The position numbers and the translations under genes are program-made. From contig OY762962.1 of assembly GCA_963667195.1 (NCBI GenBank), positions 162,896-226,895 of the forward strand: DNA of 64,000 nucleotides. Direction: 5' to 3'. The notes under the pieces were generated by a model. The model worked only from the letters and a program-made list of their open reading frames with translations. It did no database searches and was not told the origin of the DNA. Of this stretch, positions 1-64,000 are shown piece after piece; positions within the stretch are counted from its first letter, which is position 1, and each line of letters starts with the position of its first letter. Origin of the DNA: Christensenellaceae bacterium. Lineage in GTDB: Bacteria > Bacillota > Clostridia > Christensenellales > CAG-138.

Positions 1-1
1 C

Positions 2-94
2 ATTCCGGATGGGCCCCGCATCGGCAATGTCGCCCTCTCTCCGCGCGGAGACTGGCGCATGCCCAGCGACGCCCAACCGCACGCGTTCCAGTAA
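2..94 (+). CDS. Probable 3' end of an upstream gene (partial, ...[30 protein letters not shown])
   Basis: Open frame from the window edge to TAA at 92-94, followed directly by a terminator; product not identifiable. Confidence 0.35.
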
Positions 95-110
95 GAGTTG
101 AAGTAACAGC

Positions 111-136
111 AAAGCCGCCCCGAAGGGCGGCTTTTT
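111..136 (+). terminator. Rho-independent terminator (copy 1 of a 26-bp repeat)
   Basis: AAAGCCGCCC-CGAA-GGGCGGCTTTTT hairpin with T-tract. Confidence 0.85.
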
Positions 137-263
137 GAGATTTTCAGTTGCAATAAAGTTTAAAGATAACGTCCAATGATAAGAGTAATATTGAGAGTAT
201 CTTCATTTACTTAAAAATTTCATAGTGAATCGGCCTCATGTTGTTTGAAAGGAAGAAGCTAAT

Positions 264-1907
264 ATGTCTTTCATGTCGCGCTTGATGTCACTGATCCTTT
301 CACTGCCACCCGCAACCCATCGCAAGCTGGAATTTCAGCCTGACCTGCAAATTCCGATGCCGGATGGCGTAGTGCTGCTCGCGAACCGCGTCGCACCGGT
401 CGGCGGAGAACATCTTCCGATCATCCTGGTGCGCGACCCGTACTCGTTTCGCGGGAAAACGCCCGATTTCATCTCGCAGGTGATCGCGGAGCGCGGCTAT
501 CAGGTCGTCTATCAAAACTGCCGCGGTCGTTGGGGCTCCGGCGGTGATTTTGAGCCGTTTCAGAACGAGCGTGCGGACGGATTGGCCACGCTGCAATGGA
601 TCTCCGAACAGTCCTGGTTCAGCGGTTCGGTCGGCATGTACGGCCTGAGCTACTGGGGCTATGCCCAACTCGCGTTAGGCGCGGGCGCTCCATCGTTTCT
701 CAAGGCTCTGGTGCCGCAGATGTCCGCTTCCCGCATCTACAACGTGTTCCGTTCCGGTGGCGTTGTGCGACTTTTCACGCTGTTGAGTTGGTGCTATTCT
801 ACATTCGTTACGAATTCCAAGCAGGACCCGAAGGAAGCGCAGCTTGCGCGTAAGCAGCAGGCAGCCATATTAAGCAAAAGCGCACAGCATCTGCCCGTGG
901 GTGAAGCGGATCAACTTGTGATCGGCAGCAAACTGACGTTTTATCAGGATGTGCTTGCTAATTGCAATCCGCAGGACGCGTTCTGGGCTGCGACAGACTT
1001 TTCCGCACTGGTGAAAGACATCGAAGCTCCGGTGCACTTTGTCGACGGTTGGTATGACTTCTTCCTCGCGGATCAGTTGCGCGACTATACCGCGCTAAAG
1101 GAGGCGGGCAAGAACCCGTACTTAACGGTCGGCCCTTGGACGCACGCAGAGATCAACGGCATGAAATCAGGTTTTCAGGAGAGCTTTCGTTGGTATGATG
1201 CGTACTTGAAGGGTAACCTCAACGCGCTGCGCACTTCTCCCGTTCGCGTATTTATCATGGGCATACAGCGGTGGGTGGATCTGCCGTCCTGGCCGCCGGA
1301 ATCGGCTGCTTCTTCGCTCTTTTTATCCTCCGGCGGCGCGCTCGCCAAGAAATCCGAGGCATCCACCACACCTTCGCGCTATCGGTATGATCCTGCAAAT
1401 CCGACGCCAAGCATCGGTGGCGCGATCATCGAGGGCGGCGGTGCAAAGGATAACCGCGCCGTTGAATCGCGAAAGGATGTGCTGGTGTTCACCGGCGAAC
1501 CGCTGCGCGAGTACATCACCATCATGGGCAGCGTTTCGGTGAACCTGTTTGTGCGCTCCTCAAACGCGAATACAGACTTCTTTGTGCGCCTTTGCGATGT
1601 TGCGCCGGACAACAAGAAGTCGCTCAACATCTGCGACGGTTTGATTCGTCTCTCGCCGGGTTCTACGACGCCCGATGAAGCAGGCGTGCAATCCATCCGG
1701 ATCGAGCTATCCCCAACCGCATACTGTTTCCAGCCCGGGCACCGCATCCGCCTGCAGGTTTCCAGCAGCGCTCATCCGCTCTATGCGCGCAATCTCGGCA
1801 CCGGCGAACCCATGTCGTCCGCCGTCGCGATGCTGCCGTCCGATCAGGAAGTATTTCACGATGCTGTGCATCCATCGCGATTGATCCTGCCTGTCCTGGA
1901 TCATTGA
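264..1907 (+). CDS. CocE/NonD family serine hydrolase (X-Pro dipeptidyl-peptidase-like)
   Basis: 547 aa; IPMPDGVVL, RGRWGSGG, nucleophile motif GLSYWG, GWYD, GPWTH, and C-terminal PepX_C-type motifs (YDPANPTPSIGG, GHRIRLQVSS); RBS GAAAGGA. Confidence 0.9.
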   Translation: MSFMSRLMSLILSLPPATHRKLEFQPDLQIPMPDGVVLLANRVAPVGGEHLPIILVRDPYSFRGKTPDFISQVIAERGYQVVYQNCRGRWGSGGDFEPFQNERADGLATLQWISEQSWFSGSVGMYGLSYWGYAQLALGAGAPSFLKALVPQMSASRIYNVFRSGGVVRLFTLLSWCYSTFVTNSKQDPKEAQLARKQQAAILSKSAQHLPVGEADQLVIGSKLTFYQDVLANCNPQDAFWAATDFSALVKDIEAPVHFVDGWYDFFLADQLRDYTALKEAGKNPYLTVGPWTHAEINGMKSGFQESFRWYDAYLKGNLNALRTSPVRVFIMGIQRWVDLPSWPPESAASSLFLSSGGALAKKSEASTTPSRYRYDPANPTPSIGGAIIEGGGAKDNRAVESRKDVLVFTGEPLREYITIMGSVSVNLFVRSSNANTDFFVRLCDVAPDNKKSLNICDGLIRLSPGSTTPDEAGVQSIRIELSPTAYCFQPGHRIRLQVSSSAHPLYARNLGTGEPMSSAVAMLPSDQEVFHDAVHPSRLILPVLDH

Positions 1908-1934
1908 GCGGGATATAGAATCATTTTCCCAACA

Positions 1935-1960
1935 AAAGCCGCCCCGAAGGGCGGCTTTTT
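1935..1960. terminator. Bidirectional terminator between the hydrolase and hflX (copy 2 of the 26-bp repeat)
   Basis: Identical to 111-136; A-tract and T-tract on the two sides; lies between convergent genes. Confidence 0.85.
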
Positions 1961-1984
1961 ATGTTGCTTACGTTATCTATTTGC

Positions 1985-3751
1985 TTAACCCGAAATCGCC
2001 TTCTTGATGCGCCAGGTTTCGCTTTCGTTGAGTAATAGCGTCAGGTGCGTGCCGTCCTCCTCGTGCGACTCGGACAGGATGGTCGCGCTCTGGCGGATCA
2101 TCTGCATCGCGCCGTGCTTGTCATACGGAACGACGACCTCCAGCCGCACCTGAGACTTTGCGAGCGCTTCCTCAATCGCCTTGAGCAGCGCTTCCACTCC
2201 GTCGCCCGTCGCCGCGCTGATGGCGATGCCGCCGCTTCTCGGCTTGGCTTCGGGTTTGTCGATCTTGTTATATACGTCGATTCTCTGCGTATCTATCGCG
2301 CCGAGTGAGGTCAATACCTCCTCGACCACGCGCATCTGCACGTCGAAGTAATCGCTGGAGCTATCCACCACATGCAGCACGAGATCCGCGTCGCACACCT
2401 CGTCCAGTGTGGAGCGAAACGCGTTGACCAGATCGTGCGGCAGCTTGTTGATGAAACCGACCGTGTCGGAAAGCAAACACTCGGCGCCGTTTGGCAGCGT
2501 AATCTTGCGCACGATGGGATCGAGCGTCGCAAAGAGCTTGTCTTCCGCCAGCGCATCCGCACCGGAGAGCAGGTTGAGGAGCGTCGATTTACCCGCGTTG
2601 GTGTAGCCCACCAGCGCCACGACGGGAATCGGGTTCGCCGCGCGCTTTGCCCGGCGTAAGCCGCGCTGCTTTTCAATTTCAGCGAGCTCCTGCTCGAGTT
2701 CAAATACGCGCCTGCGGATTCTGCGGCGGTCGATCTCCAGCTTTTTTTCGCCCGGGCCGCGCATGCCGACGCCGGAGGAACCCTGCCGGGACAGCACCTT
2801 GCCCATGCCGAGCAAACGCGGCAGGCGGTACTTGAGCTGCGCCAGCTCGACCTGCAGCTTGCCCTCGCGGGACTGCGCGCGCTGCGCGAAGATATCCAGT
2901 ATCAGCATCGTGCGGTCGATGATGGGTAAGCCCAACACCAGCTCCAGATTGCGCAGCTGGATGGCGGTCAGCTCATCGTCAAACACGAAGATATCCGCTT
3001 CGCAGGCGGAGGCCGTCAGCGCGAGCTCCTCCGCTTTGCCGCTGCCGATATAGGTCGCGGCGTCCACGGCGCGTCTGCGCTGCTGTTCCTTCGCGACGAC
3101 CTTGATGCCCGCGGTCTGGCAAAGCTCCGCCAATTCGGAGAGCGTGTCGTAGCCGTCCGCGGACTCGATGCCCGCGAGCACGGCGCGATCCGGCTTGATC
3201 TCCACGATGTTGTAGGTGTCGGAAAGCAGGCGCTTATCCGCCTCAAGAATCGCGTCCATGAGCTGCTTTTGCGGCAGATGGTGCGCGCGCATCGGCCCGT
3301 ACCAAATGGGGATGCGCTCCTCGCCTTCCATGTCGCCGATGAAGGCGGCATAGACGCTGCTCGCCTTGCCTTCCTTGACACCGATGGCGCACATGGCGTC
3401 GAGGCGCAGCGCGTTGAGTGAGCCAAGATCGACATCCGAAAGATACCCCGTCTCGTTCGGGTGCGTGTGGATGCAGCGCACACCGCTGAGGCGGTCGATG
3501 TTGCGCACAAGGCGCATCTCCTCCATATGGACGGAGTGGTCGTCGCCCACGCGAACATCCTCAATCTTGCCCACGCGAGAGACGTAGATCAGCACCTCGC
3601 GGTTGATGATGGATGTAAAATGCACCAGCGCGTCGCAGACCTCGTCCGAAAGGAACTCGTCCGCGGACATCTCGATATCGTAGAGCAGCAGCATTTCATT
3701 TAGAACGATGTCCCGAATGCCGCCGATATTACCGTGTATTTCTCGTTTCAT
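1985..3751 (-). CDS. hflX: GTPase HflX, long form with N-terminal extension
   Basis: LDIFAQRAQSREGKLQVELAQL, GPGEKKLEIDRR, G1 GYTNAGKST, LFATLD, DTVGFI, NKID; start placed at ATG 3751, downstream of the predicted promoter. Confidence 0.95.
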   Translation of the reverse strand: MKREIHGNIGGIRDIVLNEMLLLYDIEMSADEFLSDEVCDALVHFTSIINREVLIYVSRVGKIEDVRVGDDHSVHMEEMRLVRNIDRLSGVRCIHTHPNETGYLSDVDLGSLNALRLDAMCAIGVKEGKASSVYAAFIGDMEGEERIPIWYGPMRAHHLPQKQLMDAILEADKRLLSDTYNIVEIKPDRAVLAGIESADGYDTLSELAELCQTAGIKVVAKEQQRRRAVDAATYIGSGKAEELALTASACEADIFVFDDELTAIQLRNLELVLGLPIIDRTMLILDIFAQRAQSREGKLQVELAQLKYRLPRLLGMGKVLSRQGSSGVGMRGPGEKKLEIDRRRIRRRVFELEQELAEIEKQRGLRRAKRAANPIPVVALVGYTNAGKSTLLNLLSGADALAEDKLFATLDPIVRKITLPNGAECLLSDTVGFINKLPHDLVNAFRSTLDEVCDADLVLHVVDSSSDYFDVQMRVVEEVLTSLGAIDTQRIDVYNKIDKPEAKPRSGGIAISAATGDGVEALLKAIEEALAKSQVRLEVVVPYDKHGAMQMIRQSATILSESHEEDGTHLTLLLNESETWRIKKAISG

Positions 3752-3824
3752 GTGGTTACTTGTTTTTTCCGTTTCTGTTTCAATTGCGTTTTCGCACGTG
3801 TTTGGGTGCTTTTCGCTTGAACGT

Positions 3825-3853
3825 ATCATATCATTCCCTTCGCCCGCTGACAA
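3825..3853 (-). promoter_or_regulatory. Sigma-A type promoter of hflX
   Basis: TTGTCA-17 bp-TATGAT with TG extension on the minus strand. Confidence 0.65.
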
Positions 3854-3884
3854 TTAGAAAGAGTCCTTGGCAGTGGTGCTCGAA

Positions 3885-3923
3885 CCAAAAAGAGCCCGAA
3901 GGAACTCCCTCCAGGCTCTTTGG
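3885..3923 (-). terminator. Terminator after the cysS-associated gene
   Basis: AAGAGCC...GGCTCTT hairpin followed by TTTTT on the minus strand. Confidence 0.6.
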
Positions 3924-3937
3924 ATTGCCGTTTCGCC

Positions 3938-4447
3938 TTACTTAACGTTCTTGTCCTCATCGTCGAAGTTAAACGCAGAGGACGGCATGGAAGAGCCGCC
4001 GCGCGGTGCCGCGCTCTGCTTCGACTTGGCCTGTGCGTCCTTGTCGACATACTTGCGCATCTTGACGACGAGGAACACGATGAGTCCCAGCGTCAGCGCG
4101 AGAGCGACGTAGGAGATGATATCAAACACCGGCGCCGTGAGGAAGGAGAACGCACCGAGGTCTTTGATTGTCACCCAGCCATAGACCGCCTTGGCGGTTT
4201 CGGTTGCGGGCGTGATCTCCTGATAGGCGTAAAACGTGTTGCGGAGCAGGGATGCCGCGCTGTTGATCACCATCGCGATGCCGAGGAAGATGTAGATTTT
4301 GCGGGAGAGCGCTTTGAACTCCTCCTGCAAATCCTCTTTGATGTTCTCTACGCTGTAGAGTTTTCCCTTGCCGACGATGCCCGAGTAGAGCACATAGACA
4401 GAAACGGCGAGCAGCAGCCAGTCAAACATGGCAAATGAGTTGGACAT
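3938..4447 (-). CDS. Hypothetical membrane protein (about 3 TM)
   Basis: 169 aa, three hydrophobic segments, RBS AAGGAG. Confidence 0.75.
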   Translation of the reverse strand: MSNSFAMFDWLLLAVSVYVLYSGIVGKGKLYSVENIKEDLQEEFKALSRKIYIFLGIAMVINSAASLLRNTFYAYQEITPATETAKAVYGWVTIKDLGAFSFLTAPVFDIISYVALALTLGLIVFLVVKMRKYVDKDAQAKSKQSAAPRGGSSMPSSAFNFDDEDKNVK

Positions 4448-4501
4448 ATTGATTTCTCCTTGTCAAAATGTATTTCTTTGTGAATGCTTCGATTCGCTTC
4501 G

Positions 4502-5893
4502 TTATAGTTTCTTGAGCTTCGGGCCGGTCGCCGTGTCCTCCACGGTAAAGCCCATTTCCTTAAGCGCATCGCGAATCTCGTCCGCGCGCGCAAAGTTTTT
4601 CGCCTTGCGAACAACCTGCCGCTCTTCCAGCAGCGCCAATGCTTCGGCGGGGAACTCCTCCGCCTTTGCGTGGGTTAAAATGCCCAGCACGCCGGTGAGC
4701 TCGCTAAAGAGTGCCTGACCCGCTTCCAGTGCGGCTTTTCCGCGCGGCTCGGTGACAAAGGTGTTCGCAGCACGCGCAAAGTCGAACAGCACGCCGATGG
4801 CGTCCGCCGTATTGAGGTCGTCGTCCATCGCCTCGCAGAAGCGCGCCTTGATGTCCTGCAGCTGGGTGAGGAACGCTGCGTCCTCCGCCGTGCCATCGGG
4901 CGCAATCTGCGCCTCGGCGAGCCGCTCTTTCGCGGTGCGGAGTCGTTCCAGCGCGCTCTCTGCCTGCTGAATCATCTCGCGCGAGAAGTTCACGGGGTTA
5001 CGGTACTGCACGCCCAGCATGAACATCCGCACGGCTTCGAGATCAAATTCCTTGGCGATATCACGCACGGTAAAGAAGTTGTTGAGCGATTTGCTCATCT
5101 TCTGGTTATCCACGTTGATATAGCCGTTGTGCATCCAGTAGCGCGCAAACGGGTGTCCCGTTGCAGCCTCGCTCTGCGCAATCTCGTTCTCGTGGTGCGG
5201 GAAGATCAAATCCTGCCCGCCGCCGTGAATATCAAACGTTTCGCCGAGGATCGCCATGCTCATGGCGGAGCACTCGATGTGCCAGCCCGGCCTGCCTTTG
5301 CCCCAGGGAGAATCCCAGCTCGGTTCGCCGGGCTTTTCCGCTTTCCAGAGCGCGAAGTCGAGCGGGTCGCGCTTCGACTCGTCGGGATCGACGCGTGCGC
5401 CATTTTCCAGATCGTCGATGTTCTGGCCGGAGAGCTTGCCGTAGCCGTCAAAGCTGCGAACGGAGAAATAGACGTCTCCATCCGGCGTGGCATAGGCGTG
5501 ACCCTTTTCGATGAGCGTGCTCACGAGCGAGATGATCTCGCCGATGTGCTCGGTGGCTCTGGGGTTCACGCTCGCGCGGCGCACGCCAAGCGCGTCCGCA
5601 TCGTGGTAATATTCCTTGATGAAGCGCTCGCCGAGTTCCTTGACCGTGGTTCCCTCTTCGTTTGCCCGGCGGATCATCTTGTCGTCGATGTCCGTAAAGT
5701 TCTGCACAAAGCGCACGTTGTATCCGCGATATTCCAGATAGCGGCGCAGGGTGTCGAATACGATAAACGGGCGCGCGTTACCGATGTGGAAGTAGTTATA
5801 GACCGTAGGTCCACAGGCGTACATCGAAATCTGTCCCGGAACGAGCGGAATGAGCTCCTCTTTCTTGCGCGTCATCGTATTATAGATCTGCAT
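4502..5893 (-). CDS. cysS: Cysteine--tRNA ligase
   Basis: CGPTVY, HIGN, PGWHIECSAM, DIHGGGQDLIFPHHENE, KMSKS; RBS GGAGG. Confidence 0.98.
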   Translation of the reverse strand: MQIYNTMTRKKEELIPLVPGQISMYACGPTVYNYFHIGNARPFIVFDTLRRYLEYRGYNVRFVQNFTDIDDKMIRRANEEGTTVKELGERFIKEYYHDADALGVRRASVNPRATEHIGEIISLVSTLIEKGHAYATPDGDVYFSVRSFDGYGKLSGQNIDDLENGARVDPDESKRDPLDFALWKAEKPGEPSWDSPWGKGRPGWHIECSAMSMAILGETFDIHGGGQDLIFPHHENEIAQSEAATGHPFARYWMHNGYINVDNQKMSKSLNNFFTVRDIAKEFDLEAVRMFMLGVQYRNPVNFSREMIQQAESALERLRTAKERLAEAQIAPDGTAEDAAFLTQLQDIKARFCEAMDDDLNTADAIGVLFDFARAANTFVTEPRGKAALEAGQALFSELTGVLGILTHAKAEEFPAEALALLEERQVVRKAKNFARADEIRDALKEMGFTVEDTATGPKLKKL

Positions 5894-6013
5894 GGTATCT
5901 CCTCCGTGTATCGTTATACTATATCACAGTTTGTCCCAATCGTATCGGGAATTCTGTTGTTAATCCTTGGTTTTCTATTGGAGCAAGGATTTCAGTTTAT
6001 TAAAAATCTGTCG

Positions 6014-6748
6014 TTATCCTTTGCTTTTCTCGCGCAACTCGGCTTCCAGTGCGTCCAAGCGCTGTTTAAGCTGCTCGAGCTGCTGCTCCACCGGATCGGG
6101 TAGATCGACCTGATCGAGATCGACGCCCGCCTCACCGGACAGGCCCTCGGTTCTTCTGACGCATTTGTCCGTGTCGCTACACTCGCATTTGCCGTCGTCA
6201 CACATCCCAACCCGCTCGCAAGGCACCTTGCAGCCATAGAGCCGCACCACGTGGCCCGGCACGCCGACCACGGTGGAAAACGCGGGCACATCCTTGAGCA
6301 CCACCGCGCCCGCGCCGATCTTCGCGTGGCTGCCGACCGTGACCGGGCCAAGCACCTTCGCGCCTGCCGAGATCGTGACATGGTCGCCGACCGTCGGGTG
6401 GCGCTTGCCGGTGTCCTTGCCCGTTCCGCCGAGCGTCGCGCCCTGGAAGATGGTCACGTCGTCGCCGATGACCGCGGTTTCGCCGATCACCACGCCAACG
6501 CCGTGGTCGATGAAGAGGCGCTCGCCGATCGTAGCGCCGGGGTGAATATCGATGCCAGTGGTAAAGCGGCACCATTCCGACGTCATGCGCGCGAGAAGGT
6601 TCATCTTGCGGCGGTAGAACCAGTTCGCTCTGCGGTGGATGCGCACGGCGCGAAACCCCGGGTAGCAGAGCATAACCTCCCAGATGGATTTTGCGGCGGG
6701 GTCTCGTTTGAGCACCGCCTGCAGATCGCTTTTCAGCGTTTTGAACAT
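6014..6748 (-). CDS. cysE: Serine O-acetyltransferase
   Basis: RDPAA, IDIHPGATIG, FIDHG, GGTGKDTGKRHPT, hexapeptide repeats; start set at ATG 6748 after RBS AAAGGA. Confidence 0.95.
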   Translation of the reverse strand: MFKTLKSDLQAVLKRDPAAKSIWEVMLCYPGFRAVRIHRRANWFYRRKMNLLARMTSEWCRFTTGIDIHPGATIGERLFIDHGVGVVIGETAVIGDDVTIFQGATLGGTGKDTGKRHPTVGDHVTISAGAKVLGPVTVGSHAKIGAGAVVLKDVPAFSTVVGVPGHVVRLYGCKVPCERVGMCDDGKCECSDTDKCVRRTEGLSGEAGVDLDQVDLPDPVEQQLEQLKQRLDALEAELREKSKG

Positions 6749-6797
6749 ATCTTTTGTGTTTCCTTTCGCGGAGTGCCTCGTGCGGTACTCCGTCAGC

Positions 6798-7060
6798 AAA
6801 TAAAATAAGCGCAACCATCATAAAGACGATTGCGCATCGCGGTTCCACTTTATTTGAAGAATTACAAAAATTCTTCCTCTCAAGGCTGTAACGCAGCTGC
6901 TGCGTCCGCCGATACTCGGCCGATCCATCGCATGGCGGCACTTTGTCGGCGGCGGCTCTCGGAAGGCACTTCGGCAACTCTGGTTCAGGTTGGCTTTCAG
7001 CCGGTGACCAACCCTCTCTTGGAACAAACGGAAGATGCTTACTCTTTTCCGATCATACGC
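6798..7060 (-). promoter_or_regulatory. T-box riboswitch (Cys-specific) with its terminator, upstream of cysE-cysS
   Basis: Minus strand: AGTA, AGAGA and GCTGAAA stem-I motifs; GAAG-TGC specifier candidate; T-box AATAAAGTGGAACCGCG (about 6838-6854); terminator GCGCAATCGTC/GATGGTTGCGC followed by a T-rich tail. Confidence 0.88.
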
Positions 7061-7242
7061 CTGTTTCATATGATTGATACCTTAGTTTATGGTAAATTTA
7101 GTCCGTATGTCAAGATGCAATGTGACTTTCTCACACAACAATCACACCGCAAATCACGACTTTTCCCCTTGTCAAATCATGATTTCTGGGCGATAATAAA
7201 TTGTTTATCAGAATTATTGTGGTTATGTAGGAGAAATGTGCT

Positions 7243-8970
7243 ATGAGAATGAGCGAATTGCTCGGCGAGCGTTACAAAGAGAAACCCGCAGACTGCACCA
7301 TTGAGAGCCACGCGCTCATGGTGCGCGGCGGCTACATCAAGCAGATCAACACCGGCGTGTATACGCTGCTGCCGCCCGCAAGACGCATCACGCAGAAGAT
7401 TGAGCGCATCATCCGTGAGGAGATGGACGCCATCGATGGTCAGGAAGTGCTTTTCCCCGTCGTGCTGCCCGCCGACCTCTGGAAAGAGAGCGGCAGGTTC
7501 ACGAGCGTCGGCAAAGAGCTGGTTCGCCTGACCGACCGCATGGGCGCGGACATGGTGCTCGGCATGACGCACGAGGAAGCAGCGGTGCACCTCGCGCGCG
7601 ACGCCGCCAAGAGCTATGCCAAGTATCCTTTTATGATCTATCAGATTCAGACCAAGTTCCGCGACGAGCCCCGCGCCCGCGGCGGTCTGATTCGCGTACG
7701 CGAGTTTACGATGAAGGACGCGTATTCCTTCCACACAAATCAGGCGGATCTGGAAGAGTATTACCAGCGCTGCTATGTCGCGTATGAGCGCATCTTCCGG
7801 CGCGCAGGCTGCAAAAATGTCATCGCCGTGCTCTCCGATTCCGGCATGATGGGCGGTCGCGTTTCGCACGAGTTCATGCTGCTCACCGCCATCGGCGAGG
7901 ACACGCTGGTCATCTGCGACAACTGCGACTTCAAGGCAAATATCGAAGCCTGCGCCAGCGTGGTGGATAACTCCACACTCGGAGCAGTCGAAGCGCTCAC
8001 CCTCGTGCCCACGCCGGAGATGGCGACCATCGAGGAAGTCGCGGGCTATCTGCACAAGCCGCATAACGCCACCTGCAAGGCGGTCGTCTATCAGCGCAAC
8101 GCGGACGACAGCTACGTCATCGCGTTTGTGCGCGGAGACCTCGAGGTACACGAAACCAAGCTGCGCAACACCGTCGGCGCGGAGATCCATCCCGCCGTCA
8201 TCACGCCGGAGAGCGGCATCGTCGCGGGCTTCATCGGGCCCAAAGGCCTCGACACCAAGAAGATCACCGTGCTGTTCGACCGCTCGCTTGAGGGCATCGG
8301 TGCGCTCGTCTGCGGCGCGAACCAGCAGGACTACCACTACACCGGCTTCAACATCGAGCGCGACTACGGCAAGGTTTCGTATGTGGACGTCGCCCGCGCG
8401 ATTCCCGGTGGCATCTGCCCTGTCTGCGGCAAACCGACACTGACCATCAGCAACGGTGTCGAGGTCGGCAACATCTTCCAGCTTGGCGACAAGTACACCA
8501 AGAGCATGAACATGCAGTATCTCGACGAAAACGGCCAGCTGCAATACCCCATCATGGGTTGCTACGGCATCGGCGTGGGTCGTCTCTCCGCGAGCGTCTG
8601 TGAAGAGAGCCACGATGAATACGGCCCCATCTGGCCGATCAGCATCGCACCGTGGGAAGCGCAAATCTGCGTGCTCCGCGCGGATCAGGAGGAGCCCAAA
8701 CGCGTTGGCGAAGAGCTCTACGCCGCGCTGCAGAAAGCTGGCGTGGATACCATCATCGACGATCGTCCGGTCAGCGCGGGCGTCGTGTTCTCGGAAGCCG
8801 ACCTCATCGGCGCGCCGATTCGCCTCACCGTCAGCCCCCGCAATCTCGCGGACGGCATGATCGAGCTCACCACGCGCGACAAGCGGATCAAGAAGCAGGT
8901 TCCCGTTGTGGAAGCGCTTTCCGCCGTGCTGGAGCTCAAAGCACAGCTCTTTGCCGAGATCATGGAGTAA
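7243..8970 (+). CDS. proS: Proline--tRNA ligase (bacterial type with editing insertion)
   Basis: MTHEE, YQIQTKFRDEPRARGGLIRVREF, EVGNIFQLG, MGCYGIGVGR. Confidence 0.97.
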   Translation: MRMSELLGERYKEKPADCTIESHALMVRGGYIKQINTGVYTLLPPARRITQKIERIIREEMDAIDGQEVLFPVVLPADLWKESGRFTSVGKELVRLTDRMGADMVLGMTHEEAAVHLARDAAKSYAKYPFMIYQIQTKFRDEPRARGGLIRVREFTMKDAYSFHTNQADLEEYYQRCYVAYERIFRRAGCKNVIAVLSDSGMMGGRVSHEFMLLTAIGEDTLVICDNCDFKANIEACASVVDNSTLGAVEALTLVPTPEMATIEEVAGYLHKPHNATCKAVVYQRNADDSYVIAFVRGDLEVHETKLRNTVGAEIHPAVITPESGIVAGFIGPKGLDTKKITVLFDRSLEGIGALVCGANQQDYHYTGFNIERDYGKVSYVDVARAIPGGICPVCGKPTLTISNGVEVGNIFQLGDKYTKSMNMQYLDENGQLQYPIMGCYGIGVGRLSASVCEESHDEYGPIWPISIAPWEAQICVLRADQEEPKRVGEELYAALQKAGVDTIIDDRPVSAGVVFSEADLIGAPIRLTVSPRNLADGMIELTTRDKRIKKQVPVVEALSAVLELKAQLFAEIME

Positions 8971-9020
8971 TAGCGGTTTAACCGCATATCTGTAATCCCG
9001 ACACATCAACTGCAACAAAC

Positions 9021-9057
9021 AACGCCGCAAGAGCAATCTTGCGGCGTTTGTGTTTTT
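9021..9057. terminator. Terminator between proS and the convergent EAL gene
   Basis: AACGCCGCAAGA-GCAA-TCTTGCGGCGTT perfect 12-bp stem with T-rich tail. Confidence 0.8.
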
Positions 9058-9068
9058 CCGGTTTTTCG

Positions 9069-11015
9069 TTAGTCGGCGGGTTTTGCTGTAATGGGGCAGC
9101 GCTGGTCGATAAGCCACGCGAACTCTTCGGCCGGCATCGGACGCGCATAGAAGTATCCCTGTATACGGTCAATTCCCAGCTCGCGCACGATATTGTCCTG
9201 CTCCTCGGTCTCCACGCCTTCGGCAAGCGCGATCACATTCATACTTCTAAGCCCGGTTACAAGCGTTTGCAGCATCCCGCGCGACCGCGGATTTGTCGCG
9301 ATATGGCGAATAAACCCCTTGTCGATCTTCACGCACTCAAACGGCAGTGTCATGACGTTGACGAGATTGCTGTAGCCGGTACCGAAATCGTCCAGATAGA
9401 CGCCGATTCCGCGGCGGTTTAGCTCATCCATCGTCGCATGTGCCCGCTCCAGGTCTTCCAGAAGTACCATCTCGGTAATCTCCAGCTTGATCTGCTCCGG
9501 CGCAATCTGGTATTGATCGAGCAGCATCTCCAGATGATGCACGGTCTCGTCAAACTCATCCTGCTGAGAAGAGATGTTGATCGAGAGCCAGCCGATCTCC
9601 AGCATTTGATTCGTATGCAAAAACTGGCAAGCCTTCTCCATGACCATCAAGCCAAGTTTGGTCGCAATTCCGGTCTCGATGGCAATCGGGATAAACTCGC
9701 CCGGCGAAATCGGCATGCCGTTGTCCTCGTTTAAGCGAAGCAGTACCTCGCCGCCCGTGAAACGCTGTTGCCGGATATCATAAACAGGTTGAATGTTGAG
9801 AAAGAACAGATCGTCCCGAAGCGCTTTTTCCATTTGTGTGATGACATAGTTCCTGCGCGTAAATTGGCTTCTGAGCCGATTGGAGAAACGCACCGGCTTC
9901 CCGTTCGGATCTTCTTTTGCGAGGCGCGTGGCGTATTCCAGCGAGGCGATCACCTCGTCCACATTGGCTGCATGCTCCGGGCTGTGGATGTCCGCAAATA
10001 CCGCGCGCAATTCCGCCGTGCATGTATCCGCTTGCCAGAAACGTGTAAAACGCTCGACAACAGACTGAAAAAATGCTTCATACTCTTCCCGCTCGTTTAT
10101 TTTGGTCACCAGCGTAAACTGCACACCGGAGGTACGGTATGCCATCGCGCGAGGCTCCAATTGAGCCAGATAAGAACCGACCGCGTACAGCAACGCATCG
10201 CCGGCTTGCTGCCCATATTGACCATTGACTTGCTTGAAGTTTTTCAGTCCGATGATGATGATGGAGTACGGTATCCTCTTTTGGCAAAGATGGCTGATAT
10301 CGTTGAAGAAGGCTTCCCTGTTGGAAAGCTCTGTCAGCGAATCCACGCGCGCGCGCTGCTGCTGCCCTGCGATGAAGAGCGTTAGGAGGGAAAACGCGTT
10401 GATCGTGCCTGTGAGAATGGTCTTGGGGAAAAGGTACTGCATAAACCCGATCACGGCGGCTACGGAAGGCAGCACGATCAGGATCAGCTTGAATGATTTC
10501 TTGATTCGCTTGCGTTCCAATACACCAAACCACAAGACGTTTGCAATCGCAATCAGCAGAAACACGACGCCGATTGCGTTGAGTGGCCCCGCGTGATAGA
10601 AATGCCGCTTGTCAAAGTAGAAAATCATTCCCGTAAACAGGTTGATGAAAACGATTACGACCTCGGCGAAAAAATAAGAGAGCGAAATTGCGATCGCGGT
10701 TTTGAGCCGCGGTTCGCCATAGCGCCCTTCAAACATCGTAAAATAAGTTGTAATGGAGACCATCGTGGTCATCGCCGCGACCGCGAAATAGTAAAACGTA
10801 TTGAGCGAAACATTCAGCATCAGCGGCAGATGAGCCGCGTTTTCGATTGTATAGATCGAAAAAATGTTGAAAACGCCCGCAACCAGGGAAAACGCGAGAC
10901 TGCCCTGAAAGATCTTTTCCTTGAGCGATCTGGATTTACGGTCGAACGAAAGATAGACGCCGATCAGCGCCAATAAAACGCAGGAGATATATTCCGGAAC
11001 GATATTGTACTTCAA
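9069..11015 (-). CDS. Membrane-bound c-di-GMP phosphodiesterase (about 7 TM, degenerate GGDEF, EAL)
   Basis: N-terminal TM helices; DSLTELSNR and GDALL but SGVQF in place of GGDEF; EAL motifs EVLLR, DDFGTGYS, KID, EGVE, QGY; TTG start. Confidence 0.9.
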   Translation of the reverse strand: MKYNIVPEYISCVLLALIGVYLSFDRKSRSLKEKIFQGSLAFSLVAGVFNIFSIYTIENAAHLPLMLNVSLNTFYYFAVAAMTTMVSITTYFTMFEGRYGEPRLKTAIAISLSYFFAEVVIVFINLFTGMIFYFDKRHFYHAGPLNAIGVVFLLIAIANVLWFGVLERKRIKKSFKLILIVLPSVAAVIGFMQYLFPKTILTGTINAFSLLTLFIAGQQQRARVDSLTELSNREAFFNDISHLCQKRIPYSIIIIGLKNFKQVNGQYGQQAGDALLYAVGSYLAQLEPRAMAYRTSGVQFTLVTKINEREEYEAFFQSVVERFTRFWQADTCTAELRAVFADIHSPEHAANVDEVIASLEYATRLAKEDPNGKPVRFSNRLRSQFTRRNYVITQMEKALRDDLFFLNIQPVYDIRQQRFTGGEVLLRLNEDNGMPISPGEFIPIAIETGIATKLGLMVMEKACQFLHTNQMLEIGWLSINISSQQDEFDETVHHLEMLLDQYQIAPEQIKLEITEMVLLEDLERAHATMDELNRRGIGVYLDDFGTGYSNLVNVMTLPFECVKIDKGFIRHIATNPRSRGMLQTLVTGLRSMNVIALAEGVETEEQDNIVRELGIDRIQGYFYARPMPAEEFAWLIDQRCPITAKPAD

Positions 11016-11223
11016 GCCTGCGCATACTCCAGTTCAAATTCTATCGCTTATTGTATACTACACTATGAGTTAGATATTTTCAACTAGTCATTCTGAATGT
11101 AACATTTTTTCGTTTGGTTCTTCATTTGAAAGCGATTTATGTCGGTAATGCACGTGAATCGATCTGCGAATTACACGAAAAGTTTACTAATATTATGATG
11201 GATGTCACATGTCGGACACGCAA

Positions 11224-11270
11224 ATAAACCGCCCCGTAAGCGAATTCATACGCTGACGGAGCGATTATTC
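11224..11270 (-). terminator. Probable terminator downstream of rfbB
   Basis: Minus strand AATCGCTCCGT...ACGGGGCGGTT followed by TATTT. Confidence 0.5.
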
Positions 11271-11401
11271 ATAAAAACGCAACGTTTTATACACGAGTAA
11301 ACTTGGGCTTGAAGCGCGGATAGCAGCAATAGCGAAATAGATTGATTTTTGTTGTGATGGGCACACCCAATAGTTGCTGCTATGCTACGAGATAGAAGAG
11401 A

Positions 11402-12469
11402 TCAGTCCGCCGATTCAAAGGACGGCGCATACATGCGATCGTAATAGTCTGCATATGCGCCGGAAAGTACGTGTTCCAGCCATTCATGATTGTTTTGGTA
11501 CCAGGCAATCGTCTGCGCAATTCCTTCTTCGAATGGAATGCTTGGCGCCCAACCGAGCGAAGTTGTAATCTTGGTGTTGTCGATTGCGTATCTGCGGTCG
11601 TGCCCCGGTCGATCCTTCACATAGCGAATCAGGTCTTCCTTCGCGCCGAGCGTGCGGATGATCAGCCGTACGATGTCCATGTTTGCGCGCTCATTGTTGC
11701 CGCCGATGTTGTAAACCTCGCCCGGCAAACCGCGCGTGAGAACCGCGTAGAGCGCGCTGCAATGGTCGTCCACATACAGCCAGTCGCGAATCTGCATCCC
11801 GTCGCCGTACACCGGTAGCGGTTTTCCTTCCATGCAGTTGTGAATCATGAGCGGAATGAGCTTCTCCGGGAACTGGTACGGGCCATAATTATTCGAGCAC
11901 CGCGTTATGTTCAGCGGCAGTCCGAACGTCTCATAATACGCGCGGCAGACGAGATCCGCGCTCGCCTTTGCCGCGGAATACGGACTGTTTGGCGCGAGCG
12001 GCGACGTTTCGGTGAACAACCCTTCACGCCCCAGCGCGCCGTAGACTTCATCCGTTGAAACCTGCAGAAACCGGACGCCTTCGCGGAACTCCCGGCTGTA
12101 TTTATCCTCCGGCATGCGCTTCCAGTGCTGCTTTGCAGTGTCCAACAGCGCCTGCGTGCCAAGGACGTTTGTGCTTAAAAAGAGCTCGGGATCGACGATG
12201 CTGCGATCGACATGCGACTCCGCGGCAAAGTTGACCACGTGCGTGATGTCATACGTGAAGAAAACCTCGTTCATCTTCGCCCGGTCGCGAATATCCGCGC
12301 GGAGAAAGCGGTATCCCTCGTCCTGCGGAATATCGCGCAAGCTCTCCAGATTGCCTGCATAGGTCAGCGCGTCCACATTGACGATGCGGTGTTCCGGCGC
12401 GTGCTTCTTCATCCAGCGGACGAAGTTGCTGCCGATGAACCCTGCACCACCGGTGACGAGGATGTTCAT
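11402..12469 (-). CDS. rfbB: dTDP-glucose 4,6-dehydratase
   Basis: [55 protein letters not shown]; ATG overlaps the upstream stop; RBS GGAGG. Confidence 0.96.
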
Positions 12470-13341
12470 GCTTTCTCCTCCTGCACAAGCGCAAGCAGAT
12501 ACTTGCCGTAGTCCGTCATGCGCAGTTCCTCTCCGAGGGCTTTGAGCTGCTCCGTCGTGATGAACCCGCGACGCCAGGCAATCTCCTCGATGCAGGAGAT
12601 GTAGAATCCCTGGCGGGACTGCACCGCCTCCACATATTCCGCGGCCTTGAGCATTCCTTCGGGTGAGCCGGTGTCGAGCCAAGCCATCCCGCGGCCAAGC
12701 AGCTCAACATGCAGATCTCCCAGCGTCAGGTATGCGTTGTTGATCGAGGTAATCTCGATTTCGCCGCGTGCGGAAGGACGCACATGCTTTGCGATTTCAA
12801 CCACGCGGTTGTCGTAGAAGTAGAGTCCCGGAACGGCATAGTTGGATTTCGGATGCTCCGGCTTTTCTTCAATTCCGATCACTTTATTGTTTTCGTCAAA
12901 CTCCACAACGCCAAACGCGCGCGGGTCTTTGACAGGATAGCCGAATATGGTTGCACCCCATTCGCGCTCCATGACGGCGTTGAGCGTTGCGGTCAAGTCC
13001 TGTCCGTAGAACACGTTGTCTCCGAGAATCAGGCAGACGGGATCGTCGCCGATGAACTCCGCGCCAAGAATGAACGCGTCCGCAAGGCCTCGCGGGGTCT
13101 CCTGCACCTTGTAGGAAAAGTGCATGCCGAGCTTTTCCCCGGTTCCGAGCAGCCGCTCGAAGACGGGGGTATCCTCTGGTGTGGAGATGATCAGCACGTC
13201 CTTAATCGAGGCCAGCATCAGCACCGAAAGCGGATAATAGATCAAGGGCTTGTCGTAGACGGGAAGCAGTTGCTTGCTGACGGCCTTCGTGCTCGGGTAA
13301 AAGCGGGTGCCTCTGCCTCCCGCGAGAATGATGCCTTTCAT
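12466..13341 (-). CDS. rfbA: Glucose-1-phosphate thymidylyltransferase (RmlA) moiety, possibly also translated from an internal start
   Basis: [45 protein letters not shown]; GGAG upstream of the internal ATG. Confidence 0.9.
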
Positions 13342-14820
13342 ACGCGTTCCACTCCGTTCTGATCGTATTGCGGCGTCCGACGAATACGTCGGTGCCTTTG
13401 GTACGTGACTCAGCGCCGCTTGCTCCACCGGCGGCGCAAAGGGAAACTCGCAAAAGTCGCAGGACTGGTCGAGTTCGTTGAGGTTGCTGACCCCGAAACC
13501 CTCCGTGCTCTCCTCGGCGAGGAACAGCACTTTGAAGGTCATAAAGATCAGCTGGATATCCTTCATGATCGAGCAGTTCTCGATGTAGAGCATGTCCAAC
13601 TTGAGCTTATCCTCAAAGTTGGTGTTGTATTTTCCGTAGATTTGTGCATATCCCGTTAAGCCCGCCTTCACCTTCATGCGATAGCGAAACTCCGGCATAC
13701 GTTCACAATAGAAGTCCACGTTTTCGATTCGCTCCGCGCGCGGGCCGACCAGCGACATCTCGCCGCTTAATATATTGAAAAACTGCGGCAGTTCGTCGAT
13801 CCGCGTTGCCCGCATGAAGCGTCCAAACGGCGTGATGCGGCTGTCCCCCGGTTGCGTGAACTGCGCGCCGTTCTTCTCCGCGTCAACGATCATGCTGCGA
13901 AACTTGAGCAGCGTAAACTTCTGATAATTCCGCGTGTACCGAACCTGCGTAAAGAACACGGGCCCGCCGTCCTGCAGCTTGATGATCAGCGCTGCAAGAA
14001 GCATGAGGGGACTTGTGATCACAATGCCGATGATCGAAAAAACGATATCGATGAGTCGCTTGATCGCGGCCTGCTCCGGCGTGAAGGTATGGTCTCTGCA
14101 CTGATAGACCAACGAATCGCCGACGAAAGTTTCGTTCGCGTTGTGGAAGATGATGTCCTCTACGCTCGGTAGCACAAACAGCCGTTTGCTGTGTTCAAAG
14201 CAGTGTTCTGTCAATTCCAGCCGGAGCTCGCGCGAGATATCGCCCATAAACACGGTGGAATACGGCTCCATGCACCGTTTGATCTCATCGAGGCTATGCG
14301 CCTCGGTCACCAGCATCGCGATTTTGTGGCGCTCCTTCATCGAATCGATCTTTCGAAACACCGCCGTCTCGTGTTTGTCCTTCGAGCAGACCACGATGCT
14401 GAGTCGCGCCGGGTAGAGCAGGTTATAGAGCTGATCCGCGCCCAGATAGAGAAGCGCCGCAATCAGCCATTGCGCCAGCGTCATGATCGAGATCGGTACG
14501 ACGTTGAGCATTTGCTTCGCCGTCAGCGAAAGGATGAAATAGAAGATGAAGTTCGTCAGAAACGACGAGAGTATGTAGGTAAAATAGAGTTCCCGATACC
14601 GGATGGTGCCGATGTTAAAGCAGCGGTAGGTCGAGGCGAATGCAAGGAACACCACGAGATACAGAAACACAAAAACCAGGAAGCCTTTGAACCAGAAATC
14701 GGTCTCCGGGTAGAAATGCGTCACCAAATACAAAAAGGCGCCGGCAGTGATTGCCGTGATCGCCAATTTGCAAAAAAATATAACAACACCTTTGAATTGT
14801 CTTGGTGAAAGTTTTGACAC
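12466..14820 (-). CDS. Priming polyprenyl-phosphate sugar phosphotransferase (WbaP/WcaJ type) fused in frame to glucose-1-phosphate thymidylyltransferase
   Basis: One stop-free frame: N-terminal TMs, KRLIDI, KFRSM, RIDELPQ, SLVGPR, GLTGYAQ, DMLYI, then a linker, then [13 protein letters not shown]; GTG start after GAGG. Confidence 0.85.
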
Positions 14821-14931
14821 GCTGCGTTCCTCTTTCCTGTCTGGTTCCATGCGGAAATGCATATCGATTGATGATATCAAACGCCTGCGATACCGTATAA
14901 AAACTTAAGCCGCTCTTTGGCCGCCGTGTCG

Positions 14932-14961
14932 ATTGTAGCATGTGTGCGCAAAGCTTGTCAA
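14932..14961 (-). promoter_or_regulatory. Promoter of the sugar transferase-rfbA-rfbB unit
   Basis: TTGACA-18 bp-TACAAT with TG extension. Confidence 0.6.
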
Positions 14962-15053
14962 ACCTACGCGAGCATCAACAAATGGATGAACCCGCGGTTT
15001 TATGCATCGAAAATCTCATAACATCAACTTGCGATTTTGTGACCCGTCCCGTC

Positions 15054-15668
15054 TTATGGCTGCATTGGCGGCAGATAGGCTGCAACGACGTTTTGAATCA
15101 TATTGTGCTCGGGAGCTGCGTCCGTCAGCGCTGCCTGATCATCGGATGCCGCATAGGTATAGGTGCCCGTCGCGGTGCTGGTCGCGGCCTCTCCGTTGAG
15201 TGTAATCTCGCCGGAAAACAACACGTGATTCTTCCAGCGTAACGTTCCTTCTACATAATAGGTATAGGTACCGTCGGGTACACGCGTGCCGCTTTGGTCC
15301 GTCAGGTCCCAAACATAGCGGAGCGAGCCGGATTTCGGAGTTGCGCCGGATACCGCATCCTGCGCGGTGCCTTGCGCGAGGCCGGACTGCTTGACCCAAA
15401 CCGGAATGGCATCCGGACGCTTCTCATAGCCGCCGTTTACGGTGAACTGCGTCACATAGAGCGTCTTTACCAGCTTGCCGTTCGCGTCCTCCACCCAAAC
15501 CGCGAATTGATTGGATGCATAGCCGCTTTGCTTTTGATAATCAAACGTAACGGCGACGATATCGTCCTCTCTTGCCGGAGTGACCGCGCCCGCAGGCGCA
15601 CCACAGCCCAGCAGCAGGAGCATAGAGGCCAATAACAACATCAAAAGGACGCGAGTTTGTTTCAACAT
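15054..15668 (-). CDS. DUF2271-like lipoprotein with FlgD-type Ig motif
   Basis: Lipobox LLLGC; QFAVWVED, DAVSGATP, WDLTDQSGTRVPDGTY; RBS AAGGAG. Confidence 0.75.
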   Translation of the reverse strand: MLKQTRVLLMLLLASMLLLLGCGAPAGAVTPAREDDIVAVTFDYQKQSGYASNQFAVWVEDANGKLVKTLYVTQFTVNGGYEKRPDAIPVWVKQSGLAQGTAQDAVSGATPKSGSLRYVWDLTDQSGTRVPDGTYTYYVEGTLRWKNHVLFSGEITLNGEAATSTATGTYTYAASDDQAALTDAAPEHNMIQNVVAAYLPPMQP

Positions 15669-15915
15669 GAGAATCTCCTTGCATGTACTCAAAACCAACA
15701 ACTGATTATATCAGCCAACGCATGCGTTCAGGGTGAACTTTCCGCAAAATCTGGAATCGGTTTGCTTATAAACCCACCTCATTTCTTAAAAACAATCGCA
15801 TTTCCTATGTTGCCTCCTATGGCAATATTCCTTCGCTTCAGCGTGCCGTTTATGTTCGAAATACGCGTAAAACCTTACGCGATACGTGTCAAACCACGCT
15901 TCCACTAAATTTGTA

Positions 15916-15944
15916 TTGACAAGCTTAATTTTCTCGGATATAAT
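15916..15944 (+). promoter_or_regulatory. Consensus sigma-A promoter of the LacI-ABC operon
   Basis: TTGACA-17 bp-TATAAT, perfect consensus. Confidence 0.9.
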
Positions 15945-15957
15945 ATGGATACAAGTT

Positions 15958-15996
15958 CTGGAAACGTTTCCAGTATCGTTACCAGAAGCGTTTCCG
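15958..15996. promoter_or_regulatory. LacI-family operator(s)
   Basis: Perfect palindrome CTGGAAACGTTTCCAG (15958-15973) with central CG, plus a weaker copy GAAGCGTTTCC, just downstream of the promoter. Confidence 0.85.
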
Positions 15997-16168
15997 ATCA
16001 TATATGATCCATTCGATCATAAAATTCGCTTTTTATTCCAGATTTTTCAACCGAAATGAGCAGTCGAACTTTGTTGCGCACTCCGGCAAAAAACCGCGTG
16101 AAGCTGTGACACGAGAGCGCTCTTCCATGCCCTCTCCCGCCTGCCGCAAATCCAGATAAAGGATCGCT

Positions 16169-17200
16169 TTGAACACCATGACAAACATCAAAGACATAGC
16201 GCTTCACTGCGGTGTGGCAATCAGCACGGTTTCGCGCGTACTCAACGATCACCCGGACGTCAGCGAAGAAACGCGGGAGAAAGTGCTCCGCGCAGTACAG
16301 GAGCTGCACTACATTCCCAACAACAGCGCAAGAAACCTTGTTCGCACCACATCGGACTCCATCGCTCTATTGGTCAAGGGCGTCAACAACCCCTTCTTTT
16401 CCAAGATCATCAAGGCAATTGAACGCGAGATCACCCTGCGCGGGTACACGCTGGAGCTGCACCACATGGACACCTCGGAAGACGAGCTCCGCATCGGCGC
16501 CCAGCTGGCAAACGATCGCAAGTTGATCGGCATCCTCTTCCTCGGCGGCAGATTCAATTACTCGCCGGAGGAGATCGCACAGATCAATGTTCCAAGCGTG
16601 TTTTGCACCTATACAAACACATTCGGCAATCTCGACGCGGGCTCGTATAGCTCCGTCGCGATCGACGATAAGCAGGCCGCGCGGGATGCGGTGGAAACGC
16701 TCGTCTCCCTCGGGCACCGCAGAATCGCGATTCTCACCGACAACGACAGCGACAACTCCATCAGCGAGCTGCGTTTTCAGGGCTATAAGGATGCGCTTGC
16801 CACGCACGGTATCCCGTATGATCCGAACCTCGTCGCCTGCACCGGAACGTTTTCCGATATGCGCGCCATCTACGACGCGACAAGCAGGCTCATCGCCAGA
16901 GACGATACCTTTACCGCGATCTTCGCGATTGCAGACCTGATGGCGATTGCCGCAATCAAGGCACTCAACGACCACGGCAAACGCGTGCCGGAAAACTGCT
17001 CCGTCGTCGCCATCGACGGCCTCGAGCTCTCCGAATACACGCTGCCTACGCTGACCACGCTGGTGCAGCCGGCCGAGGAGATGGGTCTCGTTTGCGCAAA
17101 GACGATCATCGAGCTCATCGAGCATCCCGGCAAGAACCGGCAGTTCACGTTCCACACGGTGCTGCGTCCCGGCGGATCGGTCAGCAGGCTGGACGCTTAA
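16169..17200 (+). CDS. LacI family transcriptional regulator
   Basis: IKDIALHCGVAISTVSRVLN HTH, YIPNNSARNL hinge, LPTLTTL. Confidence 0.95.
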   Translation: MNTMTNIKDIALHCGVAISTVSRVLNDHPDVSEETREKVLRAVQELHYIPNNSARNLVRTTSDSIALLVKGVNNPFFSKIIKAIEREITLRGYTLELHHMDTSEDELRIGAQLANDRKLIGILFLGGRFNYSPEEIAQINVPSVFCTYTNTFGNLDAGSYSSVAIDDKQAARDAVETLVSLGHRRIAILTDNDSDNSISELRFQGYKDALATHGIPYDPNLVACTGTFSDMRAIYDATSRLIARDDTFTAIFAIADLMAIAAIKALNDHGKRVPENCSVVAIDGLELSEYTLPTLTTLVQPAEEMGLVCAKTIIELIEHPGKNRQFTFHTVLRPGGSVSRLDA

Positions 17201-17288
17201 GGCGCACCAGCTTTATACGCCGGATAAATTACGAATCTACGAGTCGAAAGGCTCTAGAGAATACAAAACGAAAGGGAAGGAACGATTT

Positions 17289-18635
17289 GTGAAAAAGCTA
17301 TTTGCTCTGATTCTGGTCGCCATGATGGCGTTTGGGTGCTTCGCATGCACCACCGCAGCACCCGCTGCAACCGCAGCCCCCGCCGCGACGGAAGCGGCTG
17401 CCGCCACCGCAGCTCCCGCCGCTGACACTGCAGCGCCGGTTGGCAAGGTTTACTACCTCAACTTCAAACCCGAAGCGGACGCCGCCTGGCAGGACCTGGC
17501 TGCCAAGTACACCGCACTCACCGGAGTTCCGGTAACCGTTGTTACCGCGGCTTCCGGCACCTACTCCGAGACGCTGACCGCCGAGATGGATAAGGGCGCA
17601 GCCGCCCCGACGCTGTTCCAGTGCGGCAACAAAGCAGGCCTCGACACTTGGGGTGATTTCTGCTATGACTTCACCAACACGGACGTCTACAAGCAGATGA
17701 CCACCAACGACTTCAACCTCTTTAAAGCGAACGGCGAAGTAGCCGCGATCGGTTATTGCTATGAGTGCTTCGGCATCATCGTCAACACCGCGCTGCTCGA
17801 AAAGGCCGGCCACTCCCTCTCCGAGATCACCGACTTTGCCTCCCTCAAAGCCGTCGTGGAAGACATCCATGCGCGCGCCAAGGATCTGGGCTTTGATGCC
17901 TTCACCTCCTCCGGCCTCGATGGTTCCTCCAGCTGGCGCTTCTCCGGCCATCTGGCCAATATGCCGCTGTTCTATGAGTTCCGTGATGACGGCGTGACCG
18001 CGCAGCCCGCGACCATCACCGGCAAATACATGGATAACTACAAGAACATCTGGGATCTCTACATCAACAACTCCGCAACCGCTCCCTCGCAGCTCGCAAC
18101 CGCGACCGGCGACCAGGCGGAAGCCGAATTTGGCCAGGGTCAGGCCGTGTTCTATCAGAACGGTTCCTGGGAATACAGCAACCTGACCACGAAGTTCAAC
18201 ATGAGCCCGGACAGCCTCGCCATGATCCCGATCTATTGCGGTGTTGACGGCGAATCCAATGCGGGCCTCTGCGCCGGCACCGAGAATATGTGGGCAGTCA
18301 ACTCCAAGGCAGCTCCGGAAGACATCAAAGCGACCCTCGACTTCCTCAACTGGGTTGTCACCTCTGACGAGGGCACCACGATGATGGCCGAGCAGTTCGG
18401 ACCGATCCCGTTCAAGGCCGCGAAGGAATCCACCAACGTGTTCTTCAACGATGCCAACAAGATGTTTGCCGATGGCAAGTATGTTGTGACCTGGGCCTTC
18501 AACTTCACGCCGAACGTTGACACGTGGCGCGCAGGTGTTGTCGCAGCTCTCACGCAGTACTCTGCGGGCGGCAGCTGGGACGATGTTGTGACCGCGTTTG
18601 TGCAGGGCTGGGCCACCCAGTATGCCGCGCAATAA
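17289..18635 (+). CDS. Sugar ABC transporter substrate-binding lipoprotein (maltodextrin-type)
   Basis: Signal peptide with lipobox CFAC, Ala/Pro linker, YLNFKPE, FYQNGSW; operon context. Confidence 0.9.
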   Translation: MKKLFALILVAMMAFGCFACTTAAPAATAAPAATEAAAATAAPAADTAAPVGKVYYLNFKPEADAAWQDLAAKYTALTGVPVTVVTAASGTYSETLTAEMDKGAAAPTLFQCGNKAGLDTWGDFCYDFTNTDVYKQMTTNDFNLFKANGEVAAIGYCYECFGIIVNTALLEKAGHSLSEITDFASLKAVVEDIHARAKDLGFDAFTSSGLDGSSSWRFSGHLANMPLFYEFRDDGVTAQPATITGKYMDNYKNIWDLYINNSATAPSQLATATGDQAEAEFGQGQAVFYQNGSWEYSNLTTKFNMSPDSLAMIPIYCGVDGESNAGLCAGTENMWAVNSKAAPEDIKATLDFLNWVVTSDEGTTMMAEQFGPIPFKAAKESTNVFFNDANKMFADGKYVVTWAFNFTPNVDTWRAGVVAALTQYSAGGSWDDVVTAFVQGWATQYAAQ

Positions 18636-18676
18636 GAGCACGGAACTGCATTTCACACAGCGAATCTGAACTCTGC

Positions 18677-18702
18677 GGGGGCGAGTACAAGTGCTCGCCC
18701 CC
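18677..18702 (+). other. Intra-operon stem-loop after the binding-protein gene (likely mRNA stabiliser or partial terminator)
   Basis: GGGGGCGAGTAC-AA-GTGCTCGCCCCC stem. Confidence 0.6.
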
Positions 18703-18732
18703 CTTCTGCACATAGCACCAAGGGAGGTCGCC

Positions 18733-19650
18733 ATGAAACGCAGAGCAAAATCCAGTAGTGCGGCACTGAGCGGAAAGCTCATCCGCCGCCCGATTCAGCG
18801 GATGTTTCCTATCTTTTTATTGCCGACATTCATCGCATTCTGCATCGGGTTTATCTACCCGTTCGCAAAAGGTATCTACCTCTCCTTCTGTAAATTTACG
18901 ACCACCAGCAACGCAAGCTGGATCGGACTTGGGAACTATCTCAAGGCGTTTCAGGACGCGAGCTTCATGCACGCATTTCAGTACACCGCGATGGTCGCGA
19001 TCGTGTCCCTGATCGTTATCAACCTGCTCGCGTTTGCGGTGGCTTATGCGCTCACGCGCGGCATCAAGGGCTCCAACACGTTCCGCACGGTGTTTTTCAT
19101 GCCGAACCTGATCGGCGGCATCGTGCTGGGCTACATATGGTCGATGATCTTCGACGGCATCCTCTCGCACTATGGCACCTCGATCGTGCTCAGTACGACT
19201 TACGGCTACTGGGGACTAATCATCCTCATGGCGTGGCAGCAGATCGGCTACATGATGATCATCTACATCGCGGGCTTGCAGTCCGTGCCGGGAGACCTCA
19301 TCGAGGCCGCAAAGATCGACGGCGCGAACGGCTGGCACACGCTCTGGCACATCACGATTCCGACCATCATGCCCTCGATTACGATCTGCACGTTCCTGAC
19401 GCTGACCAACTCGTTTAAGCTCTTCGATCAAAACCTCGTGCTCAACGGCGGACAACCGTTTGTCTTTATGGCGGATGGAACGGTGATCAAATCCACCGAA
19501 ATGCTCGCGCTGAACATCTATAACACTTTCTACCTCAACGCAAACTCGCGCGGCGTCGGTCAGGCAAAAGCGGTCATGTTCTTCGTGCTCGTGGCAACGA
19601 TTGCGCTGATTCAGTTCTCGGCAACGCGAAGCAAGGAGGTACAGCAATAA
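18733..19650 (+). CDS. Carbohydrate ABC transporter permease (MalF-like)
   Basis: Multiple TMs, EAAKIDGA loop; RBS GGAGG before ATG 18733. Confidence 0.92.
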   Translation: MKRRAKSSSAALSGKLIRRPIQRMFPIFLLPTFIAFCIGFIYPFAKGIYLSFCKFTTTSNASWIGLGNYLKAFQDASFMHAFQYTAMVAIVSLIVINLLAFAVAYALTRGIKGSNTFRTVFFMPNLIGGIVLGYIWSMIFDGILSHYGTSIVLSTTYGYWGLIILMAWQQIGYMMIIYIAGLQSVPGDLIEAAKIDGANGWHTLWHITIPTIMPSITICTFLTLTNSFKLFDQNLVLNGGQPFVFMADGTVIKSTEMLALNIYNTFYLNANSRGVGQAKAVMFFVLVATIALIQFSATRSKEVQQ

Positions 19651-20492
19651 TGAAACGGGATCAAGCAAGAAAATCGATTTTGACAGTGCTTTTCATCGTG
19701 ATCTGCGTGATCTACCTCATGCCGGTCTTCACGGTGCTGATGAACTCGTTCAAGACCAACGCCTCCATCAACACCAACACATTCGCGTTTCCGAATGCGC
19801 AGACGTTCACCGGAACCAGCAACTATGTCAACGGCATCAACGTCGGCGAATACCCGTTCCTCAAGTCCGCGGGCTACAGCCTGCTGATTACGATCACCTC
19901 CTCCGCGCTGATCCTCGTTTGCACCTCGATGGCTGCGTGGTATATTTCACGCGTCAACAGCATTTTTGCGCGGATCGTCTACTACCTGTGTGTCTTTTCG
20001 ATGGTGGTTCCGTTCCAGATGGTCATGTTCACGCTGGCAAAAACCGCCAATGTGCTGCATCTGGATACACCGTTTACGATTCCCGTCATCTACCTCGGCT
20101 TTGGCGCGGGGCTGGCCGTCTTCATGTTCGCGGGCTTTGTCAAAGGCATCCCGCTGGAGATTGAGGAAGCCGCGGCAATCGACGGCTGCGGGCCGCTGCG
20201 CACGTTTTTCCTCGTCGTCTTCCCGATGCTCAAGCCGGTGATGATCTCCGTTGGCGTGCTTGAGATCATGTGGATCTGGAACGACTACCTGCTGCCCTAT
20301 CTCGTGCTGGATCGCACCAAGTACAAGACTATTCCGATTCACATTCAATATCTGCAAGGCTCCTACGGTCATGTGGATCTGGGTGCCGTCATGGCGCTCA
20401 TCGTCATCAGCATCATACCTATTGTCGTGTTCTATCTCACCGCGCAGAAATACATCATCAAGGGCGTGGTCGAGGGCGCTGTCAAGGGTTAA
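19650..20492 (+). CDS. Carbohydrate ABC transporter permease (MalG-like)
   Basis: EEAAAIDG loop, WNDYLLP, C-terminal GAVKG; TAATG coupling with the upstream gene. Confidence 0.92.
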   Translation: MKRDQARKSILTVLFIVICVIYLMPVFTVLMNSFKTNASINTNTFAFPNAQTFTGTSNYVNGINVGEYPFLKSAGYSLLITITSSALILVCTSMAAWYISRVNSIFARIVYYLCVFSMVVPFQMVMFTLAKTANVLHLDTPFTIPVIYLGFGAGLAVFMFAGFVKGIPLEIEEAAAIDGCGPLRTFFLVVFPMLKPVMISVGVLEIMWIWNDYLLPYLVLDRTKYKTIPIHIQYLQGSYGHVDLGAVMALIVISIIPIVVFYLTAQKYIIKGVVEGAVKG

Positions 20493-20619
20493 TACGCTCG
20501 AAAACCAATCGTTTGGGGAGCAAAGAGTGCCTCCCTTGCTTGAATTTGCGCACTTTCTGTTGCGATTCAGGCGAAACGCGATATAATGAAACGAAATTTA
20601 TGAGAATCGGTGCAATGTT

Positions 20620-22107
20620 ATGAAACGTTCATCCGGCATTTTGATGCATATATCATCGCTGCCCTGCCCTTACGGCATCGGCACGTTCGGGAAGGCCGCG
20701 TATGATTTTGTCGATCAGCTCGTGTGCGCGGGCCAGCACTACTGGCAGGTGCTTCCGCTCGGGCCGACCAGCTATGGTGACTCGCCTTACCAATCGTTCT
20801 CCGCGTTTGCGGGAAATCCATATTTCATCGATCTCGACATGCTCGCGGACGAAGGGCTCCTCGATCGCGACTGGATCGCATCCATTCAGTGGGGCTATGG
20901 CGAACGGCAAGTCGATTACGGCACGATTTTCGAGCAGCGCTTCCCCGTACTCCGCGCGGCATTTTCGCGCGCAAAGGAGAACTGGGATCACATGCAGGCG
21001 CTCGATCAATTCGCCGCCGAAAACGCCGACTGGCTGAACGATTATGCGCTGTTTATGGCGCTCAAGGACGAAAACGGCGGCGTCGCCTGGGAAAACTGGC
21101 CGTACGAGCTGCGCATGCGCGAGGAATGGGCGCTTTCCTCCGCGCGGGAACGCCTCGGCGAGAGCATGCGATTCTACCAATATCTGCAATACCTCTTTTA
21201 TCGGCAGTGGACAAAGCTCCGCGCCTACGCGAACGAGCGGGAAATCAGGATCGTCGGCGATCTGCCGATCTACGTTCCGCTCGACTCCGCGGATGTCTGG
21301 AGTGCGCCGCAGGAGTTCCAGCTCGACGAACAGCGCCATCCGCGCTGCGTCGCGGGCGTTCCGCCGGACTATTTCTCCGCGGACGGGCAACTTTGGGGTA
21401 ACCCGATCTACGATTGGGACTATATGAAGCAGACCGGCTACGCGTGGTGGATGCGCCGCATGCGCTCCGCCTGCACCCTGTTTGACTGCGTGCGCATCGA
21501 CCACTTCCGCGGGCTCTCCTCCTACTGGAGCGTTGCCGCGGATGCAAAGACCGCGCGGGATGGCGAATGGGTGCTTGGCCCGGGCGCGGACTTTGTGGAT
21601 CGGCTGAAGGAGTCGTTCCCCGGGTTCGAGATCATCGCCGAAGATCTGGGCTTCTTGACCGACGAGGTGCGGCTGCTGCTCAAAGGCAGCGGATTCCCCG
21701 GCATGAAGGTGCTCCAGTTTGCCTTCGACGCGCGGGAACCCAGCAACTATCTGCCGCACACCTACGGACGCCACTGCGTCTGCTACGCGGGCACGCACGA
21801 CAACACCACGGTGGCATCGTGGTTCGACGAGGCCGATCCCGCGGATGCCGCGTTCTCCGTGCGCTATCTCGGGCTCAATACGGAGGAAGGTTACGTTTGG
21901 GGCATGCTGCGCGGCGGTATGGGCTCGGTTGCCGATCTCTTTGTCGCGCAGATGCAGGATTATCTCGAGCTTGGCAAGGACGCGCGCATGAACATTCCCG
22001 GCACGCTCGGCGGCAACAACTGGAAATGGCGCCTCCTGGCCGGCGAGGTCACCGATGAACTGATCGAGAAAATCAGCGCGATGACGAAGATGTACGGAAG
22101 GATATAA
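20620..22107 (+). CDS. malQ: 4-alpha-glucanotransferase (amylomaltase, GH77)
   Basis: SGILMHISSLP, WQVLPL, GVPPDYFS, GQLWGNP, RIDHFRG, AEDLG, THDN, RMNIPG. Confidence 0.96.
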   Translation: MKRSSGILMHISSLPCPYGIGTFGKAAYDFVDQLVCAGQHYWQVLPLGPTSYGDSPYQSFSAFAGNPYFIDLDMLADEGLLDRDWIASIQWGYGERQVDYGTIFEQRFPVLRAAFSRAKENWDHMQALDQFAAENADWLNDYALFMALKDENGGVAWENWPYELRMREEWALSSARERLGESMRFYQYLQYLFYRQWTKLRAYANEREIRIVGDLPIYVPLDSADVWSAPQEFQLDEQRHPRCVAGVPPDYFSADGQLWGNPIYDWDYMKQTGYAWWMRRMRSACTLFDCVRIDHFRGLSSYWSVAADAKTARDGEWVLGPGADFVDRLKESFPGFEIIAEDLGFLTDEVRLLLKGSGFPGMKVLQFAFDAREPSNYLPHTYGRHCVCYAGTHDNTTVASWFDEADPADAAFSVRYLGLNTEEGYVWGMLRGGMGSVADLFVAQMQDYLELGKDARMNIPGTLGGNNWKWRLLAGEVTDELIEKISAMTKMYGRI

Positions 22108-22117
22108 CGAGAGCAAC

Positions 22118-22153
22118 AAAAAAACGGAACCGCTCAAACGGTTCCGTTTTTTT
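22118..22153. terminator. Bidirectional terminator
   Basis: AAAAAAACGGAACCG...CGGTTCCGTTTTTTT between convergent genes. Confidence 0.85.
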
Positions 22154-22163
22154 GTGCCCTGTT

Positions 22164-23006
22164 TTATGCTTTCTTTTTCAAGGGAATCCAGACTTCGCTG
22201 TAATAGTCCGGCGAGGTCGTGTCGCCATCGGAGTACATCTCAATTTCGACATACTCTGCGACCTCGTAAGTGCCGTTGGTCGGCAGCCACTCGGAGTAGA
22301 TCTGCTTGGTCACGCTTTGAATCGATCCCGGCATGGGACCTCTGCATGCAAAGCGCGCCCAGAGATGCGCGGGGATTTCGCGAACGCTCATCCCTTCCGG
22401 CACTTCCTTGCCGGGAGCCAGCAGCTCGGCGATCATATACGGGAAGTTTCCCTTCTCGTCCGCGTCAAAGCAGACGCCGAACATCGGCACGATCTTCTCC
22501 TGCAAGCCCTGCGTGAAGAACGTGTCCCAGAATTTCGGGATCTCCTGCAGGTTTGAGGACATGTGAAAGGTTTTCTCAAGGCCTACCACCTTGAATGCGT
22601 CCATCTGTTCAATCTTGTAATCCATTCGTGTTGCGCCCTCCATCTGAATCGATATGGCAAGCGGGTTCTGGCAACGCAGCAGCGTACTCATTCTGCGCGC
22701 AATCGTGGGTGTTACCCCATGAAAGCGCGTGAACGCCTTGGTGAAGCTTTCCGGCGTGTCGTAGCCGTACTTCAGCGCAAGATCGATCACCTTTGCGTCG
22801 CCTGCAATGAGCTCCTGCGCCGCGAGCGTGAGCCTGCGCGCACGGATGTACTCGCTCACGCTCATGCCGGTGAGCGAAGCGAACGTCCGCTCCAGATAGA
22901 AGCGCGAGAGACCAACGTGCCTTGCCGCCTTCTCGCTGTCCGCGTCTTCCAAAAGATGCTGCTCCAGGTATTGCAGCGAGGCATTCAGCGTTTCAATCAG
23001 CTCCAA
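22164..23006 (-). CDS. AraC family regulator with C-terminal GyrI-like effector domain
   Basis: EYIRARRL, YGYDTPESFTKAF.RFHG, IYSEWLP, EVWIP; TTG start after GGAGG. Confidence 0.92.
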   Translation of the reverse strand: MELIETLNASLQYLEQHLLEDADSEKAARHVGLSRFYLERTFASLTGMSVSEYIRARRLTLAAQELIAGDAKVIDLALKYGYDTPESFTKAFTRFHGVTPTIARRMSTLLRCQNPLAISIQMEGATRMDYKIEQMDAFKVVGLEKTFHMSSNLQEIPKFWDTFFTQGLQEKIVPMFGVCFDADEKGNFPYMIAELLAPGKEVPEGMSVREIPAHLWARFACRGPMPGSIQSVTKQIYSEWLPTNGTYEVAEYVEIEMYSDGDTTSPDYYSEVWIPLKKKA

Positions 23007-23114
23007 GTGCGTCCTCCCTCTCTGCGTCGCTTTGCGCTGTCGTTTTCCACTTACAAAGAGATTGTATCAGGTGGGTTCGCGCGCTTCCTGTCTTTTCTTG
23101 TCACGATTTGTCCG

Positions 23115-23717
23115 CTAGCTCGCGGGTTCGTAAACGATCTCCTGCGTGCCCTCCTCCAGAAGGCGCGCCGCGGCGTCGGGCTGGTTGAGCCAGGCTTCCC
23201 GCTGCTCCGGCGGCAATATCAGCGGCATGCGATCATGGATAAACGAAATCCCCTGCGACGCGGGTGCGGTGAGGATCACGAACACAGGAGTATCCGATCC
23301 CACCTCGGAACGATACAACCCCGCGAAGGTGAAGAGTCCCTCTTTCGCGGGGCGTAGTTTGTATTTGATCTTCTGTTTTTCGCGCGTTTCCCATTCGAAA
23401 TACGCGCTCGCGGGAATCAGGCAGCGCCCGGACTGCGCGGTTTGCGCCTGCGTGAGCATCGGCGCGCGAAACATCGACTTTTCCAGCACGGATTCGCTTC
23501 TGGCGTTGATGACCTTTCCCTTGCCGTCAAAGCGGGCAAATCCCCAGCGCATCGCGCGCGGGCCTGTTGCATTCAGCGCCGCGACCTGATCCGTCGGAAA
23601 CACTTCGCCGTTTTTCAGCATAAGTAAGCCCGCCTCGCGCTCACTCCGGAGATAGAGCATAGCGAGCATTTCGCGATATTGCGCGTCGTCAAAGTCCGTA
23701 TAAAACCGTCCGCACAT
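23115..23717 (-). CDS. SRAP family abasic-site protection protein (YedK/HMCES-like)
   Basis: N-terminal MCGRF, MRWG, INARSES, RCLIPA, FEW, IHDRMPLIL. Confidence 0.92.
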   Translation of the reverse strand: MCGRFYTDFDDAQYREMLAMLYLRSEREAGLLMLKNGEVFPTDQVAALNATGPRAMRWGFARFDGKGKVINARSESVLEKSMFRAPMLTQAQTAQSGRCLIPASAYFEWETREKQKIKYKLRPAKEGLFTFAGLYRSEVGSDTPVFVILTAPASQGISFIHDRMPLILPPEQREAWLNQPDAAARLLEEGTQEIVYEPAS

Positions 23718-23739
23718 CGCTCGAATTCTCCTTTTTGGT

Positions 23740-24192
23740 TTAACCGAGCCAGAGCCCGATACATATACCCATAATCGAACCGATCAGCACCTGCAGCGGC
23801 GTGTGTCCAATCAGCTCCTTGAGCTCCCAATTCGGCAGTTCCAGAATCTTTCCTTCCTTGAGCAGATGATCCACAATCGCGGTGATGGTCACCGCCTGCT
23901 TGCCCGCTTCCTGACGCACGCCGCGCGCATCGTGCAGCACGACGGACGAGAGCACAAACGAGATCGCAAACTCAAACGACCCGAGCCCAAACTGCATCGC
24001 AACCGCGGTGGTCAGCGCGCAGACCGTCGCCGCGTGGGAGCTCGGCATGCCGCCGCTGCCCACGAGCCGCTCAAACTTGAACTCGCGGTTGACGATGGTA
24101 TAAAGAATCGCCTTGATCGCCTGCGCAATCGCCCAGGCAACCAGCGCCGCAATCAGAATTCTATTGTTCAAAAAGTCCTGTAAGTAATGCAT
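23740..24192 (-). CDS. Divergent PAP2 family protein (DUF212-like)
   Basis: SGGMPSSHAA, DARGVRQEAGKQA, LKELIGHTPLQV. Confidence 0.9.
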   Translation of the reverse strand: MHYLQDFLNNRILIAALVAWAIAQAIKAILYTIVNREFKFERLVGSGGMPSSHAATVCALTTAVAMQFGLGSFEFAISFVLSSVVLHDARGVRQEAGKQAVTITAIVDHLLKEGKILELPNWELKELIGHTPLQVLIGSIMGICIGLWLG

Positions 24193-24434
24193 ATTGATCC
24201 ATCACATTCCTTGCGTCTTTCCGCGTGTAACAAACATCACGGCTCAATCATTGTACAAAATTGCGACGGGAAATACAATATTCTCGCCGGAGCGGTGCGG
24301 GTTTTTGCAAAGACTCGTCCGCTGAATCCGGGCAGCTTGATTTCCCTGTATTCGTATCGAAAAAGATCAAAGAATTGTAAAATTCGGCACCCTACATCCT
24401 TGACAGGTATCTGTATATCCCTTACGCTTAATGA

Positions 24435-25727
24435 ATGAAAAAACGATTACTTTCAATCACCGCTTTGGTGCTGATGCTCGGCGTTTGCCTGCTGCCCGCG
24501 TTCACGACAGCGCACGCCGAAGAGAGCGCTCCAACGAGCCTTAGCTTTGGCAGCGACGGCACGTTTACCGTGCTCATCCTCTCCGATTTGCAGGATACGC
24601 AGTTTACGACAAAGCTCGTCGTAAGCGGCGAGACGAACGTGCTAAAGGACTATCCCGCCGATCTGATCGTGCTGCTTGGCGATCAGTTGGAGGGCCCAAG
24701 CCCCGTGCTTCGCCTGGGTAATGGCGCGAAAAACTGCGAAGATACGCTGCGCACGCTGCTTGCTCCCGTCGCGAAAAGCGGCATCCCGTTCGTGGTCGTC
24801 TTTGGCAACCACGACTATGAAGCGCCGCTATCCATCGCAGAGCAGGTGAAGATTTACGAGAGCTACGATAACTGCCTTGCGGTTTCCTTTGGCAAGGATT
24901 CCACCAAGGACGGCGCCTTCGTGCTTCCAATCAAGCTGTATAACAGCGATGTCGTCGATATGGCGCTGTATTTCTTCGATTCCGGCTCCTACATCGCAAA
25001 CGGGGACTACGACACCGTCTCGAAAGAGCAGGTCGCCTGGTACAACGAGCAGAGCGCCGCGTTCAAGGCCGCAAACGATGGTCAGGCGCTTCCCTCCGCC
25101 GCGTTTTGCCATATTCCCCTGCCGGAAGTATATAACCTCCTCACCGAAGTGCCCAAGGGAACCAAGGGCGCGTTCAAGGGGGTTGGCGTCGGAGCAGGCA
25201 AGTATTATTTGCCCAACGAGGACAAGATCTTCACCGGAGCCGTCAATGAAGCGCCCTGCCCTTCCAGCGAGAACAACGGCCTCTTTGACGCCTATCTTGC
25301 CAACGGTGATGTGTTCCTGACCGTGAATGGACACGACCACGTCAACTCGTTTATCGGCAGCGTGGAAGGCATCGATATCGCAAGCGCCCCGGGCAGCAGC
25401 TATACGAGCTATGGCAATCCGGATGTTCGCGGCGTGCGGCTGTTCCGCTTCACGGAATTCAACGTGCGGGATTACGAAACGCTCCACGTGCTATACAGCG
25501 ACTATAACACGCCCGCAAGCTTCGGTTATCTTCGCTACTATTTCAGCACCACCACGGGCATCTACAACGCCATCAAGGTGGTTCTGAGCATCCTCATCGT
25601 AGTCGTCGCGATCGTCGTGACCATCATCGTCGTGACTGTCCGCAAGAAGCGGCGCAAAGCATCCGCAGCCGTTCTCCCCGCAGAAGCGAAGGACGAAAGC
25701 GCGGTTGAAGCCGAGAAAAAAGAATAA
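24435..25727 (+). CDS. Membrane-anchored extracellular metallophosphoesterase
   Basis: Signal peptide; calcineurin-like motifs SDLQ, GDQ, FGNHD, HIP, GHDH; C-terminal TM with basic tail. Confidence 0.85.
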   Translation: MKKRLLSITALVLMLGVCLLPAFTTAHAEESAPTSLSFGSDGTFTVLILSDLQDTQFTTKLVVSGETNVLKDYPADLIVLLGDQLEGPSPVLRLGNGAKNCEDTLRTLLAPVAKSGIPFVVVFGNHDYEAPLSIAEQVKIYESYDNCLAVSFGKDSTKDGAFVLPIKLYNSDVVDMALYFFDSGSYIANGDYDTVSKEQVAWYNEQSAAFKAANDGQALPSAAFCHIPLPEVYNLLTEVPKGTKGAFKGVGVGAGKYYLPNEDKIFTGAVNEAPCPSSENNGLFDAYLANGDVFLTVNGHDHVNSFIGSVEGIDIASAPGSSYTSYGNPDVRGVRLFRFTEFNVRDYETLHVLYSDYNTPASFGYLRYYFSTTTGIYNAIKVVLSILIVVVAIVVTIIVVTVRKKRRKASAAVLPAEAKDESAVEAEKKE

Positions 25728-25751
25728 GCTTCTCGCACAAATCATTGGATC

Positions 25752-25782
25752 AAAAAAATCCGCCCATACGGGCGGATTTTTT
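25752..25782. terminator. Bidirectional terminator
   Basis: AAAAAAATCCGCCC-ATAC-GGGCGGATTTTTT. Confidence 0.85.
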
Positions 25783-25800
25783 GATTGCACTTTCTACGGA

Positions 25801-26667
25801 TTACGGAATCTCGATGTCGTTGAGTTCCGCCTGCGCGGTCACCAGCGCAACGTCTTCCATGTTCCGCTCGTAGAAATTCACGATGCAGTGCATCGGGCAG
25901 ACGGGAATGCACGCGCCGCAGCGGGTGCAGGTTGTTTCGTCGATGATGGCAACGCCTTTAACCACCTTGATGGATTCCGAATCGCACGCCTTTTCGCAGC
26001 GCTTGCAGCCGACGCAGGCGGTCTTGCATTGCAGCACGGCGCGCTTGCCGGTCGCCTCGTTGCGGCACATCACCACGACGGTTTGATCCTTCGGCAGCAT
26101 CGTAATGATGTTGCGCGGGCAAACATCCACGCACATGCCGCAGCCGGTGCAGGCGTCGTCGTCAATCACCGCGATGCCGTCCACCATCTTAATCGCGCCA
26201 AACGCGCAGACAGACAGGCACTCGCCAAAGCCCACGCAGCCGAACTCGCAGGCATTTGGGCCGCCCGCGATTCCGCTGACCGCGCGGCAGGAAGGAACGC
26301 CGCTGTATTCATAGCGCGTGGTGACCCGCTCACAGGTGCCCTGGCAGCGAACGCGCGCCACCATCGGCTCCTGCGCTTCCGCATCCACACCCATGATCGC
26401 AGCGATCGCCTTGACCGTTTTCGCGCCGCCGGGCGTGCAGGCGTTTGCCTTCGCGTCCCCGCGCACAACCGCCTCGGAATACGCGTCGCACCCGGCATAG
26501 CCGCAGGCACCGCAGTTCGCGCCGGCTACTGCCGCGCGCACCGCGCTCACGCGATCGTCCACCTCGACCGCGAACTTCTTATCCGCAAGCCCCAGCACGA
26601 CTCCAAAGAGGATGCCCAGTCCGCCCAGCGCCAGCACAGCATAGAGTATCGGCAGATATTGCGCCAT
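25801..26667 (-). CDS. rnfB: Rnf complex subunit B (polyferredoxin)
   Basis: N-terminal TM, GANCGACGYAGC, several CxxCxxCxxxCP motifs. Confidence 0.93.
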   Translation of the reverse strand: MAQYLPILYAVLALGGLGILFGVVLGLADKKFAVEVDDRVSAVRAAVAGANCGACGYAGCDAYSEAVVRGDAKANACTPGGAKTVKAIAAIMGVDAEAQEPMVARVRCQGTCERVTTRYEYSGVPSCRAVSGIAGGPNACEFGCVGFGECLSVCAFGAIKMVDGIAVIDDDACTGCGMCVDVCPRNIITMLPKDQTVVVMCRNEATGKRAVLQCKTACVGCKRCEKACDSESIKVVKGVAIIDETTCTRCGACIPVCPMHCIVNFYERNMEDVALVTAQAELNDIEIP

Positions 26668-26670
26668 GAC

Positions 26671-27267
26671 TTACATCACCCCCGCAAACATGTTCGAGAA
26701 TCCCAGAAACGCGATGCTCATGAGCCCCGCGATGACCAGCGAGATCGGAAATCCCTTGAGCGCGGGCGCGATCTTCGCGGTCTCGAGCCGCTCCCGAACG
26801 CCCGCCATCAGCACGATCGCAAGCAGGAAGCCCAGCGCGCCAAACGTGCCGTTGAGCACCGAATAGAGCAGGTTGTAGCCCTGCGTGATGTTGAGGATCG
26901 TCACGCCCAGCACGGCGCAGTTGGTCGTGATCAGCGGCAGATAGATGCCCAGCGCGCCATAGAGAGACGGCGCGGATTTCTTGAGAAACATCTCCACCAC
27001 CTGCACGAGCGAGGCGATGACGAGAATAAACGCGATGGTGTTGAGGTACGCCAGGTTGAGCGGGATGAGCACGTAGTAGTACACAAAATACGTAAACAGG
27101 CTCGCCAGCGCCATGACGAACGTCACCGCGATGCCCATGCCAAACGCGGTCTCCACCTTGTTTGAAACGCCGAGGAACGGGCAGCAGCCGAGGAAGCGCG
27201 AGAAGATGTAGTTGTTCGTCAGCACACAGCTGAACATGAACAGGAGTATCTTGACGATGGGGTTCAT
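26671..27267 (-). CDS. rnfA: Rnf complex subunit A
   Basis: FLGCCPFLGVS, LGIYLPLITTNCAVLG. Confidence 0.95.
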   Translation of the reverse strand: MNPIVKILLFMFSCVLTNNYIFSRFLGCCPFLGVSNKVETAFGMGIAVTFVMALASLFTYFVYYYVLIPLNLAYLNTIAFILVIASLVQVVEMFLKKSAPSLYGALGIYLPLITTNCAVLGVTILNITQGYNLLYSVLNGTFGALGFLLAIVLMAGVRERLETAKIAPALKGFPISLVIAGLMSIAFLGFSNMFAGVM

Positions 27268-27893
27268 TCGCTCTTCGCCTCCTTTTTCTTGCCTTGGTGC
27301 ATGCTGATGGTGTTAAACACCGCGAGCAGCAGCCCGAACACGATGAATCCGCCCGCGGGCAGGATCAACAGCAGCATCGGCTGGTAGCCGCTTCCGATCA
27401 CGGTGTGCCCAAAGAGCGTGCCGTTGCCGAGTAGTTCGCGGATGCTGCCGATCAGCGTGAGCGCAACGGTGAAGCCGATGCCCATGCCGATGCCGTCCAC
27501 CGCGCTGTGTAAAACGGGGTTTTTACTCGCAAACGCTTCCGCGCGCGCAAGGATGATGCAGTTGACCACGATCAGCGGCAGGAAGATGCCGAGGCTTTGA
27601 TACAGGGCCGGCAGAAACGCGTTCATGAACATCTGCACCATCGTCACAAACGTGCAGATGACGATGATGAACGCCGGAATGCGAATCTTGTCCGGAATGA
27701 AGTTTCTCAGCATCGAGATGACCACGTTGGAACCAACGAGCACAAACGTCGCCGCGGCGCCCATGCCGATTCCATTGGAGGCGCTCGTCGTGACCGCCAT
27801 CGTGGGGCAGGTACCCAGCACGAGCCGGAACGTCGGGTTCTCGGTGATCAAACCGTTGAAGAATACGCTTTTGAGTGTCTGTTTGTGTTCCAT
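27264..27893 (-). CDS. rnfE: Rnf complex subunit E
   Basis: ENP, LGTCPTMAVT, PLIVVNCIILARAE, RELLG; start at ATG 27893. Confidence 0.95.
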   Translation of the reverse strand: MEHKQTLKSVFFNGLITENPTFRLVLGTCPTMAVTTSASNGIGMGAAATFVLVGSNVVISMLRNFIPDKIRIPAFIIVICTFVTMVQMFMNAFLPALYQSLGIFLPLIVVNCIILARAEAFASKNPVLHSAVDGIGMGIGFTVALTLIGSIRELLGNGTLFGHTVIGSGYQPMLLLILPAGGFIVFGLLLAVFNTISMHQGKKKEAKSE

Positions 27894-27897
27894 ATTG

Positions 27898-28449
27898 TTA
27901 TCCCTCCGTCGGCGGCGTGAGGCCCGATAGCGCAAGCACCGCGTTGTTGACCGCCGTGGTCACCGCGCGGGATGTGATGGTTGCCGAGGTGATGGCGTCG
28001 ATCTCGCCGCCATCCTTTGCCAGCGCAATTGGCGAGGATTTGCCGATGTATTGCTCCATAAACCAGGCTTCCTTGGCGCGCGCGCCGAGGCCCGCGGTCT
28101 CCGAGAAGCTGGAACCGCCGACCGAAATGCCGGTCACGACGCCATTGTTATCGGCGCCTACGGTAATCTCGATTTCACCGCCATACCCTTTGGTCAGGAT
28201 GGTTGCGGTCTTGCCGACGAGTTTCCCGCCCGCATCGTAGCCCGCAAATGCTTCCTTGAGTCCTTCCGGCGCGGTCAATGCCGTAAAGTGGTCTGCACTG
28301 GGCAGTACCGCCCTGCGCGCAGCCTCCGCGGCCTTGACCTGCTGCTCCGCAATCGCGCCCGAGGTGACCATGTTGGTCACGCCCAGCGCTAGGCCAGCAA
28401 CCGCGGCAAGCAGGAAGAGTTTCAGCCCGAGAATGATGACTTTACGCAC
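27898..28449 (-). CDS. rnfG: Rnf complex subunit G
   Basis: KGYGG, ETAGLG, FMN-attachment motif DAITSATITS. Confidence 0.92.
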   Translation of the reverse strand: MRKVIILGLKLFLLAAVAGLALGVTNMVTSGAIAEQQVKAAEAARRAVLPSADHFTALTAPEGLKEAFAGYDAGGKLVGKTATILTKGYGGEIEITVGADNNGVVTGISVGGSSFSETAGLGARAKEAWFMEQYIGKSSPIALAKDGGEIDAITSATITSRAVTTAVNNAVLALSGLTPPTEG

Positions 28450-29422
28450 GTGCCTTCACCTCCCCGTAGATTCTGCCGCGCGTGACGCGGTCGATGAGCG
28501 GAGTTAGGATGTTCATGATCAGTATCGCGTAGGTCGTGCCTTCCGGATAGCCGCCGAACGCGCGGATCAGCGCGATGAGAAGCCCCGCGCCCGCCGCGAA
28601 TATCATCTGACCCACGTGCGTCATGGGGCTTGTGACATAGTCCGTCGCCATAAATACGGCGCCGAAGAGCACGCTGCCGATCAGCACGCCCTGCAGCGGA
28701 TCGCCGCCGAAGAGCCAGGTAAAGAGCATGAAGGACGCGATCATCGTCACGGGGATGTGCCAGGTGATCGTCTTTCGAATCAGCAGGAACGCTAAGCCCA
28801 GCAGAATCGCGATCTTGCTCACCTCGCCGATGCAGCCCGGAATGCGGCCGATGAACATATCCAGCGTACTCGGCGGAACAAGTCCGTTGACCGTCGCGCC
28901 CGAAACCGCGTTTGTACCCGCATCCGCCAGCTGCTGGAAGATGGAGAGCGGCGTCGCGCTGGACACCGCGTCAAACGGGGTTACATAAGCGCTCGCGCTC
29001 ATCAGTGCGGGCCAGCTTGCGAGCAGCACCGCGCGCGCCGTGATCGCGGGGTTGACGAAGTTATCGCCAATGCCGCCGAAGAGCTGCTTGACGAGCAGAA
29101 TCGCAACCGCGCTGCCAACCACAAGCATCCACCAAGGCGCGGTGGAAGGCACGTTCATCGCGAGGATGATGCCCGTTACCACGGCGGAGAGGTCGTTGAT
29201 CGTGATCGGTCGATGGAAGAGCACCTCACTGAGGAATTCAAAGCCGACGCAGCTCACCACGCAGATGATGATCACGCGCGCGGCGTTCCAGCCAAAGAGC
29301 CAGATGCCCGCGACAACCGTCGGCATCAGCGCCGCAATGACGTCCATCATCAGCACGGCGGTCGAGTCTTTTGAGAAGATGTGCGGCGCCGCTGATACGG
29401 CAAATCGTTTCTTCGTTTCCAT
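28442..29422 (-). CDS. rnfD: Rnf complex subunit D
   Basis: KQLFGGIG.N..NPA, SSATPL, GCIGEVS, FMATDYVTSP. Confidence 0.95.
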   Translation of the reverse strand: METKKRFAVSAAPHIFSKDSTAVLMMDVIAALMPTVVAGIWLFGWNAARVIIICVVSCVGFEFLSEVLFHRPITINDLSAVVTGIILAMNVPSTAPWWMLVVGSAVAILLVKQLFGGIGDNFVNPAITARAVLLASWPALMSASAYVTPFDAVSSATPLSIFQQLADAGTNAVSGATVNGLVPPSTLDMFIGRIPGCIGEVSKIAILLGLAFLLIRKTITWHIPVTMIASFMLFTWLFGGDPLQGVLIGSVLFGAVFMATDYVTSPMTHVGQMIFAAGAGLLIALIRAFGGYPEGTTYAILIMNILTPLIDRVTRGRIYGEVKARA

Positions 29423-29428
29423 ATTGCG

Positions 29429-30751
29429 TTACCTCCTCGCCTTGGCGGCCAGGTCTTCTCTCGCTGCCTTGAAGCTGGAGGAGAGATACCGCCGCGCGGG
29501 GCAGATATAGGAACAGGCACCGCAGAGGACGCAGTCCATCAAGCCGTGCTGCTTGGCGCTGTCCGTGTCGTGTTTGTCGAGATCCGCGCGCATGAGATAC
29601 GGATGCAGCCCAATCGGGCAAACATGCACGCAGCGCGCGCAGCGGATGCAGGCGCTCTCCTGAACGGCCTTTGCCTGCTTTTCGTCCAGCACGACGATGC
29701 CGTTGGTCGCTTTGGTGATTGTCGATTCCAAGTCCGCGGTGCAAAGCCCCGTCATGGGTCCGCCCGCGAAAACCTTCTTTGCGTCTTCCACCAAGCCACC
29801 GCAGGCGTTGATCGCGTCTTCATAACGCGTGCCGACGCGAAGCAGCAGGTTGCCCGGCTCCTTGACCCCGCCGGTCACGGTCGTGACGCGCTCGATCAGC
29901 GGTTTGCCGAGCGTCACCGCATCGTGGATCGCGGCGGCGGTGCTGACGTTAAAGACAAGCACACCCGCATCCAACGGAAGCTTTCCGCGCGGGACTTCCC
30001 TGCCGGTGACCACGTGGATCAGCTGCTTTTCGGAGCCTTGCGGATACTTCGTCTTGAGCGGCATCACGGAAATTTCCGGTATTCCGCCGGTTGCCTCGCG
30101 CATTCTGGCGATCGCGTCGGGCTTGTTGGATTCAATCGCGACCACGGCGCGGGAAACACCCGTTGCGCGCAAGATGAGCTTGGCTCCGGCGACGATGCGC
30201 GCGCTCTGCTCAAGCATCATGCGGTGGTCGGCGGTTAGATACGGCTCGCACTCCGCGCCGTTGAGGATGATGACATCCGCCTGCTTGCCTTCCGGAACCG
30301 TCAGCTTGACATGCGTGGGAAACGCTGCTCCCCCCATGCCGCAGATGCCCGCGTCCTTGACGGCTGCGATGATGTCCGCCGGGCTTGCGGTCTGTGCGTT
30401 GAGCGGATGGAGCTCTACCCATTCGTCCGCGTGATCGTTCTGGATGGCGACGCACAACTCCGGCCTGCCTTTGAGCATCTGCCGCTCGTCCACAAAAAGC
30501 ACCTCTCCGGAGACGCTCGCGTGAACCGGCAGACCAAAGCCGCCGACGGGAGTCGCGATGACCTCACCAACCCGGACGCGCTGCCCTTTTGCCACGCAGG
30601 GAGCGCTTGGGGCTCCCAGATGCATGCCGACGGGGAGGACGACGAGATCCGCCGTAACCGTGCGGATGGGGCATGCCTGTGTCAGCGGTTTCCCTTCGCC
30701 AATGTGGTGAAGTGGATGAACACCGCCTCGAAACGTATTCCTCAATACCAT
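29429..30751 (-). CDS. rnfC: Rnf complex subunit C
   Basis: GGVHP, GMGGAAFPTHVK, NGAECEPYLTAD, YPQGSEKQL, GGPMTG, two 4Fe-4S motifs. Confidence 0.96.
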   Translation of the reverse strand: MVLRNTFRGGVHPLHHIGEGKPLTQACPIRTVTADLVVLPVGMHLGAPSAPCVAKGQRVRVGEVIATPVGGFGLPVHASVSGEVLFVDERQMLKGRPELCVAIQNDHADEWVELHPLNAQTASPADIIAAVKDAGICGMGGAAFPTHVKLTVPEGKQADVIILNGAECEPYLTADHRMMLEQSARIVAGAKLILRATGVSRAVVAIESNKPDAIARMREATGGIPEISVMPLKTKYPQGSEKQLIHVVTGREVPRGKLPLDAGVLVFNVSTAAAIHDAVTLGKPLIERVTTVTGGVKEPGNLLLRVGTRYEDAINACGGLVEDAKKVFAGGPMTGLCTADLESTITKATNGIVVLDEKQAKAVQESACIRCARCVHVCPIGLHPYLMRADLDKHDTDSAKQHGLMDCVLCGACSYICPARRYLSSSFKAAREDLAAKARR

Positions 30752-31070
30752 ACACCTGCCTTATTATTTGCTGACGCAACGGCGCGTCATGTAACCAAAC
30801 GAAAGATACGCATGCGGATTCGGTTTTGCACACGACCGGAACATTTGATGGGCGGAATGAAAAAATATGAAAGAAAATGCCGAAGGAAGTAACCTTCAAC
30901 CTTATCCAGTATACGGGACAAATCTGCAAAAGTACAGATTGACTAGCAAGTCAATGGTTGCATTACGAAACTTTTTTTGAATATTCGATTTCATGTGAAA
31001 CGATTGCTTCGTGCCCGCGCAAAGCGGATCATCAAATTCCGCCGTTCGTGCGAAGCCCTGTGGTTGATGA

Positions 31071-31099
31071 AAAAAGAACCGCCATGATAAGGCGGTTCT
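31071..31099 (-). terminator. Terminator after the amidase-like gene
   Basis: AGAACCGCC...GGCGGTTCT stem with a T-tract on the minus strand. Confidence 0.75.
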
Positions 31100-31113
31100 G
31101 GAATATACCTGTA

Positions 31114-31989
31114 TTATTGATTGACGCCAAGGTATTTCAAAATACCATCGACAATTCCCTGTGCCATCGTCTTTTGGAACTCTGCGTCGTTGATCTTCTT
31201 ATCCTCGGCGGAGTTGCTGATGTGGCCAAGGAACAGCGTCATGACCGGTGCCTTTGTATCGCTGAGGAAGGTTTCGTCGGTCTTATCGATGATCGACTGA
31301 TCCTTGACAACTCTGAGCGGCAATCCTGTCGCTTCTACATAGGCATCCAGCACGGCTTTTGCGAGCTTGTCGCAGTCCGACTTTTTGTCATGTTTCTCCG
31401 GCACCCAGGCCATTGCTCCGCGCGTATCGGAGGACTTGACAGAGTTGCACTCGATACGAACCGCAATCTCGACGTTTCCGTCGTTGAGCACCTTCACGCG
31501 CTCGGAAGCTGTCTTATCATCCTTCACGCTGGAGAGTGTGAACACAACCGTCGCGCCCATAGCTTCCAGCTTTTCTTTGACCAGTGTTGCCACGGCAAAA
31601 TTCAAGCGGTTTGCGTAAACCTTCGTGGAAACGCCCTGAATCTTGGAGCTGTATCCGCGCGCAGGATCGATGCCGATGATGCGGCCATCCAGCGCTCCGG
31701 CAGGCTCCGGCGTCGGGGTTGGTGTGGAGCCGGGCACGAGCGTCGGCGTAGGCGTCGGCTGCATGGGATCGACCGTTGGCGAAGGCGTTGCGGTGACCGG
31801 GGCAACCGTCGGCGCGGGCGTCGGGGTTGCGTGCGCAACCTGGTAGCTCACGATGGCGGGCGAGATGACACCGGCAACCAGTGCATACGTGATGCCCGCG
31901 AGCAGGACGAGGATCATCGCGCACAGAATACCAAACGCAAGCGGGTTATTGATGCGAAAAGTTCTCCTGCGCTTAACGATCTTTTTCAT
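31114..31989 (-). CDS. Membrane-anchored N-acetylmuramoyl-L-alanine amidase (Amidase_3)-like protein, catalytic residues degenerate
   Basis: TM and Pro/Thr linker, then IIGIDP, LEAMGATVVFT, ERVKVLN, GHISN..D, IVDGILKYL; RBS GAGGTG. Confidence 0.8.
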   Translation of the reverse strand: MKKIVKRRRTFRINNPLAFGILCAMILVLLAGITYALVAGVISPAIVSYQVAHATPTPAPTVAPVTATPSPTVDPMQPTPTPTLVPGSTPTPTPEPAGALDGRIIGIDPARGYSSKIQGVSTKVYANRLNFAVATLVKEKLEAMGATVVFTLSSVKDDKTASERVKVLNDGNVEIAVRIECNSVKSSDTRGAMAWVPEKHDKKSDCDKLAKAVLDAYVEATGLPLRVVKDQSIIDKTDETFLSDTKAPVMTLFLGHISNSAEDKKINDAEFQKTMAQGIVDGILKYLGVNQ

Positions 31990-32360
31990 GCTCTCCACCT
32001 CAGTCGTGCTATCATGAGTATTGTAACACGCTCCTTCTTAAAAGTACCATAGGAAAACACAAGATTTTCAAATTTTCCACGTTTTTGTTGGAAAAAAGTC
32101 ATGACTGTATCAAGCCGGAAAGCAGAATCCGCCTTGCCGAAAATCGGCAAAAGCCGCACAGGTGTCCGTGTTTTTATTTCTCAGGCTGTCTATACCAGTC
32201 GATGTTTGGTTCCGTGATACGTTTATGCCATGTCGCAGCAACTTCACAATTAGAAACGATCGTTTTTCAAGCTTCGAATTTCAGGACAACACGCATGAAA
32301 TTTGTGTTTCCGCGCGGGAAGGGCTTGTAGGAAAGCCGATGGAGAATCTATAATACAGCT

Positions 32361-33230
32361 ATGCCGTACAATTTTACACATGCGCTGGTTGGCCTCACCG
32401 CGCTGAAACATACTTCCGAGGCCGTCTCCTCCCTGGTTTACGCGAACCTTGGAGAATTCCTGATCGGCACCATGGGCCCCGATCCGTATTTCGGGGACGC
32501 CATGCCAAAGCCACTCTTTGCGCAGTGCCGCCTCGACCTTGCGGATAAGCTCCACAAGCACGACGCGCGTGCGCTGTTTGCCGCGTTGTTCCCGCTCGCA
32601 GGCGACAGCGCACCAAAGCAGGCGTATGTGCTTGGTTTTTTGTGCCATTTTCTGCTGGACACCAACGCGCATCCGTATATCGAAGCCCGCTTCTTTGGCA
32701 AGGCGCATACGCCCGCGGAGATTCAAATCGACCTGATGATGACCTCACGTCTTGCCTATCCCGGCGTACCGGAAAAGCCGCGCGCGTTTTACAAAACCGC
32801 TCATTTAAAAGAGTTGGATGTGTTACATGCGGAGCTATCCAAAAGGCTCTTCTCCATGGACACGCGCGGAGGATTTGCACGCGGGTTTCGCAAATGGATT
32901 CTCGTCAACACGCTTTCCTACGATCCGAACAACCGCAAACTGCGATTTTTCTCCTGTTTGGAAACGCTGATTCGCAAACCGGGGAAGCTCACTTCCTATC
33001 TTGTCTCGCGTCATCCTGATCCAAACGACCGATTGAATCTCAACCACGCGGTCTGGCGCGCGCCCTGGGACGAAACCGCGCGCACGGAATCGTTTGTCGA
33101 GCTGTTTGAGCGCGCCTGCGGCGAAGCGCCGGAGCTCATGACTACCGCGCTCTGCGCCATGACCGGCGGTGACAGCACGGAAGCAATCGAACGGATCGGC
33201 GCGCGGAGGATGGATGCAAGACCTGTTTGA
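32361..33230 (+). CDS. Zinc-dependent phospholipase C / P1-nuclease fold family protein
   Basis: N-terminal MP..FTH, GTMGPD, LH, GFLCHFLLD..AHPYI, H...E..ID. Confidence 0.8.
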   Translation: MPYNFTHALVGLTALKHTSEAVSSLVYANLGEFLIGTMGPDPYFGDAMPKPLFAQCRLDLADKLHKHDARALFAALFPLAGDSAPKQAYVLGFLCHFLLDTNAHPYIEARFFGKAHTPAEIQIDLMMTSRLAYPGVPEKPRAFYKTAHLKELDVLHAELSKRLFSMDTRGGFARGFRKWILVNTLSYDPNNRKLRFFSCLETLIRKPGKLTSYLVSRHPDPNDRLNLNHAVWRAPWDETARTESFVELFERACGEAPELMTTALCAMTGGDSTEAIERIGARRMDARPV

Positions 33231-33738
33231 CCGGATCAGCGGCTGCTGCTTCACCGGGCATCGACCCGACGCGCTGCCCGCATACGGAAACGAAGCTTCC
33301 GAGGAGATGCAGTCTCTCGTGTACCTACTGGATCGCGCGGTGGAGCGCGCGATTGAGGACGGCGTCACGGAGTTTTACGTTGGCGGCGCGCAGGGGTTCG
33401 ATACGCTGGCGGCCGAGTGTGTGCTGCAAAAGCGGAACATGCACCCGGCGCTCTCCCTTCACCTTGCTCTACCGGGACAAAACCAGACCAGCGGCTGGAG
33501 CGCGCGGGATCAGGCACGGTATGAGGCAATTCTTCACGAGGCAAACGAGGTTTGGTTTGCGGCCGAGCTCTGCTCGCCGGAGTCGATGAAGCGAAGAAAC
33601 CGCTATCTGGTCGATCACGCGGGTCGCTGCATCGCGTATCTGAGGCGCATGCGCGGCGGCACGCTCTACACCGTCAACTACGCGCTCGATTCCGAAATCC
33701 CCGTCGATAATCTCGCGGAGCGCATGATGATGCTATAA
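33214..33738 (+). CDS. SLOG family protein (YspA/DUF1273-like)
   Basis: CCFTGHRP, GGAQGFD, RNRYLVDH, GGTLYTVNYA; RBS GGAGG; overlaps the upstream gene. Confidence 0.88.
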   Translation: MQDLFDRISGCCFTGHRPDALPAYGNEASEEMQSLVYLLDRAVERAIEDGVTEFYVGGAQGFDTLAAECVLQKRNMHPALSLHLALPGQNQTSGWSARDQARYEAILHEANEVWFAAELCSPESMKRRNRYLVDHAGRCIAYLRRMRGGTLYTVNYALDSEIPVDNLAERMMML

Positions 33739-33902
33739 ATCATTCCCAATCAAGAAGAGGGCTTTCACAAAATCGCGCCGATCACGGCACGTTTTTATTT
33801 GCTTGCCAGCAATTTTTATTCATGTTACAATTCGTTTCACCATTTCTCAGAACAATCTCGGAGCCAGAAACAAAAGAAAGTTTTAGGTGAAACGCGCTTA
33901 AT

Positions 33903-35303
33903 ATGGAAGAAATCACGATCCCAGCCGCCCCTGTGCGGGTCAATAAGATGGCGATTCAGCCGGAGGGCAAGCTGCTCTTCGGCATGGGTGCTCCGCTTGC
34001 GCTCTCTATGATGGTGCAGGCACTCTACAACATCGTGGACAGCATTTTCGTCTCCTATCTGGGAGAAAATGCGCTGACCGCGGTTTCGCTTTCCTACCCG
34101 ATCTTTATGCTGATGATCTCCGTTGCGGTCGGCACCGGCGTCGGTATCAACTCGCTGATTTCACGCAGGCTCGGCGCTAAGCGGCATGACGAGGCGGAGC
34201 ACGCGGCGGGCAACGGCTTAACGGTGATGTTACTCTCCATGCTGGCGTTCGTGCTTTTCGGCATCTTTGGCACGCGCCCGTTCATGCAGGCGTATACGAC
34301 GAACCCGGAGACGCTGGAATACGGAGTGACCTATCTCTCGATCATCCTGACCTGCTCCGTGGGTCTCTTTATGCAGATCTACTGCGAACGCATCCTCCAA
34401 TCTCAGGGCAAGAACCTGTATATTATGCTCGTACAGATCGCGGGCGCGGTGTTCAACATCGTGTTCGATCCCATCCTGATTTTCGGGTTATTGGGTTTCC
34501 CGAAGCTCGGCATGGCGGGCGCCGCCATCGCGACCGTCGGCGGGCAGATCCTCGCGATGCTGCTTTCGTTTGTGCTGCTCTATAGCAAGAAAAACGAGGT
34601 GCGCATCCGCGCGAAATACCTGATCCCCCGCGCGCATGTCGTGAGAGAGATCTATGCGGTCGGAGCGCCCAGCATCATCCTCCAGACGCTTGGCACGGTG
34701 ATGACCCTCGCGCTCAACGGCATCCTCATCGCGTATACAGAGACCGCGGTGGCGGTGTTTGGCGTATACTTCCGCGTGCAATCCATTGCGCTCATGCCGC
34801 TGTTTGGCATGACCAACGCCGCGATGAGCATCATCGCCTTCAACTACGGCGCGCAGAACAGAAAGCGCGTGATGCGCACCTGGCGGCTTGCGCTGATCTC
34901 CGGCACCATTATGATGCTGATTATGACGCTCGCGTTTCTGCTGCTGCCGGATCAAATACTGAGCCTCTTCAACGCAACGCAGGAGATGCTTCGTATCGGA
35001 AGATCCGCGATGACCATCATTCCGATAGGACTCGTGCTGGCCTCGGTCAGCATCGTCTGTTCGGTTCTGTTTCAGGCAATTGGAAACGGCAGCTACAGCA
35101 TGTATCTCTCCCTCGCGCGGCAGCTCATCGTGCTCGTTCCCGTGGCGTGGCTGCTCTCAACGCTGTTTCACGAAGTGACCGCGGTTTGGTGGGCGTTCCC
35201 GATTGCGGAGGTGTTTACGATCATCATCGCACTCATCATGTTTGCGAAGATCTACAAAGAACGCATTCGCACCATGCCGCCGGAACCGCAGGCTTTTGCG
35301 TAG
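33903..35303 (+). CDS. MATE family efflux transporter
   Basis: 12 TM pattern, QALYNIVDSIFV, NIVFDPILIFG, GAAIAT. Confidence 0.93.
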   Translation: MEEITIPAAPVRVNKMAIQPEGKLLFGMGAPLALSMMVQALYNIVDSIFVSYLGENALTAVSLSYPIFMLMISVAVGTGVGINSLISRRLGAKRHDEAEHAAGNGLTVMLLSMLAFVLFGIFGTRPFMQAYTTNPETLEYGVTYLSIILTCSVGLFMQIYCERILQSQGKNLYIMLVQIAGAVFNIVFDPILIFGLLGFPKLGMAGAAIATVGGQILAMLLSFVLLYSKKNEVRIRAKYLIPRAHVVREIYAVGAPSIILQTLGTVMTLALNGILIAYTETAVAVFGVYFRVQSIALMPLFGMTNAAMSIIAFNYGAQNRKRVMRTWRLALISGTIMMLIMTLAFLLLPDQILSLFNATQEMLRIGRSAMTIIPIGLVLASVSIVCSVLFQAIGNGSYSMYLSLARQLIVLVPVAWLLSTLFHEVTAVWWAFPIAEVFTIIIALIMFAKIYKERIRTMPPEPQAFA

Positions 35304-35310
35304 AATTTCC

Positions 35311-35340
35311 AGCAGGCGTCCTCGGGCGCCTGTTTTTTTT
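35311..35340 (+). terminator. Terminator after the MATE gene
   Basis: CAGGCGTCC-TC-GGGCGCCTG followed by T8. Confidence 0.75.
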
Positions 35341-35444
35341 GCGCAATTCTAAATCGCGCGGGCTTTTTGTACGAACAGATTCGGATTCAACGATTGCGCA
35401 CCAGAGCAGAATGTGCGAAAATATCCAAAAGGGGGATTTGCCGC

Positions 35445-35867
35445 ATGGAACGTATTTCAAAACGGGATTACTACCTCAAGATCGCATCCGAGGTCGCAAA
35501 GCGCTCCACCTGCCTGCGCAGGCAATACGGCGCGGTCATCGTGAAAAACGACGAGATCATCGCCACCGGATACAACGGCGCCCCGCGCGGAGATGAAAAC
35601 TGCTGCGACGTCGGCTCCTGCTGGCGGGACCGCCACAACATTCCCCACGGCGAGCAGTATGAAAAGTGCGTCGCCGTCCATGCGGAAGCAAACGCAATCA
35701 TCAGCGCGAGCCGAAACGAAATGCTCGGAAGCACGCTGTACCTCTACGGCTTCGAGGGATTTGATAAACCGATTGAGAACCCCGAACCGTGCATCATGTG
35801 CAACCGTCTCATCAAGAACGCGGGCATCGACCACGTCATCAACATGCTTGGAGAAGTGAAACTATGA
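35445..35867 (+). CDS. dCMP deaminase family protein
   Basis: RSTCLRRQYGAVIV, TGYNGAP, HAEANAI, PCIMC. Confidence 0.93.
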   Translation: MERISKRDYYLKIASEVAKRSTCLRRQYGAVIVKNDEIIATGYNGAPRGDENCCDVGSCWRDRHNIPHGEQYEKCVAVHAEANAIISASRNEMLGSTLYLYGFEGFDKPIENPEPCIMCNRLIKNAGIDHVINMLGEVKL

Positions 35868-36622
35868 ATCAAATGCGGGTTGGCGAGGGAACCGTGGTGT
35901 TGCTCGCCGGCGGCGGCAAGGTGTATACCGACGTTGCCGCGCGTTTTACACGCAGCGAACGCGGCTTGAGCGAGATCATCGCCTCGCCGTATAACGCGGA
36001 CCTCGTGCGCAGCATCATCGAAAAAGGGCACCTCGCCGCAACCGAATTCGACTATTTCCTCTTCGGCGTGGAGGGGTATTCCCGCGTGACAGAGGTGCAG
36101 CTGGTACGCAAGCGCCTTGCGAGCTACCTCATCAAGAGCGGCCGCGTGCAAAAGGGCGGCAAGCGTTCTTACGACGTGGTATTGCCGGACTCCATCCTGC
36201 CTCATCAGGCCGCCTGCACCTTACCGGATGGAACGACCGTTTCACTTAACGCGGTCGATCTGCTGAACATGCTTGAAGAGTGGTACAACCAGGGCGTGGA
36301 GGCCGGATTCAAAGAGGAAGACCTTCGCTATCTCAAGCCGCAGGCGACGGAGTTTAAGGCGCTGATCGGCATGAATGCGCACGCGCTGCTGGACTGGTTC
36401 AAGATTCGCTGCTGCAAAAACGCGCAGGCGGAGATTCGCGACCTTGCCAACAAGATGATGCATCTTTGCAAGGAGGCAGCGCCCGCGCTCTTTGAGGACG
36501 CGGGGCCCAGCTGCGTCTCCCTCGGCTACTGCCCGGAAAACGAATTTCAGCATCCCTCCTGCCGGATAATCCGCAAAAAAGAAGCGCTGGAGATCCTACG
36601 AAATGCCTCGAAACAATCGTAA
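35864..36622 (+). CDS. thyX: FAD-dependent thymidylate synthase
   Basis: KGH....EF, SRV...QLVRKRLASYLIKSGR (RHRx7S variant), EDLRY, MNAH.L, RCC.NAQAEIR; ATGA-coupled to the dCMP deaminase. Confidence 0.85.
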   Translation: MNQMRVGEGTVVLLAGGGKVYTDVAARFTRSERGLSEIIASPYNADLVRSIIEKGHLAATEFDYFLFGVEGYSRVTEVQLVRKRLASYLIKSGRVQKGGKRSYDVVLPDSILPHQAACTLPDGTTVSLNAVDLLNMLEEWYNQGVEAGFKEEDLRYLKPQATEFKALIGMNAHALLDWFKIRCCKNAQAEIRDLANKMMHLCKEAAPALFEDAGPSCVSLGYCPENEFQHPSCRIIRKKEALEILRNASKQS

Positions 36623-36980
36623 ACCGCATATCGTCTGCCGCCGCTGCAAAACGCGCTTTACGGGCGCCTATTGCCCCTATTGCGGTGCGGAAAACGGCTC
36701 CGCGCGTGCGAGCCTGACCCGCGGCGGAATCATCGGAGGACTCCTGCGGTTTCTGTTTTCCTTGTTTATGCTCGCGCTGCTTCTGTCGATTGCGTTTATT
36801 GTGCTGGACTATATCGCGTCCGCCTCGGGAGACTCCCACGGCGCCGCCCGCGCGATTCTCGACAGCGCGCGGTATGCAATTCCGAAAAGTATTCTCGACG
36901 GCTACGCAGAGATCAAGGAGCAGTTTCTGGATCAGTGGGTCACGAACATCATCGATTTCTTCCGCGTATTGTTCAGCTAA
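36603..36980 (+). CDS. Hypothetical protein: zinc ribbon plus TM helix
   Basis: CRRC...YCPYCG, then a hydrophobic segment; overlaps the thyX end. Confidence 0.7.
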   Translation: MPRNNRKPHIVCRRCKTRFTGAYCPYCGAENGSARASLTRGGIIGGLLRFLFSLFMLALLLSIAFIVLDYIASASGDSHGAARAILDSARYAIPKSILDGYAEIKEQFLDQWVTNIIDFFRVLFS

Positions 36981-36998
36981 ATTTGATCTTTTGCATGC

Positions 36999-37034
36999 AA
37001 AAGAGCGTCCGGCTTTCACCGGACGCTCTTATTT
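36999..37034. terminator. Bidirectional terminator
   Basis: AAGAGCGTCCGG...CCGGACGCTCTT 12-bp stem. Confidence 0.8.
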
Positions 37035-37044
37035 GGTTTCTTCC

Positions 37045-37674
37045 TCAGGCTGCGACGCAGTTCCAGCCCGCAATCAACAGCGCAAGCACGGCAAGCCCGC
37101 AAAACGCGGCTGCGATCATGCCCTTCATGCCAAGCTTTCGCACCTTTACCTTGACCAGGAACGCAATCGCGGTCATCAGTAGGCACAGCGCATACAGCAG
37201 CAGAAAGCCGTTCTTCATCACGGGACGCAGCGTATAGATCATCGGAATCAGGATGGCGATCGTCGTGACAGGCAGGCCGTCGTAATAGACGCGCTTGCTG
37301 TTCTCGCAAAACTCGATCTCGTCCTCCGTCACGTTGTAGTAGGCAAGCCGAATCAGCGCGGCGAGTACATACACAATCAGCACCGCGGCTTCATACCAGC
37401 GCGTCATGCCGATGGAAAAGCCGATTGCGGCGGGCAGTATGCCAAAACAGACCAGATCCGCGAGGGAATCAATCTGAATCCCGAACTTCTTTTCGTCGAT
37501 CGTGCGTGCGCGGGTGCGCGCAATCGAGCCGTCGAATAGGTCGCAAAAGCCGGACACCATGAGGCAGACAACCGCCATGGACGTTCGTCCGTACATCGAA
37601 AGCCCAACCCCCAGCACCGCGCTGACCACGCCGATATACGTAAGAATCACCGTGTAATTATAGAACCCAACCAT
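37045..37674 (-). CDS. CDP-alcohol phosphatidyltransferase (phosphatidylserine synthase-like)
   Basis: DLFDGSIAR...FGIQIDSLADLVCFG, RLAYYN, GLP. Confidence 0.88.
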   Translation of the reverse strand: MVGFYNYTVILTYIGVVSAVLGVGLSMYGRTSMAVVCLMVSGFCDLFDGSIARTRARTIDEKKFGIQIDSLADLVCFGILPAAIGFSIGMTRWYEAAVLIVYVLAALIRLAYYNVTEDEIEFCENSKRVYYDGLPVTTIAILIPMIYTLRPVMKNGFLLLYALCLLMTAIAFLVKVKVRKLGMKGMIAAAFCGLAVLALLIAGWNCVAA

Positions 37675-37742
37675 CCATTTTCATTCCGTTCCCGCATTTT
37701 TTGGCATACGAAATAGAGCCAATACGTGCCATATGAATATTT

Positions 37743-38732
37743 TTACTTGTAATACGATTGATACCAGCTTGTGAATTGTTTTAGTCCTTCTTCGACTTGC
37801 GTGGAAGGATCAAAGCCAAAGTCGCGTTGCGTCTTCTCGATATCCGCATAGGTCTTTTCCACGTCTCCCGCCTGCATCGGCAAGAAACGCAGCTCGGCCT
37901 GTTTACCGAGTGCGGATTCGAGTGCGCGGATGAAATCGTGCAGCTTGACCGGGTTGTGGTTGCCGATGTTGTAGACGGCATTCGGCGCGCCAGTTTCGTC
38001 CGGTTTCGGCGGGCAGAAGAGCATCTTCTCCAGGCAGCTCGTTACATCATCGATATAGGTAAAGTCGCGGAGCATGTTCCCGCCGTTGTAAACGTCGATT
38101 GCTCTGCCTTCGAGAATCGCTTTTGTAAACTTAAAATACGCCATGTCCGGTCTGCCAAAGGGGCCATAGACCGTGAAAAAGCGCAATCCCGTCGCGGGAA
38201 CCCCGTAGAGATGTGAATAGGTATAGGCGAAGAGCTCGTTGCTCTTCTTTGTTGCGGCGTAGAGCGAGATGGGTTGGTCGACGCGATCCTCCACGGAAAA
38301 CGGTGTTTTGTCGCGGTTGCCGTAGACGGAACTGCTGGAGGCATAGAGAAAGTGTTCCACCGGATGGCGGCGCACTTCCTCCAGCACGTTGAAGAAGCCC
38401 AATACGTTACTCTCGATGTACGCGCGCGGATTTTCGATGCTGTAGCGAACACCGGCCTGCGCGGCAAGATGCACAACGACGGTGGGCTTTGCCTCCGCAA
38501 ACAAACGCGCGGTAAAGGCTTCGTCGGCCAGATTTCCCTCAAAAAACGTGAAGTTCGGGTATTTCGCGAGCTCACTTAACCTTGCGCGTTTGAGCGAGGG
38601 ATCGTAATAATCATTGACGCAGTCCGCGCCAACGATCCGCATCCCCTGCTTGAGCAGCCGCAAGGAAAGATGGTAGCCGATAAATCCCGCGGCACCCGTG
38701 ACCAGAATTGTTTTTTCGCTTTGGCTAAGCAA
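37743..38732 (-). CDS. UDP-glucuronate 4-epimerase-like NAD-dependent epimerase
   Basis: VTGAAGFIG, HLAAQAGVRYS, ASSSSVYG, YAATKKSNE, FFTVYGP.GRPDMA; TTG start inferred. Confidence 0.9.
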   Translation of the reverse strand: MLSQSEKTILVTGAAGFIGYHLSLRLLKQGMRIVGADCVNDYYDPSLKRARLSELAKYPNFTFFEGNLADEAFTARLFAEAKPTVVVHLAAQAGVRYSIENPRAYIESNVLGFFNVLEEVRRHPVEHFLYASSSSVYGNRDKTPFSVEDRVDQPISLYAATKKSNELFAYTYSHLYGVPATGLRFFTVYGPFGRPDMAYFKFTKAILEGRAIDVYNGGNMLRDFTYIDDVTSCLEKMLFCPPKPDETGAPNAVYNIGNHNPVKLHDFIRALESALGKQAELRFLPMQAGDVEKTYADIEKTQRDFGFDPSTQVEEGLKQFTSWYQSYYK

Positions 38733-38745
38733 ATGTCCTTCTCCT

Positions 38746-40035
38746 CTACCGTCCAATGGAATAATACTCCACTCCACCGCGCTTCATCAACTCCGGATCA
38801 AAGATGTTGCGTCCGTCATAGACCAGCGGAACGCGCATGCGTTTGCGGAATTGTTCGGGCGTCAAGCGGACAAGCTCTTCCCACTCGGTGAACACAAAGC
38901 AGCAAAACGAGCCTTGCAGCGCTTCCTCCACGCTGTTCGCCAGCGGGACATTCGGGTATTTCTTGTGGAAATTCTCCGCCGCAATCGGGTCATAACAGAT
39001 CACGTCCGCTCCGTGTTCCAGCAAGAGCCGGATGTTTTCGAGCGACGGCGCTTCTCGTAGATCGTCAGTTCCCGGCTTAAACGCGAGTCCCAGCACCGCG
39101 ACCCGCACGTTTTCAAACGTCATGAGGCGCTGCTTTGCCTTCTCGAAGAGGCGCGTCTTTTGCCGCTCGTTGATCTCCACCGCAGCGTCGACAGTCTTGA
39201 GCTGCGCGCCGTGCTGTCGGGCAAGGTAAGTCAGCGCCTTGGTATCTTTCGGGAAACAGCTTCCGCCATAACCGACGCCCGCCTTGAGGAACTTGGCGCC
39301 GATGCGCGGATCATACCGCATGCCCTCGGCGACGTCGTCGATGTTGGCACCGACGAGCTCGCAGAGGTTCGCGATATCGTTCATATACGAAATTTTCAAT
39401 GCGAGAAAATTGTTGCAGGCGTACTTGATCATCTCGGCCGAGCGGCGGGAAACCGACACGATCGGCAGATCAAACGGCGCGTAGATATCGAGCAGGATCT
39501 TTCTCGCGACGTCGTCCTCGGTGCCGATGATGATGCGCGTTGCATGCATGGTGTCGTAAACGGCGTTGCCTTGCGCCAAGAACTCGGGGTTGCTGGCAAC
39601 GCGGATGGTCAAATCCCGCTCCAAATTGTCCTTGATGAACTGCTCCACCTTGTCGTTGGTGCCAACCGGTACGGTCGACTTCACCACCACGAGGCAGTCA
39701 CGCGTGACGTTCTGGGCAATCTGCCTGCAAACCGCGGCGATATAGCGAAGGTTTGCGCTGCCGTCAGGCTTTTCCGGGGTGCCGACGCCGATGAAGATCG
39801 CGTCCGCGTCCGAATACGCGCTTTGGTAATCGCTGGTAAAAAAGAGCCTGCCCGCCGCGATGTTTTTCTTGAGCAGTTCCTCCAGCCCTTCCTCATAGAT
39901 GGGCGAGATTCCCTGGCGCATCTGCGCAATCTTTTCTTCGTCCACATCCACGCAGGTGACGGTATGCCCTTTTTCCGCGAAGCAAACACCGGCCACCAAG
40001 CCGACATAACCCGTTCCGGCAACAGAGAGTTTCAT
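38746..40035 (-). CDS. ugd: UDP-glucose 6-dehydrogenase
   Basis: GTGYVG, KSTVPVGT, SNPEFL, GYGGSCFPKD, FKPGTDDLREAP, DGRN. Confidence 0.95.
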   Translation of the reverse strand: MKLSVAGTGYVGLVAGVCFAEKGHTVTCVDVDEEKIAQMRQGISPIYEEGLEELLKKNIAAGRLFFTSDYQSAYSDADAIFIGVGTPEKPDGSANLRYIAAVCRQIAQNVTRDCLVVVKSTVPVGTNDKVEQFIKDNLERDLTIRVASNPEFLAQGNAVYDTMHATRIIIGTEDDVARKILLDIYAPFDLPIVSVSRRSAEMIKYACNNFLALKISYMNDIANLCELVGANIDDVAEGMRYDPRIGAKFLKAGVGYGGSCFPKDTKALTYLARQHGAQLKTVDAAVEINERQKTRLFEKAKQRLMTFENVRVAVLGLAFKPGTDDLREAPSLENIRLLLEHGADVICYDPIAAENFHKKYPNVPLANSVEEALQGSFCCFVFTEWEELVRLTPEQFRKRMRVPLVYDGRNIFDPELMKRGGVEYYSIGR

Positions 40036-40084
40036 AACGAACCTTCCTCCTATTTCAGAAGCCCGCTCAAGCGGGATTGATGGA

Positions 40085-41602
40085 TCAGATGATCTTGTTG
40101 ACGTCGTCGCCGCAAGAGCCGTCCTCGGCGCAGACCGGCGGCTGAGGCGTGCGGTTCTTCGTGAAATACTTGCGCATAGCCGTCCAGAGGTAATTGAAGC
40201 TTTCCAACTTTAATAATACCGCCAAACCGAGGTAAACCGCAATCCCGCAGACGATCTGCAAAATCAGGCTTACCAATTCCGGCATAGGCACGAGCGATAC
40301 GCCGTAGACCGCACCGCACATGGCGACGGAAAGCAGAACGGGCGGCATCATATCCCAGATTTGGTCCCGCCAGCGATACGCAAAAAATTTCTTCATGTAG
40401 ACCATCGTTACGATCATGGAGAACACGCAGGTCAGCACATAGCCCCAGGCAATCGCAAACGGCGAGGAAAACGCAAACACGGAAATTGCAAGTGCCGCAA
40501 GCCCGAATACCTTTTTGATAATCTCGGACACCAGATAGATGTCGCTTTTGCCGAGCGCGAGAAGCGCCTGCAGATCTGTTGCCTCCATGGGATAAAACAC
40601 CGACGCAATACACATCATTTGCAGATACGGCACGGTTGGCAACCACTTAGCCGTCAGCAATATGTGAATGAAGGGGGTTGCAACGGCAGCAAGGCCCGCC
40701 ATCATGGGAACGACCATCAGCGAGGTGGAACGGTTTGTCTTTCGCACCATTTCACGTACGCGGTCTCTATCTTCCTGATGTAACGCATATGCCGGAAACA
40801 GCACGGAAAGCGCAACACTGTTGAGGCTTTCCGAAATCATCCCGGGAATCTGCTTGCCCCTTGAATAAAACGCAAGGGAAGCGTCACTATAGCGCGCACC
40901 TAAAATCTGGACTGTGATGCTGTTATATCCTTTGTCCAACAAGCTCGAAAGCAAAAGCTTCCACCCGAAGCGTAAATGCGTCTTTGCTCGCCCGAATGAG
41001 AACACAAAAGCAGGCTTCCAGCGATCCAGCAACCAAAGTATGATCACGCTGCAAAGCGAACCAATCATCTGCTGCGCAATCAGCGCCCAGAGGCCATAGC
41101 CTCGATACGCCATATAGATACCAATCGCACCGGCGATCAGGGATGTGAACAACGTCGCAATGCAAAACATCCGGAATTCCAATTTGCGCTGAATGATTGC
41201 ACCCTGAACCGCGTTGAATGCGCTAAAGAACAGCGAGAGCGCGATCACGCGCAGCGCCGGAATGTAGACCGGATCTTTGTTTACTTTAGCAAGAAATGGT
41301 GCGCTGAAATAAAAGATTGCGTAGAAAACGCTTGCAAGCGCAAGCATGATCCAGAGAACGGTTGAAAAATCCACGTTGTCTGCGTCTTTACGCTGAACCA
41401 GCGAGGTCACGAATCCACGCTTCATGATCTCACCCGCAAAATCGACATACATCAGCATCATCGTGAGCGTCTTGTAGTTCTGCGGATCGAGTAGGCGCGC
41501 CAGTACGACGAGGATGACCATCTTGACCAACTGGTTGCCGCCGCTCTCCATCGCCTTCCAGATGACGCCCGATATGGTTTTATTGCGAATTGTTGAATCC
41601 AT
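40085..41602 (-). CDS. Polysaccharide flippase (Wzx, PST family)
   Basis: VVLARLLDP, GYGLWALIAQQ, FGWKLLLS, about 12-14 TMs. Confidence 0.9.
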   Translation of the reverse strand: MDSTIRNKTISGVIWKAMESGGNQLVKMVILVVLARLLDPQNYKTLTMMLMYVDFAGEIMKRGFVTSLVQRKDADNVDFSTVLWIMLALASVFYAIFYFSAPFLAKVNKDPVYIPALRVIALSLFFSAFNAVQGAIIQRKLEFRMFCIATLFTSLIAGAIGIYMAYRGYGLWALIAQQMIGSLCSVIILWLLDRWKPAFVFSFGRAKTHLRFGWKLLLSSLLDKGYNSITVQILGARYSDASLAFYSRGKQIPGMISESLNSVALSVLFPAYALHQEDRDRVREMVRKTNRSTSLMVVPMMAGLAAVATPFIHILLTAKWLPTVPYLQMMCIASVFYPMEATDLQALLALGKSDIYLVSEIIKKVFGLAALAISVFAFSSPFAIAWGYVLTCVFSMIVTMVYMKKFFAYRWRDQIWDMMPPVLLSVAMCGAVYGVSLVPMPELVSLILQIVCGIAVYLGLAVLLKLESFNYLWTAMRKYFTKNRTPQPPVCAEDGSCGDDVNKII

Positions 41603-41613
41603 AAATCCTTCTT

Positions 41614-42585
41614 TTACTTTCTCCGGTTGCGCGCCCAATTCAGATAGCGCATGGTGAGCCCGGAGAAATATTTTTCGCCAAACAGCCGAATCTTGCGATT
41701 GGTTGATAGCTTATCGTAAAACACGCGATAAGGAGGTTGTTTGGCCTCCTTGAGTTTGTGCTGATAGGTTAGAATCAAAAACTCCTGATACTGAATCGCC
41801 TGAACAAACGCATCATGGTACTTCCCGCCGGAATATGCGTCATAGCCTTCGTTGAGCGCGATCAAATCGCGGCTCGTCTTGATGCGCGTCTCCATTCTGG
41901 ACGCATACTGCCGCGTCGACCAGGAGCCCGGAACCGCCAGACGGTACGCCATCAGCGTGTCCGCGATATACCAGGCGTATCCCGTGAGCGCGCCGAGCAG
42001 TTGAAAGGGAATATCCTCCGCCTCCACATGATCCGCAAACTCCGGCAAATCCTTGAGCAGCTGTGTCGGCATCACGATCGTGTTCGTTGCGTTAAAGCCG
42101 CCGCCACCGCGAATCATATCGACCGGATCGACCACCCGATCCACATCATACGGCTTCACGTGACCCACGACATTGTTATTCACATCCACGAGATCCGCGC
42201 CGCCGATGCAAAGCGTGCAGTCCGGGTGCGCTTCCAGATACTCGACCTGTTTTTGCAGCTTCTTTGGATCGATCCAGTAATCATCTCCGTCGAGAATCGC
42301 GGTATACTTTGCGGTCACGCGCGGGATTAAAATATGCGACTGAATGCGTCTATCAATCGTATACTGATTGACCGTCTGCGCAATTAAAGTGATTTTTTCC
42401 GGATAGCGTGCGGCATATGCGCGGCAAATGTCCGCCGTGCCGTCCGTGGAAGCATCGTCATGCAGTAAGATGTCAAAGGGAAACTCTGTCTGTTGCATCA
42501 ACACGCTTTCAATCGCTTGTGCGATGAACGGCGCGTGGTTATGCGTTGGCAGGATCACCGTGACCAGCGCTTTTTGCGTCTGCAT
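41614..42585 (-). CDS. Glycosyltransferase family 2
   Basis: HDDASTDGT, LDGDDYW..P.KLQKQ; RBS GGAGG. Confidence 0.92.
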   Translation of the reverse strand: MQTQKALVTVILPTHNHAPFIAQAIESVLMQQTEFPFDILLHDDASTDGTADICRAYAARYPEKITLIAQTVNQYTIDRRIQSHILIPRVTAKYTAILDGDDYWIDPKKLQKQVEYLEAHPDCTLCIGGADLVDVNNNVVGHVKPYDVDRVVDPVDMIRGGGGFNATNTIVMPTQLLKDLPEFADHVEAEDIPFQLLGALTGYAWYIADTLMAYRLAVPGSWSTRQYASRMETRIKTSRDLIALNEGYDAYSGGKYHDAFVQAIQYQEFLILTYQHKLKEAKQPPYRVFYDKLSTNRKIRLFGEKYFSGLTMRYLNWARNRRK

Positions 42586-42602
42586 GATTTCTACCTCCTG
42601 AG

Positions 42603-43538
42603 TCATTGTTTCAGCAATCCGATTCGCACGAGATGCATGCGAATGCGCCGCTTGAGCGGCAGCTCCAGATAGCGCTTGCGATACGGCGGCTTCTTGAGCG
42701 CGGGCAGGTCGTTTGTCATGCGCAGCACTTCGTATTCCTGATAGGTCGCGTTGAAGTCCACCGCCTCATGCCAGCGATAGTTCGATTGATGGTCAAACTC
42801 GCGCAGCGCGCGCGCAAGCCCTCTGTGGTGAACGATCTGCGCCTCTCTGCCCGCCGCGTGATACGTCTCCGTCCAGGAGCCGGGCACCGCCTGACGGTAA
42901 GCGCACATCGGCTCGGAAAAATAGTGCGTCGTTCCGTTGGAGGCAAACCAAATCTGCAGCACCGCGTCGTCCACATCCGTTTCGTCGCAAAACGACGCGC
43001 GGTTCTGCGCGAGGCTTGTGGGAGCAACGATGGACGCGGTCGCGACAAAGCCGCCGCCGCCGATAATCATATCCTCGGTTGAAATATCCGTGTCCTGATC
43101 ATATGGGGAAACGGAGCCGATCCAGTGTTCCTCCGGGTCGACCAAATCCGCCGCGCAGACGCAAAGCGTGCAGTCGGGATGTTCTTCCATATAGGAAATC
43201 TGTTTCTGGAGCTTGTTAGGGCTTGTCCAGAAGTCGTCGCCTTCGCAGATTGCGATATATTTCCCGCGCGCAAGCGGAAAGACATAGTGCTCCAGTATCT
43301 TCGGGTCTTTTGAGTAGACGTTTTCGGTGCGGTAGACACAGCGAAACAAGTCGGGGTGCGCCGACTCATACGAGCGGATGATGTCAGCCGTCTCGTCGGT
43401 CGAGGCGTCGTCATGCACGATGATTTCAAATGAAAACTCGGTTTGCTGGCTTAAGAATCCATCCAGCGTGCGCCTGATATACGGCGCATGATTATAGGTA
43501 TCGCATACGATCGATACCAGCGGTTGATTATGCTCCAT
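42603..43538 (-). CDS. Glycosyltransferase family 2 (paralog of the downstream gene)
   Basis: YNHAPYI, HDDASTD, CEGDDFW...KLQKQ. Confidence 0.92.
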   Translation of the reverse strand: MEHNQPLVSIVCDTYNHAPYIRRTLDGFLSQQTEFSFEIIVHDDASTDETADIIRSYESAHPDLFRCVYRTENVYSKDPKILEHYVFPLARGKYIAICEGDDFWTSPNKLQKQISYMEEHPDCTLCVCAADLVDPEEHWIGSVSPYDQDTDISTEDMIIGGGGFVATASIVAPTSLAQNRASFCDETDVDDAVLQIWFASNGTTHYFSEPMCAYRQAVPGSWTETYHAAGREAQIVHHRGLARALREFDHQSNYRWHEAVDFNATYQEYEVLRMTNDLPALKKPPYRKRYLELPLKRRIRMHLVRIGLLKQ

Positions 43539-44568
43539 GCTGCGCCCTCATCTTCAGCTTGCCCAGCGCGCAAATGCCGTCCAGCAGCCAAATGGTTTGA
43601 TCGAGTATCGCGCGCACCTGCAAGCGATGCATGCGCGATAAATACTTATTAGAAAAGAGGTGCTTCTCCTGCGCCTGAAAATGCGCGTCCCAGGGGAATC
43701 GCAGAACGTCAAGCTTCTGCGCTCTGGTCTTTGCCGCGCGATAATGCATCCAAAATACCGTGAGAGCGCCTCGTGTCGTGCGCGCTTGCAGCCGATCGAT
43801 CTCCTCCCGGGAATCCATGCCCCAGAGCGCCATATACCGGCGCAACTGAGATTCTTTCTTCTCGTCAAACATCTTCTCCAGCCGCTGAATCTCCATCACT
43901 CTTGTCATACTGCTGGCATGCCTGCGGTAGCGGTAGAGCATCTTGTCGCGATACACAATCTTGTTTGCGTACGTCAGCGGATAGAGCGATTGCAGCAAAT
44001 CCTCTCCGTGCGGATTATCCGCATAGAGCATGTAGTCCGTATCGTCGCTTTTAAGCAGCGGCGTTCGGATCGCCTTCATCCAGATGTTGTTCAGCCGTTC
44101 GGATGAGATGAGCTCGCGATAGATCTGCTTTTTCTGTTCGCCGGTAAACTCCGTTTGATCGGGAAAGACGACCTTGTTCGGTTCAATCGAGCCGTCCTCC
44201 TCAAAATAGCTGTAGTTGTTGAAGATCACGACATCCGCCTGCGTCTTCTCGATGGTCTCGCGCACGGTGGCGAGGCACTCCGGCTCATAGGCATCGTCCG
44301 CGTCGAGAAACATGCAGTAGTCCCCCTGCGCCGCGGCAATTCCCGCGCGCCGCGCGAGAATCAGCCCCTGATTCTGCTGATGAATCACGCGCACCCGTTC
44401 GGGATACCGCGTCTGATATGCGTCACAGATTGCCCCGCCCGCATCGGTTGAACCATCGTCCACGAGTATGAGCTCATAGTCGCTCTCACGCTGGTTTAAG
44501 ACGGAATCGAAGCATTCCTTGAGATATTTTTCGGAATTATAGACCGGAACGAGTATGCTTAGCAGCAT
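43528..44568 (-). CDS. Glycosyltransferase family 2
   Basis: VPVYNSEKYL, VDDGSTD, FLDADD, GEDL. Confidence 0.92.
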   Translation of the reverse strand: MLLSILVPVYNSEKYLKECFDSVLNQRESDYELILVDDGSTDAGGAICDAYQTRYPERVRVIHQQNQGLILARRAGIAAAQGDYCMFLDADDAYEPECLATVRETIEKTQADVVIFNNYSYFEEDGSIEPNKVVFPDQTEFTGEQKKQIYRELISSERLNNIWMKAIRTPLLKSDDTDYMLYADNPHGEDLLQSLYPLTYANKIVYRDKMLYRYRRHASSMTRVMEIQRLEKMFDEKKESQLRRYMALWGMDSREEIDRLQARTTRGALTVFWMHYRAAKTRAQKLDVLRFPWDAHFQAQEKHLFSNKYLSRMHRLQVRAILDQTIWLLDGICALGKLKMRAQHGA

Positions 44569-44619
44569 GTCTCACTCTCCTTTTGGCTTGGTAAAAATAC
44601 ACACAGCGATTGATCATGC

Positions 44620-45540
44620 TCAAATGTTGTCGATATTGAGCTGATCTCCCAGATACCGATCTCCCTCCGGGCGCATTGTGATGCTCAGCCCGCTGGAACT
44701 ATGCAGCGTGAGCTCGCCGAACTTCACGCCATCCGGCGTATCATATAGATCGACGCGAACGTGAACGAGTCCTGCGGAGAGCCTTTCTGCCAACTCGATC
44801 ATCTCAACATAATGCGGTGGTCGTTCGATCGGTTGGTCTTGCTTCGTTTCCACAAGGTTGGCGTAAATCGAAACCGGCGTGAAATCCGGTAAAAACGTAT
44901 AGCTGCTGCCGTCTCTGTCCGGATGGTGGATATACACGAGCACAATCGCCACTTTGCCGCCGAAGCAAAAGAACTTGTAATCTATCGGCGGTGTTCCGTC
45001 GTCTGCTCCAAGATACGCTTCTGCGAGAATCCGGCGCGGCACGTCGTGATATGGCCACTCCCGCCCGGCAACGGCATAATCCTTTTTGAGTCTGCGCTTC
45101 AGCGCTCGTTTCGCGGCCTTCCAGTCAAAGCGGCTCTTATCCGGGCAAAGGATCGCGCTGCCCGAATCATGCGTGCATTTCAGCACAAACCGGTTCGGCA
45201 AGGCGGATTCATCAATCTCATACGGATCGCTCCACGACCCAAGAAATGGAATTAGGTATTGTGTGCCAATGCGCTGGGAGACATAATCCCGTACTGCGAT
45301 CTTGTCGCATAGCAGCGGATTGATCGGGTTTTTGTCGTGCAGCTTGAGCCATTGCAGCTTCTCGCTATAGTCCCGAGGCGGATCAAGGTGCAAGGGCCTG
45401 CCAAGTACCCCGCGATAGAGCAAGCGCAGATACCGCTCGTCATCCATCCGCGCAAATAAGCCATGATGCGTCAGCCCGGCAAAAATCTTGTACGGGTTTA
45501 TCAGAACGGAGCGAATCCCACTTGCTGGTAATAGTTTCAT
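44620..45540 (-). CDS. TupA-like ATP-grasp fold amidoligase
   Basis: SEKLQWLKL, DKIAVRDYV, FVLKCTHDSG, DYKFFCF, VRVDLY, FGELT. Confidence 0.9.
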   Translation of the reverse strand: MKLLPASGIRSVLINPYKIFAGLTHHGLFARMDDERYLRLLYRGVLGRPLHLDPPRDYSEKLQWLKLHDKNPINPLLCDKIAVRDYVSQRIGTQYLIPFLGSWSDPYEIDESALPNRFVLKCTHDSGSAILCPDKSRFDWKAAKRALKRRLKKDYAVAGREWPYHDVPRRILAEAYLGADDGTPPIDYKFFCFGGKVAIVLVYIHHPDRDGSSYTFLPDFTPVSIYANLVETKQDQPIERPPHYVEMIELAERLSAGLVHVRVDLYDTPDGVKFGELTLHSSSGLSITMRPEGDRYLGDQLNIDNI

Positions 45541-45586
45541 GTAATCCCCCCGGTCGATGAACCCTGCCAAACATTAAATATTAATT

Positions 45587-46516
45587 CTATGCCGTGACGC
45601 CCAGCGACTCAAACCGCGCGGGGACAAATCCTTCCACACGTACGCGCAAAGAGCGCTTCTGAAATTCCTCCATCAGCTCCGCGGACGCCGTTTCGTCGGC
45701 AATCGCGGCGCCGTTACCCGCGCCCACGACCGGCACGAAGCCGACCGTATCCGCGCCGTAATCGCCGATGGTATAGCGCACGAGAAGACCCGCCTGCGCT
45801 TCGCCGGAGATCAGGCTGCCCTGTCCGTAGACGATGGTGGTGTTGTTCCAGCGCTCGCTGCAGCCGACGGTGTGGCTGCCCTGGCTCAGCACGAGGGACG
45901 CACCGCATTCCGCAATCTTGCGGCAGACCTTTTGCTCCATCGGCGTGGGATACGCATATCCCTCTTTCCCGCCGTGGTAAAGCACGATCAGGCGGTCGCA
46001 GTTGGTCTTGATCTCGCGGATGCGATCGCTGAGGTTCACAAGGTCGAGCGGGTTCGCGCCCGCCCTGTGTTCCGTGGCGCTCGCGCTCTCCTGATCGCAG
46101 ACCGCATATACGCCAACGCGAACGCCGTGCCGCACAAAGAAGAACGGCTGATCCGCAGCGTCGATATCCTCACCTGCGCCAAAGAAAGCAACCTGCTTGG
46201 CCTTGAGCGCCGCGCGCGTCTCTTGGATTCCATCCGCCCCGCAGCACGCGATGTGCTCGGTGCAGAGGCTCACCGCCGTCGGGCTCAGCGCGGCAATACC
46301 GCTTGTGCAAGCCGCGGGGGCACAAAAAGCACTAGCGCATGTTTCGCAGTTGGACGCATCCGCAAGCGGTGTCTCCAGCGAAAACAGGCGCGCATCGGCT
46401 GCCTTCCACGCCGCATTGAGTCCGTTGAACAACAGGCTCTGGGTACCGGACGAAAACGCTTCCGTGTTCGACGCCGACAGGGCAACGCCCGCGCCGATAA
46501 AGATCTCCAAGCTCAT
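45587..46516 (-). CDS. CapA/PGA_cap-like protein with degenerate metal motifs
   Basis: Fold-like motifs LETPL, GAGED, AGANP, VLYHGG.E, TIVYG.G; RBS GGAGG. Confidence 0.75.
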   Translation of the reverse strand: MSLEIFIGAGVALSASNTEAFSSGTQSLLFNGLNAAWKAADARLFSLETPLADASNCETCASAFCAPAACTSGIAALSPTAVSLCTEHIACCGADGIQETRAALKAKQVAFFGAGEDIDAADQPFFFVRHGVRVGVYAVCDQESASATEHRAGANPLDLVNLSDRIREIKTNCDRLIVLYHGGKEGYAYPTPMEQKVCRKIAECGASLVLSQGSHTVGCSERWNNTTIVYGQGSLISGEAQAGLLVRYTIGDYGADTVGFVPVVGAGNGAAIADETASAELMEEFQKRSLRVRVEGFVPARFESLGVTA

Positions 46517-46622
46517 GCTGGCTCCTCCAAACGATTTCCTATTATCATCACCCAATATCGGGGGATTCTCTCGTTGTAATTGGTTCGGTCGAATTCCGGA
46601 TCGCATGACGCGAAGTTTGGCG

Positions 46623-47723
46623 TCACTTGCTCCCTTTGCCGTGCTTACCGTCGGCAATCGACTCCAGATACTCTCTCCACTGCTTTGCGACAAGCGCCTC
46701 ATCCAGACGGCTGCGGATCGCGCTTGCCTTGTGACCAAGCCACTCGGCATACGGTTCATCGTCCGCGAGCTTGCACATCGCCTCCAGCAGCGCATCCTCG
46801 TCGCCCACCGGGATCAGCAGCCCGTTTTCGCCGCTGGTGAGCAGCGAGCGCACGCCTCCGATGGGGCAATCCGTCGCGATGCAGCTCAGCCCGCACGCCA
46901 TCGCCTCGATGAGCACGTTTGGCATGCCTTCATAGTCTGAACTCAGCACAAACATGCCGCTGTCGTTGATGTCGGTCAAGAGCGTCTTGCTTTGCCCCGC
47001 GAGTTCGACAGCGCCCGCGATGCCGAGGCTGCTCGCGGTCTTCTGAAGGTGTTCCTTCTCCGGGCCTTCTCCATAGATGACCAGAGAATAGGTGTGGTGA
47101 GTCTTATAAAACCTCGCAAATGCGCGAATTATGAGGTCAAAATTCTTCTGCTCGTGGAGCCTGCCCGCGGCGACGACGTTCTTCTTGCGTTCGCCTTCAT
47201 ACCGCGCGGGAATGCGGCTGGTGTCCAACGGGTTATCGAGCACAACCCCGCGCCGGCGAATTGCATGCGAAAAATACTTTGCAGCGTCCTTCGTCTGGAA
47301 GATGAATCCGCTCGCATAGGGATACACAATTCTGCGGAGCGCGCGTTTAATCCGGCTCTCCGGGTGGCGGTGCGGGTCGTTTCTCTCGCTGACCACGACT
47401 GGTACTCCGGTTCCGAGGAGGAACAGCACCGTCCAGACGTTCACCTTTTCCGGCAAGGCAAGCACGACATCCGGCTGCTCCTGCTTGACGATCTTGCGGA
47501 GCTTTCGGTACGCCTTGGGAATCTTCTTTGCGGGCAGCGTGGAGTCGAAGGTCAGATAGATCTGCTCGACCGACTCCGGCAGGTCATAATAGGAAGGCAC
47601 GCCGCACTCGGTAACGAGTTTGCACTCAATTCCATCCCGCGCAAAGCAAGTCAGCAGCTGCGCTATCACGCGCTCGCAGCCACCGCCGCTCATTTTGTGC
47701 GTTACGATCATGAGTTTTTTCAT
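46623..47723 (-). CDS. Glycosyltransferase family 4
   Basis: GGCERV, VSERNDP, GRLHEQK, EGMPNVLIEAMACG. Confidence 0.92.
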   Translation of the reverse strand: MKKLMIVTHKMSGGGCERVIAQLLTCFARDGIECKLVTECGVPSYYDLPESVEQIYLTFDSTLPAKKIPKAYRKLRKIVKQEQPDVVLALPEKVNVWTVLFLLGTGVPVVVSERNDPHRHPESRIKRALRRIVYPYASGFIFQTKDAAKYFSHAIRRRGVVLDNPLDTSRIPARYEGERKKNVVAAGRLHEQKNFDLIIRAFARFYKTHHTYSLVIYGEGPEKEHLQKTASSLGIAGAVELAGQSKTLLTDINDSGMFVLSSDYEGMPNVLIEAMACGLSCIATDCPIGGVRSLLTSGENGLLIPVGDEDALLEAMCKLADDEPYAEWLGHKASAIRSRLDEALVAKQWREYLESIADGKHGKGSK

Positions 47724-47794
47724 AGAGCCTGTCCCTTCCGTCGAGTGTCCGATCGTCGGTTGCAATCGAGATGATCGCGAGACGATCCGGTGCG

Positions 47795-48916
47795 TTATAT
47801 TGTCCGCTGCGCTGCGGATTCGTAAATTTCCATCAGCGTTTGCGCGTTTTGGCTCACGTCGTAGCCTGCTTCCTGCGCGCGGAGAATCGCAACCGAGGAT
47901 GTGATCGCGCGATCCGTTTGCTTGACTCCCGCCATCGCGCGGGCGAACGAATCCGCCTGCTCAATCGGCGCGAACGACACGAGCTCCGTCAGCGCTGCCT
48001 CGCGCGTCACGCGATCCGACGATACGCAGGAAAGCCCCGCGCACTGCGCCTCGACCAGCGTCAGCGGCAGTCCCTCGTGCAGCGAGGGCAGCACGAATGC
48101 GTCCGCCGCGGAGAGCAGCGCGGGAATATCGTCCCGCAAGCCAAGAAACGAAACCCGCTTGCTTCGTCCAAGCGTCTCCGCGCGTGCCTCGCAGGAGGCC
48201 TTGCGTTCGCCGTCTCCAACGAGAAGCAACCGCGCGTTTTTTTTGGATGCAGGCAGTTTGGAGAATGCTTCCAGCAAAAACGCCTGGTTCTTCTGCTCGT
48301 TGAACGCGCCGACGTGCAGATACACAAATTCGTCTTTTGCTATACCGAGGCTTTCGCGCATCCGCTCTCTTTCAAGGGCGGAGAATCGGAACCGTTCGGT
48401 ATCGATCGCGTTATTGAGCACGGTATAATTACGCTTTGGATAGAGCCACTCGCCAGCCGCGGTTGAGCAGGCCATATTGTCCGTGCTCGCGCGGTAAAAG
48501 ATGCCGCGCAGGAGTTTATCCGTCGTCTTCATCGTGCAGGTGGTGTTGTGGGAATGCGGCATGCGCACGCGCGCCCCGCCGCGCTTTGCCGCGATCAGCT
48601 CGGCAGCAAGCGTTGCGCTGTTGCCGTGCGCGTGGAGAACTTCAATCTCCCGCTCCCGCACGAGCCTGGATAACCTACGCACATAGGTGAGCGGTCGGCG
48701 GTTTCGTCCGGCGAGCACAAACACACTGCCGCCGGTCTGTTCCACCAGCGCGCGCGCTTCTTCACCCGGTTCGTTGGGGCAGACGAGGTCGCAGCGCACC
48801 CGCGCGGGGTCCAGCCGCGAGATGTAGTTCATCACGCAGTTCGCAATGCCGTTTTTGCCGTATCGAACGGTCAAAACCATCATGACCCGAACGGGATTTG
48901 CCACACGGTACCTCAC
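47795..48916 (-). CDS. Glycosyltransferase family 4 (EpsF-like)
   Basis: HSHNT, NAID, QKNQ.FL, EGLPLTLVEAQ.AGL; start uncertain by a few codons. Confidence 0.9.
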   Translation of the reverse strand: MRYRVANPVRVMMVLTVRYGKNGIANCVMNYISRLDPARVRCDLVCPNEPGEEARALVEQTGGSVFVLAGRNRRPLTYVRRLSRLVREREIEVLHAHGNSATLAAELIAAKRGGARVRMPHSHNTTCTMKTTDKLLRGIFYRASTDNMACSTAAGEWLYPKRNYTVLNNAIDTERFRFSALERERMRESLGIAKDEFVYLHVGAFNEQKNQAFLLEAFSKLPASKKNARLLLVGDGERKASCEARAETLGRSKRVSFLGLRDDIPALLSAADAFVLPSLHEGLPLTLVEAQCAGLSCVSSDRVTREAALTELVSFAPIEQADSFARAMAGVKQTDRAITSSVAILRAQEAGYDVSQNAQTLMEIYESAAQRTI

Positions 48917-49776
48917 TTTCCCAGCGCGCGAAGCTCGCTTTCGTTCTGCCCGGTCTTGCGGTATTCATAGATCTTGGCATCCACCAAAAACCGATACCAG
49001 TAGCTCTCGAAATAGTGGTAGAGGTAGCCTTCTTTTCCGTCCAGAAACCCGAGGCGGAAATAGTAGTTGTAGATAAACCAGAGCCATGCGCGCAGGAACA
49101 TCGGCGCGCGGTAATAGACCGTGAACTTCTTCTTGCGGTGCTGCATGAGCTGCGGATCGGTGTTCGCGTCGAAGCTTGCGCCCTGTTCGAACGCGATGTA
49201 GTCCTGCAGTTCGCGGATGGCATACCAGTTATAGCGGCTGATATAGCTCGTCAAATCCTTAAAATCATAGTGCAGATAGCGTTCCTTGATCGCAACCGTG
49301 CGCCCTTCGAGCAGGATAGTGTGCGCGTCGCGCTTGCGGTCTTCGATTCTGCCCTTGCCGGTTTTGAAGAGCATGATCTTGCGCTTTTTGCTGCCGCCGT
49401 GCTTCATCTGCCGACCGAGGAAGAAGAAGTCGCTCTCCATGACGATGCCGTTGACGTCGTCCTCCGCGTGTTCCGCGAGGAGGGATTCACAGTGCGCGCA
49501 AACCTCCGGGGTAAAGCGCTCGTCCGCGTCCAACCGCAGCGTCCAGCGCGTGGTGATGTTTGCGTTGTCTACGCCCCAGTTGTACTGCGCGGCGTAATAG
49601 GTAAACGGGTGCTCGAAGATATCCGCGCCGTGTTCGCGCGCAATCTCCAGCGTGCGATCCGTGCTGCCGCTGTCGAGCACAATCACGCGGCTGCAAAATC
49701 CGGCGACGGACTCAAGGCACGCGCCGATATTCTTTTCCTCATTGAGGGTCAGTATAATCGCAGTTACATCCGCCAT
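48913..49776 (-). CDS. Glycosyltransferase family 2, first gene of the polysaccharide operon
   Basis: ILTLNEE, DSGSTDRT, LDADE, GFLDGKEG. Confidence 0.92.
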   Translation of the reverse strand: MADVTAIILTLNEEKNIGACLESVAGFCSRVIVLDSGSTDRTLEIAREHGADIFEHPFTYYAAQYNWGVDNANITTRWTLRLDADERFTPEVCAHCESLLAEHAEDDVNGIVMESDFFFLGRQMKHGGSKKRKIMLFKTGKGRIEDRKRDAHTILLEGRTVAIKERYLHYDFKDLTSYISRYNWYAIRELQDYIAFEQGASFDANTDPQLMQHRKKKFTVYYRAPMFLRAWLWFIYNYYFRLGFLDGKEGYLYHYFESYWYRFLVDAKIYEYRKTGQNESELRALGK

Positions 49777-49858
49777 CTGGCGCAGTTCCTTTCCAGAAAG
49801 AGCGTATCTGTTGTTGAGGGTACACTTTCCCCTATACTCCACTCCATGATACCACCGT

Positions 49859-49887
49859 AGTTTACCATTTGGCAGGGGGTCTGTCAA
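49859..49887 (-). promoter_or_regulatory. Promoter of the polysaccharide operon
   Basis: TTGACA-17 bp-TAAACT with TG extension. Confidence 0.75.
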
Positions 49888-49989
49888 ACGCAGCGCGTGC
49901 GCACGAAGTGGTTTGCGGCGGTGATTTTGCGCGCAGGAAACGCCCGTTATACGTTGTCAAACCGTCCGCTTTGTGCTAGACTAGCGCTC

Positions 49990-50703
49990 ATGAAACAGCA
50001 AAACACGCCTTATTTTATTCAGGACAAGCTGGCCAACTTCGACGTGTTGGAAGCCTCCCTGATGCCAAATGTGAGAAAACTTTCCGAAAACGAGCGCGGC
50101 GTATTATATGAATACGACAACCTCTATTTTCTCGCCTGCGAGCCGGAGCACGCGGAGTCGTTCTTTCCGCTGATCACCGAAGGGTTGACGCACGATTGCG
50201 GGCGGCTCGTGGTGCTGCGCGGCGCGAACGCGAGGAACGCGCTGGAGCAGCTCGGTTTTCGCACGCAGATGGAGTGTTACAACGCGGTGTACCTCTCGAA
50301 GGAGCCGATTGCGTATACGCTGCCGGAAGGCGCGGAGATCCGTAAGCTCGATGGAAGCTATGTCGATTTCGTCCATGCGCACTATCACATGGTGGACGAC
50401 ATCCGCTATATCCGAGACCGGATCGAGGCGGGCATGTTTGGCGTGTTTCTCAAGGGAGAGATCGTGGGCTTTGCCGGCACGCACGAAGAACGCTCGATGG
50501 GGCTTCTCGAAATTCTGCCGGAGTACCGCAGGCTTGGCCTAGCTTACGCTCTGGAAGCACACCTGATCAACTACCTGCTCTCTCAGGGGCGCGTTCCGTT
50601 TTGTCAGGTGGCGATCGTCAACGAAGCTTCGATCCGCCTGCAACAGAAGCTGGGACTTGTGATTTCAGATCAAGTGGTATATTGGCTGGGTTATCACGGC
50701 TAA
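49990..50703 (+). CDS. GNAT family acetyltransferase (FR47-like C-terminus)
   Basis: LEILPEYRRLGLA, NEASIRL..KLG; ATG 7 nt after a -10 hexamer. Confidence 0.85.
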   Translation: MKQQNTPYFIQDKLANFDVLEASLMPNVRKLSENERGVLYEYDNLYFLACEPEHAESFFPLITEGLTHDCGRLVVLRGANARNALEQLGFRTQMECYNAVYLSKEPIAYTLPEGAEIRKLDGSYVDFVHAHYHMVDDIRYIRDRIEAGMFGVFLKGEIVGFAGTHEERSMGLLEILPEYRRLGLAYALEAHLINYLLSQGRVPFCQVAIVNEASIRLQQKLGLVISDQVVYWLGYHG

Positions 50704-50720
50704 ATCGAATCGATGATATG

Positions 50721-50758
50721 AAAGCAGGACGAGGGCAATCCCCCGTCCTGTTTTTTTT
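50721..50758. terminator. Terminator
   Basis: CAGGACG...CGTCCTG followed by T8. Confidence 0.75.
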
Positions 50759-50771
50759 GCATTGATACAAG

Positions 50772-51770
50772 CTACTTTTTGATGTTGCTTTCTTTTTGAA
50801 TATAGATCGGGCGCTGCTTCACCTGCATGTAGGTGCGCGCAACGTATTCGCCGATGATGCCGAGCGCGAGCAGGATGAAACCGCCGAGGGTCAACATGAT
50901 TGCCAGCAGCGAAGGATAGCCCGCAACCGGGTTGCCCCAGATCATCGCGATGACCACGCGAATGACCATGTATAGCAGCGACAGCACCGAGATCACGCTG
51001 CCCGCCGCGGTTGCCATCTTGAGCGGAGCCGTGGAAAACGACACGATGCCTTCGATTGCATATTTCGTCAGCTTCCAGAACGACCACTTGGTTTCGCCGG
51101 CGACGCGCTCGATGTTTTCATACTCCAGCCAGACCGTATCGAAGCCGACCCACATGAAGATGCCTTTGGAGAAACGGTGATATTCCGGCAGCTCCAGCAC
51201 CGCGTCCACGACGCATCTGCGCATCATGCGAAAATCCCGCGCGCCGTCTACAAACTCCGTGTCCGAGATGCGGTTGATGATTCGATAAAACGCGCGCGCA
51301 AACGCGCTGCGGATCTTCGGCTCGCCTTTTCTCGTCACCCTGCGCGTAGCGACGCAGTCGCAATCGTCCTGAGCAAGCCGCGCCAGCATGGTTTCGATCA
51401 TCTCCGGCGGATCCTGCAGGTCGCAATCCATCACGCAGACGAAATCGCCCTTCGCGTTCTTGAGTCCCGCGTACATCGCCGCCTCTTTGCCGAAGTTGCG
51501 GGAGAACGAGAGGTACTTGATGCGCTCGTCCTTCTTGGCAAGTTCGCGGATGATCGGCAGTGTTTTGTCCTTTGATCCGTCGTTGACCAGAATCAGCTCG
51601 AAGTCATAGTCACTTAGGCGTGAAAACACGATCTTCTGCATCGCGTCTTCATACAGCGGCAGCATGGCCTCTTCGTTATAGCAGGGGCATACTATGGAGA
51701 CCAGCGGCTTTTGCGCCGTGTTTCGGGATTCGCCGGGGATGTCACGCGAAACGAGCTCTTCCTGTTGCAT
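50772..51770 (-). CDS. Polyprenol-phosphate glycosyltransferase (GtrB/CsbB-like GT2)
   Basis: PCYNEE, VNDGSKD, SRNFGKEAA, DCDLQDPP, DFR, two C-terminal TMs, RPIY. Confidence 0.92.
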   Translation of the reverse strand: MQQEELVSRDIPGESRNTAQKPLVSIVCPCYNEEAMLPLYEDAMQKIVFSRLSDYDFELILVNDGSKDKTLPIIRELAKKDERIKYLSFSRNFGKEAAMYAGLKNAKGDFVCVMDCDLQDPPEMIETMLARLAQDDCDCVATRRVTRKGEPKIRSAFARAFYRIINRISDTEFVDGARDFRMMRRCVVDAVLELPEYHRFSKGIFMWVGFDTVWLEYENIERVAGETKWSFWKLTKYAIEGIVSFSTAPLKMATAAGSVISVLSLLYMVIRVVIAMIWGNPVAGYPSLLAIMLTLGGFILLALGIIGEYVARTYMQVKQRPIYIQKESNIKK

Positions 51771-51791
51771 GCTCTCCTCCATCCGTTTATG

Positions 51792-52214
51792 TTACTTGTT
51801 CAGGATCGGAACGCCGCTGATCAGCATGAACAACAGCTTAGCCAACAGCCAAACGCCGAGCGCGATCATCATCCAGACGCGCGCTTTTTGCACGGTGCGC
51901 TTGACGCGCTTTTCCACCAATCTCGGCCCGAACAGCGCGAGCAGTGCCGCAGCGATGGTGCCGTACATTCCGATGGAGGGATAGCTGCTCAGCTCCGTGA
52001 GCAAATATCCGCATGCGGCACCCGTTACAGCGCCGCCGATGGTTTGGTACAGGTTCCATTTTGATTCGGGCAGATCCCGAACCTTGGTCTGTAAATCATC
52101 CAGCTCTTCCGGCGGCTGATGCTCCGCATTGTTTGGCTGAAGCTTTGCTTCCGGTTCTGTCTCCGGTTTGGTTTCCGGATTGGTTTCTGGGTTGCGCGTT
52201 TCGTTCTGTTCCAA
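51792..52214 (-). CDS. Hypothetical membrane protein with N-terminal xPET repeats
   Basis: TTG start after GGAGG at the mscL end; NPET-NPET-KPET-EPEA repeat; three hydrophobic segments. Confidence 0.65.
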   Translation of the reverse strand: MEQNETRNPETNPETKPETEPEAKLQPNNAEHQPPEELDDLQTKVRDLPESKWNLYQTIGGAVTGAACGYLLTELSSYPSIGMYGTIAAALLALFGPRLVEKRVKRTVQKARVWMMIALGVWLLAKLLFMLISGVPILNK

Positions 52215-52215
52215 T

Positions 52216-52635
52216 TTACTTGACCTCCGATGTGCAGTATGGGCAACGGGTCGCGTCGATGGCGATGGTGCTCTTGCAATATGGGCAGGTCTTCTCGGTG
52301 GGTGCGGCTGCCGCAACTTCGCCTTTTTTCAGCTTGCCGCCGAGTTCACGCGTCGCGCTGATGGCCTTGATGAGCAGGAACAGCACGATTGCCATGAGCA
52401 GGAAGTTGATGATCGCCGTTAAAAACGAGCCGTACTTGATCGTAACGCCGCCGATCTGCCAGACGAGATCGGTGAAGTTGGTGTCCGCGACGAGGCCGAT
52501 GAGCGGAGAAATGATGTCTCCAACCAGAGAATCGACGATGCCTTTGAACGCAGCGCCGATGATCACGCCGACGGCGAGATCCAGTACGCTGCCCTTGGCG
52601 ATGAATGCTTTAAATTCCGAAAAGAGCTTCTTCAT
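52216..52635 (-). CDS. mscL: Large-conductance mechanosensitive channel with C-terminal zinc-ribbon motif
   Basis: EFKAFIAKGSVLDLAVGVIIGAAF, YGSFL..IINF, CPYC...CPYC tail. Confidence 0.95.
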   Translation of the reverse strand: MKKLFSEFKAFIAKGSVLDLAVGVIIGAAFKGIVDSLVGDIISPLIGLVADTNFTDLVWQIGGVTIKYGSFLTAIINFLLMAIVLFLLIKAISATRELGGKLKKGEVAAAAPTEKTCPYCKSTIAIDATRCPYCTSEVK

Positions 52636-52800
52636 ATGGTTGTCCCCTTCGATTGCATTTGAAATGAAAAGATGTATTTCCTGATGAGTATATCATTTTA
52701 CGCAATGGGATTCAATCGCCGCGCACCAAGCCCGGTTCTGATCGGCAAAGCGAATTGATTCTGCAAAGCATGTGTAGTCAAAAATTCGGCATGCTTCCGC

Positions 52801-52829
52801 TTGCAATGGCACACTACCTATGCTAGAAT
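52801..52829 (+). promoter_or_regulatory. tRNA promoter
   Basis: TTGCAA-17 bp-TAGAAT with TG extension. Confidence 0.75.
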
Positions 52830-52839
52830 ATTTCTCTGA

Positions 52840-52926
52840 GCCGGTGTGATGGAATTGGCAGACGTGACGGACTCAAAATCCGTTGGTAGCGATACCGTGT
52901 CGGTTCGAGTCCGACCACCGGCACCA
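52840..52926 (+). tRNA. tRNA-Leu (anticodon CAA)
   Basis: GCCGGTG/CACCGGC acceptor stem, ACGGA-CTCAAAA-TCCGT anticodon arm, long variable arm, GTTCGAGT T-loop, encoded CCA. Confidence 0.97.
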
Positions 52927-52963
52927 AAGAGGTAGATGCAGTTTTGTGTCTACCTCTTTGGTT
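52924..52963. terminator. Terminator after the tRNA
   Basis: CCAAAGAGGTAGA...TCTACCTCTTTGG 13-bp stem. Confidence 0.8.
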
Positions 52964-53051
52964 TATATTTAATCAAAACGCATGAAATGACCATAGTTGA
53001 TGAACACAAAAACGGCGAGAGCATCTCTGCTTTCGCCGTTTGTTTCTCTCG

Positions 53052-54686
53052 TTATGGTGTTCCTGCCAATGGCGTGGGTGTGTCGGATGGTATCGGTGTC
53101 GGCGTGGGCTGAGTGCCGACCAGCCTCCGCCCGGGGTTGCCCGGGTACACACTTTCTCCGAAGAAGATCGGTTCCACGACCTGGCCATTCACATAGTGGT
53201 CGATAAAGACGTCCACCACATACTTGGAACGCGGCGGGGCTTGTACCAAATCATCACCAATAAAGCGCTTGTTCGTTTCTGTGATGATCTCCTCGGCCGG
53301 CGGCTCTTCGGAAACCAGCACCACGCGGGTTTTGTATTCTTCTCCTTCCGGCAGCGCCTGTCCGTAGATGACCACGGTGAGGTCGCGCTTACGGCTGGTA
53401 TACATCTTGTTCTTCGACACATAAGCGCAGATATATACACTGTAGCCCGAGTTATTGGTGAACTTGAAGTCGATATGTCCGCTGTCGACCGTCGCATCCA
53501 GTCCCTTTTCAACGTAAGTCGAGGGGAATGAGTGTTCCTCTCGTTTAAAGGTAAAATACGGATATGCGTCCAGCAACGCATTGAAAAGCGTGGTGCTGAC
53601 TTGGCAAACACCACCGCCGTACTGCTTTGTGAGCGTATCGCCGCCGAAGATACCGTTTGCTTCCTTCCAGCCGTTTTGCTCGTTACGGTCGCCTACCGTA
53701 TCGTTAAAGCTCCATGTTTCGCCGGGCATCACGACCTGACCGTTGATCATGGCAACCGCTTTTTCAACATTAAATGCGCGGTTCGGAATCAGGAATGTGC
53801 GCGCTTCGTCCGTGTCCTCTGCGGTGCCTTTGAAGGCATAAGTCGTCGTGCAGCTGCCGATTTTGGCGGTGTGCGCCTTGACTTCCTCAAGCGTTTGTGT
53901 TGGCTGAACGGTCGTCAACGTCGGCGAGAGCGTGGTTTGCAGCTGTCCGGATTCGATCGTCTGCTTGATCAGCGCGACGGTGGATGTCACGTCCAGACCG
54001 AAGCCCGCCTTGCCTTCGGTATACTGCGGGCTGGAGGATTTCGAGAAATCCAGCACGACAGCGGGTTCCACAGGCGGCTGGCTCGATGTTTGATTGATTG
54101 CGTTGATGCGGTTGGTCAGCGCGGCTTCGTCGATGGAAATCGCCGTGTAGTACACCTGATTCGGGCCGCCGGAGAGCGCCTGCTCGATGACAGCGTTGAG
54201 GTTGGAGCTCGCGTTCATGTCCGCGCCGATGATGGTCGCGTTGATTTGCTCGCTTGACAGCGTAATTGCGATATTGCTCAGCGCGTAGGACTCGTTGGAC
54301 TCCAGCTGCGGGCGCACTTCGTCCACCGTTTTGTCCGAAAGATCCATGCCGTTGATGTAGACGCCGCTGTGGAACTTGCCCGTCGCCGGATCGACCTCGA
54401 CCGGGTCCGCGCAACTCTTGACCAGCACCACGACCGCAACGACGAGGAGCGCAAGAAGCACAATGCTTCCAATCCCCAGAATCAGCTTGCGTTTGCGCGC
54501 GCGTGCGCGGCGGCTGCTTGGCCGCTTTCCGCCCGCGGAACCGCCGCTGCTGCGATTCGGTGTTTGCATATACTCCACGCTTCTGCCGGAGGAGTTCCCC
54601 GCGCGCGAAGAAGGGCGTTCGGAAGACCCGCCGCTCTTGGAGGATGATTTTGTTGTATCAGGTAAACCCGAGTATTTCTCATACAT
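53052..54686 (-). CDS. VanW family protein (TM anchor, YoaR-like)
   Basis: NRAFNV, SFNDTVG.R, GGGVCQVSTTLFNA, HS, GLDATV, DFKFTN. Confidence 0.88.
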   Translation of the reverse strand: MYEKYSGLPDTTKSSSKSGGSSERPSSRAGNSSGRSVEYMQTPNRSSGGSAGGKRPSSRRARARKRKLILGIGSIVLLALLVVAVVVLVKSCADPVEVDPATGKFHSGVYINGMDLSDKTVDEVRPQLESNESYALSNIAITLSSEQINATIIGADMNASSNLNAVIEQALSGGPNQVYYTAISIDEAALTNRINAINQTSSQPPVEPAVVLDFSKSSSPQYTEGKAGFGLDVTSTVALIKQTIESGQLQTTLSPTLTTVQPTQTLEEVKAHTAKIGSCTTTYAFKGTAEDTDEARTFLIPNRAFNVEKAVAMINGQVVMPGETWSFNDTVGDRNEQNGWKEANGIFGGDTLTKQYGGGVCQVSTTLFNALLDAYPYFTFKREEHSFPSTYVEKGLDATVDSGHIDFKFTNNSGYSVYICAYVSKNKMYTSRKRDLTVVIYGQALPEGEEYKTRVVLVSEEPPAEEIITETNKRFIGDDLVQAPPRSKYVVDVFIDHYVNGQVVEPIFFGESVYPGNPGRRLVGTQPTPTPIPSDTPTPLAGTP

Positions 54687-54948
54687 AGTGATCCTTTGCG
54701 GTTGTTCGTCGTGCATTCGCGGAAACGCGAATCAAACTTCATTTATTATATTCGTTTGAATTTGTAAAAACAATCAAATTAATCATAGGAATTGTGTCCG
54801 GCATTGATCCGTTTCCGAAGCGTTTTCTGGCTCTGACGTTACATTTTTTCGCTATGTTCGCCGCATTCTCAGAATCATAGATTGCTTCTGTTCGCTCAAA
54901 TGATACACTTATACAAGTCAACAACCAACAGAGCAAGGTGGTGCAAAC

Positions 54949-55833
54949 ATGGTTCAAGCGGAATTTGGTGCGTTCCTGTCCCAACTTCGCAAGGAAAAAG
55001 AATTGACGCAAAAGCAGCTCGCCGAGGCGCTGTTTGTCTCGGACAAAGCTGTTTCGCGCTGGGAATGCGGAAACGGCTATCCTGACATCAGCCAACTTCA
55101 GCCGCTCGCTGAAGTGCTTGGCGTGAGCCTTGCGGAGCTGCTCAACGCAAAGCGCATGGATGAACCCGCCAGCATCGCGGTGGCAAACGACGCGATCCAG
55201 TCGGCACTGAATTATTCGGAAAAGAAAATCCAGAGTACACGAATGACATTCCGGTTGAAACTCCTGCTTGTCTTGATTGGCATCGCGATATTGCTCAACC
55301 TTCACTTTGGTACTGTGTTGGATAGAATTGTATTTGGAACAAGATATCACTTCGCTGAACTGTTTGAAATCTTTTATTTTTCTCGTTTTTGGATGGCGTT
55401 CGTTGCACTCGCGTTCGTAGGTGCTGCTTGCTTGTATCCGCAAAAACGTGCTTATTCCTGGTTGTCACTCGCTGGGTGCATTGCTTCAGTTGCATCAACA
55501 CTTGTGCAAATCATCAGTTGGCACATCACGCATTTCGGCGAACGTATCCTACTCATCACTTTCATATGTTTCGCGCTATATCTTCTTTCAACCGTTATAC
55601 TGGTGATCGCCTTGTTCCGATATCGAAAATCTGCGGCTGGTCAAATGCAAATACTGCTGTATGCGGCTTCGATTTGCGTTCTGGTTTCCGTCCTTATCCC
55701 GATGGTAAGTTTGAATTATTACCCGCTCTATCAATCCATCCTAACGAGCTTCTCGCTTGCCAGTCCCATGCTGCTACTGGCCGTGTTCCTCCGAATTCAA
55801 TCGCCCGCGCAAACGCGAAAGCCGTGTGAATAG
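54949..55833 (+). CDS. XRE-family HTH regulator with C-terminal membrane domain
   Basis: LRKEKELTQKQLAEALFVSDKAVSRWECG.GYPD, followed by about 6 TMs. Confidence 0.88.
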   Translation: MVQAEFGAFLSQLRKEKELTQKQLAEALFVSDKAVSRWECGNGYPDISQLQPLAEVLGVSLAELLNAKRMDEPASIAVANDAIQSALNYSEKKIQSTRMTFRLKLLLVLIGIAILLNLHFGTVLDRIVFGTRYHFAELFEIFYFSRFWMAFVALAFVGAACLYPQKRAYSWLSLAGCIASVASTLVQIISWHITHFGERILLITFICFALYLLSTVILVIALFRYRKSAAGQMQILLYAASICVLVSVLIPMVSLNYYPLYQSILTSFSLASPMLLLAVFLRIQSPAQTRKPCE

Positions 55834-55973
55834 CGGAGCTTCTCTTTGCGAGTGAAATCGAATTGCATGCGATGTTTTCGGTGGGAATTTCCATATAGCT
55901 CTGCTATAATCAATCTTGGCTCAATGCAAACAACTCCGCGAATTCGGTTTTTGTTTTATAGGAGAGGACGATC

Positions 55974-56621
55974 ATGAACCAAAACGTTATCATTCGTAAC
56001 GAAACCCCGGCCGATTACGACGCGGTCGAGAAAATGACCCGCGCCGCGTTTTATAATCTCTACGTTCCCGGCTGCAACGAGCACTATCTGGTGCACACGA
56101 TGCGCCCGCATCCGGACTTCATACCGGAGCTGGACTTTGTTCTGGAGCTGGACGGCAAGATCATCGGAAGCATTATGTATACGAAGACGCGGCTTATCGA
56201 CGACGCGGGCGAGGAGAAAAACATCCTCACCTTCGGGCCGGTCTGCATCGCGCTGGAGCATCAGCGGGTGGGATACGGCAAGCAACTCATGGAATACTCC
56301 TTTGCGCGGGCGCTTGCGCTTGGCTACGACACCATCGTGATCTTCGGAAACCCCAACAACTATGTCAGCCGCGGATTCATCAGCTGCAAGAAGCGCAATA
56401 TCTCGCTTTCAAACGGCGTCTGCCCTTCCGCGATGATGGTCAAGGAGCTCAAGCCGGATGCGCTGGACGGCAGGCACTGGGTGTATCGCCAGAGCGCCGT
56501 ATTTGACGACCTCGACGAAGCCGCCGCGGAGCGCTATGACGAAACGTTGGAGCCGATGGAAAAGAGATTCCTACCGAGTCAGGAGGAATTCTATATCTCC
56601 GTGCACTCGATCGTGCAATAG
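55974..56621 (+). CDS. GNAT family N-acetyltransferase (YhbS-like)
   Basis: IRNE, EHYLVH, FGPV, QRVGYGKQL, GNP.NY...GF; RBS GAGGA. Confidence 0.88.
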   Translation: MNQNVIIRNETPADYDAVEKMTRAAFYNLYVPGCNEHYLVHTMRPHPDFIPELDFVLELDGKIIGSIMYTKTRLIDDAGEEKNILTFGPVCIALEHQRVGYGKQLMEYSFARALALGYDTIVIFGNPNNYVSRGFISCKKRNISLSNGVCPSAMMVKELKPDALDGRHWVYRQSAVFDDLDEAAAERYDETLEPMEKRFLPSQEEFYISVHSIVQ

Positions 56622-56664
56622 CGCGCTAACTCGCAACGAACCAAATCGAAAGGAACCAACCCAG

Positions 56665-57081
56665 TTGAGCATTCGTCAATCGTTTGAAGTTCCCGCGCCG
56701 GAGGATTACCTGAGCCTTCGGCAGCGCTCCGGCATGGGCGAAAAAGATCGAACCCGAAGCGAAACCGCGCTGAACAACTCGCTCTTCACCGTGTCCATCT
56801 ATGACGGCGACACGCTGATCGCCTTTGGCAGAATCGTCGGCGACGGCGGCATCACCTATGTCGTGAGCGATATCATGGTGGACGCAACCTACCAGCGCAA
56901 GGGCTATGGCGAGCGCGTGATGCAGGCCATCGACCGCTACTTTGACGAACACGCGCATGAGGACAGCTATATCGTTCTCATCGCGAACCGGCCCGCTGAT
57001 CGGCTGTATCACAAGCATCGCTTTACGTATCTACCGGAGAACAAGTGCGGCATGCTGCGGGATCAACGCAAAGAAAAGTAA
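56665..57081 (+). CDS. GNAT family N-acetyltransferase
   Basis: GRIVGDG, DIMV...YQRKGYG; TTG start inferred after AAGGA. Confidence 0.82.
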   Translation: MSIRQSFEVPAPEDYLSLRQRSGMGEKDRTRSETALNNSLFTVSIYDGDTLIAFGRIVGDGGITYVVSDIMVDATYQRKGYGERVMQAIDRYFDEHAHEDSYIVLIANRPADRLYHKHRFTYLPENKCGMLRDQRKEK

Positions 57082-57097
57082 CTTCCTCCAAATATAG

Positions 57098-57134
57098 AAA
57101 AAAAATGGGCTGTCCATTCTGACAGCCCATTTTT
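57098..57134. terminator. Bidirectional terminator
   Basis: AAAAATGGGCTGTC...GACAGCCCATTTTT. Confidence 0.85.
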
Positions 57135-57191
57135 GATACAACTTGCGCGATCACGAAACGGCAAATTGCCGGTTCGTTCGTAAATCACTTC

Positions 57192-57443
57192 TTATTTCCT
57201 GCCGATAATCAAGCGGCTGATGAGGATCAGCAGACACGCGCCGCCGAGTGCGATGAAGAAGCCGCCGATTGACCACACGTCGCCGGAGCCGATGCCCGCG
57301 TAGTCCGCAAGCCAGCCGCCGACCACTGCGCCCGCGATGCCAACGATAATATTGCGGATCAATCCGCCCTTGCCGTGCATGATTTTGCTGGCAAGCCAGC
57401 CGATGATGGCGCCGATGAGCAACCAACCCAGAAAATTCCACAT
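57192..57443 (-). CDS. GlsB/YeaQ/YmgE family membrane protein
   Basis: WLLIGAIIGWLASKIM, NIIVGIAGAVVGG, GACLLI; RBS GGAGG. Confidence 0.9.
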   Translation of the reverse strand: MWNFLGWLLIGAIIGWLASKIMHGKGGLIRNIIVGIAGAVVGGWLADYAGIGSGDVWSIGGFFIALGGACLLILISRLIIGRK

Positions 57444-57497
57444 AAACCTGTTCCTCCTAATCGTTTTATTCTGATATCATTCGCGAATCTCTTCGCG

Positions 57498-58058
57498 TTA
57501 TTCCGTCTTGTCCGGGTTTGAATCCGCGGCCTTTGCCTCGCTTTGCGTCTTCTTCTTGAAGAACACGCGAAAGAGCACGTTTGCCACCGCCGCGATCACG
57601 GGGCCCAATATCATACCCGCTCCACCGAAGAGGATTAGTCCGCCGACGGATGCCAACAATGTAATCCACGGAGAGAGGCCTACGCTCTTTCCCGTGATGA
57701 TCGGGTCGAGAATCATTCGCAGCACGACCATCGTGATGTACGTTGCCCCGACCATGATCGCCATATGCGGGTTTTTCGCGATGAGCGCGATGATCGCCCA
57801 CGGCACAAACACGATGCCGGAGCCGATGACGGGCAATAGATCAAGCAGGCTGATCGCAACCGCTACCAGCGGAGACCACCAACCGAGGCCAGCTACGATC
57901 ATGCCGATTGTGATCACCACAAAGTTGACGCCAAAGAGGATGAGCTGCGCCTTGCCAAAACCCAACGCGGTGTGGCCGAGCTCCTTGAGCGCGGCAAGTG
58001 CCCGCGCGCCTTTGGACTCCTGCTTCTGATTTTGTTTTTCTTCCGGTTTCATTTCCAT
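57498..58058 (-). CDS. Short AI-2E/YtvI-like membrane protein
   Basis: KAQL, DLLPVIGSG..FVPW, DPIITGKSVGLSP, GMILGP. Confidence 0.8.
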   Translation of the reverse strand: MEMKPEEKQNQKQESKGARALAALKELGHTALGFGKAQLILFGVNFVVITIGMIVAGLGWWSPLVAVAISLLDLLPVIGSGIVFVPWAIIALIAKNPHMAIMVGATYITMVVLRMILDPIITGKSVGLSPWITLLASVGGLILFGGAGMILGPVIAAVANVLFRVFFKKKTQSEAKAADSNPDKTE

Positions 58059-58169
58059 AGCATGATTATAACGAATGATCTCTTTTGGCACAATGTAAAT
58101 GTGTAAGTTCATCACATTGATCCAACAGATTTCATTAATAAATAACCGCGAATATTAAGAATCACAATC

Positions 58170-58195
58170 AAAAAGAGGAGGCGAACCTCCTCTTT
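58170..58195 (-). terminator. Terminator after the ABC permease
   Basis: AAAGAGGAGG...CCTCCTCTTT stem with a T-tract on the minus strand. Confidence 0.8.
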
Positions 58196-58209
58196 GTGTG
58201 TTGTTGCGT

Positions 58210-59925
58210 TTATCTGCGCACGATCCGGTAATAGGTCCGCGCGGTGACCCGGTAGATCACGAAATACAGCAGCGTAAAGGCAACCAATGTTCCGCCGATG
58301 CAGGTCAGCACCAATCCCCAATCATAAAGCATGAAGAGCCGGAGCATCCACGCCATGATCTTGGAAGCAAAAAGCATGTGAAGCGTCGTTGCAGCAAGCG
58401 GCAGGAAGAAGACCCAGAGCACCTGCGAGTTGATGGTCTTTTTCACCTGCTGGTCGTCCATGCCGACCTTTTGTAGAATCTCGAAGCGTTCCTTATCTTC
58501 GTAGCCTTCCGTGACCTGCTTGAAGTAGAGGATCAGCACCGCGACGGCGAGGAACAGCACCGCAAAGAACACGCCGAGGAACAGGAGTCCGCCGTAGAAA
58601 CCGTAGCCCTGCTCCATCGCGGTATAGTAGTCCGCCACGATGAGGTTCGGCGTTTCGGAGAAGGACTGGCTGTACTGATCGCGCACCGCCTGCACAAACG
58701 CGAGGCAGTCGTCCGTCGTGCCGGAGATATCCATGCGATAGTTGCTGTCATAGAAGATCAGCGTCGGCACTTCGACAAACTTGCTGTCATCCCAGACGAA
58801 GTTATTGCGTCGGAATTCCTCACCCTTCGGCAGTTTGGTGATGAGTTTGCTCTTGTCCGCGGAGAGCGTCACGTGGTTTTCCGCCGCGATCTTGTTCAGC
58901 GTCGCGTCGTAGTCTACAATCTGCTGCTGCGTGGCGGATTCCGGCACATACACCTGCGCGTCAAAGGGATACATGCTGCGTGTCATCTGCTCGCTGCCAA
59001 GGTAGAGCGAAAGCGTGCCGGAGACCGTGACCACAAGCATCGTGGAGAGAATGCAGATGGTAGCGAGTCCCCGCGCGTTCTGGCGCATGCGGTGGAACAT
59101 GCCGGAGATGGTCACAAAATGATCCGGCTGGTAATACAGGCTCTTCTTCATGCGAAGGAGTTTCAACACCACAATGCTTCCGCATAGAAAGAGCAGATAG
59201 GTTGCGATGATGACCGCAATCGCCAGCGGGAAGAATATGCCGAGTGCCAGACCGGGAATCTCCGTCGTCCACGCGAAGTAGTACGCGCCGCCGAGCATGA
59301 TCGCGCCGAGAATCGCGAGCGGGAGCAGACCTTTTTTGTCCTTTTCGCCGCTCTTTTCGCTGGAGAGCAGCGCAATCGGGCTTGCGGTATGCACGCGGAT
59401 GATGTTTGACACCGAAGTCACGAGGAACACGAGGAAGAACAGCGCGAACATCAGCGAAAACGCCTGTAATGAGATGGAGAACGTGCTGCCCGGAATCGTG
59501 TGGATCATCTTCATCAGAATCAGGAACAAAAGCCTTCCGAAGACCAGCGCAATCGCCGTTCCGCAGAGGAGTCCGCCGCCGATGACAAACGTGTTTTCCC
59601 AGAGGAGCACACGCCCGACATGCCGTTTGTCGAGGCCAAGGATGCCATAAAGCCCGAACTCCTTCTTCCTGCGCTTGATGAGGAAGTTGTTGATGTAGAG
59701 CATGAATGCAAACGTAAACAGCGCGTAGACAACGAGGCCGAACGCAAAGAGCGCTTTGGCTGTGTCGCCGCTGGGCGTATTGGTCAGCCCCTTGGAGAAG
59801 AGCAAGCCCGCGATTAGGAGAAACACGCCGCTCATCACCGCGGTTGCCACGAGATATGGCAGGTAGGTGATCTTGTTGCGCCGGACGTTGCTCAGCGCAA
59901 GTTTAAAATAGAAGAATTTACGCAT
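58210..59925 (-). CDS. BceB-like (FtsX-type) ABC transporter permease
   Basis: KRRKKEFGLY.ILG, about 10 TMs, LYFKQ, FFLP; operon context. Confidence 0.9.
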   Translation of the reverse strand: MRKFFYFKLALSNVRRNKITYLPYLVATAVMSGVFLLIAGLLFSKGLTNTPSGDTAKALFAFGLVVYALFTFAFMLYINNFLIKRRKKEFGLYGILGLDKRHVGRVLLWENTFVIGGGLLCGTAIALVFGRLLFLILMKMIHTIPGSTFSISLQAFSLMFALFFLVFLVTSVSNIIRVHTASPIALLSSEKSGEKDKKGLLPLAILGAIMLGGAYYFAWTTEIPGLALGIFFPLAIAVIIATYLLFLCGSIVVLKLLRMKKSLYYQPDHFVTISGMFHRMRQNARGLATICILSTMLVVTVSGTLSLYLGSEQMTRSMYPFDAQVYVPESATQQQIVDYDATLNKIAAENHVTLSADKSKLITKLPKGEEFRRNNFVWDDSKFVEVPTLIFYDSNYRMDISGTTDDCLAFVQAVRDQYSQSFSETPNLIVADYYTAMEQGYGFYGGLLFLGVFFAVLFLAVAVLILYFKQVTEGYEDKERFEILQKVGMDDQQVKKTINSQVLWVFFLPLAATTLHMLFASKIMAWMLRLFMLYDWGLVLTCIGGTLVAFTLLYFVIYRVTARTYYRIVRR

Positions 59926-59969
59926 GCGTTTCGCCTCCCGTCAGCCGAGGGCAAACGCGAACAAGATGC

Positions 59970-60731
59970 TTACGCAATGTCGCCACCCCCTAAAATGGAG
60001 AGGTTCGCGACGATGCGGTCGAAGAACGCGCGGTTGTTCTCCTCGCCGCGATAGAGCTGCGAAAACAGCGCGCCATCCGAGATAAACAGCACACGGGAGG
60101 CGTAGCTTGCCGCCATCGCGCTATGGGTGACCATGACGATCGTCTTGCCGATCTGGTGCAGGTCGGTGAGCTGACCCAACAGGCTCGCGGAGGCTTTGCT
60201 GTCCAGTGCGCCCGTGGGCTCATCAGCGAGCAGGATGCGCGGGTCGGTGATCACCGCGCGCGCGATTGCCGCGCGCTGCTTTTCGCCGCCGGACACCTCG
60301 AATGGATACTTGCTCAATAGCTGTGTAATGCCCAGCTGCCGCGCGATCGGCAATAACCGCTCTTCCATCTCGCGAACCGGCGTCTGCATCAGCACCAGCG
60401 GAAGCAGGATGTTATCCTTGATGGAGAACGTGTCCAGCAGGTTGAAATCCTGAAAGACGAAGCCGAGGTGCTTTCTGCGGAACTCCGAAAGATCGCGGTC
60501 GGCGATGGACGAAAAGCTGACACCGTCCAGCAGCACGTCGCCGGTGGTGGGCTTATCGAGTGAGGCTAAGATGTTGAGCAGCGTGGTTTTGCCGCTGCCG
60601 GATGCACCCATGATGGCGACAAACTCGCCTTCGATCACCTCGAAGTTCACGTTTTTCAGCGCGATGCACTGCCGCATACCCAGTTTGGTGTTATAGACCT
60701 TTCCCAGTCCTTTTACCTGGAGAAGAGACAT
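59970..60731 (-). CDS. BceA-like ABC transporter ATP-binding protein
   Basis: GASGSGKTT, GFVFQDFNLLD, SGGEKQR, ADEPTGALDS, VTH. Confidence 0.95.
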   Translation of the reverse strand: MSLLQVKGLGKVYNTKLGMRQCIALKNVNFEVIEGEFVAIMGASGSGKTTLLNILASLDKPTTGDVLLDGVSFSSIADRDLSEFRRKHLGFVFQDFNLLDTFSIKDNILLPLVLMQTPVREMEERLLPIARQLGITQLLSKYPFEVSGGEKQRAAIARAVITDPRILLADEPTGALDSKASASLLGQLTDLHQIGKTIVMVTHSAMAASYASRVLFISDGALFSQLYRGEENNRAFFDRIVANLSILGGGDIA

Positions 60732-60802
60732 GGAAATTTCCTCCAATTTTGCTTGATGCGGCTATTGTACGAAAAAAGCGACTGCGCGAACCATCGAAGT
60801 GT

Positions 60803-60838
60803 CTTACAAAACGTGAATCCAACCTTACGGTTTTGTCA
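60803..60838 (-). promoter_or_regulatory. BceR-type response regulator binding sites upstream of the transporter
   Basis: Minus strand TGACA-AAAC-CGTAAG and a second GTAAG half-site 21 bp away; TACAAT -10 at 60764-60769. Confidence 0.7.
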
Positions 60839-60852
60839 TGTTTGCCAATCTG

Positions 60853-61842
60853 CTACATCTGCGCAAACTCGTCGTACACCGGAAACTGCAGCGAAACGCG
60901 CGTACCCTTTCCCAGCTCGGAGGTCACCATGATGCGGATGCCGAGAGCTATCGCCGTGCGCTTGACGAGGTACAGCCCTATTCCGCTGGCCCGCGTGTCC
61001 ATCCGCCCGTTGTAGCCCGTGTACCCTTTTTCAAAGATGCGCGGCAAATCCTCCTTGCGGATGCCGATGCCGGTGTCCTCCACGATGAGCGCCGTGCCTT
61101 CCATATAGATGCGCACGCCGCCCGAACGCGTGTACTTCACGCTGTTGGAGAGCAGCTGCCCCAGGATGAACTCTAGCCACATGCGATCGCAGGGAATGTC
61201 CTTTGCCAGCGGTTCAATCCGTGCGGTGAGCTTGCTATAGACAAACAGGAGTGAATACTTCTTCACCGCCGCGTGTGCTATCTCGTTGAGATCGCACCGC
61301 TCGATGATCAGATCGCTCTGAATATCGCCAAGCTTGACAAACCGGAGCGCGAGATCCGCATACTGATCCACCTTGAACAGTTCCTGCCGGAGCAGCGGTG
61401 TCTGCTCCTCGCGGTTGGCGTCCAGAAGCAGGCGCATCGCGGAGATCGGCGTCTTGATCTGATGCACCCAGAGCGTGTAATACTCCTTTTGCTCCTCCTG
61501 CTGGTGAAGGTTTTCCGTCTTAAGCCGCTCGTTTTCCTGTGTCAGCGCGCGAATCAGCGTGTTATAATCGCGGCTGAGTGCGTCAATCGGCTCCGGCAGC
61601 TCACGCGGGAGCAGCTCCGTCCGTGTTTGAATCAGCGATAGGCTCTTGCGCGCTCTGCGGTAGCGCGCGCCGTCGCCCAGCAGCACGCAAACAAACACAA
61701 ACGAGATGATGATGCACGCATAGCGCACATAGATCGTGTCCTGCCCCGCGAGAAAGCCGAGCAGGAGAATCACAAATATGCTCAGCACATATAAAAGAAG
61801 CACCGCCATCCGCGAGGCGAGATATTCCCGTAGTTTTCGCAT
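60853..61842 (-). CDS. BceS-like intramembrane-sensing histidine kinase
   Basis: Two close TMs, WVHQIKTP, NSVKY, DTGIGI, GYTG, GIGLYL. Confidence 0.92.
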   Translation of the reverse strand: MRKLREYLASRMAVLLLYVLSIFVILLLGFLAGQDTIYVRYACIIISFVFVCVLLGDGARYRRARKSLSLIQTRTELLPRELPEPIDALSRDYNTLIRALTQENERLKTENLHQQEEQKEYYTLWVHQIKTPISAMRLLLDANREEQTPLLRQELFKVDQYADLALRFVKLGDIQSDLIIERCDLNEIAHAAVKKYSLLFVYSKLTARIEPLAKDIPCDRMWLEFILGQLLSNSVKYTRSGGVRIYMEGTALIVEDTGIGIRKEDLPRIFEKGYTGYNGRMDTRASGIGLYLVKRTAIALGIRIMVTSELGKGTRVSLQFPVYDEFAQM

Positions 61843-61881
61843 AAACACCCACTCCTTTGCGCGCAAGAATGATTCTCGCGT

Positions 61882-62553
61882 TTACGATTCGATCGAATAC
61901 CCCTGCCCCTTGTGCGTCTTCACGCAGTCGCCAAGCCCCACCTCCGCGAGCGTTTTTCGGAGTCTCGTCACGTTGACGGTCAGGGTATTGTCGTCCACAA
62001 ATTCGTCGCTGTCCCAAAGTTTGAGCATCAACTCTTCGCGGCTGACGATCGCGCCGCGTTTCTCCAGCAGCGCCTGCAAAATGCGGCTTTCGTTTTTCGT
62101 CAGCTCACGCTTGCTACCTTCATAGAGCATGCTCGATGCGGATGCGTCAAACTCCGCACCGAGAAAGCGATAGCCGGTGCTCGTCTCATAATCATACGCG
62201 CGGCGGAGCACCGCCTGCACCTTCGCGATCAATAGCTCGGCCGCCACGGGCTTTGCGAGATAGTCGTCCCCGCCCATGTTGACCGCCATGACCACGTCCG
62301 CCGTGTCCGTGCGCGAGGAGAGAAACACGATCGGCACTTTCGAGCTTCTGCGGATGCGCTCGCACCAATAGTAGCCATTGTAGTACGGCAGCGAGATATC
62401 CATAATCACGAGCTGCGCGCAGGACTGCGCAAACTCCTCGTCGATGCGGTCAAACGCCCTTGCGATTATGGCATCAAACCCCCAGCTTGCGAGGCTTTTT
62501 GCGATCTCGACGGCAATCACCTCGTCGTCCTCTACGATCAAAATTCGAACCAT
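61882..62553 (-). CDS. BceR-like OmpR-family response regulator
   Basis: IVEDD, DISLP..NG, GGDDY..KP, DDNTLTVN..RLR. Confidence 0.94.
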   Translation of the reverse strand: MVRILIVEDDEVIAVEIAKSLASWGFDAIIARAFDRIDEEFAQSCAQLVIMDISLPYYNGYYWCERIRRSSKVPIVFLSSRTDTADVVMAVNMGGDDYLAKPVAAELLIAKVQAVLRRAYDYETSTGYRFLGAEFDASASSMLYEGSKRELTKNESRILQALLEKRGAIVSREELMLKLWDSDEFVDDNTLTVNVTRLRKTLAEVGLGDCVKTHKGQGYSIES

Positions 62554-62783
62554 GTGCGTTCTCCTGTCGTTTGGCTTCGTGTATGAACCATATAATACAC
62601 CGTGTTGCGTGTTCTTGCAAGCGGGCGCACGGCGGATACCGTTGTGTCGGGTTTTTCTGGTTTGGCCACGGACAAATTTTTATGCATTCAAATTGAATTT
62701 TTGTATATAGTATATTCGAAAAGTGCAGATTTTATCGGTTCTTTATAGCTGAATAAATATACTATATATTCTTATTTCTGCCG

Positions 62784-62829
62784 TTGACAGCCATACCTTT
62801 AACGCATAGGATAACATCAGCGATGTTAT
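62784..62829 (+). promoter_or_regulatory. buk promoter with an overlapping palindromic operator
   Basis: TTGACA-17 bp-TAGGAT; ATAACATC-AGC-GATGTTAT at 62811-62829. Confidence 0.7.
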
Positions 62830-62872
62830 ATTAAAAGAATTTCGGCACCGCCGAGTACGCGGAGGAGACAGC

Positions 62873-63949
62873 ATGCGACTGCTCATCATCAACCCCGGCG
62901 CCACCTCGACGAAAATCGCCGTCTACGAAGACGAGGCGGAGGTGTTTTCCGCCTCGATTTCACACGCGCCCGAGACGCTCGCTGGCTTTTCGCGCGTGGT
63001 GGATCAGCTGCCGCTGCGCGAAGCACTCGTGCGCGAGGCGCTGGCAAAGGCGGGCTTTGCGCCCGCTTCGTTTGACGCGGTTTGCAGCCGCGGAGGGCTA
63101 GTGCGGCATATCCCCAGCGGCACCTATGAAATCGACGATCAGGTCATTCACGATATCTATAATCCCCCGTTTGGCGAACACGCCTCCTCGCTCGGCCCGC
63201 TGATTGCGAATTCGATTGCCCGGGAAGCGAAGATTCCCGCGTATTTTGTCGATCCGGTCTCGGTGGACGAGCTACAACCGCTTGCCCGCATCACGGGACT
63301 GGCGGGCATGGAGCGCGAGAGCTTTTTCCACGCGCTGAACCAAAAAGCGGTGGCGCGAAAAGCGGCAAACGACCTCGGCAAGCCGTATGAGCAGCTCAAC
63401 CTCATCGTGGTGCATATGGGCGGCGGTGTCTCCGTCGCGGCGCACGAAAAAGGGCGCGTGGTGGACGTTTACAACGTCAAGGACGAAGGCAGTTTCTCGC
63501 TCGACCGCGCGGGCAGCCTACCCGTCAACGCGCTGGTCAACCTCTGCTACAGCGGTATCGGTAAGCAGGAGCTGAAGAAAAAGCTGGCGTTCGAAGCAGG
63601 CGTTTATTCTTATCTACAGACGCGGGATTTCCGCGAAGTCGAGCGGCGCATGCTGGAAGGCGATGCGGAAGCCGAGATGATCTTCCGCGCGATGGCATAT
63701 CAGCACGCGAAGGACATCGGAGCCATGGCTGCGGTGCTTCGCTACTCGGTGGATGCGATTCTGCTCGCGGGCGGCATCGCGTATTCCGACCGCTTCTGTG
63801 CGGAACTCTGCGGTTATGTGGAAAAGATTGCACCGATTTTGCGCTATCCCGGCGAGGAAGAGATGAAGTCCCTCGCCCTCGGCGCGCTGCGCGTGCTCCG
63901 CGGAGAACCGGCAAAATCGTATTCGGAGACGATTGGCATAAATGATTGA
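62873..63949 (+). CDS. buk: Butyrate (branched-chain carboxylate) kinase
   Basis: INPGATSTK, RGG, HASSLG, VDPVSVDE, FHALNQKAVA, HMGGGVSV, YPGEEEM; RBS GGAGG. Confidence 0.95.
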   Translation: MRLLIINPGATSTKIAVYEDEAEVFSASISHAPETLAGFSRVVDQLPLREALVREALAKAGFAPASFDAVCSRGGLVRHIPSGTYEIDDQVIHDIYNPPFGEHASSLGPLIANSIAREAKIPAYFVDPVSVDELQPLARITGLAGMERESFFHALNQKAVARKAANDLGKPYEQLNLIVVHMGGGVSVAAHEKGRVVDVYNVKDEGSFSLDRAGSLPVNALVNLCYSGIGKQELKKKLAFEAGVYSYLQTRDFREVERRMLEGDAEAEMIFRAMAYQHAKDIGAMAAVLRYSVDAILLAGGIAYSDRFCAELCGYVEKIAPILRYPGEEEMKSLALGALRVLRGEPAKSYSETIGIND

Positions 63950-64000
63950 ATATATTCACCTGCAATTATTAGAAAAAATACTTGCTTAGAAATCTAAGTA

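What the first reader, a model, noticed from the sequence alone, without database searches (positions are those of the whole stretch)
3190..3751. HflX N-terminal extension carries an intact JAMM/MPN+-like metal motif
Seen: about 185 extra residues precede the normal HflX start. They contain NREVLIYV and HTHPNETGYLSDVD (3428-3469), which is E...HxH-x7-S-x2-D. Established: this is the JAMM/MPN+ signature of Rpn11/JAB isopeptidases and RadC. Inference: a ribosome-splitting GTPase fused to a possible Zn-dependent peptidase or nuclease could couple ribosome rescue to cleavage of a substrate. Long HflX forms exist in other Clostridia, but I know of no function assigned to this domain.
Basis: partly seen in the sequence, partly recalled or inferred. 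Interest (0 to 1): 0.7.

Follow-up and report, generated by a model that had tools for sequence, protein, structure and literature searches.

The report
JAB metallohydrolase domain fused to HflX
This bacterium's only copy of the ribosome-splitting GTPase HflX begins with an extra, conserved domain that has the fold and the complete zinc-site motif of JAB/JAMM hydrolases, so it probably brings a second, still untested enzyme activity to the ribosome.

Summary
The minus-strand gene 1985-3751 encodes a 588-aa HflX. Its first ~187 residues (3190-3751) precede the canonical HflX domains and carry E52...H95-T-H97-x7-S105-x2-D108 (3428-3469).

The bare motif is at chance level genome-wide: 16 hits against 10.6 in shuffles. 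The case rests on four other results:
- All five motif residues are invariant in 88 sequences of 28-69% identity. The exact motif is in 144 of 150 cluster representatives.
- A profile of the domain hits only AMSH-type JAMM enzymes at the top of the PDB, E 9e-4.
- A confident AlphaFold model (pLDDT 94) matches JAB/MPN structures first: PfJAMM1 at Z 8.3, CSN5 by Foldseek.
- No Pfam or NCBIfam model covers the domain, and it is not RadC.

The fusion was found in 81 of 300 sampled genomes of the class, once per genome (two extra pieces in G041), with no sign of a stand-alone form. It is the only HflX in 6 of 6 complete genomes.

It is best read as a new JAB family that HflX delivers to the ribosome's intersubunit face. 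The substrate is unknown. No paper found describes it. This scan noted the same thing twice before on other genomes.

The parts
1985..3751 (-). hflX, long form (588 aa from ATG 3751; the stop codon is included)
   Evidence: ORF list and translation. TIGR03156 GTP_HflX scores 443.9 bits against a cut-off of 216.75. PF13167, PF16360, PF01926 and PF19275 are all above their cut-offs. It is the only HflX in the genome.
3190..3751 (-). N-terminal JAB/MPN+-like domain (residues 1-187), covered by no Pfam or NCBIfam model
   Evidence: There are no family hits even at E<=10. The AlphaFold2 model has pLDDT 94. The best fold matches are JAB/MPN proteins. A profile of the domain hits AMSH-LP at E 9e-4.
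3428..3469 (-). H95-T-H97-x7-S105-x2-D108: predicted zinc ligands (H, H, D) and catalytic serine
   Evidence: Read directly from the sequence. HMMER aligns it to the IHTHPTQTAFLSSVD stretch of STAMBP/AMSH-LP. It is invariant in 88 of 88 aligned sequences. The exact pattern is present in 144 of 150 representatives.
3596..3598 (-). E52 codon (in NREVLIYV, 3581-3604): predicted general-base glutamate, 43 residues before H95
   Evidence: Invariant in 88 of 88 sequences and in 53 of 53 full-length sequences. It sits just before strand 53-58 in the model.
3212..3271 (-). Connecting helix (residues 161-180). It is followed by a short, less confident linker (181-187) into HflX ND1.
   Evidence: Secondary structure and pLDDT of both models. 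The pLDDT blocks for 171-190 fall to 71-75 in the full-length model.
1985..3189 (-). Canonical HflX body: N-terminal domain plus helical domain, G domain and C-terminal domain (residues 188-588)
   Evidence: Pfam and NCBIfam ranges. Solved HflX chains (5ady, 8a57, 8vio, 8kab) align only from profile position ~160-187 onward, so none of them has this N-domain.
3825..3853 (-). Promoter-like site TTGTCA-17 nt-TATGAT with TG, upstream of ATG 3751. It overlaps the alternative starts at 3829 and 3853.
   Evidence: Consensus scan, 10 of 12 matches; sequence. This is a pattern match only.
3898..3911 (-). Terminator-like hairpin after the upstream membrane-protein gene, which suggests hflX has its own transcript
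   Evidence: Consensus scan. This is a pattern match only.

Best explanation
Residues 1-187 of this HflX form a genuine JAB/MPN+ (JAMM) domain with an intact zinc site. It belongs to a distinct, unnamed family, found here only as the N-terminal module of HflX, in many Clostridia-class lineages. That much is shown.

The rest is inferred. HflX binds the 50S or 70S ribosome through its N-terminal and helical domains. The JAB module is tethered to the N-terminus of ND1 by one helix and a short linker. HflX would therefore carry it to the intersubunit face, near uL16 and H38. There it would act as a metal-dependent hydrolase on an extended, ribosome-associated substrate during ribosome splitting, rescue or recycling.

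I think a peptide-type substrate is more likely than RNA. Candidates are a ribosomal-protein tail, a released nascent chain or a peptide-like modification. My reasons are that every biochemically characterised JAB enzyme is a peptidase and that this domain is acidic. The substrate is unknown.
For: Sequence:
- E52, H95, T96, H97, S105 and D108 are invariant in 88 sequences of 28-69% identity to the query. These were P0002 plus 87 of the 150 best representatives, chosen for long coverage.
- The same residues are invariant in 53 full-length sequences.
- The exact H.H.{7}S..D pattern is in 144 of 150 representatives.
- E52 and S105 are not metal ligands in JAMM enzymes. The abstract of PMC300881 says the His and Asp coordinate the zinc and the Glu hydrogen-bonds (listing). 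Their invariance argues for catalysis rather than mere metal binding.

Homology:
- The single sequence hits STAMBP and AMSH-LP at E 0.03-0.08, aligned on the motif.
- A 33-sequence profile of the domain hits AMSH-LP at 9e-4, STAMBP at 5e-3 and Sst2 at 0.02. The 12 best of 19 hits are all of this family.

Fold:
- The model has pLDDT 94 and pTM 0.89.
- Foldseek gives CSN5 at E 7.9e-4, and all titled rows are JAB/MPN entries.
- VIA-align over 48,161 chains gives PfJAMM1 at Z 8.3 (rmsd 3.6 A, 113 residues), Sst2 6.5, RadC 6.1, AfJAMM 6.0 and Cap3 5.8, with deaminase-fold proteins below these.

Selection:
- Mean pairwise identity is 0.35 for the JAB domain, 0.54-0.55 for the HflX ND/HD and G domains, and 0.25 for the CTD.

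Fusion is obligate:
- 81 of 300 sampled class genomes have a match. 78 of the 83 matched places lie in open frames of 571-765 aa, with one copy per genome apart from two fragments in G041.
- Short database homologues are partial HflX.
- It is the only HflX in the window's genome and in 5 of 5 other single-contig genomes.

Placement:
- In mycobacterial HflX the 39-58-aa N-terminal extension contacts uL16 and H38 and reaches H69-H71 (PMC12493154, passages).

Acidity:
- The domain's median pI is 5.3 and its median net charge is -6. The window's copy has net charge -12.
Against: - No activity, metal content or substrate has been tested anywhere that I could find.
- The fold scores are middling. 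Foldseek TM-scores are only 0.25-0.36, and a single hit has E<=0.001. The VIA tool itself warns that a best Z of 7-8 is typical even for models without true relatives.
- The Pfam JAB-type models do not recognise the domain.
- The profile-profile match to RadC has only 35% probability.
- Spatial clustering of the five residues could not be measured, because no coordinates are returned.
- No Ubl, E1 or E2 gene lies near hflX in the window or in 18 other loci, so the usual JAB substrate context is missing.
- Six conserved basic positions (R13, R51, R59, R83, R92, R116), several of them in the loop before the HxH strand, would also suit RNA binding.
- Placement on the ribosome is extrapolated from a much shorter, unrelated mycobacterial extension.
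Confidence: 0.6

Rival explanations
1. The domain is a JAB-fold nuclease or RNA-acting hydrolase, as has been predicted for RadC-type JAB domains. In this reading HflX delivers it to cut mRNA, tRNA or rRNA on stalled ribosomes. This differs from the best explanation only in the substrate.
For: Iyer et al. [quoted passage not shown] They also predict nuclease activity for RadC. RadC is among the structural matches at Z 6.1. There are conserved arginines at 51, 59, 83 and 92. The domain's working environment is RNA-rich. No Ubl partner is encoded nearby.
Against: No JAB domain has a demonstrated nuclease activity in anything I read. The domain is acidic overall, with median pI 5.3 and net charge -12 in the window's copy, which is unusual for an RNA-binding module. 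The profile match to RadC is weak, at 35% probability. The best sequence and fold matches are peptidases.
Confidence: 0.2
2. The domain is a non-catalytic module. In this reading it is a zinc-stabilised wedge or docking domain that helps HflX bind, split or disorder the ribosome, as the short mycobacterial N-terminal extension does. It could also regulate the GTPase.
For: The mycobacterial NTE works sterically, by disordering H68-H71 (PMC12493154, passages). Many MPN domains in eukaryotes are scaffolds; Prp8 Jab1/MPN and Rpn8 appear among the fold matches. One distant relative, P0228, carries five copies that lack the HxH motif, so the fold can persist without the site.
Against: Scaffold MPN domains typically lose the motif. 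Here the non-ligand catalytic residues E52 and S105 are invariant, as are the three ligands, in 88 of 88 sequences down to 28% identity.
Confidence: 0.15
3. The finding is an artefact: a chance motif in a non-JAB extension, or two adjacent genes wrongly read as one.
For: The bare motif occurs at chance frequency in the genome, 16 against 10.6 expected. No curated family model covers the region.
Against: The single open frame is conserved in 78 of 83 matched places in 81 genomes and in the full-length proteins of many assemblies. The motif is invariant. The model is confident and JAB-like.
Confidence: 0.03

Closest known systems
Prokaryotic and archaeal stand-alone JAMM/JAB enzymes: Pyrococcus furiosus JAMM1 (PDB 5ld9), Archaeoglobus AfJAMM (1r5x), CBASS Cap3 (9ild), bacterial Ubl-deubiquitinase (8tyy)
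   Same: These are the best structural matches, at Z 8.3, 6.0, 5.8 and 5.9 over about 100-120 residues. They share the E...HxH-x7-S-x2-D motif defined in PMC300881 (abstract seen in the listing). The core size is also similar.
   Different: Sequence identity is only 11-14%. The Pfam Prok-JAB model does not hit the domain even at E<=10. Those enzymes work with Ubl proteins encoded nearby or in the same system, and no Ubl, E1 or E2 gene lies near hflX. This domain has extra N-terminal elements (residues 1-29 fall outside the aligned ranges) and a C-terminal helix that tethers it to HflX.
AMSH / AMSH-LP / Sst2 (eukaryotic JAMM deubiquitinases; PDB 2znr, 2znv, 3rzu, 4jxe)
   Same: This is the only family found by sequence, at E 9e-4 with the profile, aligned on the motif stretch (IHTHP..LS.VDL in the and 26 alignments). 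Sst2 is the second-best structural match, at Z 6.5.
   Different: The match covers only about 45 residues around the motif. These are eukaryotic, K63-ubiquitin-specific enzymes with their own insertions. There is no ubiquitin system here.
RadC (Pfam PF04002; Chlorobium RadC, PDB 2qlc)
   Same: RadC is a bacterial JAB domain of unknown chemistry with the same motif (HNHPSG...PS..D). It matches structurally at Z 6.1, and the motif columns align in hhalign.
   Different: The hhalign probability is only 35% over 62 columns. The RadC model does not hit HflX. The genome has its own separate RadC gene. RadC is linked to DNA contexts, not to the ribosome (PMC3239186).
Mycobacterial HflX with its N-terminal extension (PDB 8vio, 8kab and others)
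   Same: It is an HflX with extra N-terminal sequence that adds a function at the intersubunit face. The review notes that NTE-bearing HflX proteins also occur in 'several Clostridium spp.' (PMC12493154).
   Different: The mycobacterial NTE is 39-58 residues, has no enzyme motif and acts by disordering rRNA. Here the extension is a folded domain of about 187 residues with a hydrolase site. Solved HflX chains align only from profile position ~160-187 onward.
MutS2 of Bacillus subtilis: a ribosome-splitting ATPase that carries an SMR nuclease domain
   Same: It is a functional analogy only: a ribosome-rescue or splitting factor that carries a hydrolase domain on the same polypeptide.
   Different: The folds and the nucleotide used are unrelated. 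This is an analogy from recall, not a test.

Membership tests
JAB/MPN+ (JAMM) metalloenzyme superfamily | The sequence motif E-x(n)-H-[ST]-H-x7-S-x2-D (PMC300881) | tested here: met
   E52, H95-T96-H97, S105 and D108 are present and invariant in 88 of 88 sequences. The pattern is exact in 144 of 150 representatives.
JAB/MPN+ (JAMM) metalloenzyme superfamily | MPN/JAB alpha-beta fold (deaminase-like) | tested here: met
   The model has pLDDT 94. All titled Foldseek rows are JAB/MPN entries, the best at E 7.9e-4. VIA-align puts JAB proteins at the top (Z 8.3 to 5.5) with deaminases below. Scores are moderate (TM about 0.3), so this is a diverged member.
JAB/MPN+ (JAMM) metalloenzyme superfamily | The motif residues converge on one metal site in three dimensions | tested here: inconclusive
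   No coordinates are returned, so only topology can be read. HxH lies at the end of strand 91-98, S..D at the start of helix 106-115, and E just before strand 53-58. This is the canonical arrangement as I recall it.
JAB/MPN+ (JAMM) metalloenzyme superfamily | Zinc binding and hydrolase activity | not testable with these tools
   This needs metal analysis and enzyme assays.
Pfam Prok-JAB (PF14464), RadC (PF04002) and JAB (PF01398) families | Scores above the family's curated HMM cut-off | tested here: not met
   Residues 1-187 give no Pfam hit at E<=10. Genome-wide searches with PF14464 and PF04002 found other genes but not hflX. hhalign against a RadC alignment gives 35% probability. The domain is therefore a separate family within the superfamily.
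HflX GTPase (TIGR03156) | Equivalog HMM above cut-off, with ND, HD, G-domain and CTD architecture | tested here: met
   443.9 bits against a cut-off of 216.75. PF13167, PF16360, PF01926 and PF19275 are present in order. A profile hits solved HflX chains at E 1e-139.
Ubl-coupled JAB systems (CysO-Mec+, SAMP-JAMM, CBASS Cap2/Cap3, Bil/Bub) | A Ubl, E1 or E2 gene in the same neighbourhood | tested here: not met
   111 neighbouring proteins (up to three on each side) were scanned against Pfam at E<=1e-5, from the window and 18 other loci. No ThiS/MoaD/Ubl, ThiF/E1 or E2 family appeared. The genome's one E1-like plus Prok-JAB pair lies elsewhere, at about 2.17 Mb.

The most novel reading that the evidence does not exclude
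JAB-HflX is a two-activity ribosome rescue factor: the GTPase splits or holds the ribosome while the tethered zinc hydrolase cuts a ribosome-bound peptide. The peptide could be the basic tail of a ribosomal protein at the tRNA corridor, a stalled nascent chain or a peptide-like modification. That would make proteolysis at the intersubunit face a step of ribosome rescue or recycling in a large part of the Clostridia. It would also be the first JAB enzyme with a substrate that is not a ubiquitin-like protein.
Probability: 0.3. Interest if true: 0.85.

Novelty: new variant of a known kind. Interest (0 to 1): 0.62.

Why it matters
HflX is a universally conserved ribosome-splitting and antibiotic-tolerance factor, and its species-specific additions are only now being linked to mechanism (PMC12493154). 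In a large block of gut, rumen and cellulolytic Clostridia, the only HflX carries what looks like an intact metallohydrolase. The block includes Christensenellaceae, Oscillospiraceae-labelled MAGs, Ruminiclostridium and Acetivibrio.

If the domain is active, it would add a chemical step to ribosome rescue that no current model contains. It would also give the JAB superfamily a context free of ubiquitin-like proteins. That bears on the open question of what bacterial JAB domains such as RadC do.

The idea is directly testable, because cultured carriers exist (Ruminiclostridium spp., Acetivibrio cellulolyticus) and the point mutants are obvious.

There is also a simple annotation gap. About 185 conserved residues, in at least 590 species genomes and 503 protein clusters, have no family model.

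Tried and rejected
- **Curated family models.** Pfam and NCBIfam scans of residues 1-187 gave nothing at E<=10. The weak Pertussis_S2S3 line for the whole protein (E 0.23) is a chance match and was not used.
- **JAB-type Pfam models on the whole genome.** Searches with PF14464 and PF04002 found a separate Prok-JAB gene and RadC, but not hflX.
- **RadC membership.** hhalign gave 35% probability, so membership was rejected.
- **ESM Atlas look-up.** The nearest clusters are unnamed proteins of about 180-186 aa, one of them labelled HflX. Prok-JAB and RadC clusters appear only at 0.83-0.84, below the tool's lead threshold.
- **Stand-alone forms.** Short homologues are named 'partial' HflX, sit on short contigs or carry the start of PF13167. 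Genome matches lie in frames of about 600 aa. Both 'viral contig' hits are also HflX genes of 600-607 aa. I found no stand-alone family. The word-based search reaches only fairly close relatives.
- **Ubl/E1/E2 partners near hflX.** None were found.
- **The JAB domain as the bL27 propeptide protease.** Dropped, because the genome has its own Prp, PF04327 at 81.8 bits.
- **YigZ/IMPACT as a partner.** It lies within three genes downstream of hflX in 10 of the 18 other loci I chose. In the window's genome it lies about 2.8 Mb away. I did not test whether the linkage is specific to the JAB form.
- **Peptidyl-tRNA hydrolysis at the PTC.** I consider this unlikely on geometric grounds: a globular domain tethered at the ND1 N-terminus cannot reach the PTC. 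This is inference only.
- **Literature.** No paper joins HflX with JAMM, JAB, MPN, RadC or Mov34. The two apparent co-occurrences were the word 'jamming/jammed'. The 'jamm' hits in PMC6514570 were likewise 'jammed'.
- **The listing of cluster members.** The call, meant to name the organisms of ten diverse representatives, could not be made because the database was switched off.
- **Full-length model.** It has pLDDT 86 and pTM 0.71. Without coordinates or PAE it gives no usable information on how the domains dock.
- **Not run.** Complex prediction, the look-up of sequencing runs and read laying were not used, and no supplementary files were opened.
Full report
**What is there**

The finding lies on the minus strand. 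The open frame 1985-3853(-) holds an HflX gene. From ATG 3751 it encodes 588 residues. The curated HflX models begin only at about residue 190: TIGR03156 covers 191-530 at 443.9 bits against a cut-off of 216.75, and PF13167 covers 203-289, followed by PF16360, PF01926 and PF19275.

Residues 1-187 (3190-3751) match no Pfam or NCBIfam model even at E<=10. They contain NREVLIYV (residues 50-57, with E52) and HTHPNETGYLSDVD (residues 95-108, 3428-3469).

**Is it more than chance?**

The bare pattern is not. H.H.{7}S..D occurs 16 times in all open frames of at least 100 aa of the organism's 3.25-Mb genome, and a mean of 10.6 times (range 6-18) in 20 residue shuffles. Only three of the 16 read H[TN]HP: this HflX, the genome's RadC and a Prok-JAB gene.

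The evidence lies elsewhere. A phmmer search of residues 1-187 against 1.84 billion cluster representatives gave 503 hits at E<=1e-3 and 231 at E<=1e-10. Of the best 150, 144 carry the exact pattern. The six exceptions are:
- three fragments that end before the motif (P0172, P0247, P0258);
- P0260, which matches only query residues 4-100;
- P0249, which has a six-residue spacer;
- P0228, a 1090-aa protein with five degenerate copies.

I aligned the window's domain with 87 of those 150, chosen for long coverage, at 28-69% identity to the query. The invariant columns are E52, R59, G69, H95, T96, H97, S105, D108 and D118. The same columns are invariant in 53 full-length sequences.

Mean pairwise identity is 0.35 in the N-domain, 0.54-0.55 in the HflX ND/HD and G domains, and 0.25 in the C-terminal domain. 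The extension is therefore constrained about as strongly as accepted parts of HflX.

**Is it a JAB/MPN+ domain?**

By sequence, the single domain hits only STAMBP/AMSH-type JAMM deubiquitinases in the PDB (E 0.03-0.08), aligned on the motif. A 33-sequence profile made from short fragments (A2) raises this to 9e-4 for AMSH-LP, 5e-3 for STAMBP and 0.02 for Sst2. The 12 best of its 19 hits all belong to that family, and an archaeal Rpn11 homologue follows at 0.5.

By structure, AlphaFold2 with the 88-sequence alignment gives pLDDT 94 and pTM 0.89. Foldseek against the PDB lists CSN5, Rpn11, BRCC36, Prp8 Jab1/MPN, Npl4 MPN and BubCD entries throughout. However, only one hit has E<=0.001, and TM-scores are 0.25-0.36.

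VIA-align against 48,161 representative chains, which is independent of Foldseek, puts P. furiosus JAMM1 first (Z 8.3, rmsd 3.6 A, 113 residues). It is followed by Sst2 (6.5), DSY2949 (6.1), RadC (6.1), AfJAMM (6.0), a bacterial Ubl-deubiquitinase (5.9), Cap3 (5.8), CSN5, Rpn11 and BRCC36. Nucleotide deaminases of the related fold come lower.

The tool warns that Z of 7-8 alone can be a common arrangement. The case therefore rests on the agreement of motif, profile and fold, not on any single score.

In the model, H95 and H97 end strand 91-98, S105 and D108 open helix 106-115, and E52 precedes strand 53-58. As I recall it, this is the canonical JAMM topology. I could not measure distances because coordinates are not returned.

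The domain is not a member of the curated JAB families. PF14464 and PF04002 searches of the whole genome find other genes but not hflX. hhalign against a 25-sequence RadC alignment gives only 35% probability, although it aligns the motif columns. I file it as a new family inside the JAB superfamily.

**Distribution and architecture**

The domain profile matched 81 of 300 genomes sampled from the same class; one further genome could not be scored. There is one match per genome, apart from two fragments in G041. Whole families are either all positive or all negative: f26 10/10, f19 6/6 and f29 5/5, against f7 0/11, f12 0/11 and f14 0/10. Two families are mixed (f13 8/11, f24 1/9).

Of the 83 matched places, 78 lie in open frames of 571-765 aa. 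The other five are three shorter frames of 447, 366 and 295 aa (G005, G063, G023), in assemblies of about 180-340 contigs, and the two G041 fragments.

The closest are labelled Christensenellaceae, Christensenella, Clostridia and Oscillospiraceae MAGs. Cultured carriers include Ruminiclostridium cellobioparum, R. herbifermentans, R. sufflavum, Clostridium sp. BNL1100 and Acetivibrio cellulolyticus.

Short database homologues are partial HflX proteins. Both hits in viral contigs are genes of 600-607 aa.

The window's genome has a single HflX, this one. The same holds in 5 of 5 other single-contig genomes that carry the fusion. The JAB form is therefore the housekeeping HflX of these organisms, not an accessory paralogue.

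None of the solved HflX structures has this domain; they align only from profile position ~160-187 onward.

**Context**

In the window, hflX is flanked by:
- an S15-family peptidase gene (264-1907, +);
- a 169-aa membrane-protein gene with no Pfam match (3938-4447, -);
- cysS (4502-5893, -) and cysE (6014-6814, -), behind a T-box leader (6819-7066, -);
- proS (7243-8970, +).

A terminator-like hairpin (3898-3911) and a promoter-like site (3853-3825) lie between the membrane-protein gene and hflX.

Pfam scans of up to three neighbours on each side found no Ubl, E1 or E2 gene. A YigZ/IMPACT-family gene (UPF0029, with DUF1949 in 8 of the 10) lies within three genes downstream in 10 of the 18 and is directly adjacent in 6. 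YebC/TACO1 is nearby in 3. In the window's genome YigZ lies far away.

**How it most likely works**

Three things are shown: an intact, invariant JAMM site, a JAB-like fold, and obligate fusion to the N-terminus of the organism's only HflX.

The rest is inferred. HflX docks on the 50S intersubunit face. In mycobacteria, a 39-58-residue extension at the same terminus touches uL16 and H38 and reaches H69-H71 (PMC12493154, passages). A folded 20-kDa domain, tethered there by one helix (161-180) and a short, less confident linker, would sit in or beside the tRNA corridor.

Iyer et al. describe the JAB pocket as suited to a long, narrow substrate, either an extended peptide or single-stranded nucleic acid (PMC3239186, passages). 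The domain is acidic: median pI 5.3, and net charge -12 in the window's copy. It has a handful of conserved arginines at positions 13, 51, 59, 83, 92 and 116.

Every characterised JAB enzyme is a peptidase. Together with the acidity, this makes me favour a peptide-type substrate over RNA, but only weakly. Candidates are a basic ribosomal-protein tail, a nascent chain or a peptide-like modification.

A purely structural role is the main alternative. The invariance of the non-ligand residues E52 and S105 argues against it.

I rejected two specific ideas:
- Processing of the bL27 propeptide, because the genome has its own Prp.
- In-situ peptidyl-tRNA hydrolysis at the PTC, on geometric grounds; this is inference only.

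**Novelty**

Three full-text searches found no paper that links HflX to JAMM, JAB, MPN, RadC or Mov34. The apparent co-occurrences were the word 'jammed'. A 2025 review notes only that HflX proteins with N-terminal extensions occur in 'several Clostridium spp.'. I opened no supplementary files.

This scan has noted the same fusion twice before on other genomes, with the same reading (e1-3619971 and e1-3211220). Those notes are not independent evidence, and I re-derived each point here.

The fold and the GTPase are both known. The combination, the new JAB family and the context free of ubiquitin-like proteins are what is new, so I class it as a new variant of a known kind.

**Verdict**

- Observation: confirmed.
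- Interpretation: supported as far as computation can go.
- Confidence that this is a real JAB-fold domain with an intact metal site: about 0.9.
- Confidence that it is a catalytically active, ribosome-directed hydrolase: about 0.6.
- The substrate is unknown.
- Interest: 0.62.

Noticed in passing
window 6819-7066 (-): There is a T-box leader (RF00230, 96.3 bits against a gathering score of 93) directly upstream of the cysE (6014-6814) and cysS (4502-5893) genes on the minus strand. This is an ordinary tRNA-sensing leader for a cysteine operon.
   Followed up: no
window 3938-4447 (-): A 169-aa predicted membrane protein lies immediately upstream of hflX and has no Pfam match at E<=1e-5. It is followed by a terminator-like hairpin at 3898-3911.
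   Followed up: no
window 3751-3853 (-): The start codon differs between callers. The closest relatives are called at 614 aa, which corresponds to ATG 3829 here; that ATG has AAGGGA upstream. Most homologues start at the position of ATG 3751 (588 aa). A promoter-like TTGTCA-17-TATGAT overlaps ATG 3829 and would exclude it.
   Followed up: partly
loci L028, L029, L033, L034, L036-L039, L042, L043 (other genomes): A YigZ/IMPACT-family gene (UPF0029, with DUF1949 in 8 of the 10) lies within three genes downstream of the long hflX in 10 of 18 hand-picked loci and is directly adjacent in 6. YebC/TACO1 is nearby in 3. This may be a translation-related gene cluster. It is not present in the window's genome, where YigZ lies at about 3.01 Mb.
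   Followed up: partly
protein P0228 (metagenomic representative, 1090 aa): This protein has an N-terminal LptE domain (PF04390, E 7e-11) followed by five degenerate copies of the HflX-type JAB-like domain. All five lack the HxH motif. It appears to be an inactive, repeated form in an outer-membrane lipoprotein context.
   Followed up: partly
locus L021 (own genome, about 2.165-2.169 Mb, outside the window): Three genes lie in a row on one strand: a 460-aa protein that I read as E1-like by eye (no Pfam scan was made), a 160-aa Prok-JAB protein (PF14464, 37.8 bits, with HTHPFANPMPSMTD) and a 219-aa predicted membrane protein. The arrangement looks like a ubiquitin-like or CBASS-type defence module.
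   Followed up: no
genome G041, contig C2 2546-2865 (another genome): In addition to its full-length JAB-HflX gene, this genome holds a second, broken piece of the JAB-like domain: a 122-aa frame plus a 37-aa piece with stops.
   Followed up: no
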